Shown one piece after another: positions 1 to 64,000 of a stretch of 64,000 nt of DNA (positions within the stretch are counted from its first letter, which is position 1; each line of letters opens with the position of its first letter). The notes beneath the pieces were generated by a model. That model saw nothing but the letters and a program-made list of their open reading frames with translations. It made no database searches and was not told the origin of the DNA. The translations under genes and the position numbers were made by a program. The stretch comes from Podarcis cretensis. Lineage: Eukaryota. The DNA lies in contig OX638164.1 in NCBI GenBank assembly GCA_951804945.1, positions 29,512,001-29,576,000 on the forward strand. Reading direction: 5' to 3'.

Positions 1-879
1 AACTCCACCCATCTGGTGGCCCTAGAGCACCTCTATGTTCCTTCTAATCCTTCATCATGATCCACTTGTTCTATATGGCCTTTGGCACCATCCCTCAAGT
101 CCTCTCCTCCCCTTCTGAAACCCAAGGTCATATAATTGGAGACACAACCTCCTATCCATGAGTTTCACTTCCACCTTGTCTTCAACCTTTAGCCTGCCCA
201 GGTCCCTGCCCAGAGAGACTCCACAAAGCACCACAAACACTGAGAGCATAACAACCAACAACCCGGGCAGGTCTCCCTAGAGAGACACAGGTACACCTTC
301 AGAGGATGCTTAGACATGCCCCACCCCCAAAAAATCAGTGCAAGGTTGTTGTGTGGATGCAGACTGAAGCATCCAACAGCATGTGTGCATCGGTTCTTCT
401 GCTGGTTTGCAAAGGCCGAGATGCCTATAAGGCAAGCATCTCTTTTTCACAAGGTTTTGGCTTCCCTGGGATTAATCATCCCCCAACTAACAACAAAAAA
501 GCCATTTATATTTATAGTATGCCACACTCTCTGGGAGAGACCAGCCTCACACTGGTCGCCTGATTCCTTGACAACCTTCTTCAGCATAACGTATTTATTT
601 CTAATTTCCAAATGTCTTTCTGCATGGCTGCATCATTAAATATCAGGGTGGAAAACCATACAAATAATCACGAAAGTGACTGGCTAGTTAAAGAAAAAGA
701 AAGAAAAAAATGTGAACAGCTGCACAGCATAATAAAGCCAAGAGGCGCATGGAAGTTAGCAGCATGAATGCCTGCTGAATCTCTGCTGGAAGCATGTTCC
801 CAGCTCATGGGACAAGTGACACTAAATGCCTGACTTCTGATTGAGGCTGGTTGGATCTGTATACCACAGGGGACAACTA

Positions 880-1135
880 TAACTGTGCTCCTGCAGATGA
901 TCAAGCAGTGATACAAGGGCTCAGATGGTCCTCAAGGTATGCTGGGCCCAAGCTGTTCAGGGCTCAAGAGCCTTGAACCTACCCAGGTAGCTCATGGGCA
1001 ACCAGTAGAGATATATTAGCAGAGGCGTCACATGCTGTCAGCCACCTGCCCTCACCAGCAATCTAGTCACTAGCTGGAGTTTCCAGACACATTGCAGTAA
1101 TCCAGTCTAACGCATGGACTACATTGCGTATCATG
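880..1135 (-). mobile_element. Degenerate L2 LINE fragment
   Basis: Minus strand encodes VVHAL and RLDYCN in different frames, the C-terminal motif of L2 reverse transcriptase. Confidence 0.55.
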
Positions 1136-1770
1136 AGGCTTCCGCAGCTGTTTGCTTGTCTTGTGGAGTGGAGCCCATTGTGACCAACTTGGTGAATCCA
1201 TGACTTTTTGTGTGAAGTGGGGGAAGGGGGTCTTGTGGCTCTTCTGTAAGCCAAGCAGGTATAAAACCCAGAGATCCATTCTAGAAGGGAAGCACCTTGG
1301 ACAGCAGCCACCTCTAGCCTCCAGGTTTCTGAGGGCAGTAGCTCCAGGGCACCACTGCTCAACTGGCACAGAGGGCACAAGATCAATCGTGAGCCTCCAT
1401 TCTCTCCAAACGGTGCCTCTTGTGCCAGCTCATAACTAGAAAAGGCCTAGAGATAGGTAGGTTTGGATTTGTTCCGAAAAAGGAAAGTCACGGAAACAGA
1501 AACTGGGTAAAGAGAAGGCTGCAGAGGATGGCAAGCATGCAGGCTATCGGGGTCTCTAAGCCACAAAGCCCCTAGGATGGAGGAAAAAGGAGCCCAATCC
1601 TGCCCTGCTCCAGTCAGCTCTGAGCACCATCAAATGACTCACACAAGTTCTCCGAATTGTCAAAATTCAGCAACATTCTGACAAGGGCAGTTAAACACTT
1701 TAAAGCTTGGAGATTGAAGTTAAGTCAAGCCCTTTTCATTGTGGCCAGTAGAGGTCTACTGTTAATCTTA

Positions 1771-2086
1771 AAGGTAAAGGTAAAGGTACCCCTGCCCGTA
1801 CGGGCCAGTCTTGACAGACTCTGGGGTTGTGCGCCCATCTCACTTAAGAGGCCAGGGGCCAGCGCTGTCCAGAGACACTTCCGGGTCACGTGGCCAGCGT
1901 GACATCGCTGCTCTGGCCAGAGCCAGAGCCAGAGCCGCACACGGAAACGCCGTTTACCTTCCCGCTGGTAAGCGGTCCCTATTTATCTACTTGCACCCGG
2001 AGGTGCTTTCGAACTGCTAGGTTGGCAGGTGCTGGGACTGAGCAGCGGGAGCGCACCCCGCCGCAGGGATTCGAACCACCGACCTT
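1771..2086 (-). mobile_element. Sauria SINE, 5'-truncated, young copy
   Basis: (ACCTTT)n tail on the minus strand, core CCAACCTAGCAGTTCGAAAGCAC, B-box GGTTCGAATCC. Nearly identical to the copy at 39620-39984. Confidence 0.9.
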
Positions 2087-2444
2087 TGGTCCTTATCATG
2101 TCCTCACAGCGACAGAGACATGCCACCATGTATGTTGCCAGCTCTATTTTATCTCACGTAAACTGGCTCAGTATAAGGCAGCTTCCAATCTGTCCATCAT
2201 CTGCCCCAGTACTGTCTCTTTTGATTGGCAACAGCCCACTGGAGATGTCAAGAGCTGAACCTGGTCACCTGGTGAAGGCCAAGCAAGTGCTCTGCTACCA
2301 CTGAGCAAGGCTCCTTCCCCAAAGGGCAGGAATAGTGATCCCTGGACTGCTCTAACAAGACAGAACAACACAGAAGGAGCAGAAGCCACCATCTAAAAGA
2401 AATGTGAGAATTTAACACAAGAGAAAGCAACCATAAGATGCAAT

Positions 2445-2569
2445 CAGGGCTATTTCTCTAGAAAAAGAGGTGCTGAGCTCACCACAAACTTCCCCCTTGT
2501 TCTGTAAGAACGGCAATGGTGCTCACCTGAGAAGCGCCAGAGCTGAGCTCTGGCTGAAAAAAAGCCCTG
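2445..2569. mobile_element. hAT-type MITE
   Basis: Termini CAGGGCT...AGCCCTG; 8-bp TSD GATGCAAT/GATGAAAT. Confidence 0.7.
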
Positions 2570-2684
2570 GATGAAATAAAAATGCAACCTAGGAAATATA
2601 CAGTTGGTTTCTGGTATGGTTTCATTAAAGCAAATAAAAACAAAAACTTGAACATGAAAAATTATGAGAATTCTAAACCCATTA

Positions 2685-2910
2685 CAGTGGTACCTCAGGT
2701 TACATACGCTTCAGGTTACAGACTCTGCTAACCCAGAAATAGTGCTTCATGTTAAGCACTTTGCTTCAGGATGAGAACAGAAATCGTGTTCCAGTGGCGT
2801 GGCGGCAGGAGGAGGCCCCATTAGCTAAAGTGGTGCTTCAGGTTAAGAACAGTTTCAGGTTAAGTACGGACCTCCGGAATGAATTAAGCACTTAACCTGA
2901 GGTACCACTG
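2685..2910. mobile_element. Tc1/mariner (Tigger-like) MITE
   Basis: TIR CAGTGGTACCTCAGGTTA / TAACCTGAGGTACCACTG; TA duplication on both sides. Confidence 0.88.
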
Positions 2911-3641
2911 TACTATTGGATTGATGTGCCTGGAAAGCACAGCAATATCAAGAGAACCAGCAAAATCTAGAACTCTTGAATACTCAGAATATTCAGGAAG
3001 GGACAGAAAGCCTGCAGAGTATGACCCAATATCTAGAAGTAAGGTTTCTTCTTTCATAAATTAACCCTAATCTGGTTGTGTAGGGTTCCCTGCATGCCTT
3101 CCAGAAATCCTGAGATGCATTGTCACCTGAGCAGGATGCTTGTGAACAACAAAGACTTCTATTTCATAAGTCCCAAGAATGTGATTCCCATCTGCTTGGG
3201 CAGCAATAATGCTTTAAGTCATTAAAATATGAGCAGGAAAGATGACAGAAGTTCGTTGAGTCAGCTGTCTGTGGTAAATCACTGGAAGATGTGAAGCCCG
3301 ATGCCTCAGTCCCAAAATGAGGAACTTCACACTCCCAAATGCAAACAAAGCTTGGCCTCAAACAGAATGGGAATGGCTCTTGCTGTCTCCTTCCTGCACA
3401 TGCTGGTGGAGAATTAGAGGGAAATGTTGAAGCAAAAGATGTAGAATATTAAATCTAGTGCACTGGTACTGTAAATGCAAAAAGGGAATGAGAGGTGGGG
3501 GGAAAGAGGAAGAGGAGTTCCACATACATACACATCTTTTCCACCCAGCACATTTTTAAGGATTTTCATTTTCATAAAACTAAAATTGTTAGCCGCCCTG
3601 AGCCCGGCTTCGGCTGGGGAGGGCAGGATATAAATAATTTA

Positions 3642-3645
<4 letters not shown>

Positions 3646-3681
<36 letters not shown>
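3646..3681. repeat. (TTA)n microsatellite
   Basis: Read directly. Confidence 0.9.
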
Positions 3682-5418
3682 CCAGTTCTCATTAGCTCTC
3701 TCTCCCCCCAATCATCCCAGGGTTTTTGTTTTTTCCATAAGATAGATTTCTGTATGGCTTCTCTACAATTCAAATTGCTAAGAGGGGAAAACTGTGACAT
3801 CAGAAGGAGCTAAAAATAATCCTATCCAGAGGGGACCTGAGATCAGTTGCCTCCAAAAGAACATTTATCCCAGATTCCTCTTGGATTTTCAGAGGGAGAG
3901 AGAGAAGTTTTCATCACTGATTGCACAGAGAAGGATCCGGCCTTAAGCCCCTCCTTGCTCCCCAGATGAAAGATCATCATCATCATTGCAGTCATTGTGG
4001 ATTAGGCAGGAGGGGGGGGTTAGAGAGAAAAAGCTTCTTATTAAGAGGCCAGAATGTTTTCAGTGGCAAATCACCAAAGCCCATCAGTACTCTGCTAAAA
4101 CTGAATTTCACCTATGTTAAACGAGAGGGCTTGACTGGTAGTACAACTGATTACTCAACAGTGGACAATTCCTATTCCTAAACATGTCCTTTTTTTGTTT
4201 TAGCTTATTTTGTTCAGCTTATTTTGATGGTTTAAAATCATCCAGAGGACACAAAGGAGATAACTCGGACAAGCACAAAATGATCAAATACCAAAGGAAA
4301 GTAACCAGTCTAATTTAAAACCATGAAAAAAGCTGGCATTGAAGAACTCTCAGGAGCAGACTTTGGACAGCTTCTGGAGTAACAGAGTTCTGCAGGTGTT
4401 GAGAGTGCCCTGTGGTGCCCTTGCCATCTGGATCCAAGGCACCAATGATAGAGACACTCTCAGATAAGCAGAGATAACAGCAGCAGCAACATCAGCAGCT
4501 GTTTCTCAGGTATAGAGCACTGAGCTCCCATTTAAGCTCGCACCATCGTTCATCAGCCCTGTCATTGGGGAAATTTAAGCAACGCCAGCAGGATCCTAAG
4601 AGGCCTTGAGCAGAGCAGCCTCCTCTTTGAAAAGAAGCTCCACAAACAGGGTGGGTCCCTTCTGGAGACACCCCCCCCCCACGCTTCTGCCTGTCCTGAA
4701 AAGCTGGAGGAGTTGCACCACTATCCTGGAAACTGGTTGCCAGGCATTGAATATTCCAGCTGTGCCAAGAGAGCCCAAGCAGACATGCAGGGCAGGTTGT
4801 TGGGACCACAGAGGAAAGATGGAGCAAGCAACTGGACTTAGGATGCTCTTTAGCAAAATAAAAATAGGAATGCTTTGGTGTCTCACACTTGTCAGCTTCC
4901 TTACATAATATCTGTAATGAAAAATGACCCCAATACCTACATGAGGTTTGGTCACATGAAACCTGCTTGTTTTTGAGACCACAGAAGCACCTCACAAAGG
5001 GCAGGAAAGGCTCCTGGCCGGTTTCTCACGCTGATCAGCTGACAGCTTGCAAGCGTGATTAGGTTTCCGCCCTGCCGCTGCAAAGGTCATTACTGGTTGC
5101 TCTTTCAGTCTGGCTCCGGTTTAAAATTCAGATCTTGCGGAAACAGCCAGAGCTGCCATCTTTATTCTATTCCTTTTGCTTCTAACATTGCCTCCCACCC
5201 AGCGAGATAGTCATGCCTGCTCCCTTATCAATCTCCTCACTCTGGCTAGTTATGAGCAGATTTCTCAAGTAGGTGGGTGTGAACCTAATGCATATCCTGC
5301 GTTCTTCCAACAGGCTTCCAATAGGCTTCACCTAAGAGGATTTTTCTGCCTGGGAATCTGTCTAGTGCAGGAAACCATGCATATAAATCATAACATATTG
5401 ATATTCTGTTGTATATAG

Positions 5419-5557
5419 CATAGAATTGTAGAGTTGGAAAAGACACTGAGGATCATCCAGTCCAACCCCCGCAATGCAGGAATATGCAGCTGTCCCATAC
5501 AAGGATCGAACCTGCAACCTTGGCATTCTCAGCACCATGCTCTAACCAACTGAGCTA
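5419..5557 (-). mobile_element. tRNA-head SINE with CR1-like 3' tail
   Basis: Minus strand reads TAGCTCAGTTGGTTAGAGCATGGTGCTGAGAATGCCAAGGTTGCAGGTTCGATCC followed by ...TTCCAACTCTACAATTCTATG. Confidence 0.75.
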
Positions 5558-5699
5558 TCCTGTGTGTCCAAGAAAGGCATTCATGGCTCCCAGCCTCTGT
5601 ACAGGTAGCAAAACAGAGAAGCATCTGTGACGTGCTATGGAGCACAGCAAACAAATTGGAGTGGGTTCAGAGGACACCAAAAAAGATGGAATGGAAAGC

Positions 5700-6110
5700 A
5701 AGTTGTCCCCTGAGGAAAGCTTGAAGGAACAAGGTAGGTTTAGCTGGGAAAAGAGAAGACTGAAGAGGGGGAAGAATATGGGAGTACAGTACTCTTCTTG
5801 CAGGCAAGAGGCAAAGACTGGCGTTCTCTGCAGCTCCAAAAGGCAGGGCTAGACTGAATAACCTTACATTACAGGAGGGGAGATTTGGGCTGAAAACGAG
5901 GAGAACCCATTGGGCTGTAAGAGCAGCTTGGAGACAGAACCAGTGACCCGGACGGGTGGCTGGGCTCTCTCCTGCTGGAAGTACTTGAACAGAGGCCACC
6001 CAATGAGGTGGGAGCAGCAGCAGCTCTGGATTTCCAGCACTGAAGGAATGGTGCTGGACAAGGTGTCCCTCCCTAGTTCTAGGTACACAAAAGACTCCCA
6101 AGGAAGAGTC
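5700..6110 (+). mobile_element. Degenerate CR1 LINE 3' fragment
   Basis: Translates to EESLKEQGRFSWEKRRLKRG, resembling the CR1 ORF2 C-terminal EERLKELGLFSLEKRRLRG; CR1-like 3' end follows. Confidence 0.7.
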
Positions 6111-7904
6111 ACCAACTCCCAGAGGTCACCATTACTCCAGTTTTAGAGATGGGGAATCACAAATACTGGTTGGTCCACATCTACTATGCAAGTTTATGAT
6201 GAAGCTGCCCTGTGCTAGCTTAGACTCACTCTCACCATCAACATATTTGTAGCCACACCAAATAGGGCGACAGGAATGCAACAGTATCAGAAGACAGCTT
6301 GCATTTCCTTTAACAGGATGCTGCGTGCGATGGGTGCTGGGGCAGAAGAGACTCAGCAAGAGAGGGAAAACTCACACAGAAAGCCTTCGGTTGGGAAGGA
6401 GGAAGATCCAAGCGAAGACTGAAGCAGGAAGCCCTTCTAGATACAGGACCTTCACCCCAACACCACTACAGAGGAAGGTGCTTTCTGTCCATACACAACC
6501 AGGAAGGAGCATGCCTGCTGCCACTGCAGTTTTCCTCTGGATTTGGTATCATTTACTTTAAACAAGATGCAAGTGAAGGTTTCAGTTTGCGCTGGGAGGA
6601 GTCAGTCTGGCCTCAAAATGCCACTGGCCAGGCAGCCAGGAAAGTGGGGTGCCTTCCCATTGTGCTAATATGCCTTCTTAAAGAGCAGCTCCCCCCCCCC
6701 AAAAAAGGAAGATGAACCCAACTCCACCCTGTTATCAGTGCAATGCTCTTTAGTATAATTGCAGTCTTTGTATTTTGCCCTTGTTTGCAAACTTTTGCCA
6801 CCCCAGAAGGAATTGCAGTGACCTTTGGCTGATGTAAGGAACCGCTTGATTATGTTGTTTACAGAAACACCAAGGAAGAGGGTTTGGTTCCAGGAGCCTG
6901 CCAGCTGGAGTCCCAGCACCTGCAAGACTGAGAAGCTCAGGAAGTTTGAGGCGCAGATCCCTGGAGCCGCCCCCACCCCAAGCAACCTCATGCAAGCGGA
7001 TGGCACAAGCATCCCTTTCCTCCCCTACTTCTTTACTGGTGCCAGAGTCAAACTGGTTTACTCTCCAGGAAAAATCAGGGCTGACTTTCAATTTATTGCC
7101 ATTTTTATTGGAATAACGCCCCCTCACATTTTTTTTTTTAAAAAAAGCTTTTCGAAATTAGAGGAGGGGGAGAATGCGCGAAACCTTTTATACACCAATC
7201 TGAAGGGAAGCAGCTTTGGGGGCTTTTAGGGTCCCCAAAAGGAGAAAGCAAGAAATAAAAACTTTCGGTTCCCCTCCCTCTCCGAAGGACAATACCACTT
7301 AGAGGCAAAGCGACCCTGCCCCGGTTGCTGCTGCTGCCCTAACCTCTGCGGGAAATTGGCCTGGCCCGGGTGGGTGGACAGCGCCGGCGAGGAACCTGCT
7401 GCTTTGCACAGGGCAAAATGCGGGGGCGGAAAGGGAGCTCTTGGCCAAGGCGAAGGCGGCGGCGACAGGGCAGCTCCATGGGCAGAAAGTGGAACCCGCA
7501 CCGCTTTCGTCTTTGCTGCTGCATTTGACTCTCGGGCTGAACCAGCGGCAGGACTGGGGACCGATCTCTGAACACGTGCAGAGCGCCTCCCTCTGGGATC
7601 GGGTGCCACCTCGGGCAGGCTTCAGCCTGGGACGCCCCTTTCTCCGCGGGGTCCGGCGGTGCCGGGAAAGAGCAGGCAGTCGAGGAAGGCTGGCACGACG
7701 CCCAGGTGGCTCACCTGTCACCCTCTCGGTGTCACCCTCCGAGGGCGCTGCCCAGACGCACCGCTTGCCCCCCCCCACACCGGGACCCCCTGGAGGCGGG
7801 CAGCCAAGCGCCTGCCCCCGCAGCCTGGGGAGGGGTGAGGGTGCTGCTGCCGGGAGACCCGGTCCCCCCCCCCTCGCCCCGTCCCGCCCCCCGGCCTTGC
7901 TTAC

Positions 7905-8279
7905 CCCGTGCCGGCGGGCCTGCTCGTTGAGGGCTCTCAGCCAGGCTCGCTGCCAATTCTCGCGGAAGGCTCGGAAGGCGAAGAGAGACGCCAGCAAGCC
8001 GCGGGCCCCCGCCGCCGCCGCCGCCGCCCCCTCGGAGCCGGCCGCTTCCCGGGCCGAGCCCAGGCGCCGCAGGGATGCCCAGAGGCCGGCGGCCGCCGCC
8101 GCAGCTCGGCCCCGCGACGGCAACGGCGCCTCCTTCTCCGGCCGGCGCCGTCCTCGCCACAAGCCGCGGGCGAACTGCAGGAGCCAGGCCGAGACCGTGA
8201 GCAGCGAGGCGGCGAAGAGCAGCACCAGCGCCGCCCAGCCCAAGCTCAGCCCCGGCTCCGGCTCCGGCTCCGGCTCCAT
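7905..8279 (-). CDS. C2CD2L: C2CD2L/TMEM24 (ER-plasma membrane phospholipid transfer protein), first coding exon; remaining exons not found in the window and presumably lie left of position 1
   Basis: ATG at 8279 gives [39 protein letters not shown]...[31 protein letters not shown], matching the C2CD2L N-terminal TM segment and start of the SMP domain. GTAAG donor at 7904; 375 nt, phase 0. In a CpG island, head-to-head with DPAGT1 as in other vertebrates. Confidence 0.93.
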
Positions 8280-9221
8280 GGCGGTGGCTCACGGGGCGTC
8301 GCGGCACATCGCGCTCCCTCTCGGGCAGGGGCGTCGAGGAAAGACAGCCGCTTCCTGCCTCCTTCCGCGCCGGCTTCGAGCTACAGGGGGAGGGCGCGCA
8401 GCGCTCTCCTTCCTTCCCGACCGTGCTGGGCGGAGCGCGCTGGAGCTGGAGACGAGCTGCCCTCGACGGCCAGTAGCGGCTTAGCTGGGCAGGGCCAAAC
8501 GCTGCTGCTGCTGGGGGTGCTGCTGCTGCCGCCGCCTCTCCCCTTCCGCTCTCCTCTCCCTCCCTCCGACCTCTTAAAGGCGCAGAAACGAGACCACCGA
8601 GGGCAGCTGCTACTGGAAAGGAATGAGGCAGCCCCGGGGAATCCTTCGACAATCCGCCCACTCGGTAAGGGTACCGTCTGAGGGTATGCGAGGAGCCGGC
8701 GGGGGTTACTTGGAAGCGGGTCTGGCTCGCCAGCCAAGATGCGCAGAAAGAAAGAGGCGGCTCCTGCCTTGGGGACCAGGATGACATAGGAAAGGGGAAC
8801 GTCCGCAGGTCGACGACCGTCGATCATGCCTGCGGAAGCCGGGACGTTCCTTTTGCAGCTCGAGCCTAACATTATGACAGGAAGGGTGTTTAGAATTCCT
8901 TCCCAGGTGTGGCTACTGGGAGCGAAGCGGAGCTGAGGTCCCCGGGGAGAACTCTGGGTGCTCTGGACGCGTCTAGGGAGGTGGGTGGACCTGGGCTGGG
9001 GCTGGAGGTGGAACCAGGACCTTGGCTCCACTAGTAGACTTTTTCTCTTTCTGATTTTTTAATCGAGCAGGATATGGCAGGGACGTTGGGATGAGGGTGG
9101 CTGTTGATCTGTAGTAACCGAAAGATCTGAGGGGAAGTACCGTGGCACTGACGATCCGCGACGGGTGGTTCTGAAATGTGGATCGCGGGCACCATTCTGT
9201 TGCGGCAACATGCGGAAATAA

Positions 9222-10537
9222 GAGCCTTCTGCAGAAATGTTGGACTCCAACTCTCACCACCATACAGTATGATTCACAGGGCTGATGGGAGTTGTAGTCG
9301 AGAACATCTGGAGAGCATCATGTTGGGGGCGGCTGGTCGTGTGGCACCTTAAGAGATTGGCGGGTTCTGCTACAGTAGGTGTTGAAGGTTCCAGAAGATG
9401 TCTTGCCTGTTTTTTGCAGGAGGTTATCACCGTTTGGAATAGGGGTGTGGTTTTCTCGTGGCCCTCCAGATGTTGCTGGGATGCCAAATGGCCATCATCC
9501 CTGACTACTGGCCATGCTGGCAGGGGCTGCTGGTAGTCCAAAACATCTGGACGGCATCGGGTTGGGGTAGGCTGGTCGTGTATCATCTTATAGCATCATC
9601 CGAAACTAGGGTGCCTAACCTGTGCTCCACCGGTGCCACCACCAACACGTGTTGTTGGGATTACAACTCCCACCATCCCTGAAATGTGCTGTGCTGGGTG
9701 AGGCTGACGGGAGTAGGAGTCCCGAGAACATCTGAAAAAACACAGGTTTTCCCTCCCGGACATAGAATTTTAGGGAAGAGCTCCCCCTCGTGAGATTTAC
9801 TAAGAAGCTGCTGTCCCTTTAAATGGCCCCGCTTGGCTCTGGAGCGCCTCGCCGAGCCAATCAGCAGCCAGGTGACGTGTAATTTAACGAAACGTCCAAG
9901 GGCAGTTGTCACGTGATCCTCGGGCGCCGCCATGTTTGGTGTGGGCGTTCCTTACAACTCTGTGACCGTCGTATTTCCTCCGCCAAACCTGTCAAAGAGT
10001 TACGGTCACCGGATCTCTCGCGGCACATGGCGCCCGGCTTTGAGGATCTGATATGCCACACCGTCGAGTAGCCAGTAACGAAGATGGCGTCCGCGGCTTC
10101 ACAACGCGTGGAGTGCGTTTTGTAATATGCTCGCACTGTGTGGGTCGCGCTAGGATTTGGCGGTGTCACGTCATATAATGTCCGGGTGGAAACTCCAGCC
10201 AAGCTTATAGGGACGTTAAAAGGAAATCCCCCCCGCCCTTGCCAGAGAGACTCCCTTCCCGAGTCTCGACGACAGCTGGATCAAGCCGGTGTTTCGGTGG
10301 AGACGGGCAGGAACCCAGGGGAGCATTCTGCGCCTCTGGTAGGCCGGAGTGTGGCCACTTTATTCGGGCAGGGAGGGTAGAAATTTGGGTGCCGGGGAGC
10401 AGACAGAACACGAAAGTCTACCGTCTTCCAGGTGGTGTTGGACTCCCATCAGCTCCACCCAGCGTGGCCAGTTGTCAGGGATGATGGAAGTTACAGTCTA
10501 GCAACATCTGGAGGACCCCTAGTTTAGGAGACAACTG
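9222..10537. mobile_element. Cluster of four degenerate palindromic MITEs (about 9222-9320, 9440-9570, 9608-9755, 10420-10537)
   Basis: Each shows CCAGATGTT..GGACTACAACTCCCATCA...TGATGGGAGTTGTAGTCC..AACATCTGG-like inverted arms. Same family at about 21890-22015, 40670-40800 and 49787-49923. Confidence 0.65.
9850..10190. promoter_or_regulatory. Probable DPAGT1 promoter (CpG-rich)
   Basis: CCAAT 9857; TGACGTG near 9873; E-box GTCACGTGA 9908-9916; YY1-like GCCGCCAT near 9926 and AAGATGGCG 10081; GTCACGTCA near 10165. TSS not determinable from sequence. Confidence 0.55.
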
Positions 10538-10568
10538 TACCCCATCACAAGGAACAGACCAGAGAGCT

Positions 10569-10716
10569 CATGGAATCGTAGAAACGTAGAGTTGGAAGGG
10601 ACGCTGAGGATCATCTCGTCCTACCCCCTGCAGTGCAGGAATATGCGGCTGTCCCATGTGGGACTCAAACCTGCAACTTTGGTGTTAACAATGCCACACT
10701 CTAATCCACTGAGCTA
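10569..10716 (-). mobile_element. tRNA-head SINE with CR1-like tail, same family as 5419-5557
   Basis: Colinear similarity to 5419-5557. Confidence 0.72.
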
Positions 10717-11187
10717 TCTAGGTCCATATCCTATTCATTAGCACAGCAGAGTGGGTGGGACAGTGATTTATGGGCCCCAGATTGCTTGATCCCAATGCGC
10801 TTTTTTGTCAGTGGTCATCTTAGACACACCTGTGGTGATTCCCCCTCCATGGGCAGGATGATCCCATTTGTGGCTAAGGTGTGCATTCACATCATCTGAG
10901 GAGAGTATGAAATGCATGTAAATTTTGCATTCAGTATGAATTGTTGGTTACCAACTATTTTTTTATTCTTAGTTATGAAGATCCATCACCATGGCTGCTG
11001 CTGAAGCAGGAACCTTTTGCCAGTGGTTGTGGCCTAAGGGTCCCTTCTCTGTTATGTTACTTCTGACAAGAGGTGTCTGCTGTGGCTGTCCCAGATAGGC
11101 TACAACTGGAAGAAGTGCACGGACGACAGACAGACTTCCTTGGCTTATTGGCTTTGTCATTTGGGAGCACCCAGATCCAGCTCTGAG

Positions 11188-15960
<4,773 letters not shown>

Positions 15961-16140
15961 GCTGCCCTTGCCCCGTTGGTGCTTGATGGTGGTCTGCCTC
16001 GCAGCTCTCTCCCACATGGCCCACAGCTGCACTTGCCCCAGGGCAGTCAGCCTACCTTCGCAAGAGGGAGAAAGGCTTCTGGGGGGACTTTGGGGATGCA
16101 CTGATGTCTTGTGGGCTTTTGTATCCATTTGGAGAGCATC

Positions 16141-16166
16141 TGCTGCTGCTGCTGCTGCTGCTGCTA
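16141..16166. repeat. (TGC)n microsatellite in the DPAGT1 3' UTR
   Basis: About 8 units, read directly. Confidence 0.85.
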
Positions 16167-17097
16167 CTCCTGTTATAGGAACTGCACTTTGTTTGTATGT
16201 CAGTACTCTCTCTCTCTCTCCTGTATACTGACAGGGGAGGAGACACCATAATTTGGGGTGGCGGGGGGGTTGGCTTTTGAATATTTTTCTGGAGTGGAGC
16301 ATTGTGCTGCTACCCTGAAACACAAACAGAAGCAAACCGGCAAAAAATGCATGTAAGCAGAACTCAGCTCTCCCTATTGCAATGCTCCCCACTTTCCCTG
16401 CTATGAGAGAGAGCGAGAGAGAGCTACTTTATGCTCTAGGAGTAAGTGTGTGTGTCCCTCCACAACAGAAGGAAGCAACTTCCCCCTTCAGGCTACCTGT
16501 AAGTACTTGAGCAAGGCTTCACTGTCAAAATCTTGATAGAATCAAAGCACCAGACAGCTCTGATGGGGGCTTGGGCTTTGCAATTGCAGTTTCCTTCCTA
16601 GTTGTTTGTGCTGTGTTTGTTTTGAAGGACTTTGTTTTTATGGTCTCATGGCTAATGCAGTGCCAAAACAGTGACCCCGAAGTGGGAAGGAATTCCGATT
16701 GAACCTGGTGGGACTGACTTCAATTCAAACCTCCTTAAGATCCTGTTGACGGTCTATTCAGGGCTGCTCTTCTAAACCGTTTCTATACTACTGTCCAACT
16801 CTCTCTCACAAACCCAAATGAAGATGATTTGGTATAGTGCTTTTTGGTTTCGTTGTCTTTTGCTTAAACGGAGCTGGCCTGAGTGTTGAAATGGAGGAGG
16901 AGGCTTGGATTAGCTGGAAGTGACATCTTGCGGATAGAGGAAAGAGGGAGGAGAGAATGGAGAATAATACATCACCCAGGTGACATCCTAGCTTTTAGTC
17001 ATGAGGGAAGGACAAATGACTGAAGGGAGAGCAATCTGAGCAATCTTAGGTGCACAACAAAGTTTTCAAGCTTTCTCAGCCAACTATCCCTCTAGAA

Positions 17098-17633
17098 CAG
17101 GCATGTCCAGCTCCCAAGTGACTGTGATCTACTCCCAGTATAAACATTCTGGAAGTGATCTACCCATGGGGGGGGGAGAGCAAAGGTTTTTGACCTTTTT
17201 TAGAGGGAGCGAAGTCAAAGTTGATGACCTTTTTCTAGGGGCGGGGGCTAAAGTTGATAAACTTTTTAAATTTCAGATAGGTAGCCATGTTGGTCTGACA
17301 CAGTCGAAATAAATAAAATAAATAAATTATCCAGCAGCACCTCAGAGACCAACTAAGTATGTTCTGGGTATAAGCTTTTGTGTGCATGCACACTTCTTCA
17401 AATAACACTTTTTAAAGGGAGAAATAGCAAAGCTTATAGAGCTCACCTACAACAACAACAACGCAGCTGTAACAAGTACTTTCGCTTTCTAACTCCTCGA
17501 CAAAATATTCATTTCACACAACAGGAAGAGTGGCGGCAGGGACTTTCTCTCCATTGCTAATCACTACTGCCAATCAAAACGGATCCCACGAGCGACCAGG
17601 GTCATCCTGGGATCAACTGGTTAGACATCCCTG
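17098..17633. mobile_element. Non-autonomous hAT (Charlie-like) element with a nested retroelement fragment (about 17275-17405)
   Basis: Termini CAGGCATGTCCA...TAGACATCCCTG; 8-bp TSD CTCTAGAA/TTCTAGAA, the nTCTAGAn target typical of Charlie-type hATs. Confidence 0.78.
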
Positions 17634-18543
17634 TTCTAGAACATCTACCATGAAGTGCACCCTGGCTACTTCCCCTTCTAGCAGAGCCAGGGCAGCCCCC
17701 TTCCCCAAGCTGCTGGGACCTCTGTTACTCCCCCTACCCTTCCATTGCTTTCTCTTAATCCACACTATTCTCCAACATCCATTTGCAGCAGCAGGGCCAA
17801 TAGCATGGGCGTAGCAAGGATTTTTGTTTGGGAGGGCTTTGTTGGGGGGGAGAAACCCACGTGATTGGTCATTTAGTTAAGTATTTCTATTGTTTTACTT
17901 GATCTAGAGGGGGCAACTGTCCCCCCCCCCTTGGCTAATGGTGAGGGAGGATCAGAAGTCATCTTGCCATACTTCCTACTGTCTTTGAGAGATGAAGTTG
18001 GAAACTAGATTATATTGCCCCACAAATGTGGGATCTTGCCAGAGAGCTGTATCTTTCTCTGATAGCTCTTCACATGGAGAGCAAGATGCACTTTTTCTAC
18101 CAGGTTTTGGGCTGATTATCTACTTGTTCTTCTTCCTACTACTATGGGTGCTGGCTTTTAAAAATAGCATTTACTTTGGGGGTTAACAGTTTAGAAAAGT
18201 GGTAGATAACACAAGTGCACATTAATGTGTACATGATGAATGTGTGTTGGCAGACCCTGATTTTCTACCTGCTGCAGACATACGAAGCAGCAGTAAAGGA
18301 GGGGAGGCAGCGGCTAGCTACCTTTCATGAGCACAGCCAGGGAGGTGCAGAGACAGCTGCCCCCGCCCAATTCAAGTAAATAAATCTAAATAGTGAACTA
18401 ACTGACCAGATCATTTGGTTCTTCCCCTCACCCCCCAACATAAAGCCTGCCACTCCTAAAATAAATCCTGATTCTGCTCATTCTGCCTTTTCTGTTTAAG
18501 GTGGCGCTAAAATTGAATGCCCAATACCTCCCCCACATTTAAA

Positions 18544-18700
18544 TTTGGCGCGCGTCTTTCCTACTGGCTCCGCAAACCAACCAATGGGCGAGCAGATAAC
18601 GATCCGTGCGCCCAATCCCTGCGTTCGTCTGACGCAGCCGAGGGCCAATGGGAATGCTAAAAGGTTGCGTCCAATGAGAAGAAAGAGCGGCGGCTATAAA
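18544..18700 (+). promoter_or_regulatory. H2AX promoter: E2F site, four CCAAT boxes and TATA box
   Basis: TTTGGCGC 18544; CCAAT at 18581, 18612, 18645, 18671; TATAAA 18695-18700. Confidence 0.8.
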
Positions 18701-18785
18701 TGGGTAGGAAAGCGCGGGCTTTCTTTCCCCATTCATTCTTCGGTGGCTCGTTCACCTTTGGCGCCAGATCTTTCAGCCGAGAAGC

Positions 18786-19226
18786 ATGTCGGGCCGCGGG
18801 AAAACCGGGGGCGGCAAGGCTCGGGCCAAGGCGAAGTCGCGCTCGTCGCGGGCCGGGCTGCAATTCCCGGTGGGGCGCGTGCACCGGCTGCTGCGGCGCG
18901 GCCACTACGCGGAGCGGGTCGGGGCCGGGGCGCCCGTCTACCTCGCCGCGGTGCTGGAGTACCTGACTGCCGAGATCCTGGAGCTGGCGGGCAACGCGGC
19001 GCGGGACAACCGCAAGACGCGCATCGTACCTCGCCACGTGCAGCTGGCCGTGCGCAACGACGAGGAGCTCAGCCGCCTCCTGGGCCGCGTCACCATCGCG
19101 CAGGGCGGCGTCCTGCCCAACATCCCCGCCGCCCTTCTGCCCCGCAAGGCCGGCGCTGGAGGAGGAGGAGCGGCGAGCGGAGCGGCGCCGAGGAAGAAAG
19201 CCACCCAGGCCTCCCAGGAATACTAG
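18786..19226 (+). CDS. H2AX: Histone H2A.X, intronless, 146 aa
   Basis: Full H2A fold ([17 protein letters not shown]...[21 protein letters not shown]...[11 protein letters not shown]) with the C-terminal SQEY motif. Lies between DPAGT1 and HMBS, the conserved position. Confidence 0.98.
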
Positions 19227-19453
19227 GCGGGCGAGCAGCAGCATCCTCTGGACGGGACTCCGGTAGCAGCCGGCGAAGGATGGACACGAGGACGGATCAC
19301 GCAACCCCCCTGTTTTCCTTGGGGTTTGGTTTGGGACAAGGGTCAGGCGCCAGGACTGAGCGCATGGTTGCCTGGCCCACAAACGGATTGCTGAACTGGG
19401 TGGGGATCCCGTTGAAATTACGTTGCAGGGATCGCAGTGTTGGCTTTTGTTTT

Positions 19454-19459
19454 ATTAAA
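19454..19459 (+). terminator. Candidate H2AX polyadenylation signal ATTAAA
   Basis: ATTAAA about 230 nt after the stop, with a U-rich stretch upstream and U/G-rich sequence downstream. Confidence 0.6.
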
Positions 19460-20870
19460 CGAATTTGCGCTGTTTAAACTGGGCTTTCTTAAGTTTATAT
19501 GGGTGGGGGCAAGCCGGTTAGAAAATAAGCGGCAGGTGAGCTCTGCAAGGTTTCGCAAGAGCTACGTTCAGTGCACCAGTTTCAGTAGGCTGTATGATAA
19601 CTCTTTATCAAGAAATTATTACATTCTTGCACTTTGCCAGGTTCAAACTCTGGGGAAGACTGGGATTGCCCCTTGCCTGAAGGCATCTGCAGGACCTTTG
19701 CCCGTTACTGTAAACAGTACTGTACTGAGCTGCATGAGCCAGTGGCCTGGCTGAGTGTAAGGCAGCTTCCTGTGTCCTCTTGGTCCTTACCATAAAAAGT
19801 TGAGGGTGTAGTAGAGATGTGGTATAGAAAAGCAGAGAGAGGAGTATCCACTGGTGCAGATTAAGATTCATGGTAGCCCAAAGCAGCATGGCTAACAGGC
19901 AGGAGAAAGGTCATTGTTGGCTTGGCATAGAAAACAGGTGGGCTTTCCCCCACCCCCCAATTAGACCATGCTGACTGGGACTGACATTTGTTTGGTGAAA
20001 ACAGCCAAAGGGAACTCTCTTTCCTAACTTAATGGACTTTCCTGCCATTAGGCAAAAGGGTATTAAATTAATGGAGGTGACAGATGGCTCTATGGAGCTT
20101 ACAGCATCTTGCTTTCATGTCCTGCTTATTGTATGGGTGCCTGGAAGCAGCTAGTTAGCCACTGTTGGAAAGAGGATGGAGTTCTGAAGATCATCTGAGA
20201 TTTACAAAGTTTTCTTTCTACCCACCCTTACTTCATGACGGTTCTGTTATGACCAGGCAGGTTTGCTCCTTCCTGCTAAAGCCCTTTGGTGATTGTTTTG
20301 CAATACTCAGGTGAAAACAGGTCTGTTTACAAACTCAAAGAATTCTGGAAATTGTGGTTGCTTTAAGAGTGCTGGTATTGCAGCTCCCAGGGCAGACTGG
20401 TTCCCAGGGTTCTTTGAGGGAAAGCCATGTGCTTTAAAGGAGCTGGTATGCATACACAAGTAAGCTGCAGTAGATTCAGCTATAGCTAAACAAATAAGAA
20501 TTCCACTACTTTCAGTTTAAATCTCTTTAATCCATTTGGCAATAATTAAAAAAAATATACACTTCATTCTATGCAACTGTACCAGGTTACATTATTCCTT
20601 ACAGCAATCAATGAAGGCACCAACTTCTTTTAAATGGTTCTCTTTCTCAAAATTCAGGCTGTGTGTTAAAGGGAGTGATCCCCGCCAGCATGAATCTTCC
20701 ATTGGAGGCTACAGCATGAGTCAGTCCTTAGCAGCACAGGTAAACTGTGGCGTAGCTACCATAATAAATTAAGATTCCCTTCACCGAGAGGGCAGTGGTT
20801 GATTTGCAAGAGACTTCATTGCTTCCAGGAAGGACAACGGCTAGAGCTTGACATCCATGGCAGGCCCCCA

Positions 20871-23800
20871 TCAGGCATCGTTGAGCTGTCGGGCCACGTT
20901 GAGGATGTGCTTTGCCCCTCTGCTCAGGAGGAGCTCAGCCACCTGAATGCCTAACTTCTCTGCAGCCACTTGAGCAGACTGAGAGAAATTCTTTGCAGTG
21001 ATGCCAACATGCTGGATGTCATCGTTGGGGCCATCTTCGTTCTGAAAAGTAAAAGTAAGATGCAAAATCCCTTAGCCAGCAATAGGACATTTGAGGGTTA
21101 GAGGCAGCAATTCAAGATTCACATTTATTGAAGGATAGTGGGGGATGCTGTGGTCTAAACCACTGAGCCTAGGCCTTGCCGATCGGAAGGTCGGTGGTTC
21201 AAATCCCCGCGATGGGGTGAGCTCCTGGTGCTCGGTCCCAGCTCCTGCCAACCTAGCAGTTCAAAAGCACATCAAAGTGCAAATAGATAAATAGGTACCA
21301 CTCCAGCGGGAAGGTAAACAGCATTTTCGTGTGCTGCTCTGGTTTCGCCAGAAGCGGCTTAGTCATGCTGACCACATGACCCGGAAAAACTTGTGGACAA
21401 ACGCCAGCTCTGTCAGCCAGTAAAGCGAGATGAGTGCCGCAACCCCACAGTCATTCACGACTGGACTTAACTGTCAGGGGTCCTTTTAGTGAGCCTCCAA
21501 ATTTAACATTGGTTTTGTATCCTGCAGTAAAATTAGAGGAGGGAAAACAACCCATATGAACGAGATGCTACGATTGTACAGCTGGTCTTTTAATGGAGGA
21601 GGCTGAACAAGTGTGACTAACACTATTGGCCAAAACATCTATGAGCTTGTTAGCACATTACAATAAGCCATGGTTCAGTGTGAATGAGGAGCATGCTACT
21701 GCATACTTTGCAATAGTTCCTGCTTCACTCCTGTGAAGCAAACCAGGAAGTTGCACTTAAGCTTTGCTTCCTGTTAACACTGAAATCCAGGATTAGGGTC
21801 TGTTGCTGCCTTACATACAGTGGCTTGTTTGGGAGCAACAGGCCACAGTCTCTGCTTTGGATATAATAGGAAACAAAGCTTAAATAAGGTGTGGGGAAGC
21901 TTTGTCCCTCCAGATATTACTGAACTACAATTTCCATCAGTCTGAACAAGCAGGACCCATTGCTAGGAATGATGGGAAGTGTAGTTCAGCAACAGCCAAA
22001 AGCTCCCCACTTTGCTTAGATGTAGTTTTATTGGGTTTTTTCTCTCTCATGTCATGGGAGGAGCCAAGCAGAAAGGTTTTCCCCTGTGTGGAAGCCTAGA
22101 AAATGTGCTGTTTTGCAATACAGTAGCGGGTACCTCATGTGGAAAATAATTCATGCTTGCTTGCATGGTCTCACGTAGGCTCTCTGATCCATCAAGGCTG
22201 TAGACTGCTCCAGTCAAATATAACTAGGGAAAATAAAGAGAAAATGTCAACAGCACCGCACACAGCTCTCCCTTTGGAGGTGGTGCAGGAAAACCAAGGG
22301 ATAGGCAGTGTGTGACATCTTCTACAAGAGTCTGGGATTCAGCATTAAGTCACCTTTTTAAAAAGGAAGGGTCCTAGAAGGACAGGAAGGAATTATCAGG
22401 CTGGAAGCAGCAACTTAAACTTTTATGTGAACTACCAAATCTTCCAGGATGAGTGCTGAGACTGATCCAGTCAAAAGGGAAATGAATGTCTGAAGTGGGG
22501 GGATTGCCAACTCAGCATTTTTAAAGTGGTTTATAAATGCTTTTTAATAATAACTATCAGCAACAGCCAATAGGATGATGGGGATTGGAATCAAACATCT
22601 GGAGAACCACAGATTCCCCATCTCTGGCCAGCAAACACCTAGTCGGTTGGTAATAACCATACATTATCTTCTGGTGATCCTTACAACAACCCTATAGAGT
22701 AGGCCAGTGTTGTTATCCTTGTACTGCAGGTGGAAGGCCAAGAAGGTGGGTCACATGTCATGAATGTGAGTTCGCTGGTTCAAGGGTTCTTTGCTCCATC
22801 TCAGTCAGGGAACACTTCCCTTCATACCAAGCAGGGCTATTGCATCCAGCACAGGTCTCTCCCTCCACCAACTGCTTTCAATGCTGGGAGCGGCCCACAA
22901 ACCATTGCTAAGAGAGACCCAGCCTGGCAGCTGGCTGGAAAAAACAAGGCCTATGGTATTCTGAATTGTCATTACCTGGAAGTCCTTCAGCACGGTGTTC
23001 ACTGCCACAGGGACACTGCAGCCACCTTCCTGGAATGGAAAATGTTAGGGAGATGAACGACGCTGCTGCCAAGCCTCCCTCTTCATTTTACTTTTAATTA
23101 GCATAGCACACCACTTTTCCATATTACTAAACAAGGCGGTTCACAGCAACAAAATATACAACAAAGAACACACCTTGTCATAACCTGATCCAATTAAAAA
23201 AGCCATAACATGGCATAACTTTAATGAATGACATATCAAATAAAGTAATATTCAATAATCTATTTGACTATAATGGTACACAATAAAATAACTCAAAACA
23301 TCAACCAATGATGACTAAACAAATTCACTCTTAACAATTGCAATAAACTATCAATAATAACCGCAAGTCACAATGCATACCATGGGAAAGGATCAAACTG
23401 AGAAACGCAACTCAGAACTATTTTTTAAAAAAAAAATATCCCTGAACTCCTCTTCTCCCTGGGAAGGAAGCACCCCACTGCCCTGAGCCCCACATAAGCA
23501 GGTGGCTGCTGTGGCCTCCGATCAAGCACTTCCTGAAACCTACCAAGTGCTTCATGAAGGCCCTCTCTGCAATGCAGCGCAGCACCGTCTCACCGTCGTG
23601 CAGGACGGACACCATATCGAGGATCTCCTGGTCCCTGGCTCTCACCTCCACTGCTAGGGCTCCCTGGAGAAAGGAAGAGGAGCAGGGAAAGAGGCCCTTC
23701 TCAGCTTCTAGAACAGCCTAGTGGCTACGCAGCCCCCACAGCGTTCAAAGCCTCTGCTCTGCAACAACCAGGGTCAGCAGTCAGATAACAACAGGAGCAG

Positions 23801-26800
23801 AGTCTCTCTACTCTGTGAAGCAGGCTTGAGCTTGAGATGGAGACATATGACCACCAAAGCATCCACTACCCCTTTTCCCCACAAGCCCCTGCTAAAAACT
23901 GCTTTGAGTGGGTGGGGGGGGGGGGAAGCCAGCCATACTGACCCATAAGAAAAATTTCTAAATCCATATTATGCCAATGCCTTTATTAGGTCAACCAAAA
24001 TGTCACAATATAGTGCAAGCTTTTAAGTTTCTGTGTTTTCTTTACTTCAGCCCAATGAATATTTCTGGGGGACTCAAAAGCTGGCACAATATTTTGTGAC
24101 ATTCTGGTTGGCTTTATAAAGTAATTGCCCTGTGATGGATTTTGGCATTTTTGTTGCTGGGATTTCCGAGAGACAAAAGAACATGTCTTCAAGGATTCCC
24201 ACAATGCATACATTTCACCCACTTTTGGACAAGGGGCAAGCAAGGCATGCAGTGAAAGAGAGCTTAGCAACATTTTTAAATTTGGGGAAAGCCACTTTTA
24301 CAGTTTACAGTTCATGCACTTTACAGTACATGGCCAGGATTGATTTGGGGATGTAGGCCAACAAATTCTAGAGGGCCACAGGTTAGCCATACCTGCACAA
24401 ATGGGAGGATGCAGAAGCTGGTACCCACCAGGGCAAGCGGCGCAGCCTCGGAGCACCAAGGCCATTTAACCTTCCAGCTTTGGGATTCACACCAGGTGAG
24501 AGTTTGCTCTCTAGAGAGAATTTGTTGGAAGGTGTGCATAGCCTGACTTTGGGGTGCTCATTTGAGGGCGAGGAGCAGTTGGAGAAAGAGCGAAAGGCAC
24601 CCTCAAGAAGAAGGGGTGTGTTGGGGAGGCTCAGCTGGGCCAGAACGGAGAGCACATCACATACCTGCCCAACTGCGTACAAGCAGTCTGCGGGGCTCAG
24701 GACCTGGAGTGGAGGGAAGCAGAACGAGGGTTGGTGATGCTCAGAACAAAGGCGGAGCAAAATATTTTATTTATTTTAAATTTGTATTCAGCCCTATACA
24801 CCTCAGGGCGTTTCACAAATTCATTCAGTTTATATATCCCGAAGGAATGCAGACATCAGTGAGCATCTCAAGAACTGAAGACACAAGGAGGAGAAGCTCC
24901 CTGGGCACGATGAAGAGGCTGCGGCGGCGGGGGGGGGGGGGGATGACGACGACACAACCTCCATCCCAAACTCTTCTGCCCTACTTACTTGACCAATGCG
25001 GCTGTCCCAGCCCATCCGCCTGAGGCCAGCCGCTGCCAGGACAATGGCGCTGAAATCCTCCTTCTCATCCAGCTTCTTCAAGCGAGTGTTCAAATTTCCC
25101 CTCTACAAGAAGGATTAAGGGAAAACCACAGAGATCCCTGGTTGGATGGCCCATGGCCTACACTTCCAGAGCTGGCCACCAGGGAGGGTGTTCTAACACC
25201 ACAGTCCCTCTCTGCAGGGGAGAAGGTGGCTCAAGACCTTAGCTCCTCTGCCAGGCCTCCGGGCTGCATCTCAGCACAATGCCTGGCTAGGCCCCGATTC
25301 AAAGCCAAGCCAGGGATGTGGGGCCTTGAAAAAGTTCATATTCAATATAACAAAAGCTGCATATTCAAAGGAATGACCACATTCTCCACTAGGAAATTCA
25401 ACCTCCATGAGGTGTCCTTTTCGCACATGGTGGCAAGATTTGAGTGCAAAGGCTAAGCATGGTGAGACGGGGGAGGGGTACAGAGAGGGGGCATCACTGG
25501 TTTTTCAAGGGCCAGTCTAAGTCAAGGGGTCATTTTCAAAGGATACAATATCCCTGAATTCCAGGTGAGGGAACTTTCTCTTCAGCTGAGCTGCCCGGCG
25601 AAGTGAGCTGGTCCCAATCACGCTGCCAGAGAGCCAAAAGGAAAACAGTGTCAAAGAAGAGTCTGGACTGGCCAGCCTCACCCGTCTGAGCAGAGTTAGG
25701 AACAGTCCCCCCGGACACCTCTGCACAAACATTGTCTACACGGGACCATGTGCTGTTATTTCCAGGCAGCAAAGTGTCAACTCTGGCCAAGACCTCAGGC
25801 AGGCAGGGACCCCTCTCAGCACTGCTACCCAAGAGGTGTTGAAGCTGGGGCAAAATGCTAATTTCAGCCCTTCCTGCACACCAGATGGAACCCAAGGAAG
25901 GAACAAGTGGAACTCACCTCTTCTCAGGGAGGCTGTGGAGGCTCTTGCCTGCATGCTTAGGGTGGAAGACGACCGCATCATATGGACTCTCTCTCCTGCA
26001 ACGGACAGACAGGGTTGCCTTTTAGGGAGCAGGTCAGCAGCAGCAGTTGCCTCCCAAGTTTCTTGCAAAGAGACAGCGGGAGGCTACATGACCTGGACTT
26101 TTGTCTGTTCACAGCCAAGGCCACCACTTGGCCTAAGGCAGTGGCCAGTTGAGATGGGTTAAAGAAGGCGTTACCCATCTGATGCTCTGGAAGTTAGGTG
26201 GTTTGGTGGGCACGCCCACTTCCACAGGGAACCAACAGCTGACGTGGAAATGGGAAGTCGGATGCCTGGCCAGGCCAAACTTTGATGGACCAAGAGCCAG
26301 AGCGTTGAGCACCAGTCAGGCAGAAGGAAGCAGAGGAGCCCAAACTCACTTGCAAATTGCGCCAATGGTGAAGCCAGGTGGGAGGGATGTGGGCAGGTCC
26401 TTCAGGGAGTGAACCACCAAGTCAACCCTGGAAGGGAAGAAATAAGCTGGTTATGGGTGTGCCAAACCTATGCGCCCAGGATGGGCAGAGAGAGCAATTA
26501 TGAAGCATAAGACCTCAGCGCAGATGCCTGCTTGGCTATGAAGCTTTGCTGGGTGGGCCTGGGCATGTCAGCCTCAATGTGGCCTACTGCTCAGGATTGC
26601 TGTGACACAGTTTTAAACACCAGACCCTGATGTTTCAGAAAGAGCAGGAAAAACACCCGTTATTTTACGGAAGGCACCAGAGCTCTCTCTTCCCAGTTAT
26701 GCGCCATGACTAGGTTCCCCCTCCCCACAATTGCTGGAAACGCTTTCGCTCAAGAGAAGACTTCCTGGCTCTGGAAGAATCCATTGCCTACAAAGGACAT

Positions 26801-29800
26801 AGACTCCTGCTCAAAGCAAAAGCACCAGCACCAAGGGCACCACCAGGCATTGCCTGCCAAGGAGAGCTTTCTCCTGCACTTCCCAGCCAAACAGAACTTA
26901 CTCATTTCTTTCCAGTGCATTTTCCAGTTCCTTCGTAAATAGGCTTTTCTCGCCAATCTAAATAGGAAAAGAGCATGTTACAACCTGGGCTGCTTTTTCT
27001 ATCCACTGCTGGTTGCGTCTTGAGCCCATGGAGCATACGGCTTCTTACCTTGGACAGAGCTGTGTCCAGGATCTTGTCACCTGTGGTTGACATGGCAACT
27101 ATTCAGAGAGAGAGAGAGGAAGGAAAGAAGGAAGAGGGAAGATCAGGAAGGATGACAAGCACCAGTAGGACATGAGCTACAACAAGGGTGAGCAATGTGT
27201 GGACTTCCTAGATGCTCACTGCTTTAGTAGGGTAGGATACAAACTGGCGCCAGGAAAAAACACCCCTCTTATCCTAGGCCTTTGGCTACTTAAATAATCT
27301 ATGGCCTTTTAAACTGTGTGGGTGGGGGATATTGTTTATGTTTGCTACTATTTAACGTGTGGCATAACTGATAATGTGTTGGGTGTAGGACCTGGGAGAC
27401 CAGGGTTCGAATTCCCACTCAGCCATGAAGCTCACTGGGTATCTCTTAGTCTAACCTACCTCACAGGGCTGTTGAGAGGATGAAATGGGGAGGAGAACTA
27501 TGTACAATGCCTTGAGCTCATTGGAAGGGGAAAAAGGCATACAGTGGTGCCTCGCAAGACGAAATTAATCCGTTCCGCGAGTCTCTTCGTCTAGCGGTTT
27601 TTTCGTCTTGTGAAGCAAGCCCATTGACGGTTTAGCGGATTAGCGCTATTAGCGGCTTAGCGGATAAGCAGATAAGCGGCTTAGCGGCTTAGAAAAAGGG
27701 GAGGGAAAGGGGAAAAAAACCGCAGGAACTCGCAAGACATTTTCGTCTTGCGAAGCAAGCCCATAGGAAATTTGGTTTGCGAAGCACCTCCAAAACGGAA
27801 AACCCTTTCGTCTAGTGGGTTTTCCGTCTTGCGAGGCATTCGTCTTGCGGGGCACCATTGTATAAATGAAATAAATAAATAAATAAATAAATAAATAAAT
27901 GTTATGTATTTTGGGATTTTACAAGGTAAGCCACTCTGTGAGTCTTGAAGGAATGGTCATACAGAAATTAAATTAATTAATAATTAATAATATTAATAAT
28001 AATAATACAAAGCTAGGTGCCACACAAGCCCATCCTCTCCATGCACCAGGTCAGAAAAGCTCAGCACTCTGTCTGTGCACCTGAGGCTGCTCTTACCCAG
28101 CACCTGGATGGAGCTCCTGTGTTGGCTTGCTCTCTCCCCATCCACTACTTGGCCAATACCTAATTCCCAGGCTTCCTGCCTCACACACTCACCAATCTCA
28201 AAGCAGAGGTGAGGGTGGCGCTCCTGCAGCATCTGAACCACGCTGTCCGTTTGGATCCGGGCGAGCTGCAATTTCAGAGAGAAGGAAGGCAAAGTCAATC
28301 AGTGTGCCCTACTTATGACCCAAGAGGCGCAGGCGGCAAGTGTGCCCAACGCACCTGCTGTCAGAGGAAGACATGTGCGCAGATTCTTGCTCCGATATGC
28401 TGTTCCCACAACAGCCCAGAAGACATGAGACTTCAAGTCCCACTTCCTATGCACTTCACTCTCATCGGTTTTGGGTCCGGTTCATGTCTGTGATCTGCTC
28501 TGCCCCCCCTCCCCCCAGCTTTGGAGGCCCACAGAGAAAAAGCCAGACATGAAGAGAGCCAACCTGGCTTGAGCCAGTCAGAGAATGAAAAGGAAGCAAA
28601 GGCAGCAGCGCAGCTGATGTGTGCTCAGCAAACCTCCCAGAATGAAGCTCTGCAGAAATACCATTCATGGACGCCAAGTGTTGCAGGATTCCGGACAGGC
28701 AAAGGGAAGGACTTCTTCACACAGAGCGTAATTAAATTTCAGGGTTTGCTCCCACAAGACATAGAGATGGTCATCAATTTCAGGGGCTATAAAAGGGGGT
28801 GAAAGGCTATCAATGGAATATTAGCTACAATGGCCGTGTTGTGCATCCAGCGTTGGTGGTTGTGTGCCTTTGAATATCAGTTGCTGAGAATTGCAATAGT
28901 GAAAAGATTGCTGCTGGACTCAGGTCCTTCTTGTGGGTTTCCAAGAGGCATGTGGTTGGCCACTGTGAGAACCGGATACTGGACTAGATGGGTCTTTGAC
29001 GTGACCCGGCTGCAGGGCAATTCTTATGTTCTGAGAGAAGGAGTGGAGACCCACTTCTGGCGCCCAGGACAGGGCTTCTAGGGAAAAGGAGATGCCGCCC
29101 TGAGGTGCCGCCCCATCCTAGGCCCCTGTTCCAAACAGGCTTTCTGGGTTTATTCCTGAGCTGCCACCAGCCTCAACAACAGGAGGCAGATGGGAGATTA
29201 GCTCTCCACCGCAAGGGTGGAGCATTATCTTTCATTACAAGTCTGCCCCTCCCAGTCTTGGCTTTTGGGCGTACTTCTTTGCTCCTGCTAGGGCGGCCCA
29301 TGGGGAAATCTTTGCATCCTCCTGGCAAAAGAAAGGTCAGGGGAATTGATAGTTGCTCAACACCACCAAAGCAATTCAGCTGGAGAAGTATGGATTAATT
29401 GCCAAGTGGATACAAATGAAAAGTTTTAAGGTCGTTCTTCAATAAGCAGCAGCGAAGTAGCACAGCTGACAAAACACTTAAGGCAGTATAATGCAAATGA
29501 CGTAACAGCCTTACAAACGAAACCCTGTGGCTGCTAGCAAATTACAGCAATAGTAGCAAAGGGACAAAGTATTGAGGAGCAGCACTGAGTGAAATATAAT
29601 TCAGAAAGATGCACATTTGGGAATACAGCTCCTGTGATACTTAGCCTAATATGAATTTGGAATTTGCTACTGCTGAAGGGGAGGGCAAGGATAGTTCCCA
29701 GAATATGTGAGTTCCTGCAAAGCAGCCATTAAGAGCTCCGGCAGCAGTGGGGGACTCTAAGTCTAAGCTCTGCTTGATACAGAAAACCCAGCAAACATCT

Positions 29801-32800
29801 CTAAGAAAGGACTGTCCAGCCTCTGCTCCCAGTGAGGCAATACAGGAAACTGCATTATCCCAAGACAAACCATTGCTCCCTCTAGCTCAGTTCGGTCAGC
29901 ACTGACTAGCAGCCATTCTTCCAGGGTTTCAGGCAGGGAGTCTTCTTTCACAGCCCTACCTGGAGATGCCGGGGATTGAACCACAAGGGCTCCACCACTG
30001 AGCTCTGTCCCTTCCCAAGGGAGAGTCCACCATGGTTTCGGTGTCAGGACTGCTCTTGCCTTTAAGAAGTCTCCAAATGCTCATCTGAGTTCTCCCCTCC
30101 TGGGATATAAGCCCCTAGGATCTAGTCCTGTCCTCTGGCACAACAGAGGATAGTTCTTCGTCCTTTTTTTAAGGCATTTTTATATATTGCTATTATCCAC
30201 CCCTATAACTCAGGCCTTTAAGAATACACTTCATTCTATGACTTGCTCTCTTCAGCACCAGCCGTCTTTCCCTGCCTTCCTCTGTTCCAACCTGGTTACT
30301 AGGAAAGCAACAGAAAATGCCCTGTTGTCCCAATGCAAATCCATTCACCAGTCAATGCTCAGTCCTGTTTGTACGAACACTTTGCAAGAAGCAGACCCAG
30401 GAAAAGCAGCAGGCAAGCAAGAGAACGGTAAAGACACAAGAACCTCACCTGGCTTTTCCTTGTTCCCACGCGGATAGTCTCTTTCTTCAAGCCATTCTTC
30501 TCCTGTGAAGAAATGTCTCCAATTACTCCAAAGAGGGAGGGTTATTATGGTGGCAATTCCACAATCTCCCCGCAAAACCCTACACCAAGAGGAAGCTTGC
30601 ACCAGCCAAGCCTTTCCTCGCAAAGGGGCTGCCAAGCAGGGTGGGACAGTTAAGCCATGGAAGTGGACACAGAAGGCATCCCAGGAAGCCCCACACTGGA
30701 ACTTTCCTGGGCAGACACCTTCTGCAATGTTCGCTACATTAAAAGGAACAGCCCTAAAGGATAGCTGGGCAACGTGCAATTAGATACCCATCCCTCTTGC
30801 CTGCCTCCCTTGTGTCAGATCTAAAATTCTACGCTTCTCTGGGCAGGGGTCCGCCTTTCCCTTTGTTATGCTGTAAAGCACCATAACATCGTTGGCACAA
30901 CCACAAAGAACTATTACTAATGTCGTTTTTATTGCCTGACCTGACCAGTCCTAGCCCAGCAACCCTTGACAGGCTTTAGGGCAAAGAACACATGTGTCAA
31001 AGACCTGAAAGAAGCATAGGTTATTCAGTAGCACAACTGGCCCCAAGGGGCAGTCATCTGCTTCCCAAGAGTCCCCCAAAGACCAGGCCGCGCAACGCAG
31101 GTAAGCAGCACATGGAACGAGCAAGGGCCCTGCAGGAAAAGGTGCCTGCAGAGCCATACAGGGCACAGGACAAGATAGCACTGAGACAAACATTATCAGT
31201 TAAGAGCCTATCAAGTCCTAATTGCAGATAGAAGTATTCCTCAGTAGGGTCTGTCTGTTGCGGTAAAGTTTCACCCCAAAATATGTCATAATACACACAG
31301 CTGAAAAGAGAGATTGTGTATGCATGAGTGTGGGTAAGAGAGGCAGGGAGAGAAGTATGAAGTCCTGGACAATAACCCAGGGCCAGAAAATCTTCAGACC
31401 TGTCAAAATGGCTGTTAAGATTTGGAAATATTTCCCCAGACCTGCAAAGAGGCTTGGAGAGACATATGCCTCTTACCTGACTGTCCTGCAGCACCACCTT
31501 TGCCATCTCAACAGAGGTTTGCAACCCAGGACCCAGTGAAGAGGAGAAGAAAGATGTCTTTGCTAGAGGGGAGAGGAAGACCTGCTGCCTTGCTCTGTCA
31601 GCGTCTAATCAAGGGAGTCTCTCCTTGCAAACTAGCCCCAACCTGGCAGCAGAGATAAGGCAGAGAAGGGGAAAGGGCGTTCAAGGGGGGTGGGGAGAAG
31701 GAAGGAACTGAGCCTGGAGGGAACTGCAGCTGCAGGGGCTGCTTGCAAGGAACTGTCCGGGTTTTGCACAGAAAGAAATTGTTCTGGGAAAGACAGGCAG
31801 CAGAAGACAATCTCCCAGAGCAAAGCAATTGACAAAGGGGCCATTTGCACAAGTGAACAAGGGACATTTCAACCACTTATTTGCAATATAGGGCAGGGGG
31901 AGGGTGGCGGCGCAGATGGGGAGATACAATCAAACTGCATGGCAAACAACTATAATCTCAATGGATCAGAATGCAGGAAGCTATCATCCTGAGAACCTCC
32001 TTGCTTCCGCCCATGGTGGCCAGGGCTATCTGTGCCATCCACAAAGTTCTGCAGCAAGGAAGTGCACAAGCTGGGCTGATATTTACTTTCTAGGACATCT
32101 CCCAAGAGAATGCGGCTCTTCTTAGGGTGGTGGCTGTGGAAAGGAGTACATAAAGACAAGAAATGGGATGCAGCGAGATAGGAAAAAACACAGGAAAGTG
32201 GCACAGGTAGGCAGTAGAGCTAAAAATGGGCAGTAGATATCAATAGTTCATAGGAGAGATTGGTAGTCACAAGGTACTGAAGCCCCATGTGTGACTTCTG
32301 GAAGTCAACCCCAAATCATCAGTTCCTTTCAGTCTTCATCAAACATAGCCATGAGCACTAGCTATTTAGCTTCAGGGAAGAAAAAGAGAGATACCATCAG
32401 GGTGCTGAAAGCAGCAGTTTCTGTGTTTGTAGGGCAATTATGCAGCCAAGGGGGACAGAAAGAGGTGCTTAGTGTGAAGAGAGAAGAGAATTTGTTTGAA
32501 TCTGGGACTGAAAACACAGAAACAGGCAAGCTGTGTAGGTGTCCACCATACAGTATCACCCAAAAGGCTCAGGCCCAACAGCCCAAAATCCAGGCAAAGG
32601 CTCGGGTTTGGAAGCTAATATAACAGTCTCCCCATGGGAAGGCTATGGGATGTATTCCCAGCGGAACTTTGAAAGGGTATGTGAAAGTGTGAGTGTGCAC
32701 GCAGAAACTAGAAAAACAGCTTTATGAAGCACCCTATAGCAGAGGGGAATGCAAGAGGGCACCTGAAAGCAGCAAACCCACACTTCTCTTCGCCGCCACC

Positions 32801-33620
32801 GCACTCTGGCTCACCTTGGCTGCCAGTAGAAACTGCCTGGAGATATCTGTACAGTGTACTACCTAACAGGGCAAAGGTGTGTCCTACCAAGCCACCCTTC
32901 GGATTAGGCAAGAGTGCCTTGCCACACAGAGGCAGAGCTCAAGTTGCACAACGTTGTGCAAGAAACAAGAGGCATCTGATTTTGGCAGGAGCACATTCTA
33001 GAAATGCAACCTGCCTCCCTTGACCGGCAAAGGGCAAAATAGCCCTGGGAGAAACACCAGCCTCTCCCAATGTTTCTCTGCAGATATAAAGCGGATTACA
33101 GGGATACTAACATGAAACACTTTGGGCACTCGAATGAGGCCAGTGCCCTGTTGTTGTTCTTGTTACTGTTGTTATCATAAACAAAATTGTGTGTGTGTGT
33201 GTGTATATAAATCGAGTTTCATAAAAATCAAACTAGCACTACCATTTAACAACTATATTCCCCCTTCCTAAGGAAAGTAGCACTGGAGGACACACAGGTG
33301 TAGGAAAAGAGAGATACCACCCAAGTAAGTCGGGGGGTGGGGAGGAGTAGCAGATAGGCAGACGTGGTCGGAGACAACCCCCGTCCCCGGGCCCATCAGC
33401 GGGGGCTGAACTCATTTGCATCTCATTAAAGACCCCCGCGACGCACGTGAGGTCACCACCATGAACAGAGGTCACCTCGCGACGTCCTCCGCCATTGGCT
33501 GAGCCCCGGGAAGCCCCGCCCCTCCGGCCCCTCTCTCTCCCTCCCCCTCCCCAAAGCGAGCGAAGAGCCGGTCAAGGCAGCGGCGGAGAGGCTCACCGAG
33601 GCGGGCGGCGAGCTGGTCAT
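20871..33620 (-). CDS. HMBS: Hydroxymethylbilane synthase (porphobilinogen deaminase), housekeeping isoform, 14 coding exons, 358 aa
   Basis: Exons (minus strand) 33597-33620, 30449-30502, 28193-28265, 27049-27098, 26902-26957, 26350-26427, 25918-25995, 25547-25622, 24989-25102, 24665-24703, 23544-23663, 22976-23029, 22134-22223, 20871-21041; total 1077 nt. Motifs: [64 protein letters not shown] (cofactor Cys). The 24-nt first exon is less certain than the rest. Confidence 0.96.
21142..21487 (+). mobile_element. Sauria SINE in the last intron of HMBS
   Basis: GCTGTGGTCTAAACCACTGAGCCTAGG...CAACCTAGCAGTTCAAAAGCAC...CAGGGGTCCTTTTA. Confidence 0.88.
25103..25546 (-). other. U12-type GT-AG intron in HMBS
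   Basis: 5' site ATT|GTATCCTTTTG; branch-like TTTCCCTTAAT about 11 nt before the acceptor AG. Confidence 0.88.
27542..27860. mobile_element. Tigger-like MITE nested in the tail of an older SINE (about 27355-27900)
   Basis: TIR CAGTGGTGCCTCGCAAGACGAA / TTCGTCTTGCGGGGCACCATTG; TA TSD; internal (TTAGCGGC)-like tandem units. Confidence 0.85.
27868..27900. repeat. (AAAT)n SINE-tail microsatellite
   Basis: Read directly. Confidence 0.85.
28680..29030 (+). mobile_element. Degenerate CR1-like 3' fragment
   Basis: TTCCGGACAGGCAAAGGGAAGGACTTCTTCACACAGAGCGTAATTAAA (FRT.K.K.FFTQ.VI), followed by a ...GGACTAGATGG... tail. Confidence 0.55.
31477..31506 (-). CDS. HMBS: Candidate alternative (erythroid-type) first coding exon of [14 protein letters not shown]
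   Basis: gagATGG Kozak context, 10 codons, strong phase-0 donor CAG|GTAAGA in frame with exon 30449-30502. GATA and CACCC sites lie 150-190 nt upstream. Confidence 0.7.
31643..31695 (-). promoter_or_regulatory. Candidate erythroid promoter of HMBS (GATA1/TAL1 composite and KLF1 CACCC box)
   Basis: CTG-N7-AGATAA at 31643-31658; CCCCACCCC (minus strand) at 31687-31695. Confidence 0.65.
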
Positions 33621-33738
33621 GCCGCTGGTGGCGCCGAGCAGCGAAGGGGGCCGGCAGGCAGGCGGGGCGAGGGCTGGAGGGGGTCCCGCTCTGGGTCAAC
33701 TAGGCGCTGCCGGTTCCATCGCCACTCCGGGGAGCCAC

Positions 33739-33772
33739 GCATGCGCCTCCCCGTCCCGGACGTCACTTCCGG
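33739..33772 (-). promoter_or_regulatory. HMBS housekeeping CpG-island promoter: NRF1-like and ETS-CRE composite
   Basis: GCATGCGC 33739-33746; CCGGAAGTGACGTC (minus strand) 33759-33772, within a CpG island at about 33350-33990. Confidence 0.65.
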
Positions 33773-36051
33773 CTTCCTGTTCCTCCCACAGGCGACTTTC
33801 CATGAATGGGAGGTGGCTCCCGATGCCCTTTATACCGTAATTACCGTCGACGCGGCGCACGCCCTTTTCAGAAACGTGAAGCCGGGGGCGCCGCTGGATT
33901 GCCTCGCGTTCCGGTCCTTGCAGTGAGGCGCTGTGGACGCAGCACGTGGCTCCGGCCGAATATTTTACGGGCAGTGGAGCGTCTCCTGCCCGAATACACC
34001 AGTTAGGCGTTTGAAAGGGGCTGACCTATAGTATTATGCAAACTACCTGCAAATCGCCTTCAACAGTGTCACGAAATTCATTCTAAAATTGAGGAAACGT
34101 TGCTTGAAAGGCCTGGGAGAGCCGCTACCAGCCAGCCAATGAGGCAGAAGGGCCAATGGTCTGGTTGGTGTAAAGCTGCTTCCTGTGTAACTCTCTGCTA
34201 CAAGATGAGCTGACAAGGAACGCTACCTTAAACGGAGAGGTCTCTCAGGCTTCTCATCCTGTAATATGGAGCCCCCAGGGGCACAAGAAGTAGATCACTG
34301 CATACTGAAAATGGGACCCACTGACTGGTGTTCATCCCTGATGGTGCTGCAAATGAGTTTATTGGAGGTGGCCTAATTAGCAAGTGCAGCTGGCAGGATA
34401 GTAGACGAGTGTGGTGCTCGACTGGATCCAGCAAGGAAATTTGCATGTGTTTTATTAAAAGGGGATTGAACCAACTGATGGAAGTGAAGAGGTTTAACGA
34501 TGTGTATTAGGAACCCCAGCTCTCAAAGAGCATAACTATAAATAGTGTAAGAGCAGCTCTACTGCTGTAGCCCACACACCACCTAGTTCTGTATGCCAGT
34601 AACAGCCCAACCAAGTGAGAGCAACCAACCCCTTCACCCCTTTTACCAAACTTTTCTCTAAACCAGTCATTCCATCCATCATTTTGGGTGCCCGTTTCTA
34701 ACAATGTAATATTTTTTCCATAGATTGGTGTTGCAGCATTATGATATCAACAGTTTTCTTTTCAGTTTCTTTCCCAATGATTCCTAGCATGGAAGTTGTC
34801 CTTTTTCACAGCTGCCACGTGCTACGTCAACACCTTCATTGAGCTATCCACTGCCACCCACAAGGTCCCATTCCTGGCAGCTCACCATCAGATTCACAGA
34901 CCACGAGGTATATGTAAAATTAAGGTATTTTGCCCCAACATACATCAATTCATGGTTTAGAGTGAACTGCATTTTCCTCATTATCTCCAGAGAGAGAAAA
35001 GAGCAGGCAGCTGTGGGAGGAAGCTCAAACCTGCATCTAGCCTCAAAGACTATTCCTCCCTCTGTGGTAGAAGATGGTGCCCCAAGAAAGATGAAGGAGC
35101 AGGGAGGAAGCTCCCTGTGGCTTGCAGCACAGTTCCAATGCATAACTGCTCTTGCAAAGTCAAGAACCAAGGAGGTGAAGTGACGGGGTGGTAGGAAGCT
35201 AATTGCAACAGAGGAGATGGGAGGAACCAGCTCAGATAACAGCCATCTGCCTGCAGGCCCAGCTTCTACTACCACCCACAAACTATACCAGAAATCTAAT
35301 CCTGAGCAAGATTAGCCACAGAACTGGGCCTTTTCTATGAAGTAGCTCCTCTGGGCTCTCACGGAAATACCAAAGAATTGGGAAGGCGGGAGGGAGAGAG
35401 AGGCAGTTGTTCAGAAAGGAAGCAAGAGTATACATACATATACAGGAAGACCCATAGTTCTCTTCACCCACATTCAAACACTTTATAGCTCAAGCAAGTA
35501 AACCGCTATTAAGTGAAGGGTTACAGAGATATTAGTGCTGAACATTATTTACATCTTCAATCCACCTCCCCAGGAAAATAACTCTTCCAGTTCCAGAATC
35601 CAGTCAGTTTAGTTCCACGCTGTATATCTTTGATGAGGGCAACACAGGCTTACTAGAGATCCTCCTCATACAGAGCTTGGAACACAAGAGGCACCAGGAG
35701 AAAGTTGGAGCAGAGAGCTCGTTTTCACCACACAGTCTTACAGGAGCCCACTGCTAATGCTGAAGCACCAGACTTTTAACCAGGAGACTTAACCAGCAGG
35801 CTGTAAGGCTTGGAGAAGCAGGCCTGGCTGTAGTCAGGCAAAATAATAATAATAATAATAATAACAATAATAAACAAGCCAGAGTTCCCTTGGTCTCTCT
35901 CTCCGTTTCCTAAGCCAGTTACGCAGCCCTCCTGGTCTTCAGTCAAATCCTAGCCTCTTTTGGGTCACAGTGCACTAGAAAAAGAAGCTGATTGCATCAC
36001 TCGTTCGGAGAGCCAAGGTCAGGGGACTGAAGGACACCCACCCACCACCAT

Positions 36052-39000
36052 CTAAGTGCTCCGTTTTGTGTGTATCAGCAGCTCACGCTGCAAGCCTGCA
36101 TCAAGTACTGCAGCAGATTTGCCTGGAGGAAGGTCTGTGATGAGGGTGAGCTTGTTGAAAACGCCTCGGCCAAAATAATCCGCAACCACAGAAAAGCTGT
36201 CATTGGAGCATTTCATCTGTAAGGTGGAACAAACAAAAGCTTCACTTTCGGGGGCATTTGGGGTGGGAAATTCTATCATTTACTATACATTTTGGAAAAT
36301 GGTTTGCCTCTATATGTTCGGCCACCTCTTGAGATATCATTGTCAAACTCAGCACGATGGTTCCCAAGGTGGGGCAGTAGACTTGGTTGCTGTCTGGGTA
36401 CAGACGCCATTTTGAACCAAGATGGTGGACCGAAACATGACTTTGGCATGTCCTCACCCAACATCCAGAGTCATGGGTTCAAACACAAATTACACTACGC
36501 ATTTAAAACAACACAGTATTCCCCCCCTAAAAAATCCCAGGCAGTTGGATATAAGGTGTCATAATAAACCAGACTGGAAATCCAGCCAAGGAGCCCCACC
36601 TGGTGCTGGAACTGGTCGTGCAAGTCCCGCCTCTGCTCTTGAGCGCGGATCATGTCCATGACTTTGCGGTTCTCTGGCAAGCAGGTGGGACACTCCGACC
36701 CACTCTCCGAGTAGCTCTCAAAGCAGTGCTGGTGGAAGGAGTGGCCACACAGAAAGTGAACTGAGGGCAGCTCCAAGGCACTGGTGCAAATGCTGCACTT
36801 GGTCTTCTGGAAGATCTTGGGACTGAGAAAAGGAAACACACAAGGGAAGGGCAAGGAAGAGAGATGGTTTTCAGGGACACACAATGTGCAGAAGCAACAG
36901 CAACACATTCCTATGATGCCCACACTGTATTTGGGCATCGAGCTTCTCCCCTGCCCTGGATTCCAGGATTGCTACAGCAGCTGTAAGTAAATAGCAGCTG
37001 TACTCTTGATCCATCTCAATCCCTTCCAAGGAACCACCTGGACTTGTTCATCACACTGCACCACCAAACAGAGCACAATGGGCAGAAGGCAGGAAAGTGG
37101 CATGTAGTGATGTCTTGCTCCCTCTGGAGGCCGCGTCTTATGGAGGTCAGACAGGCCCAGCAACTTGGACTGCGGCTACCTGCTTTTGAGCTCCTCGATC
37201 TCCTTGCGGATCCACTTAGTCTCCTCCCGGTACTTCTGAATCCTCTGCTCGTCCTGCTCAATCTGGCGGCTCTGCTTCTGCAGCTTGCTGACCAGGTAAT
37301 CCTTGATGACAGACAGGGTGGCTGTGGAGTTGTGAGCCAGAGTCTGCACAACTGGACAGAGGGGGCAATCCATCAGCACAGGGAAGGAGAGGGAGTGGGG
37401 CAATTTATATTACACCTGAGTGAGCACAAATCTACCTTGTCCCTTCAAACCACAGGGGAGGGGCCCTTCAGCATTCTCTGTCCCATTCCATAACACTTCA
37501 GACCCTTTAACGGCCAAGATTCAGACAGCAAAGGACAATTTAAACTTGTTATCCATTGACAAAGGATGGATCAGAAAAACAAATAAACCTTCAGCCAAAA
37601 GCATCACTGGCGTCAAGAGTAAGAGCAGCATTGTGACGTTAACATATGAGAGAGTGCTGGAGGTGAAATAGTTAAACAGGTTGCCCAGTCAGGACCTGGG
37701 GGCTGGAGTCAGTGGGACTATAAAACCAGCTCTGGGAGAGGCAAAGGGGAGAGTTCATTGGGGAGTTAGTTGAGGAGTTAGTTGGGAGTTGGGTGGTTGG
37801 TTGGAGTGGGAGTGAATTGGGCTAGAGTTGTGGGTAGGGTGAGTTGGTGTAGCGAAATAGGCTGAGTCAGGAACAGTTAGGGGCTACGCAGACAAGTATA
37901 TATCTGAGAGGTGGTTTAGTGTGTGAGAGCAGGTAGCAAAAGTTATAGGTCTGGATAGGCACCCCATGAATGTAATTGACGGATACCATTTATGAAACCA
38001 CACGCTTGTTAAACTGCAATAAATAAACAAAACTTTATGTTTCAATTTAACCCCGACTGGACTCAGTATTGTCCCAGGTAGGGCCTGGGTGGTGGCAGCA
38101 AGAAATAAAGTGGTGGCACAGGGATCGATAGACGGTGAAACATCCGGGGACCCTGTGTGATCACCACAGAAAAAGAGGGCAATTTAAACTTGTTATCCAT
38201 TGATAAAGGGTGGTTCAGAAAAACAAATAAACCTTCAGCCAAAAGCATCACTGGTGTCAAGAGTAGGAGCAGCATCTGGCCTCCATAGGGTCTTGGAAGG
38301 CAGGTCATTCTCATAAAGGGAGAGGCTGAAGGATTTAACTAGAAGCTCTTTTGCTTAAGAGACTGGTTTTAATTCCCAGCTCCATCCACCCCAGAAGCTT
38401 CCCAAAGCCAAGCCTCTCAAGGAGACCGCCTCAGCCATCCCCACCCCCCGCCTGGAAGTGGAACCTCCCTCACCCAGCAGGGGCGGCATGAGATTCTTGG
38501 TCTCAATGTGCTTGAGCACAGCTGTGATGTACTCTTTGCAGTCCTCCTCCTTGTGGGCAAAGTAGCCGAGGGCTTGTTCCCAAAGGCAGGCCTCCTGGTC
38601 TCCGTACAGCTCACAGACTTCCACCACCTTCTTGTACTGCTCGTTCTGCATGTGGTAGTGCATGATCTGCTGGAAACTGGGGAAGGAAGGGAGAAGAGGG
38701 CTCTTTCCACCAGGAGGCCACATATAATGCCCTTGAGCCCACCTGCTGCTCTCCAAACCTTCCTTAGCTACATAGCCTGGGCACAGATCAACCAGGTCCA
38801 AACCCTGCACATAGGCTGCAAAGCCTGGTCTACAATATCCGGCACCCTCCTCATTGGGGAAGCTCCAGAAACCCTCTTCCAACCCCCACACAGAGTAGGA
38901 GGCTACTGGTGCCTCTAGACTCACAGCTTGCCCTGTTCGTAGAGGTACAGGACACCATCCTTGAAGTTGTGCATCTGGCACAGGACCAAAGCCTTATCGA

Positions 39001-42000
39001 AGACACTCCGAAACTTCCCACTCTTCAGCAAGGAAATGGCTTCATTGTGCAGCCTCTCTTTGACCTACACGGAGCCCAAAGCCAAGAAAACATCAAGCTA
39101 ATAAGCAGAGCTCTGCAGCAACCAGATCAGGCCAAAGGAGGCCCATCCAGGCCAGTATCCTGTTCTTACAGTGGCCAACCAGATGGCATAATGCAAGGAG
39201 AGCTAAATGCAACAGAAGCACTTTCCTGCTCTTGCCCACCGATTCTGGAGAGAGCATGCAACCATCAGGAATAATAGCATTGCCCTCCGCGAATGGGTCT
39301 AATCCTTTTTTGAAGCCATTCAGTTGGTGATCATCACTAAATCATGTGGGAGTGGATTCCATATTTTGTGTTCCATCTTCCCGTTTCTCTGCCCTGAATC
39401 TCCCACTATTCAGCTTTGCCGGATAACCCCAGGATCAAGAATTAGGAGATGGGCAAGGGACAGGGGTGGCTACGCTTCATTTCAAAAGTCTGATCCAGAC
39501 ACACACCTCCAAGCAACTGTTCTGGCACTGCCCCAATAACCCTCCAACTTTGGCAGAAAATAATAATGAAACAGACATACTGCTGTGTGGTGGATGGGCC
39601 CTAATTGGGTGTTTGTGTAGGGACGCAGGTGGCGCTGTGGGTTAAAGCCTCAGCGCCTAGGACTTGCCGATCGAAAGGTCGGCGGTTCGAATCCCTGCGG
39701 CGGGGTGCGCTCCCGCTGCTCGGTCCCAGCGCCTGCCAACCTAGCAGTTCGAAAGCACCTCCAGGTGCAAGTAGATAAATAGGGACCGCTTACCAGCGGG
39801 AAGGTAAACGGCGTTTCCGTGTGCGGCTCTGGCTCGCCAGAGCAGCAATGTCACGCTGGCCACGTGACCCGGAAGTGTCTCCGGACAGCGCTGGCCCCTG
39901 GCCTCTTAAGTGAGATGGGCGCACAACCCCAGAGTCTGTCAAGACTGGCCCGTACGGGCAGGGGTACCTTTACCTTTACCTTTAAACTGTCCTCTTCCTG
40001 GTCATCCAACTGGTCATTTGGTGTGCAGAGAGGAAAATATAATCTCCACTTTGCAGTTATATGCACAGATCTGCTGGGTGTGTGTGTGTGCAGGCAACAG
40101 TATGTGATAGTATCTGGTGAGGACCCACCTTTGGCATGCAGTTCCCTGCCCCCTGCGAAGGTTGACCAAGGTTCAATGTGGCACTTAGGGCAAAAGATGG
40201 GTTAGCCACCTGCGTCACAGGCACCTTGAACCAGAGCACCATGAATTGAGCTTTTCTCTCTTGCCAGCCTGATTTTCACCAGGCAGGTCACCCAAGACCT
40301 TGCTGCCAATGGCTTCCACCAGTCAACCTCCCCTGGGCACAACTAGAAATTTGACCCCAAGCAGACGGAGGACTGACCTGTGGATCCTGCTCATGCGCCC
40401 AGTTCTGGAGGCGGAGCTCCAGCAGGGTGTCGTACACGCCCTGTGGAGAGTCTGGCTGCACTTCTGACATGTGCTCTAGGAAGGCCTTCAGCTCCCGGGA
40501 ATTGTTGGCAAAAATGGGAATGAACTCATCAGGATTTGCCTACATTACAAAGAGAGAAGAGAGTGGGGAAAGGCAGGCATCAACCAGCCTAGATGGAACA
40601 TTCTGTGTCTCAGTTCTCCTGGCAGAATCTTCTGCAGCCCCAGATGTCCCAGAGCTCCCCCCACAACACATGTGGGGAACCTTTGGCTCTCCAGATGTCG
40701 CTGAACTACAACTCCCACCAGCCCCAGCAAGCAAATGGCCAGAAATGATGGGAGCTGTAGTTCAACAACACCTGGAGGGTCAGTGGCTCCCCACAACTGC
40801 CCTACAAGGAGCCTAGCAAAGACTGGCCAGTGCTCAGGACACAGCAAGCATCAACAAGTGCTATTGCAATAAACCCGGTATGAGGTATGTGTGTGTGTTT
40901 GTATGGGGAAGAATGGCTTATCTGAACAGCAACCAGACAAGCAAAAATTCTGCAAGCCACACAGGTCTGAGCCCTTTGCTGCCTCCCAGAGGTTGTTCAA
41001 CATTCCTGCCTTCCAACCAGTTCAGTCGGTAGAGCATGAGGCTCTTAATCTCAGGGTTGCGGGTTTGAACCCCACTTTGGGCAACAGGGGTTGGACAAGA
41101 TGACCCCAATGGTCCCTTCCAACTCTACAGTTCTATTACTCTGTTTGTCCCCCACAATACCCTGCAGGCTATCACCACTGAGCCTGCTTGCCCAGACTGT
41201 ATTTTACACTCAGCATTTTGTTCACTTAATGTCGATTACTCCTCATCCCCTGCTCTCCTTGGTGAGCACCATCCTCAGCTGCACAAAGGGCAGCAACGCA
41301 ACCCCCTCCCCGCCCCGAATCCAGCTGATACCTTCCTCCCTTCCAGTGCTCCAGGACCCTCACGATCCCCCACCGGCTGGTAGTTCGTGCACAGGACCTT
41401 CAGGAGCTCAGTGGTCTCATTCGGGACGTGATGCATGAGGATCTTGCCGTATCGCTTCATGTTGCTCTCGGCCTGCTCAAAGGGCAGCTTCCCAATGTAA
41501 CGCAGGGCTTCCTGGTAGTTCTGCACAAGAGAAGGGCAGGTGATAGGAGAGAGAGGTTGCTTTGGAGCCAACATGTTGGCCTTCTGCCTGCATGCAGAAC
41601 AGCTTTCCCAAACCGGGTGTCCTCTGCATGTTTTGCAGGACAACTCTGCTAAGTCCTAGCCAGCACAACAGCTGTGTGATGATGGGGGCTGAAACACACA
41701 GGGAAATGTGTGCTGCAGGACCACCACACATGGAAAGTTTGTGAGACAAATGTGCACGCTCTGCCCCTCTCGCCACCGTTCCTGTGGGTCCTCCACATAC
41801 TGAGTGCTGACCTTGCAAAGCGGGGAGCCTCCTGCACTCAAGAAAACTCTCCAATGCATTTTATAACCCTGACTTCAGTGTTTAAAAGTGCACAGGGTGC
41901 CTCAACAAGTACAAGAAGCTCAGAGCTTCAGTTAGACTTCAAATTGGGGAAGGGCAATAGGAATGAAAATGAGGGGGGCAGAGCTAGCACTCCCATCCCC

Positions 42001-45000
42001 ATGCCCCCCCCACCAGTAATTATTCTACGTGCTGATAGGACACCTGAAGAGGGCTTCTGACACAAGCATGGATAATACTCCCAGGGCAAAACAGGCTGAG
42101 CAAGCTTCAGAAGCAGACCCCAGTTCCCCTGTATCTTGGGGTTAGAACTAAGAATTTAAAGAACTACCTATAGTGAGATGAAAACGCGAGCAGGACTTGA
42201 AATATGAGCAACTGCGTTCATTATTAAGATAAATGGGTTAAAATGGATGTACAGTCATACCTTGGTTGCTGAACGCCTTGGAACTCGTACATTTTGGCTC
42301 CCGAACAATCAAAAACCAGAAGTGAGTATTTTCAGAAGCCGAACGTCCGGCGCGGTTTCCGACTGGCTGCAGGACCTTCCTGTAGCCAATCAGAAGCCAC
42401 ACTTTTGTTTCTGAACCTTTTGGAAGTTGAACAGAATTCAGGAATAGATTCCGTTCAACTTCCAAGCTATGACTGTATTGGATAGTATATGTGAAATATG
42501 CAGCATTCAAGGGTAAATGTGGAAACCATGGAAGGGGAGGATGAGAAGTCAATGGATAATATAATATACGGTCTATGTTAAAGGTTTTTGTCTGTTTGTT
42601 TTTTGTGAAAAATCAATAAACAATAATAATAAGGAAAAAGAACTAAGCAGCGGACAGTCCTGCCTTTTATTCTCCACGGCAACAAGTCACAGAGATCCTC
42701 TGCCCCACTTAATGTAAAAATCATGGCAAGCCCTTTTAAACTCGCTGCTGCAGCCTTGAGACCCCAAAACGTTTAACAACTAAGAAAGTGTTCGTAACAG
42801 GCCAAGTGAAAGACCCACAGGAGCAGGCAAGTTACCTACATTTACGCTAGTCTAATGCCTGTCTGCCATGTAGGAAAACAGATGTACAAAGCCCCAAACT
42901 GTGGACACTACTATCCCCAGTGCAAAAAAAGGGAGAATGTAGAGAAACACGGTCTTCACACACACCCCTCCCGAGCCAAAGCGCCTCTCAGGTTTCTCCA
43001 GCATCCAGATGCACTCCAATAAGTCAGATTTAAAAGCTGGAAGTGAAGCTCAGCATCAGGCAGGCAGTTTGGCCTCACCTTGATATCCTCCAGCTGGATC
43101 TTGAGGTACCACTCGTGGTGCGCATGCTTCTCAGCCAGGTACACGGCGTGGGAGTAGCAGCCTGCCTGACGCAGAACCTTGATGGCTGTCTCCACATCAA
43201 AGTGCACCTCACTTTCACTGGTCTGTGTGGGGGAGACAAAGCAAAGAAGGCATTCAGAAGGGGCATGTCTACTGAGAAAGAGGAATGCCTCTGTATCTCT
43301 CCCATGAAAGCGTAATATATTATGGCTGGAGCCAGAAGCAGCAGGTTGCCCCTGAGACAAAGAGAAAGCCTCTGCTTCTTCCTTCCTATGAGGTTAAAAA
43401 AAAATAAGCTTCTCTTCCTGCAAAGGGAAGACTTCTGATCCTTCTCAACTCCAGGACTGGAGGAAAGCACCCACCCAACCTCAAGCAGCCAAATGAAAGG
43501 TCCTTCAATTACCTGGAAGGCTCTCTCAATCTCTGCACTGGGAATGTGGAGCAAGCAGGCACCAAAAGCTGGAGGATGGCTGCTCAAGCACACGAGCCCA
43601 TTGAGGCATAATGGGGAAGGAGGAGCCAGCGCTCCAGGGCATCCACACCCTTCCCTGTTGTACCTTGATGAACTCCTCAAGCTTGGATATGTCTTTCAGC
43701 TTGGTGTAGCAATTCAGCAGCAGTGTCGTGTGGTCTGCGTTGGCCAATGACTGCAGGTGGAGCGTCTGCAAGTACGCAGTCAGGTTGTGTATCCTCTGAG
43801 CATCCAAGAACTTGCGGATGACGTAGGATGGCTCTAGTTTCCCAATGGTACTAGGGAGAAAGAGGACCTTATGAGGACCCTATTCCAGGTAGTCAAAAGA
43901 GAGAGGATGGGAATGTGTCACATAACCCCAACCTCACAGCTGGTTCTACAGAGGATCAGAAGGTACAGCCACAATTTCCAACCCAAGTAGGGCACAGGGA
44001 GAGGAGGTTGCTTGGAGTGCCAAATTAATTGGGGAGAGTGGAAATCAAGTGGGTGGAAATCAAAACTTGCAATTCTCACAATTTGGGGCTGGAAACATAT
44101 CTTGGTCTGCCCCTCATATTGCCAAAGGTAGTGCAATCTGCTGATAAGCACCTCACAATCTGAAAAGCCAGGAGCAACCACAGATAGATAGGCATTCCCT
44201 GTATACTATCTCAGTAAATAAATCCCAGTCCACTAGGATCCAGAGAGCCAAACTCCATTTGGACGTGTCAGAGCTCACCAGGGCTCTGTGTGTTTGCAAA
44301 CCACGCTTGGGTGGATTTAGTTCCCATCTCATGATGGTTTCCCTGGTGAAGCAATTCAGAAAGGAAGCCAGCAAGAAGGTGGCAGGTCGGTCAGATTAAA
44401 AATCCAGATTTGTGGCACCCAGATGCTTAGATAGCAAGGCCTCTGGTCTTTCTTCTCACCCCAACATGGCTGTAATGAAGAGGGAGGGCCAAAACTCCCC
44501 TGTCCCGCCTACCGAATATATTGCTGAATGGCGCCATCGTGGTTTCCCTTGTTATACAGATGGTCTCCGTACTGGCGAAAGATCTCAGACAAGCCGTCAC
44601 TATCCAGGTGGTGGCTCCTGGCCAGGTGAATGGCCATTTCAAAGAGGTTCTTCCTGAAGAGCATCTGTTGGAAGGGAAGTGGTTGCTTGCTTACAAACAT
44701 TGATGGCAGCAACAGGGTTTTAAGGGTTATATTGACTATTCATAACTATTGTTCCATAGGGAGCTGCTTAATTACTGGGGTCCTCAAGTATGGAATGCAT
44801 ACTGATGTATTGTTTTGTGAATGAATAACAACATGCATTTGCAGCTTTCGTAACTGTAAGAGGAGAAACAAGGGGCTCTAGGCCACAGCTGTTCCCTCCC
44901 TCTGTGCCACGTGGCACAGATGCTAGTTCAGAGACACTTCCAGCCCCTTACTCAGGCTCCCTTCGGAGCAACAGCAGACCACACCAACCTCGCACAAACT

Positions 45001-48000
45001 GTAGCCCTCCAAATGGCTGGGGCTACGGCTCCCCATCAGCCCCAGGCAGCACAGGTGTATGATGCTGGGACTGATGGTATTTGCAGTCCAAACAGCCTGG
45101 TGTAGGGCAACATCTGGGCTTTGAGCTGCAGGCAGATGTGAATAAGCTTTGCACCTCAGAACCCCACTAACCACAGAGGAGGAAGAAGCAACCAAGGTCC
45201 CTTGCCTCAAGCTTGGTTTGCGTGTCCTTCTCCTGCAGTGCATGGAGCTTCCCATCTCTGGTCAGCACATAGAGGCACCCCCACTCGGCCAGGACATCCA
45301 CTACGTCGTCAAAGACAGAGCTGTATGCAATGAACTTGTTGCCCAAGTCATAAATATTCAGGATCTGCTTGTCGGAGTTTTGTGGATCACTCCCAGCAAA
45401 TTCCGATCTGGAGTACAGAGGAGCAAAGAGTGAGGGACAGCCTCAGAGATAGTCTTTTAACTTTCACTCACAGGTCAGGAGTTCCCTTTTGTGCACTGGA
45501 TGAAAGAATGGTCCACACTCACAAGCCTCAGAGAGTCTCAAACTGCTTACTTAACATTTCCAGGCAAATGTTAAAGTCAGCTGGCAGAGCCCTCTGTGAG
45601 TCCCTGATGAATCTAAAAAACTAATGACCAAGCTTTTGCATTCCAATGCATAAACCGCATCTGCCTCCTATTTCTCCTCCACGATATGTACGTCAACCTA
45701 ACTATTTCTGAGCCTTGGATAGCACAACATATTGCCTTGCTGCAAAGTAGGGTTTCCCTACCCAACCCAAACCCCCGCACTCAGCCATTTGGACCTTCCA
45801 GCCTTTCATGACAGTCATCACATTCTCAAGATTACTTGTACATATCCCACTCAGCATATTCAGAAAATCCGAAATCTGATAGGAAGCTGGAAAGGAAAGC
45901 CAGATTTAACACTGCCTGCAAATAGGGATTGGAAGGCCAAAAAGAAATCCCATGCAACACACAATGGCTTTCTACTGCTCTCTCCTACAGAAGAGTACCT
46001 AACCAGAAGCAATAAATAATTTCACAGCAACCACCTTTATCCAGATCCCACACCCCGAGTTTTTAAGAGGTCAAAGGAAAACAATTCAACAAGTTATTCT
46101 GTCTTGCAGCTCTGTCTTACTTTGGAGAAGGCTTCCGTTCCTTGGAAACAATGACAAGGTAGCCCCGATACCAGTGGGCTATCAGCTTCTGGCCTTCGAA
46201 GGCAAAGCAGGGCCCACGCTCATCTGGCTGGTACAGATATACACATTCATCTCCTGCCACAATGAATTGGAGGTCCTGGGAGGGATCGCTGAGTGTGGAG
46301 CAGCGCAGCCCACAGCCACGTGTGTCCAATTCTAGCTTCGGATAATCCTTCACTGAAAGCGTGTAACACTGCAAAGTCCACAAGGAGGAGGACACAATGA
46401 AGCTTGGAAAGCCACAAGAACAGCTCAGAAACTGGGGCGAGGCAGGGCATGACACACACACACACCCCCGAGTGGTCAACCAAACATCTTACCTGGATGT
46501 TCTCTGTGGTGGCAACAAACAGATGTGTTGTTTTGCCAGACTGACGGAAGGCAAGGCCTGTAATTGGGTAACTGCCTTCATGAAGGATCTGACTTTTGCT
46601 GTGCCGATCTCTGGTGATGTCCCCTTTAGTGAGCACAACGCTCCCATCTGTAAAGCCTACAGCAGAAATGGGAAAGGGTGAATGCTGCATTCCATGAGAC
46701 ACCCTGGGAAAAAGCAGGCGTTCTCTGCCATTGGAAGACATCAGGTTAAGTCCACCAAATGGAAAGCTAAATTAGATTAATATGAAAAGACGGAGGAGTA
46801 CTCTCCCCAAAACAAAGTAGATCAATTTCTGCAAGATCAATTTCTGCTTTATGATTTTATGTCTGTAACTCACAGCAGCAATTTCATTTCCACTTACCAA
46901 TGGCCATGAAGTTGAGATTCTCATGGACTGTGAGACAGGACACAACTGTAGGCTTGTTGCCTGGTATTGCAGGGAAAATCCTGGTGCACAGAGGATTCCC
47001 ACCGTCACGCTTCTCTAGATTCCAGACTTTGACCTACAAGTTATTATAGGGGGCTTGTTGAGGAAAACCACCACAAATTGGACTAATTCCCTTTTTATCT
47101 AAAAGTAAATGCTACTGTGCATATAAGATGCACATTTCCCCCTTTCTCCAGTCAAACTCTGGGACCAGGAGTGCAGACATAGCTGCTGTAGAAAGAAAGG
47201 AGCCACATTTACTCTCCTAGCAGAAAGTCACTGCAGGGCAAATAGGCAGAAGGAGCAAGGTACCCTTCTCTTGATCAGTGGTACCTCTGGTTGCGAACGA
47301 GATCCGTTCCGGAGGCCCGTTCGCAACATGAAAAGAGCGTAACCCGCAGCGGCGCATCTGCTCACAGTGGGTTGCGATTTGCCGCTTCTGCGCATGTGCG
47401 AGCGGCGAAACCCGGAAGTAACGCTTTCCGGTACTTCCGGGTTGCCGCAGGAAGTAACCTGAAAGAACGTAACATGAAGCGGACGTAACATGAGGTATGA
47501 CTGTATGCGCAAGTCAGAAAAATACAAAAAAGCCAAAATTCCTGAACACCTGAGTTAAAGTCTTAGGTGACAAATAAATATTTAAAATTCCTAGATTCCA
47601 GCAGCAACGTTTTGAAGAACTGGTGGCCCACACTTATCTCAGCCTTGTCATCACAGAAGACTCCTCCTTCCCTACAACTAATCTCACAAATGCTTTCTAT
47701 CAAACAGAAAAACAAGCCCGGCTTCCCTCAAACCAACTTACCAAAGGGTTAATACCTTCTTCATCCTCCCCAACTGAAGCCAAGATGCTGTGCTGCTTCA
47801 ACTGGTAGAGGTGTGTCACTCTCAGCTTATAAGCTTGGAAGCTGCTGAGCTCAAGGTTGCGGAGCAGGAACCATATCTGCCCTTCCATATGTAAGTCTGA
47901 GTTAAGGAATCCTCCCCATAAGAGAGCAGAAGGCACGAAAGGCTCAGTGGTTCGCTTCTAAAATCTTTTATCACATTACATTTATATCCCATCTTTCTTC

Positions 48001-48700
48001 CATGATGGAACTCAAATTGTTTCCGCAGCTGCCTCCCACCCAGACACTGAACAAGACCTGCATATCGGAGCTGGGTCAAAGGTTGGTGGTGAAGCACCTG
48101 CTTTGCATATAAAGGATTCTAGATTCAATCCCTAGAACCTCCAAGTAGGTAAAGGCTTCTACTTTCTGTCTGTTGGTCATCATAGACTCTGAGTGCCTAC
48201 CTAACCTGTGTTTGCCCAGATGTTGCTGGACTTTTAACTGCCGTCAGTTTGGGCAATGGCCATGGTCCGCAGCAAGGATGACAACTCAGTCACCACGATG
48301 CAGGCAACACTGAACTGGCTGAGCCAATGCTTTCATCAGGCATGGCCTTATGTTCTTAACATGAATAAACCCACGGGGCGGAGAGGAGGAATGCCTTCAG
48401 ACTTTGGCAGAAGGCGAGCCATGGGCGCAGCTTACCCAAAACTCATGTCCGCTTACCGAGACAAAAGCCCTGCCCAGGCAAGCTGGTTGAGGGGAAAAGA
48501 GCACTCCACACACGCTCAGAGGCACCCTGCCCGCCCCCCGCGACACCACTAACAGCAAGGATATCCCCGAAAACGAGACTGCCCCGGCCCGAGTCGCAGA
48601 CCGTGATGCCCGGCGGCAACAGCACGGGCTTCCCATCAGGCTCCGTCAGGACATCGCGGTCGAAGAAGCCGAAGCGGCGCCACTGCAGGTAGGCCGCCAT
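36052..48700 (-). CDS. VPS11: Vacuolar protein sorting 11 (CORVET/HOPS core subunit, C-terminal RING-H2), 16 exons, 923 aa
   Basis: Exons (minus strand) 48565-48700, 47742-47890, 46898-47033, 46493-46656, 46121-46368, 45206-45407, 44513-44664, 43664-43850, 43079-43222, 41332-41520, 40378-40539, 38925-39064, 38474-38676, 37180-37351, 36600-36822, 36052-36216; total 2772 nt. Starts [40 protein letters not shown]...CPTC; C-terminal region DSFSVVADYFGRGVF. Intron 1 is AT-AC and intron 6 is GC-AG. Confidence 0.96.
37632..38168 (+). mobile_element. Solo LTR, 537 bp, in VPS11 intron 13, antisense to VPS11
   Basis: TGTG...CACA termini, TATAAAA near 37719, AATAAA near 38018, G-rich U3-like repeats. 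Flanked by a 96-bp direct repeat. Confidence 0.7.
39620..39984 (+). mobile_element. Sauria SINE, full length, young copy, in VPS11 intron 11
   Basis: tRNA-like head with A box TGGCGCTGTGG and B box GGTTCGAATCC; (ACCTTT)3 tail. Confidence 0.92.
41018..41136 (+). mobile_element. tRNA(Lys)-like head SINE with CR1-like tail
   Basis: TCAGTCGGTAGAGCATGAGGCTCTTAATCTCAGGGTTGCGGGTTTGAACCCC followed by GGTCCCTTCCAACTCTAC. Confidence 0.72.
42252..42475. mobile_element. Tigger-like MITE
   Basis: TA-CAGTCATACCTTGG ... CCAAGCTATGACTG-TA. Confidence 0.82.
44665..45205 (-). other. GC-AG intron, VPS11 intron 6
   Basis: Exon ends ...AAGCTTGAG|GCAAGG. This junction gives the expected KLE-MLF peptide and keeps the frame. 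Confidence 0.85.
47276..47503. mobile_element. Tigger-like MITE, CpG-rich
   Basis: CAGTGGTACCTCTGGTTGCG ... CGTAACATGAGGTATGACTG-TA. Confidence 0.78.
47891..48564 (-). other. U12-type (minor spliceosome) AT-AC intron, VPS11 intron 1
   Basis: 5' site G|ATATCCTTGC, branch point TTCCTTAAC about 10 nt before the terminal AC, then |ATATGGAAG. Splicing restores FG-D-MEGQIW. Confidence 0.93.
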
Positions 48701-49160
48701 CTTGACAGGTAGGCCCAACTCCGGAGGAGAGTCATGTGACCATGCCGCTTCCGCGTTGCTTCTCCTCTTAGCGCTGAGGCTGCTGGGATTTGTAGTTCGC
48801 CGGGTCTCTAAACCCCCGCCCTAGTGCGCAAGCGCAGGGGAGACCCGCAGCCCTTGCGCCGCTGCCCCCTTGTTTCCACGCGGCGGTATTGCAGGCATCC
48901 CCGCTGAGCCGGCAGGCGGGTGACTGTGACTGACTGGCGGGCCGGCACAGATCAGAGAGGTGCTGGGGTGGCCAAAGGAGAGCGCGCAGTCTGCACGTGC
49001 TCAGGAGCTCTCCGGCCAGGCCCGTCGCTGCCACCGCCACGCTAGGAAGCCCCGCCCCTTGGCCAATGACCGCGGCCGCTGCGCCCGGCGCCGGAGACGT
49101 GGCCCAATGGGGAGCGCGCGAGGGGAGCCGCCGGGCCAATGAGCTCGCGCCGCGTCCGGC
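48701..49160. promoter_or_regulatory. Shared head-to-head VPS11/HYOU1 CpG-island promoter
   Basis: CLEAR/M-box GTCATGTGAC 48731-48740; ZNF143-type AACTACAAATCCCAG (minus) 48783-48797; NRF1-like TGCGCAAGCGCA 48825-48836; ERSE-II ATTGG-G-CCACG (minus) 49098-49108; ERSE-like CCAAT-N9-CCGCG 49136-49154. Confidence 0.75.
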
Positions 49161-49532
49161 TCCGGGGAGGGAAGGAGGGCGGAGCGCAGGTTTCGCAAGG
49201 CAGGGAGTCCGGGAGACCGGCCGGCCGAGGGGAGAGAGAGAGAGGGGCAGCCGGAGCGGGAGGGAGAGAGTCCGCGGAGTCCGAGCCGAGAGCGAGCGGG
49301 CGGGCAGGGAGCCCCCGGAGGGAGCGGTTGGCGTGCCGGGCCGAGGACAGCGGCGTCCCCCTTAGAGGCGACCGGGGGTCGGCCTCTTCCGCGTGGGGGT
49401 GGGGGAACCTCTGGGTCTCCAGGTGAACCTTGGCGCCGGGCCTCGCCGCCGTTCCGGCTCTGTCGGAGGAAAGTGCCCTCGCCGCCTCGCCTTTGTTTCC
49501 ACATCGGGGTTTGGCGGCCCTCGATCGTCAGG

Positions 49533-52500
49533 ATGGCTCCAGCACGCGTGTGGCCGCTGCTGCCCCTCCTCCTGCTGGCTTCCCTGCCTGCGCACTTGGG
49601 TAGGTGCCTCTCCCGCCCCCATGGAAGGACCTGGGAAAGATCTTGGTGGTTTTGCAAGTTGCCGAAGAATCTGGCTTGCTAAGCGGAGTTGGGCAGGAGC
49701 GAGCCCTTTCATCGCATGGTTTGATCCGGCTCCTCTCAGAATCATAGAATGGTGGAGTTGGAAGGAAGCAGTAAGATCATCTAGTCCAGGGTTTCCCAAA
49801 CTTGGATCTCCAGCTGATCTTGGACTTCCAACTCCCATCATCCCTATCCTTTAGGACCAGTGGTCAGGGATGGTGGGAATTGTAGTCCAGAGACAGCTGG
49901 AGACCCAAATTTGGGGAACCCTGATCAAGCCCAACCTCTGCAGGAATCTCTTGCCCAACAAGGGGCTCGAACCCACAACCCTGAAATTATGAGTCTCATG
50001 TTCTCCCGACTGAGTTATTCACCTAGTGGTGTCTGAAAAGCTAACGTGTCTCCTGTAGGTGGGCGGGATGAAACTGACCAGCAGGAAGGGCAGAGTGATC
50101 CTTGGACACTTCTGTGCACACCTTGTGGGACCTGATGAAGACAACTTTTCTAAAGGATGCTGCTGATACTGCACTACATTTAATTATTTATTTATTTGGT
50201 GGTGGCATGTTTCATTTGCCACCTCCTGTAGAAAATGTGTGTCAGCATTTAAGCCTTGCAAAATGTGTTGCATAAAGAGGGACCAGCTGTACATTCTTTC
50301 ATATCTTTTTTTTACCAGTTTAGTTCTTGAAAAGAGGCACTTTGAGTGATGTAAATGATAGCCCATTTTAGGTTCAGAGACCATATTAGGAGAGGTGTTG
50401 ATTATGGCAGGTATTGCTATAATTGCAGGGAGCTTTTTTGGGCCCTGGATATTACATTTATTGTTATTGATATGGGGTCCATTGGCAAGAATAAAGCTCC
50501 TTGTTTTTGTAGGCATCCAGCAGAGGTTGTTTTTTTATTCAGACCTATGCCATAACTTGTGTTTACCAAAACTAACTTTAAAGTAAATAGAGAGCCATTT
50601 TTGCAAAATAAAATTGAGAATGTTATAACCCTTTTTTCCTGGATTTTGACTCCAGATATTTATCTGCCATTTGTAACCTCTAGGCTAGGCTACTAAGTAT
50701 TTGGCATGGGGGGCACTATCCTTAGAGATTCCATACGTATCAGCTGGTACAGAATGGGGCAGGCTGTTGAGTTGTCAGGAACATGCTAGCGACTTATGTG
50801 CCATTGTCTGCACCTCCAGGTAGCCTTCTATTGCAGGATTCACAATTCAGCCTGGATGGCCTTTGATCCTGTGTTTGAGTGGTTTGGGCCCAATGTGTCT
50901 TAGAGGCCAGGTGCCCTTTAAACCAGTTCAGGGCCTCCCTTGGCTATGCTGTCAGTGCCGCATGTCCATAAGGCACATATTGACTGCCTTGAAGTCTGTT
51001 TGGAAACCGCCATTCATACTGCTAGATAGCTGTGTTGGACTGGGCATTATTTATTGTATTACACCTCTGTGATACCAACCACAGTGGCTCGCAGTCCATT
51101 TTCAGGTCCAGTTCAAGTGCTGTTTTTCACCTTCAAAACCCTTCATGTCTTAAGGGCTGGCCTATTTAAAGGACTGAGTGCTTTCATAGGACTAATTAAT
51201 TCCATAAATTGATATATTCATTGGAGGGTCTCTTGTAGGTGCCCCCATATCTGTGGTGAAGCAAGTAGCTACCAGAGAGAAGGCCTTCTGGGTGGGTCTC
51301 TGGAATCTAGTTTATTTTTCTTTTAGTAACAGGAAAGATGCCTCCTAATTTCCATGTAGACATAGTTTTAATTCTACTGGTTGCTCTTACTACTTTGTAG
51401 CTTTTAGCTTTATAATTTTATTTACATTTTGATTGTGTGTTTGTTTTTTGTATTTACTTCCTATAAACCTCCCTAGGAATATGGTTGAAGGATGCTTAAA
51501 AATTCTTAGCGATAAAGAGATATTTTGAGATGTTTCCCTACAAATGAGATGCTCTGGATGATACAGTACTGTGAAACTTTCTTCTGGTGGAGTCCTCCGG
51601 GTGTGCTGTAATGCATCTGTGTTTAGACTGGCTTTTTGTTTCTTATCAGTTCAGCTAAGCATTAGAAATTAGAAGGAGGCTGGAGGGTATTGTCTGAGGT
51701 TCTTACTGGAAGAAAGTACATTTGACACAATACTTTTGTTCTACAGATTCATTGGCTGTGATGTCAGTGGACATGGGTAGTGAATCTATGAAGATCGCCA
51801 TTGTGAAGCCTGGGGTGCCAATGGAAATTGTCTTAAACAAGTGAGTGGGCTAAATATGTGCTGCAATGAATGTGACGGTGAAAACAACTGTTTTGGAGGG
51901 CTTGACACATCATAGAATTGTAAAGGTGCCCCAAGGTTCAACCAGTCCAACCACTTACAGTGCAGGAATAAATCCATGTCTTAGTGGTGCAGTTCCTGTT
52001 ACTAAAAGAAAATATGGGGCAGCTTCCCATAGGTGTAACTTTCTTTTGCCCTTACTTATTGTTCCCTAATCTCAGATGTGGTTATTTAGAAGAGACTCCA
52101 ATGTGTTTCTCTTCACTTGTTCCAGTGCTGAATCCTGGCATTGAAAACCAGTTCTGCATTTCTCCAAGGAACCCAGCAGTTAGACCCCATGAATTTCTGG
52201 GGCAGAGCCATTGTGCAGTGACAGGGCACCTGCTTTGTTTGTAGCAGTTGCGTATTGAATCCCAGGCATCTCCTTAAATTTATTAGTTACCAGACGACAG
52301 GAACAGTGTGCCTCGGTCTGAGGCCCTGGAGAACCACTGCAGACCTGAGTCAGAAATATTGCTTCAGCTGGATGAATAAATAGCCTAGCCTGGTTATTAG
52401 ACAACTTCCTATCTCCCCAGGAAACAGTTCTAGTTTAATTTTTCTTGTTGTTCTAGGGAATCTCGGAGAAAAACACCAGTGGCTGTAACTCTAAAGGAGA

Positions 52501-54480
52501 ATGAGCGCCTCTTTGGTGACAATGCCGTGGGAATGGTAAGTCCCTTAGATGTCCACTCACACATCCCCTCTGCTTTTTCTATACCAAGAGTATTTATTTG
52601 CATACACAGCTTGTTCTTCTGGGGTCCTGTCTCTGCTGCACCTTCCTATTTACATTTTCAGCTTCAATAACATGTTCCTCCCCACTGAGATTTGTTGAAG
52701 AGACAGTGCTACAGGTCCTCTTTGGCAGTTTAGCTCAGGTTCCAGAGAAGGACTTTTCCAGTGCTGGCATGCGGTGACTTTTTTGGTTTTGGAAACAGAG
52801 GATCCTAAATGCCACTTTGGGTATTTTCAGTAGTTCAGTTGTTCAGGGTTTTGGCGTGTATGCCTTTTAAAAAGAAATTTATGGGGGATAGGTGAACATT
52901 CCAGAGGAATCAGCATGGTTGTGTGTTTTTCCTGTTTTTTTAATAGGGCATCAAGAACCCAAAAGTGGCTTTCCGGTATTTCCAGGATCTCCTGGGCAAG
53001 CGCATTGATAACCCACAAGTGACCATGTACCAGTCACGGTTCCCAGAACATGAGCTGGTGAAAGATGCAAGGAGGGAGACAGTCAGTTTCAAGCTGTCAG
53101 AGTACGTTTCCACTTTGAGGTTTGCCACGTGGCACTGCTGAGCAAGAAAGGCTGTGGCATCTCTCTGCAAGCCACTTTGGGAGTACTGCTGCATAGATTT
53201 GGTTGGCCAAATGCCATGGTCAGCTTGTATTTGGTATGTGCCCTGATAATGGGCAAGTGGTTTGTGGAAGTGATGAGGCCCACCCATGCTCAAAAGATGC
53301 ATTTCACAGCTGGGATCAGGAATTTAGAATTTATCATTCTTGTTCTTCCTTGCAGCAAATTGCACTATACTCCAGAAGAGATCCTGGGCATGGTGCTCAA
53401 CTATTCTCGGGCACTGGCAGAGGAATTTGCAGGTTAGAAATGACTCTTGAGTGTTTGAGGCACAAGAGTTGTCTTTCCTTCTTGGGTCAGCAAGCATATG
53501 AATAAAAATGAAGAAGCACCTGAACCAGGAGCTCACATCATACCTTTTCCTTATCTTACAGAACAGCCTGTTAAGGATGCTGTGATCACTGTCCCTGCCT
53601 ACTTCAACCAGGCAGAGAGGAGAGCGGTCCTGCATGCAGCAAAAATGGCAGATCTCAAGGTTTTGCAGCTCATCAACGATAACACAGCTGTGGCTTTGAA
53701 CTATGGGGTGTTCCGAAGGAAGGACATCAATGCTACAGCCCAGGTGCTTGTAATTGGAGGGTGTGTGTGGCTCGGGAGGGGGGAGGTTTTTACCCAGGGC
53801 TCAAGCTCATTGTGCCTCTGTAACCTTACCTAGAAAACACAGGGAATTTGGGCAGGGCAGTCTTCTTGGTCAGTGAGAGTTGCCTGTTTTTTATGTACAG
53901 ATTCTGCATTCCCCTAATTCCAGCTAGCCACATACACAAGCGAGCAGGGCCCACTCACCTGTCAGTCATCTGATATTACTATGAAATCTAGTGACCAACT
54001 TATCCTTTGTAGCAAGGCAAGCTGTGTTACCAAAGCCAAGCCAAGTTTCAAGTTAGTACCTACTGGCCAATAGGCAGTGACTCCAAACCTGCTTTCTGCA
54101 GGGATTGGCTCTGTGGCTTGAGTTTCCTCTGGAGAACTTGGTTGCACATCTGAACCACTGGGCTTGGAGTCACCAAGACCATAGGTCGAGACTTGAGGCC
54201 TCTTAAAGATTTGTCTGTCAGTTGATTGCTGTGGACAGGAAGCCTCCCTTGCCAATGCACAATCTGGAGCATTCTTCAGGACTCCCAGTATAGCATCTTG
54301 TCAGCTGCATCTTTACCTGTCTCCCACCTGACATCACACATGATATCTGGTGTGGGGCTGGTGGGCATACTTGGCAGAAAACAGCCTCATGGGCCAAATT
54401 TGGACCCATGTTAGGTCTAATTAGGTCTGCAGGCTGGAGGGCTGACCCACCTCTGGACCAGATGAACAAACAGTCTGACG

Positions 54481-54511
<31 letters not shown>

Positions 54512-57500
54512 CTTCTTCTTCTTCTTCTTCTTCTTCTTCTATCCCACCCATCTAACTGGGTTGCCCCAGCCACTGGCAACTTCATACTCTTGTATATATT
54601 TTTAAGCTTGGAGATGGCTGATCTGAGTTCCCACAGACATTCATGTACCATCCTTTAGACTGTGATACCTCCGTGCCTGCTGTTGCCTGCTGTCTTTAGC
54701 ATTGGTTCTTTATTGATTTCTAGAACATTATGTTTTATGACATGGGAGCAGGCAGCACTGTGTGTACCATCGTGACTTACCAAGCAGTGAAAACCAAGGA
54801 CTCGGGAACCCAGCCTCAGCTTCAGATTCGGGGTGTTGGGTAAGAGCTTGATTCTTGGAATTAAATTTGCTAGGGAGTCAGGAGAGAGCAGTATATCTGA
54901 AGTAGAAAGGTCCAAACTGGGAGGCGTATTGCACAAAGCAGAATCAAACAAATGCATAATGGATCATGTTGGCTAGGTCCTAGCTGGAGTCAACATGCCT
55001 CTCCCCCCCCCCTTCTTTTTAAAGTGATTTCCTGGGAATTGCAAATGTGGAAAGTGCTATTGCATTTGTTTCCTATTTGATGCTTGCCCATAAGCCACTG
55101 TAAGATTGGGATGCTGGATTTGGATGGACATGTGGTCTGATCTGGCTGCAGGGCACTTGTGGAAGGATGTTTAGAAAACCAAAATGCTGGTTTTGGGGTG
55201 GGAGGGAATAGAGAGATATCAAGCTTGTTGAGAGGAGTGGTAGCTGGAGAGGTAGTTGCTGGGCTTCATCGCAAAGGGGCTGCTGGTTTGAGTAGCTGCT
55301 TCCACTGCATACCTCGTCCTCCTCCTCAGATTTGATCGCACACTGGGAGGGCTGGAGATGGAGCTGCGCCTCCGTGACCATCTGGCCAAACTCTTCAACC
55401 AGCAAAATCCATCAAAGGATGTCCGGAAAAATCTCCGGGCCATGGCCAAGCTACTAAAGGAAGCCAATCGCGTGAAAACAGTACTAAGTGCCAATGCTGA
55501 CCACGTGGCCCAGGTAGGTTGTGTGTGTATCATTTGGTGTGGCCTGGGTGCATGGAAAATGCCTCACCTTCGTAGTCTGCTATAGTCAATTGTAAGCAGC
55601 TATCTGCTTACATGTAGATGAAAAGCTTCTACATTTCATTAAGGTCTTATCCTGTTTTGAAGGCACAGTAGAAGCAGTGTGCTGGCTTCAGAGAGGAAGT
55701 GCTGTAGGTGTCTGTGAGATAAGATGCTCTTGGTTTCTCTCCCTAGATCGAGGGCTTGCTGGATGATATTGACTTCAAGGCCAAAGTTTCACGGCAGGAA
55801 TTGGAGGAGCTGTGCTCTGATTTGTTCCAGCGGGTTGCAGGACCTGTGCAGCAGGCGGTCAGCAGTGCTGAGATTGGTTTGGTAAGTGCGGATGGTTTTG
55901 TTACAAGGTCTCTAGTTTTCACCAAACAACGTGAATTCCACAGCGTAGGCCATGGTGGGAAGCACTTACTGCTCCTTCCAGGCCATCTACATCTGTGCAA
56001 GCAGAACTCTAGATTCAGAAAATGTAACAGAGTTCAAGCTCAGAGATTCAGACCCTGTTATCTTTCCCCAATTCCCAGAATGAAATTGACCAGGTGATCC
56101 TTGTCGGTGGTGCCACTCGCGTCCCAAAGGTGCAGGAATATCTGCTAAAGGCAGTTGGCAAGTAAGCATCAGCCCAGTTTTGGTGGTATTTTCTGCCTCC
56201 CACCCCTCAAAATATTCTCTGTCCAGAGCAGGGTAGCATCTAATCATTCTTCTGTTGACAACACAGGGATGAGCTGGGCAAGAACATCAATGCAGATGAA
56301 GCAGCTGCAATGGGCGCTGTCTACCAAGCAGCTGCCTTGAGCAAAGCCTTTAAGGTGAAGCCTTTCATTGTCCGTGATGCAGCTGTTTTCCCCATCCAGG
56401 TGAGCTGTGGTTCATTATCAAGTATCGGAGTGCTGTGGATTTCAGGGAGAGGGTTGGTAAAAAGCCTGTCTCGGCATTCTGTCTCAAGCAGCCCAAGAAA
56501 AGTGCTGATCTTTGTCGCTTAATGTTGGCATGCAATTGGCTCTCCCGTGTGGTAGAATCTGGAAGAGGTACAGTCTGTTCTTTATCCTCTCCTAACCTTA
56601 GGTTGAGTTCACCCGTGAGGTAGAAGAGGAGGATAAATCCAAAAGCCTTAAGCACAACCGGCGGATCCTGTTCCAGCGCATGGCTCCGTATCCCCAACGG
56701 AAGGTCATCACCTTCAACCGATACACAGATGACTTTGAGTTCCATGTCAACTATGCGGATATGGGCTTCCTGGGTGACAGTGACTTGAAGTGAGTGCAGT
56801 TGTGGGTCAGCCACAAAAAACAGAGCATGCTGGCTCTTGCTTTCCTTTTCCCTTTTGTTATGGTAGTTACAGCTGCCCGGGAGTTTGGTCTAAGGAGCGA
56901 AGAATTAATAGGGTTGCATAAGAAATAAAAACAAAACATGACAGAGGGAGGAATAGCTGGATATTACTCTTTATTGAACATTTGATTGTTTTGAGGAACT
57001 CTTGTATGTGGTAGCTGGAAGTCCCTTCTACTTATTTTTGTTATCTTTTTCTTTATCTTTCTATTCTGTTATTATTTCGCTAAATATTCTTTCCCTTTTA
57101 TTTTCTTTGTTTTGTTTCTGCTTTGGTCTGGTCTTCTATAGTATTTTGAAAAGTCCTAATAAAATCATTTTTTTAAAAAAGGCTTAACTTGACTCATGTC
57201 CTCAGAGTTTATGATTCTGCCTGAACTCAGCTTTATGTCAGTGGCTACGGCTTTGGGAACTCAAATTTGTTCTCGGCTGTTTGAACTTGTACCCTTGCAG
57301 CTGAGTATCCAGGAAATAAAATATCTACATTACTGCCCTTCGGTGTTTCTACAAAGTTTTGTGATTTCTGTGGTAGGGCTAGAGAATGGGAACAGAAAGG
57401 AGGGGTGGCCAGCCGCTGTGCTCACCCATCCCAATGTGTGTCCTTGTGTGGTTTCTGCAGAGCTTTTGGGTCCTTGAACCTCACAAGGGTGAAGCTGCAA

Positions 57501-60500
57501 GGAGTGGGTGAGAGCTTCAAGAAACATTTGGATTACGAGTCCAAAGGCATCAAGGCTCATTTCAACATGGACGAGAGTGGTGTGCTGAGCCTCGATCGTG
57601 TAAGTACCGCTTCAATGCTCTTCATCTCCCGCTCACTTGCTGGGCCTTCCAATCTCATTCTGCTCCGTGTGTTGTCTCCCAGGTAGAATCTGTGTTTGAG
57701 ACTCTGGTGGAGGACAAGCCAGAGGAGGAATCCACGCTAACAAGTGAGTTGGTTGGGTTGCAGCAACAGCTCTTCTCGTACCATGTAGGCAGTTTGACTT
57801 AATCCGCCCCTTCCCAGTTTTCAGCATCACTTTGAGTGGTCGGAAATGAGACCTTTCCAACTCTTTGCCCCTCAGCTTTACAACCAAGCAAGCTGCGGTT
57901 GCAGGGACTGGTTCCTTGGGGTGGGGCCTCTGTTCTTGGCTACCTTTAGTAATCAGGTATGCTGGAGAAACAAGGCAGTGTACACACCAGGGCACTGTTG
58001 GCACTCGGAGACATGGAGGTTTCACATTCATTGAGGGTATTGTAGTTTTTACAGCTGTAGGGGCAGAGGTGGCCTGTGCTGTTTTGCCAGCCAACACCCA
58101 CCCCAAGATTGAGAGGCTACCACATAGATTATGAAGGCATTCACTAAGCAAAGACAAAGATCTGTCCCTTAGGAGGGGATGGGTCAGGTGGCAGATAGGA
58201 GCTGGGTTTTCTGTGTGTAGAACCCAAACCTTTCTTAAATATGTTTCTTCTTTCGAGCAGAGCTTGGGAACACCATCTCTAGTCTCTTTGGAGGAGGGAG
58301 CCCTGTTCCAGAAGCATCCGAAAACTTGACTGAGACTGTTCAGGTGAGCTCTGTTCTGTGGAGAGCCTGCCAGCAAGATGCAGGATTTGAGCCTAATGCA
58401 AATGTCATCAGGGACTTGAAAAGGGGTACAAATATGAAAAAAGATCAGGGGAGGATCCTGGTCTTAGTCTCAAGAGTTCTGTGAACCTGTTCATTGGCAC
58501 TGTGTTCTTGGCTAAAACCATACTAAATACTTAAGAGTCAGAAGGAATCCATGACAAGTGACTGTCGCGGCAGAGCTTGTAGCTGGACCTGCTGGGTCCC
58601 TTCAGAGTCACGCCTGTCTTGGCTGAAGAAGCCTAGCTGCGCAAGGTTCTTATAACACCCTTGGGAATTTCCCCTCTGTTGCCCAGGAGGAAGAGGAGAG
58701 CCAAGCGGAAGCGGGTAAGGAGGACCAGAAGGATGACAATGGGGCTGCTAGTGTGGAGGAAGAAAAGCAGCCAACGCCATCCCCATCTCAGGAAAAAGCT
58801 GCTGAAGATGCTTCAGCTGAGGACCAACAAGAGGAAGGAAGAGAGAAATCAGACTCCCAGGTGAGCAAGCAGTGAGGAGGGTCACTGAAGAGCCTCCCCC
58901 CTTTTTATCCAATAGGAGACAAATGAGAAGGCGTCTATAGGGGTGAAGTTATTGTGGGGAACAGTACTTTTTCACGCTTCAAATCCCCTGAACCACGGTT
59001 GTCTACTTATTGGAGAGGGTGGGAAACTTCCTTTTAAGGTCTGATGCCTATGGGGTTGTGTGAGAATTCTCCTAAAAACTTGGCATCTACATGGTTCCAA
59101 GCATGGCTGAATCCAGGGCCATTACAAAACCTTTTGCTACCTGAAGCAACAAATTTCCACCAACAACAAATTGTACATACAAACTCTGACTGGACCAGCA
59201 GTTGAATTTTTTATTTCATCGTTGCCAGTGGAATAATGCCCTCCACTAACCCTGAGAGCAAGAGTAGTTAAGCAGGTACAGATCTTACAACAGAAAGATA
59301 TGGCCAGGGAACTTGGAAGGAATGCGGTTGGTAGGTGGCTGTTCCCAGAAGTTAGCACTTGAGGTAGTTGCCTCTCTTCCTAACAGCAGGGCCGGCCCAG
59401 CTTAAATTTAAAATTAAAGCAAACCTGTCAAATGTTGGCTCTAGCTGGTGGCTGAAAACAGCCCCCTGTTAGTCCTGGAATTGCTCCCATCTAGGAAGCC
59501 CAAGAAAAGACAGATACTGGGAAGGATGAGGAGCCTACAAAGAGCCCCGAGGGCAATGGTGCCAAAGCAGCCGAGGAGGAGGAGAAAAAGCTGAAGCCGC
59601 CAAAGAAACAAAAGCTGGTGGAAGAGATTGCAGTAGAGCTGGATGTGAATGATGTGCCAGAGTTGCTGCCAGAAGAATTGCAAGACTCCATTAAGAAGTA
59701 GGTGGATCTTCAGGGCTGCCTCTGCCCCCTATCTGTGAGCTGGGATGAGACTGCTTGCAGTCAGTGCATGGGGATGTTTTTTGTCTTCTCCCATTCAGAG
59801 AAGGTTGTGACCTTGGGTACCTTGTTCTTCCCACCTTTTTCTAACATCAGGTTGCAAGAATTGACTGAAAGAGACATAGCAAAGCATGAGAGGGAAAAGT
59901 CAGCCAATGGCCTTGAGGCCTTCATCTTTGAGACTCAGGTAGGTCCCGGGAAAAAGGATCAGAGGGCATTTAGCGGGTTCATCTTGTTGCCGATGTTCCC
60001 ACCCCCATAAAATTATTTCTCTGCTGCCGTTTAACTTATGCTTATCTTGTCTTTTGTGTAAAGTTTCAGCACTATTGCAACTTGAGCTGTAAGAAAATTT
60101 GGAATAGGTCAGGGAGGCTGCCGTGTCGCCTTTAGCTAAATTTCTGTCAGGAGGACGAGCAAACAAAGCCTAAGACTCCTGTTTGGTGAATGTTCCCATA
60201 AGTGACAAGAACTTCAGAGAGATTGATTTTGTGTGTGTGTGTCTCTTACCAGGATAAGCTACAACAGGAGGAGTATAAGTTTGTTTCAACAGAAGACGAG
60301 CGAGAGGAAATTTCCAAGAAGCTGAGCGAAGCTTCCAACTGGATGGAAGAGGAAGGCTATACAGCCACAACTAAGGTTGGGGCACCACTTTGAACTGCCA
60401 ATATCTTTTTCAGGGGAAACTTCTCTGTATTGTTAGGCTAGACTTGAAGATTCTCAGAGTGTGTTTCATGTGGGTTATCTGGTCTACAGAAGTGTCTTTC

Positions 60501-63152
60501 CCTCGCCAAAAGCGTTTTGGAAATTTTAGCCAGTACATTTTGTCAGAATCGGAGAAACGGAAGAATGTGACTTGCTGTGGTTGATGAGAACAACTTTGAA
60601 CTTCCTTGACTGCACTGCCTTCTGGGCAATGGCAAAGTACTTTGTCATTCATAGCTGCAATCATTGTGTGGGATTCCCGTGGTCTGCATGTCTGACCAAC
60701 CTACAAGTGTCACATTTGGCTTGTGTGCCCTCTTAACTTTGGGACGGGGGTTTGAACTCCCTGGGAACTGGATGCCTGTATAATAAATTAGCTGTCACTG
60801 TGGAGCCTCCAGGGCGGAGTTCTAGTGTGTCTCCAGGCAGGCTCAGTTTGTGGATGTTTAACCCCTTCTTCCTGAATTTCCAGACCATCTTTGCAAGATG
60901 ATATATGTGTCCAAGGCAGAATTTTAGCTTTTTAACTTCTATTCCAATTCACAGGAGCTGAAAGAGAGGCTCTCTGAACTGAAGAAGCTGTGTCGGAGCC
61001 TTTTCTTCCGTGTGGAGGAGAGAAGGAAGTGGCCAGACCGTCTAGCTACCCTAGAAAGCTTGCTCAATCACTCCAATATTTTCCTCAAGTACGAGCAACC
61101 AAGATGTCTTTAGTAGGAGAGGAGGGGACTTGGGTTGGGGCAGAGGGGCTTGTCTTACTCACACTAGCAGCTGAGATTAGCACTCTCTGGACCCAAAGGG
61201 TGTGCATGGGGAGCTGTGCAATGCAGCTGTTTAAATCTCAGCAAGGCAACCAGGAGACAAAGAAGCAGTTCACTTTCAGTGAAACCGTTTTTGGTTGTAT
61301 CACACAACAGTTTTATTTTAATAAGCCTTGTTCACAAGCTGATAGTGGCACTCATGGAAGAATAGCTACAGGTTCCAGTGCTGTAGCTTCCTCTTGCTAA
61401 AAGTTATATATGAAAATGGTCCCCATTTATGAGAAGTTGAGATTCTTAGCATGAAACGCTAAACTCTTACCCATGAGAGTTGCTTTCCAAATCTCTGCTA
61501 CCTTGAAAGGAAGTAAGGGTGCATATCAAGGACCAAGATAATTACACATGTGCCCGCTGCTATAAGGGTGTGGTGGAGTTTGCTTTTCTTATGGAGGGCT
61601 GGTATTTTGCCATAGTCATACATACTGGGGGTTTTTTCCTTTCCTTGAACAATATTTTACATTTTTTTGTGTAGAACTTCAGTTACTGATTCCATATCTT
61701 TGTCACCAAATAGAAAGGAAAATTGTTTGAGGCAAAAGAAATTGGCACTCATGGTCACTGGAAAAATAATCCCGCTTTGTAACCATCTCCCAAAGTTTCA
61801 CCTGTTGTCCATCTCACTTGTTAACATGGTTGTCAAACTTAGCAGTTGAAATTAGCTAGAAATGTTATGGCCTAGATATTTCTGTGCTGCATCCTGTGTC
61901 CCAGTTGTCACTTTTCCTAGAATAGTAAAGCTGAAGGTGTTGTCTTTAGCAGTTGTTGTTAGCTGCATAGGAGCCAGTTACACCAACTGGAGAGCTTTAA
62001 TATAGTGTGAAAACTGCTTCAGGGCAAGAGGGAGACACATTTCTCATTCACTTTTTCAGGGGCGCTCGCATGATCCCGGAGGCTGATCAGTTATTCACAG
62101 AGGTAGAGCTAAGCACCTTGGAAAAAGTTATAAACGAGACAACGGTAAGAAGGGTCACAAGGAGTGCAGAAAATCTTTTCAGTATCCAAACTATGTGTGT
62201 TCATGCATGTGCATGTCTTGTCCCTTCTGCTCTAGGCTCCAAAAGATACCCCTTTTGGTCTTTTTACTTAGAATGTTGTGATTCAGTTCACAGGTAAACC
62301 TAAGAATCCTGCCAAAATACAGTAAGCCCACAACTTGGGCTTGCTTTATGGAGTATGGGGTATGAATGAATGAATGGTTGTAGAAATGGGGCTCAGCAGA
62401 GGCCACGTGGAGCTTTCAAGCAGTGATTTTGCATAGATTCGTGGCGTGTCAGGTCAGAAGGCCATTGGCACTTGGTAAATGAGCAGCACCAAACAGGGCT
62501 GGTCTTATCAAGTGGAGCCTAAGGATAATATGTTTTCCTGGGTTTGTTTGTTTTAGTTGTGGAAGAATGAGACCCTGGCAGAACAGACCAAGCTGTCGCC
62601 CGCCGAGAAGCCTATTCTGCTTTCCAAAGACATTGAGCTGAAGATTGCAGCTCTGGACAGGGAAGTGCAATACCTCCTCAACAAAGCCAAGTTTTCAAAG
62701 ATCAGGCCCCCCAAGAAGAACACCACAAAAACAGAAGCGGGCAAGAACACCACTGTGCCTCCTGAGGGTGAAAAGGTCATTCCTCCCAAGGATGAGAATC
62801 AAAAAGGTAAGAAGGTCTCGCAGCAGCATCAGTAGTCTTCTAATTCCCCTGTTCATATTCCCTGGTGTTTGAAACTAGCCCTGTGGAAGACTGCTTGGTG
62901 TAAAAGAGGGTCCTCATTCTTTGCTGCCTCTTCTAGCCTTTAGTTGGTTGCTCCATGAGCTGTGTTGTAAATGGCTCAAATTTCTCTTGGGTGATGTGGT
63001 GTGCATCCAGTTTGGTCATTGCACATACCTCTGCAACTATGGATACCTTTTTTTCTCCTTCCAACCAGATAAACCAGAAGATGCTAGCCCAGTCAAAGAA
63101 CCACCCATAGAAGAAAAAGCACCACTGGATGATGAATTGGGACCAGACTCTG
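49533..63152 (+). CDS. HYOU1: Hypoxia up-regulated 1 (ORP150/GRP170, ER Hsp70-family nucleotide exchange factor), 23 coding exons; 3' partial, terminal exon beyond 64000
   Basis: Exons 49533-49599, 51747-51840, 52457-52535, 52947-53101, 53356-53432, 53562-53743, 54724-54839, 55330-55513, 55747-55881, 56079-56161, 56267-56399, 56602-56789, 57461-57599, 57683-57743, 58261-58343, 58687-58860, 59495-59697, 59851-59938, 60253-60375, 60955-61088, 62060-62144, 62557-62806, 63069-63152; phases consistent. Signal peptide [22 protein letters not shown]; motifs [56 protein letters not shown]. Confidence 0.96.
49738..50018 (-). mobile_element. tRNA(Lys)-like SINE interrupted by a palindromic hAT MITE (49787-49923)
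   Basis: MITE termini CAGGGTTTCCCAAA...TTTGGGGAACCCTG with degenerate 8-bp TSD ATCTAGTC/ATCAAGCC. The flanks rejoin into a SINE like 41018-41136. Confidence 0.78.
54482..54540. repeat. (CTT)n microsatellite in a HYOU1 intron
   Basis: About 19 perfect units, read directly. Confidence 0.92.
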
Positions 63153-64000
63153 GTAAGGAATGAATCAATTTATTTTGATCACTGACCAGAACTCTGGTAA
63201 GGAAATATTAGGCTGAGAGAATTGGAATTCCCTAGGCCATGTGATTGCTTTTTCTTGGGTTCTTCACATCATAGTGGGAATTCAGGAACCCTTTTTTCTG
63301 GAGCCATGCTATTCTGGGCCTCAAATTCACAATGTGAAACAATGTAAGGAAACAAGTTATCCAAATTATTATTTTAATAGCCGTAGTCAATTTATACAGT
63401 TGATGCTGGGAAACTCCATGCCACCCTGGGAATTGGCTGCAAGGCAGGGGGAGACGTGGCTGCTTTCAGAAAAGACTTTTACAGCTGAAATGGGCACTGT
63501 GATGCTTAAGGGGCACCAATAGCATTCCCAACATTCAGGGAGGGAGGAAGAGGAAAGACAGCAATAAAGAGGAATGAGCTATTCCCAGACAAGGCTTGCT
63601 CTCTCCTCCTTGCCCTGCCAACTCAGGGGAAGGGTGCTCCTGGCAAAAGCTCCTCGCCAAGTGATCTCAACAGTCCTGATGGAAGAAGGGGCCTCAAGAG
63701 CACGTGTAGGGAATTTAAGTGGCACAAATGTGTGGGTTTAAAGTGCCACAAAACTGATTGATTTTTTATGCAGCATGCATCTCAAGGATAGCAATGTATT
63801 TTTTTCCCCAATTACCCTTTTCTTACTTCCTGTTTACCTCATCCCTGCACTGCACGAGGGTTGGCACTGGGAATCTTGAAGAACCAAATCCCTTTGGAAT
63901 CCCTAATATGTTTAAGTCTCAAGCCATGGCTTTATCTGCCTGCTCTTGCTTTCTAACCCTGCTACCCTGTTTCTTACTCTTTGTGTATCTGAACATGTTT

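Follow-up and report, generated by a model that had tools for sequence, protein, structure and literature searches.

The HMBS Locus

The HMBS gene lies on the minus strand of the window, which denotes here the whole 64-kb stretch of Podarcis cretensis DNA that was analysed, and it is flanked by VPS11 and a histone H2A-type gene. The VPS11 exons (48700–36600, minus, the same strand as HMBS) are located just upstream, and the histone H2A-type gene, read by eye near 18800–19230, occupies the strand opposite to HMBS. In human, the gene order is VPS11-HMBS-H2AX. The encoded protein aligns with the solved human HMBS over residues 10–360 (E 2e-173) and retains the active-site residues, which identifies it as HMBS, or porphobilinogen deaminase; its final exon is 100% identical to that of a Podarcis lilfordi protein. 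All matches found in a genome search (8/8) fall in the window, indicating a single HMBS locus. In a tree of 35 proteins, mammals, amphibians, sauropsids and ray-finned fishes formed clades, with both hmbsa and hmbsb among the ray-finned fishes. Since these clades were kept, the proteins can be regarded as orthologues, with some deep branches poorly supported or wrongly placed (mammals fall outside a group of amphibians and sauropsids, 88/73). Judged from synteny and the tree, the gene is an orthologue of HMBS.

The coding part of the housekeeping exon 1 (33597..33620, minus strand) encodes MTSSPPAS, the N-terminus of proteins P0073 and P0076. Its ATG is at 33620, the donor GTGAGC follows 33597, and the exon lies in a GC-rich island. 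A 7-codon upstream open reading frame in strong context (MEPAAPS, stop; 33696..33719, minus) is predicted from the sequence of the housekeeping 5' leader. The shared exon (30449..30502, minus), corresponding to mammalian exon 3, consists of 18 codons and includes the equivalents of human Arg26 and Ser28; that it contains no Met, as an earlier interpretation of this DNA made from the letters (the sequence-only reading) had pointed out, is confirmed. The first in-frame internal Met belongs to the next exon (28193..28265, minus), where it stands at about 28232, past the residues equivalent to Arg26, Ser28 and Gln34. The remaining coding exons occupy 20871..27100 on the minus strand, with the stop codon at 20873–20871. 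The two isoforms encoded here are 360 and 358 amino acids long.

Exon 1E and Its Upstream Motifs

A second first exon, designated 1E, is located within intron 1. Its coding part (31477..31506, minus) comprises 10 codons. The start ATG (31506–31504) is placed in the context GAGATGG, with G at both -3 and +4, and the phase 0 donor, CAG/GTAAGA, comes directly after 31477. This is the sole ATG in the 3,094-nt intron that remains open in phase 0 to a GT[AG]AG donor within 30 codons. The ATG, the donor, the ten-codon exon and the motifs upstream, all described in the sequence-only reading, were found at their places when the minus-strand sequence was read.

The candidate second promoter (31586..31875, minus) contains two predicted sites. 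One is a CACCC (KLF1-type) box, CCCCACCCC, at 31687..31695 on the minus strand. The other is CTG-N7-AGATAA, a GATA site with a half E-box, at 31643..31658 on the plus strand, in reverse to the gene; it is compatible with the gecko peptide LPYL discussed below. TTATCT/AGATAA occurs once in the 3,094-nt intron, precisely as this GATA site. Across both strands of the 64 kb, searches with the consensus sequences of the GATA and KLF motifs gave three occurrences of a KLF-type box followed by WGATAA within 62 bp, and two of CTG-N7-WGATAA. A pattern search of intron 1 for the NF-E2/AP-1 site TGA[GC]TCA gave no match; an NF-E2 site is present in the human erythroid HMBS promoter. The sequence-only reading needs correcting on two points: intron 1 has no NF-E2/AP-1 site, and the GATA motif proved to be also part of a dispersed repeat.

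Splicing of Exon 1E

Splicing was assessed in contigs of 8 of 18 runs, guessed to be RNA, which come from related lizards and are unlabelled by tissue. The intron between exon 1E and the shared exon (30503..31476, minus) is 974 nt long with GT-AG borders. Its joint (30501–31476, ends CT..AC) is present in contigs of four of the eight runs (X5, X6, X12 and X13), representing three studies and three organism labels, so that the junction from 31477 to 30502 proposed earlier does occur in these tissue-unlabelled data. The housekeeping joint (3,094 nt; 33597 to 30502) was found in contigs of X10, X12 and X13. The 1E joint is unlisted in X1, X4, X8 and X10, and the housekeeping joint in X1, X4, X5, X6 and X8, contigs being evidence of presence and not of absence. 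The 1E junction contigs carry 26–28 letters on the shared-exon side, below the 31-letter bridging rule; such a short side is expected, because contigs break at a branch. A processed pseudogene was ruled out as the source of the junction, as the genome contains no second HMBS match.

In the 5' direction, the spliced contigs extend to at least 31633. Contigs of X5, X6, X8 and X12 stop at this position, where repeat copies branch, and contigs cannot show transcription starts. The spliced X13 contig extends to 32047, beyond the motifs, and the start site is therefore not fixed. A perfect Kozak sequence, GCCACCATGG, at 32014 (minus) opens an 18-codon reading frame that is out of frame with 1E and has GATA-like sites nearby at 32031 and 31986. 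The X13 contig includes this position, and the 32014 ATG may be an additional upstream start accompanied by an upstream open reading frame. The 30503–31476 intron is also kept in contigs of X8 and others, one of which is joined to spliced downstream exons. Retention of the matching HMBS intron is known for a human erythroid variant.

In the public models of Podarcis muralis, the 1E peptide belongs to isoform X1 and MTSSPPAS to isoform X2 (XP_028563799.1, XP_028563800.1), and Zootoca is alike. Exon 1E is thus already annotated in lacertid gene models, if only by pipeline. The sequence-only reading is thereby partly supported: 1E exists, is spliced and coding, and provides HMBS with an alternative N-terminus of 10 codons of its own, instead of a truncated one, where the erythroid exon lies in mammals.

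Conservation of Exon 1E Among Squamates

Conservation in relatives, proposed earlier as a check on the exon, is evident from the annotated proteins of at least 16 lizard species (counted by eye) that have 1E-type N-termini. Examples are MADVVLWPTQ in geckos, MANVVLLHNQ in monitors and MAKQGQ in Anolis. The counterpart in snakes is MAAE, found in 12 species (also counted by eye), and two snake read-through models place a proline-rich housekeeping start upstream of MAAE. In the snake proteins P0104 and P0208, about 200 nt is all that separates the two first exons, which form one read-through frame, with 1E reduced to four codons. The Hemicordylus protein P0091 has a third annotated N-terminus beyond the housekeeping and 1E types.

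Comparison of the window with four lacertid runs gave a divergence of 0.9–1.9% in the promoter/1E region versus 3.8–7.2% in the remaining intron, which points to constraint; the four comparisons have the window's branch in common and cannot be treated as independent. More distant evidence comes from the gecko Euleptes, whose model P0096 translates the DNA upstream of its own 1E into a 56-residue read-through peptide. When compared with the whole window on both strands, this peptide matched best at 31754–31575, colinearly and spanning the CACCC and GATA positions. The match involves 7 changes per 48 nt at 31736 and 10 per 48 nt at 31640, against a background of 25–26 ± 3. By this comparison, the GATA and CACCC motifs upstream of 1E are conserved.

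Two Coding First Exons Across Vertebrates

The shared exon was compared in retrieved proteins in which it is intact, counting sequences rather than species, with mammals sorted by hand. A Met at -3 of IRVGT is present in 67 of 67 mammal sequences, platypus and marsupials included, and in one of 226 non-mammal sequences, that of the frog Discoglossus; in two further non-mammals, a Met is found at another position of the exon. The 225 sequences without that Met include sharks, lungfish and ray-finned fishes. The sequence-only reading had assumed that the lizard lost the mammalian start Met, and this tally contradicts it. A search of metagenome contigs with a degenerate pattern for the end of the shared exon returned 0 matches.

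Pairs of N-termini are annotated in gharial, newt, axolotl, caecilian, frogs, lungfish, gar, bowfin, paddlefish, sturgeon and zebrafish. A MEN-type start occurs in sturgeon, gar, bowfin, caecilian, turtles, gharial and tuatara. All 25 tabulated species have two N-termini. The 1E-type has 10 codons in 16 of the 25 and the other type in 3 of the 25, the assignment being made by resemblance except in the window, the gecko and two snakes, which inflates the figure of 16. Lizard 1E peptides resemble those of non-squamates weakly (shuffle p 0.001–0.09), and part of the resemblance is due to the final Gln favoured by the donor. Two coding first exons are found from sturgeon to gharial and have been shown in zebrafish hmbsb (PMC4432979), so the arrangement is not the lizard novelty that it had been taken for. 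It is likely that two coding first exons are ancestral for bony vertebrates and that the truncated mammalian isoform is derived. In 37 bird proteins whose shared exon is intact, inspected by eye, no 1E-type start was seen, which may reflect either loss or poor assembly.

A hAT-like Element Carrying the GATA Core

The GATA site lies in a 69-bp core (31599..31667, minus), delimited by genome matches, that is common to the HMBS promoter and an amplified subfamily of MITEs (miniature inverted-repeat transposable elements). Among the matches listed, window positions 31675–31599 correspond to at least 37 other short genomic places at 88–97%, and at least two more places match over about 200 bp. Of 20 fetched copies, six are complete, with a length of 442–616 bp, short terminal inverted repeats and 8-bp target duplications with 0–2 mismatches. 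On the length of these duplications, the element presumably belongs to the hAT superfamily. The copy number is roughly estimated at 90–170 from two exact probes: one of 21 letters matched at 26 other places and one of 18 letters at 18, four of them common to both. No match to Rfam was obtained over the repeat core. Some copies of the family, to which the loci L001, L002 and L003–L050 belong, lie in long contigs of the runs guessed to be RNA.

One complete copy, L002, holds between its ends about 290 bp of the window (31875–31586), which is the whole stretch of the candidate second promoter. Copy L001 carries part of this segment, and most copies have only the core. Neither MITE terminus is found at HMBS within window positions 30400–33000. 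Homology of window positions 31585–31507 to the right end of the MITE was considered and rejected, as no alignment was obtained. Private changes number 13 in the window, 14 in L001 and 19 in L002, and this three-way comparison gives no direction. Since the gecko peptide matches upstream of the gecko's own 1E, the promoter would be older than the MITE, and capture from HMBS is the likely direction of transfer, the gecko evidence being one peptide and not DNA.

Among 30 copies picked by terminus, 13 keep the GATA site. The window core differs from the MITE majority at 2 of 69 positions, versus a mean of 5.7 in the 19 of these 30 copies that bear the core (Poisson p 0.08; 0.03 on 12 copies not pre-selected). 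This closeness is only suggestive of constraint on the core. Membership in a repeat leaves the motif unweakened, and reads mapping there need careful handling.

Capture of host sequences is known for non-autonomous DNA transposons, such as hAT MITEs and Pack-type elements. The present case, a likely capture, resembles them in its short element, terminal inverted repeats, 8-bp target duplication and internal host fragment. It is unlike the usual captures in that the fragment is a conserved vertebrate promoter and not a piece of an exon.

Relation to Known Alternative First Exons

For mammalian HMBS, also known as PBGD, intron 1 is described as harbouring a second promoter that contains GATA and CACC motifs (PMC3904948, PMC3463598). 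Translation of the erythroid form is reported to start from an internal Met, dropping 17 residues (PMC10577081, PMC4628764). The lizard exon is like mammalian erythroid exon 2 in having a candidate promoter in intron 1 and a first exon of its own spliced to a shared exon, so that one gene yields two isoforms. Unlike its mammalian counterpart, it codes for ten residues and has no NF-E2 site, whereas the mammalian gene combines a non-coding exon with a Met in the shared exon. Erythroid first exons driven from intron 1 are likewise found in other heme-pathway genes, namely ALAD/PBGS and UROS. The mammalian ALAD/PBGS and UROS alternatives alter the 5' UTR only and give identical proteins (PMC4628764, PMC13564367).

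The closest parallel in design is zebrafish hmbsb, in which, like in the lizard, two coding first exons (from promoters P1 and P2) are spliced to a common exon. The report describes two first exons, confirmed by 5'-RACE, each with a start codon and with different first ten residues (PMC4432979). P2 is coding and is reported to rise 5.8-fold in hypoxia, together with globin, alas2 and gata1a, and to be induced by cold; the text does not state which of the peptides corresponds to P2 (PMC4432979). Unlike lizard HMBS, hmbsb is a teleost duplicate, called hypoxia- and cold-inducible, and the available text does not link it to the exon structure of other vertebrates.

Proposed Mechanism and Alternative Explanations

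Taken together, it is probable that the single HMBS gene has a second first exon, 1E, which is spliced and coding and likely driven by a GATA1/KLF1 red-cell promoter, and that this layout is likely the ancestral one of bony vertebrates, which mammals left. The red-cell specificity of 1E is likely in view of its position and motifs. Transcription would be initiated by GATA1 and KLF1 immediately upstream of 1E in precursors of red cells, in the manner of the intron-1 promoters of mammals. The 1E transcript must itself supply an AUG, since none is present in the shared exon and the next in-frame Met lies past Arg26, Ser28 and Gln34, residues that are reported to matter for chain elongation (PMC10577081). 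Alignment with the E. coli enzyme begins only at residue 19, which places the ten 1E residues outside the conserved catalytic fold, and the peptide itself probably matters little. The ten-residue tail may therefore serve mainly as a translation start. Once a new Met had arisen in the shared exon of early mammals, the erythroid exon would have been free to turn non-coding, leaving an isoform that lacks 17 residues. A hAT-like MITE later probably captured about 290 bp of the 1E promoter in the lacertid lineage, with amplification of a derivative that retained the GATA core.

It is quite unlikely that 1E, although real and old, belongs to a promoter that is not red-cell specific but biased towards stress, hypoxia or otherwise a tissue. 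Such a role would agree with the description of zebrafish P2 as activated by hypoxia or cold rather than as erythroid, with the lack of an NF-E2 site in intron 1 and with the presence of the junction in half of the unlabelled runs. However, hypoxia induced the erythroid programme in the same zebrafish experiment, the position of 1E equals that of the mammalian erythroid promoter, and both GATA and CACCC are conserved. Blood is also present in most tissue samples, which counts against this explanation. Still less probable, indeed very unlikely, are separate origins of the coding second exons in fishes, amphibians, archelosaurs and squamates, with the lizard 1E being squamate-specific. The lizard MA.VVL..Q is unlike the MEN-type, the peptide similarity is weak, and the genomic comparison is confined to lacertids; yet length and splice partner are equal from sturgeon to tuatara, the MEN-type start recurs over the same range, in caecilian, turtles and gharial as well, and five of six lizard peptides score better than their shuffles (p<0.02).

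The repeat itself could suggest the opposite direction of transfer, in which a MITE inserted into the intron, donated the GATA/CACCC promoter and then lost both ends. The 88–97% identity of the core to the 37 short genomic matches listed and the intact GATA site in 13 of the 30 copies would fit such exaptation. It is nevertheless highly improbable: neither terminus is in the window, the longer segment occurs at only two other places, and the stretch is likewise present in the gecko, upstream of that species' 1E, the split being far older than copies that differ by about 8% from their majority. Geckos and lacertids separated about 190 million years ago. Finally, the polarity assumed at the outset, in which an ancestral internal Met was lost in lizards and a coding exon gained in compensation, is almost certainly wrong. 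The Met at the same position in Discoglossus and those elsewhere in the exon of two non-mammals are compatible with it, but 225 of 226 non-mammal sequences, from sharks to lungfish and ray-finned fishes, are without it.

Significance

The two-coding-exon design is already known from zebrafish, and 1E is in public models; what is added here is the ancestral-state reading and the probable capture of the promoter. A literature search, with most subscription journals outside its coverage, yielded no description of HMBS isoforms in reptiles, of a derived status for the mammalian Met or of the MITE. The textbook view is reversed in that the short mammalian red-cell HMBS looks derived, and its truncation thus needs no adaptive explanation. 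In agreement with this, the variant maps of the two human isoforms are reported to be nearly identical, with r = 0.96 (PMC10577081). The 1E junction and peptide offer an isoform-specific marker for reptile erythropoiesis.

The core, as a probable capture, would be an instance that can be dated of a regulatory motif moving from a host gene into a transposon, and its many copies form a natural test of whether the GATA site alone activates the element. A bolder proposal is that the MITE took the red-cell promoter of HMBS and spread its core to at least 100 lacertid sites, where certain copies have come to serve as enhancers or promoters in erythroid cells, the mammalian truncation being a by-product of one new Met; this is unlikely as a whole. 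If true, the spread of a promoter module by a MITE, rewiring other genes, would be the reverse of the usual exaptation.

Further Annotated Forms in Birds and Turtles

Many bird models (e.g., P0006, P0044 and P0222–P0225) begin inside the intron before the next exon and are without the strand bearing Arg26 and Ser28, probably as a result of assembly gaps. In turtles, proteins P0088, P0244–P0252 and P0317–P0330 are fusions of 700–760 amino acids that join the N-terminal half of VPS11 to HMBS, some of them entering through the MEN-type exon. These fusions recur in many annotations, as either a conserved read-through or a common annotation artefact.
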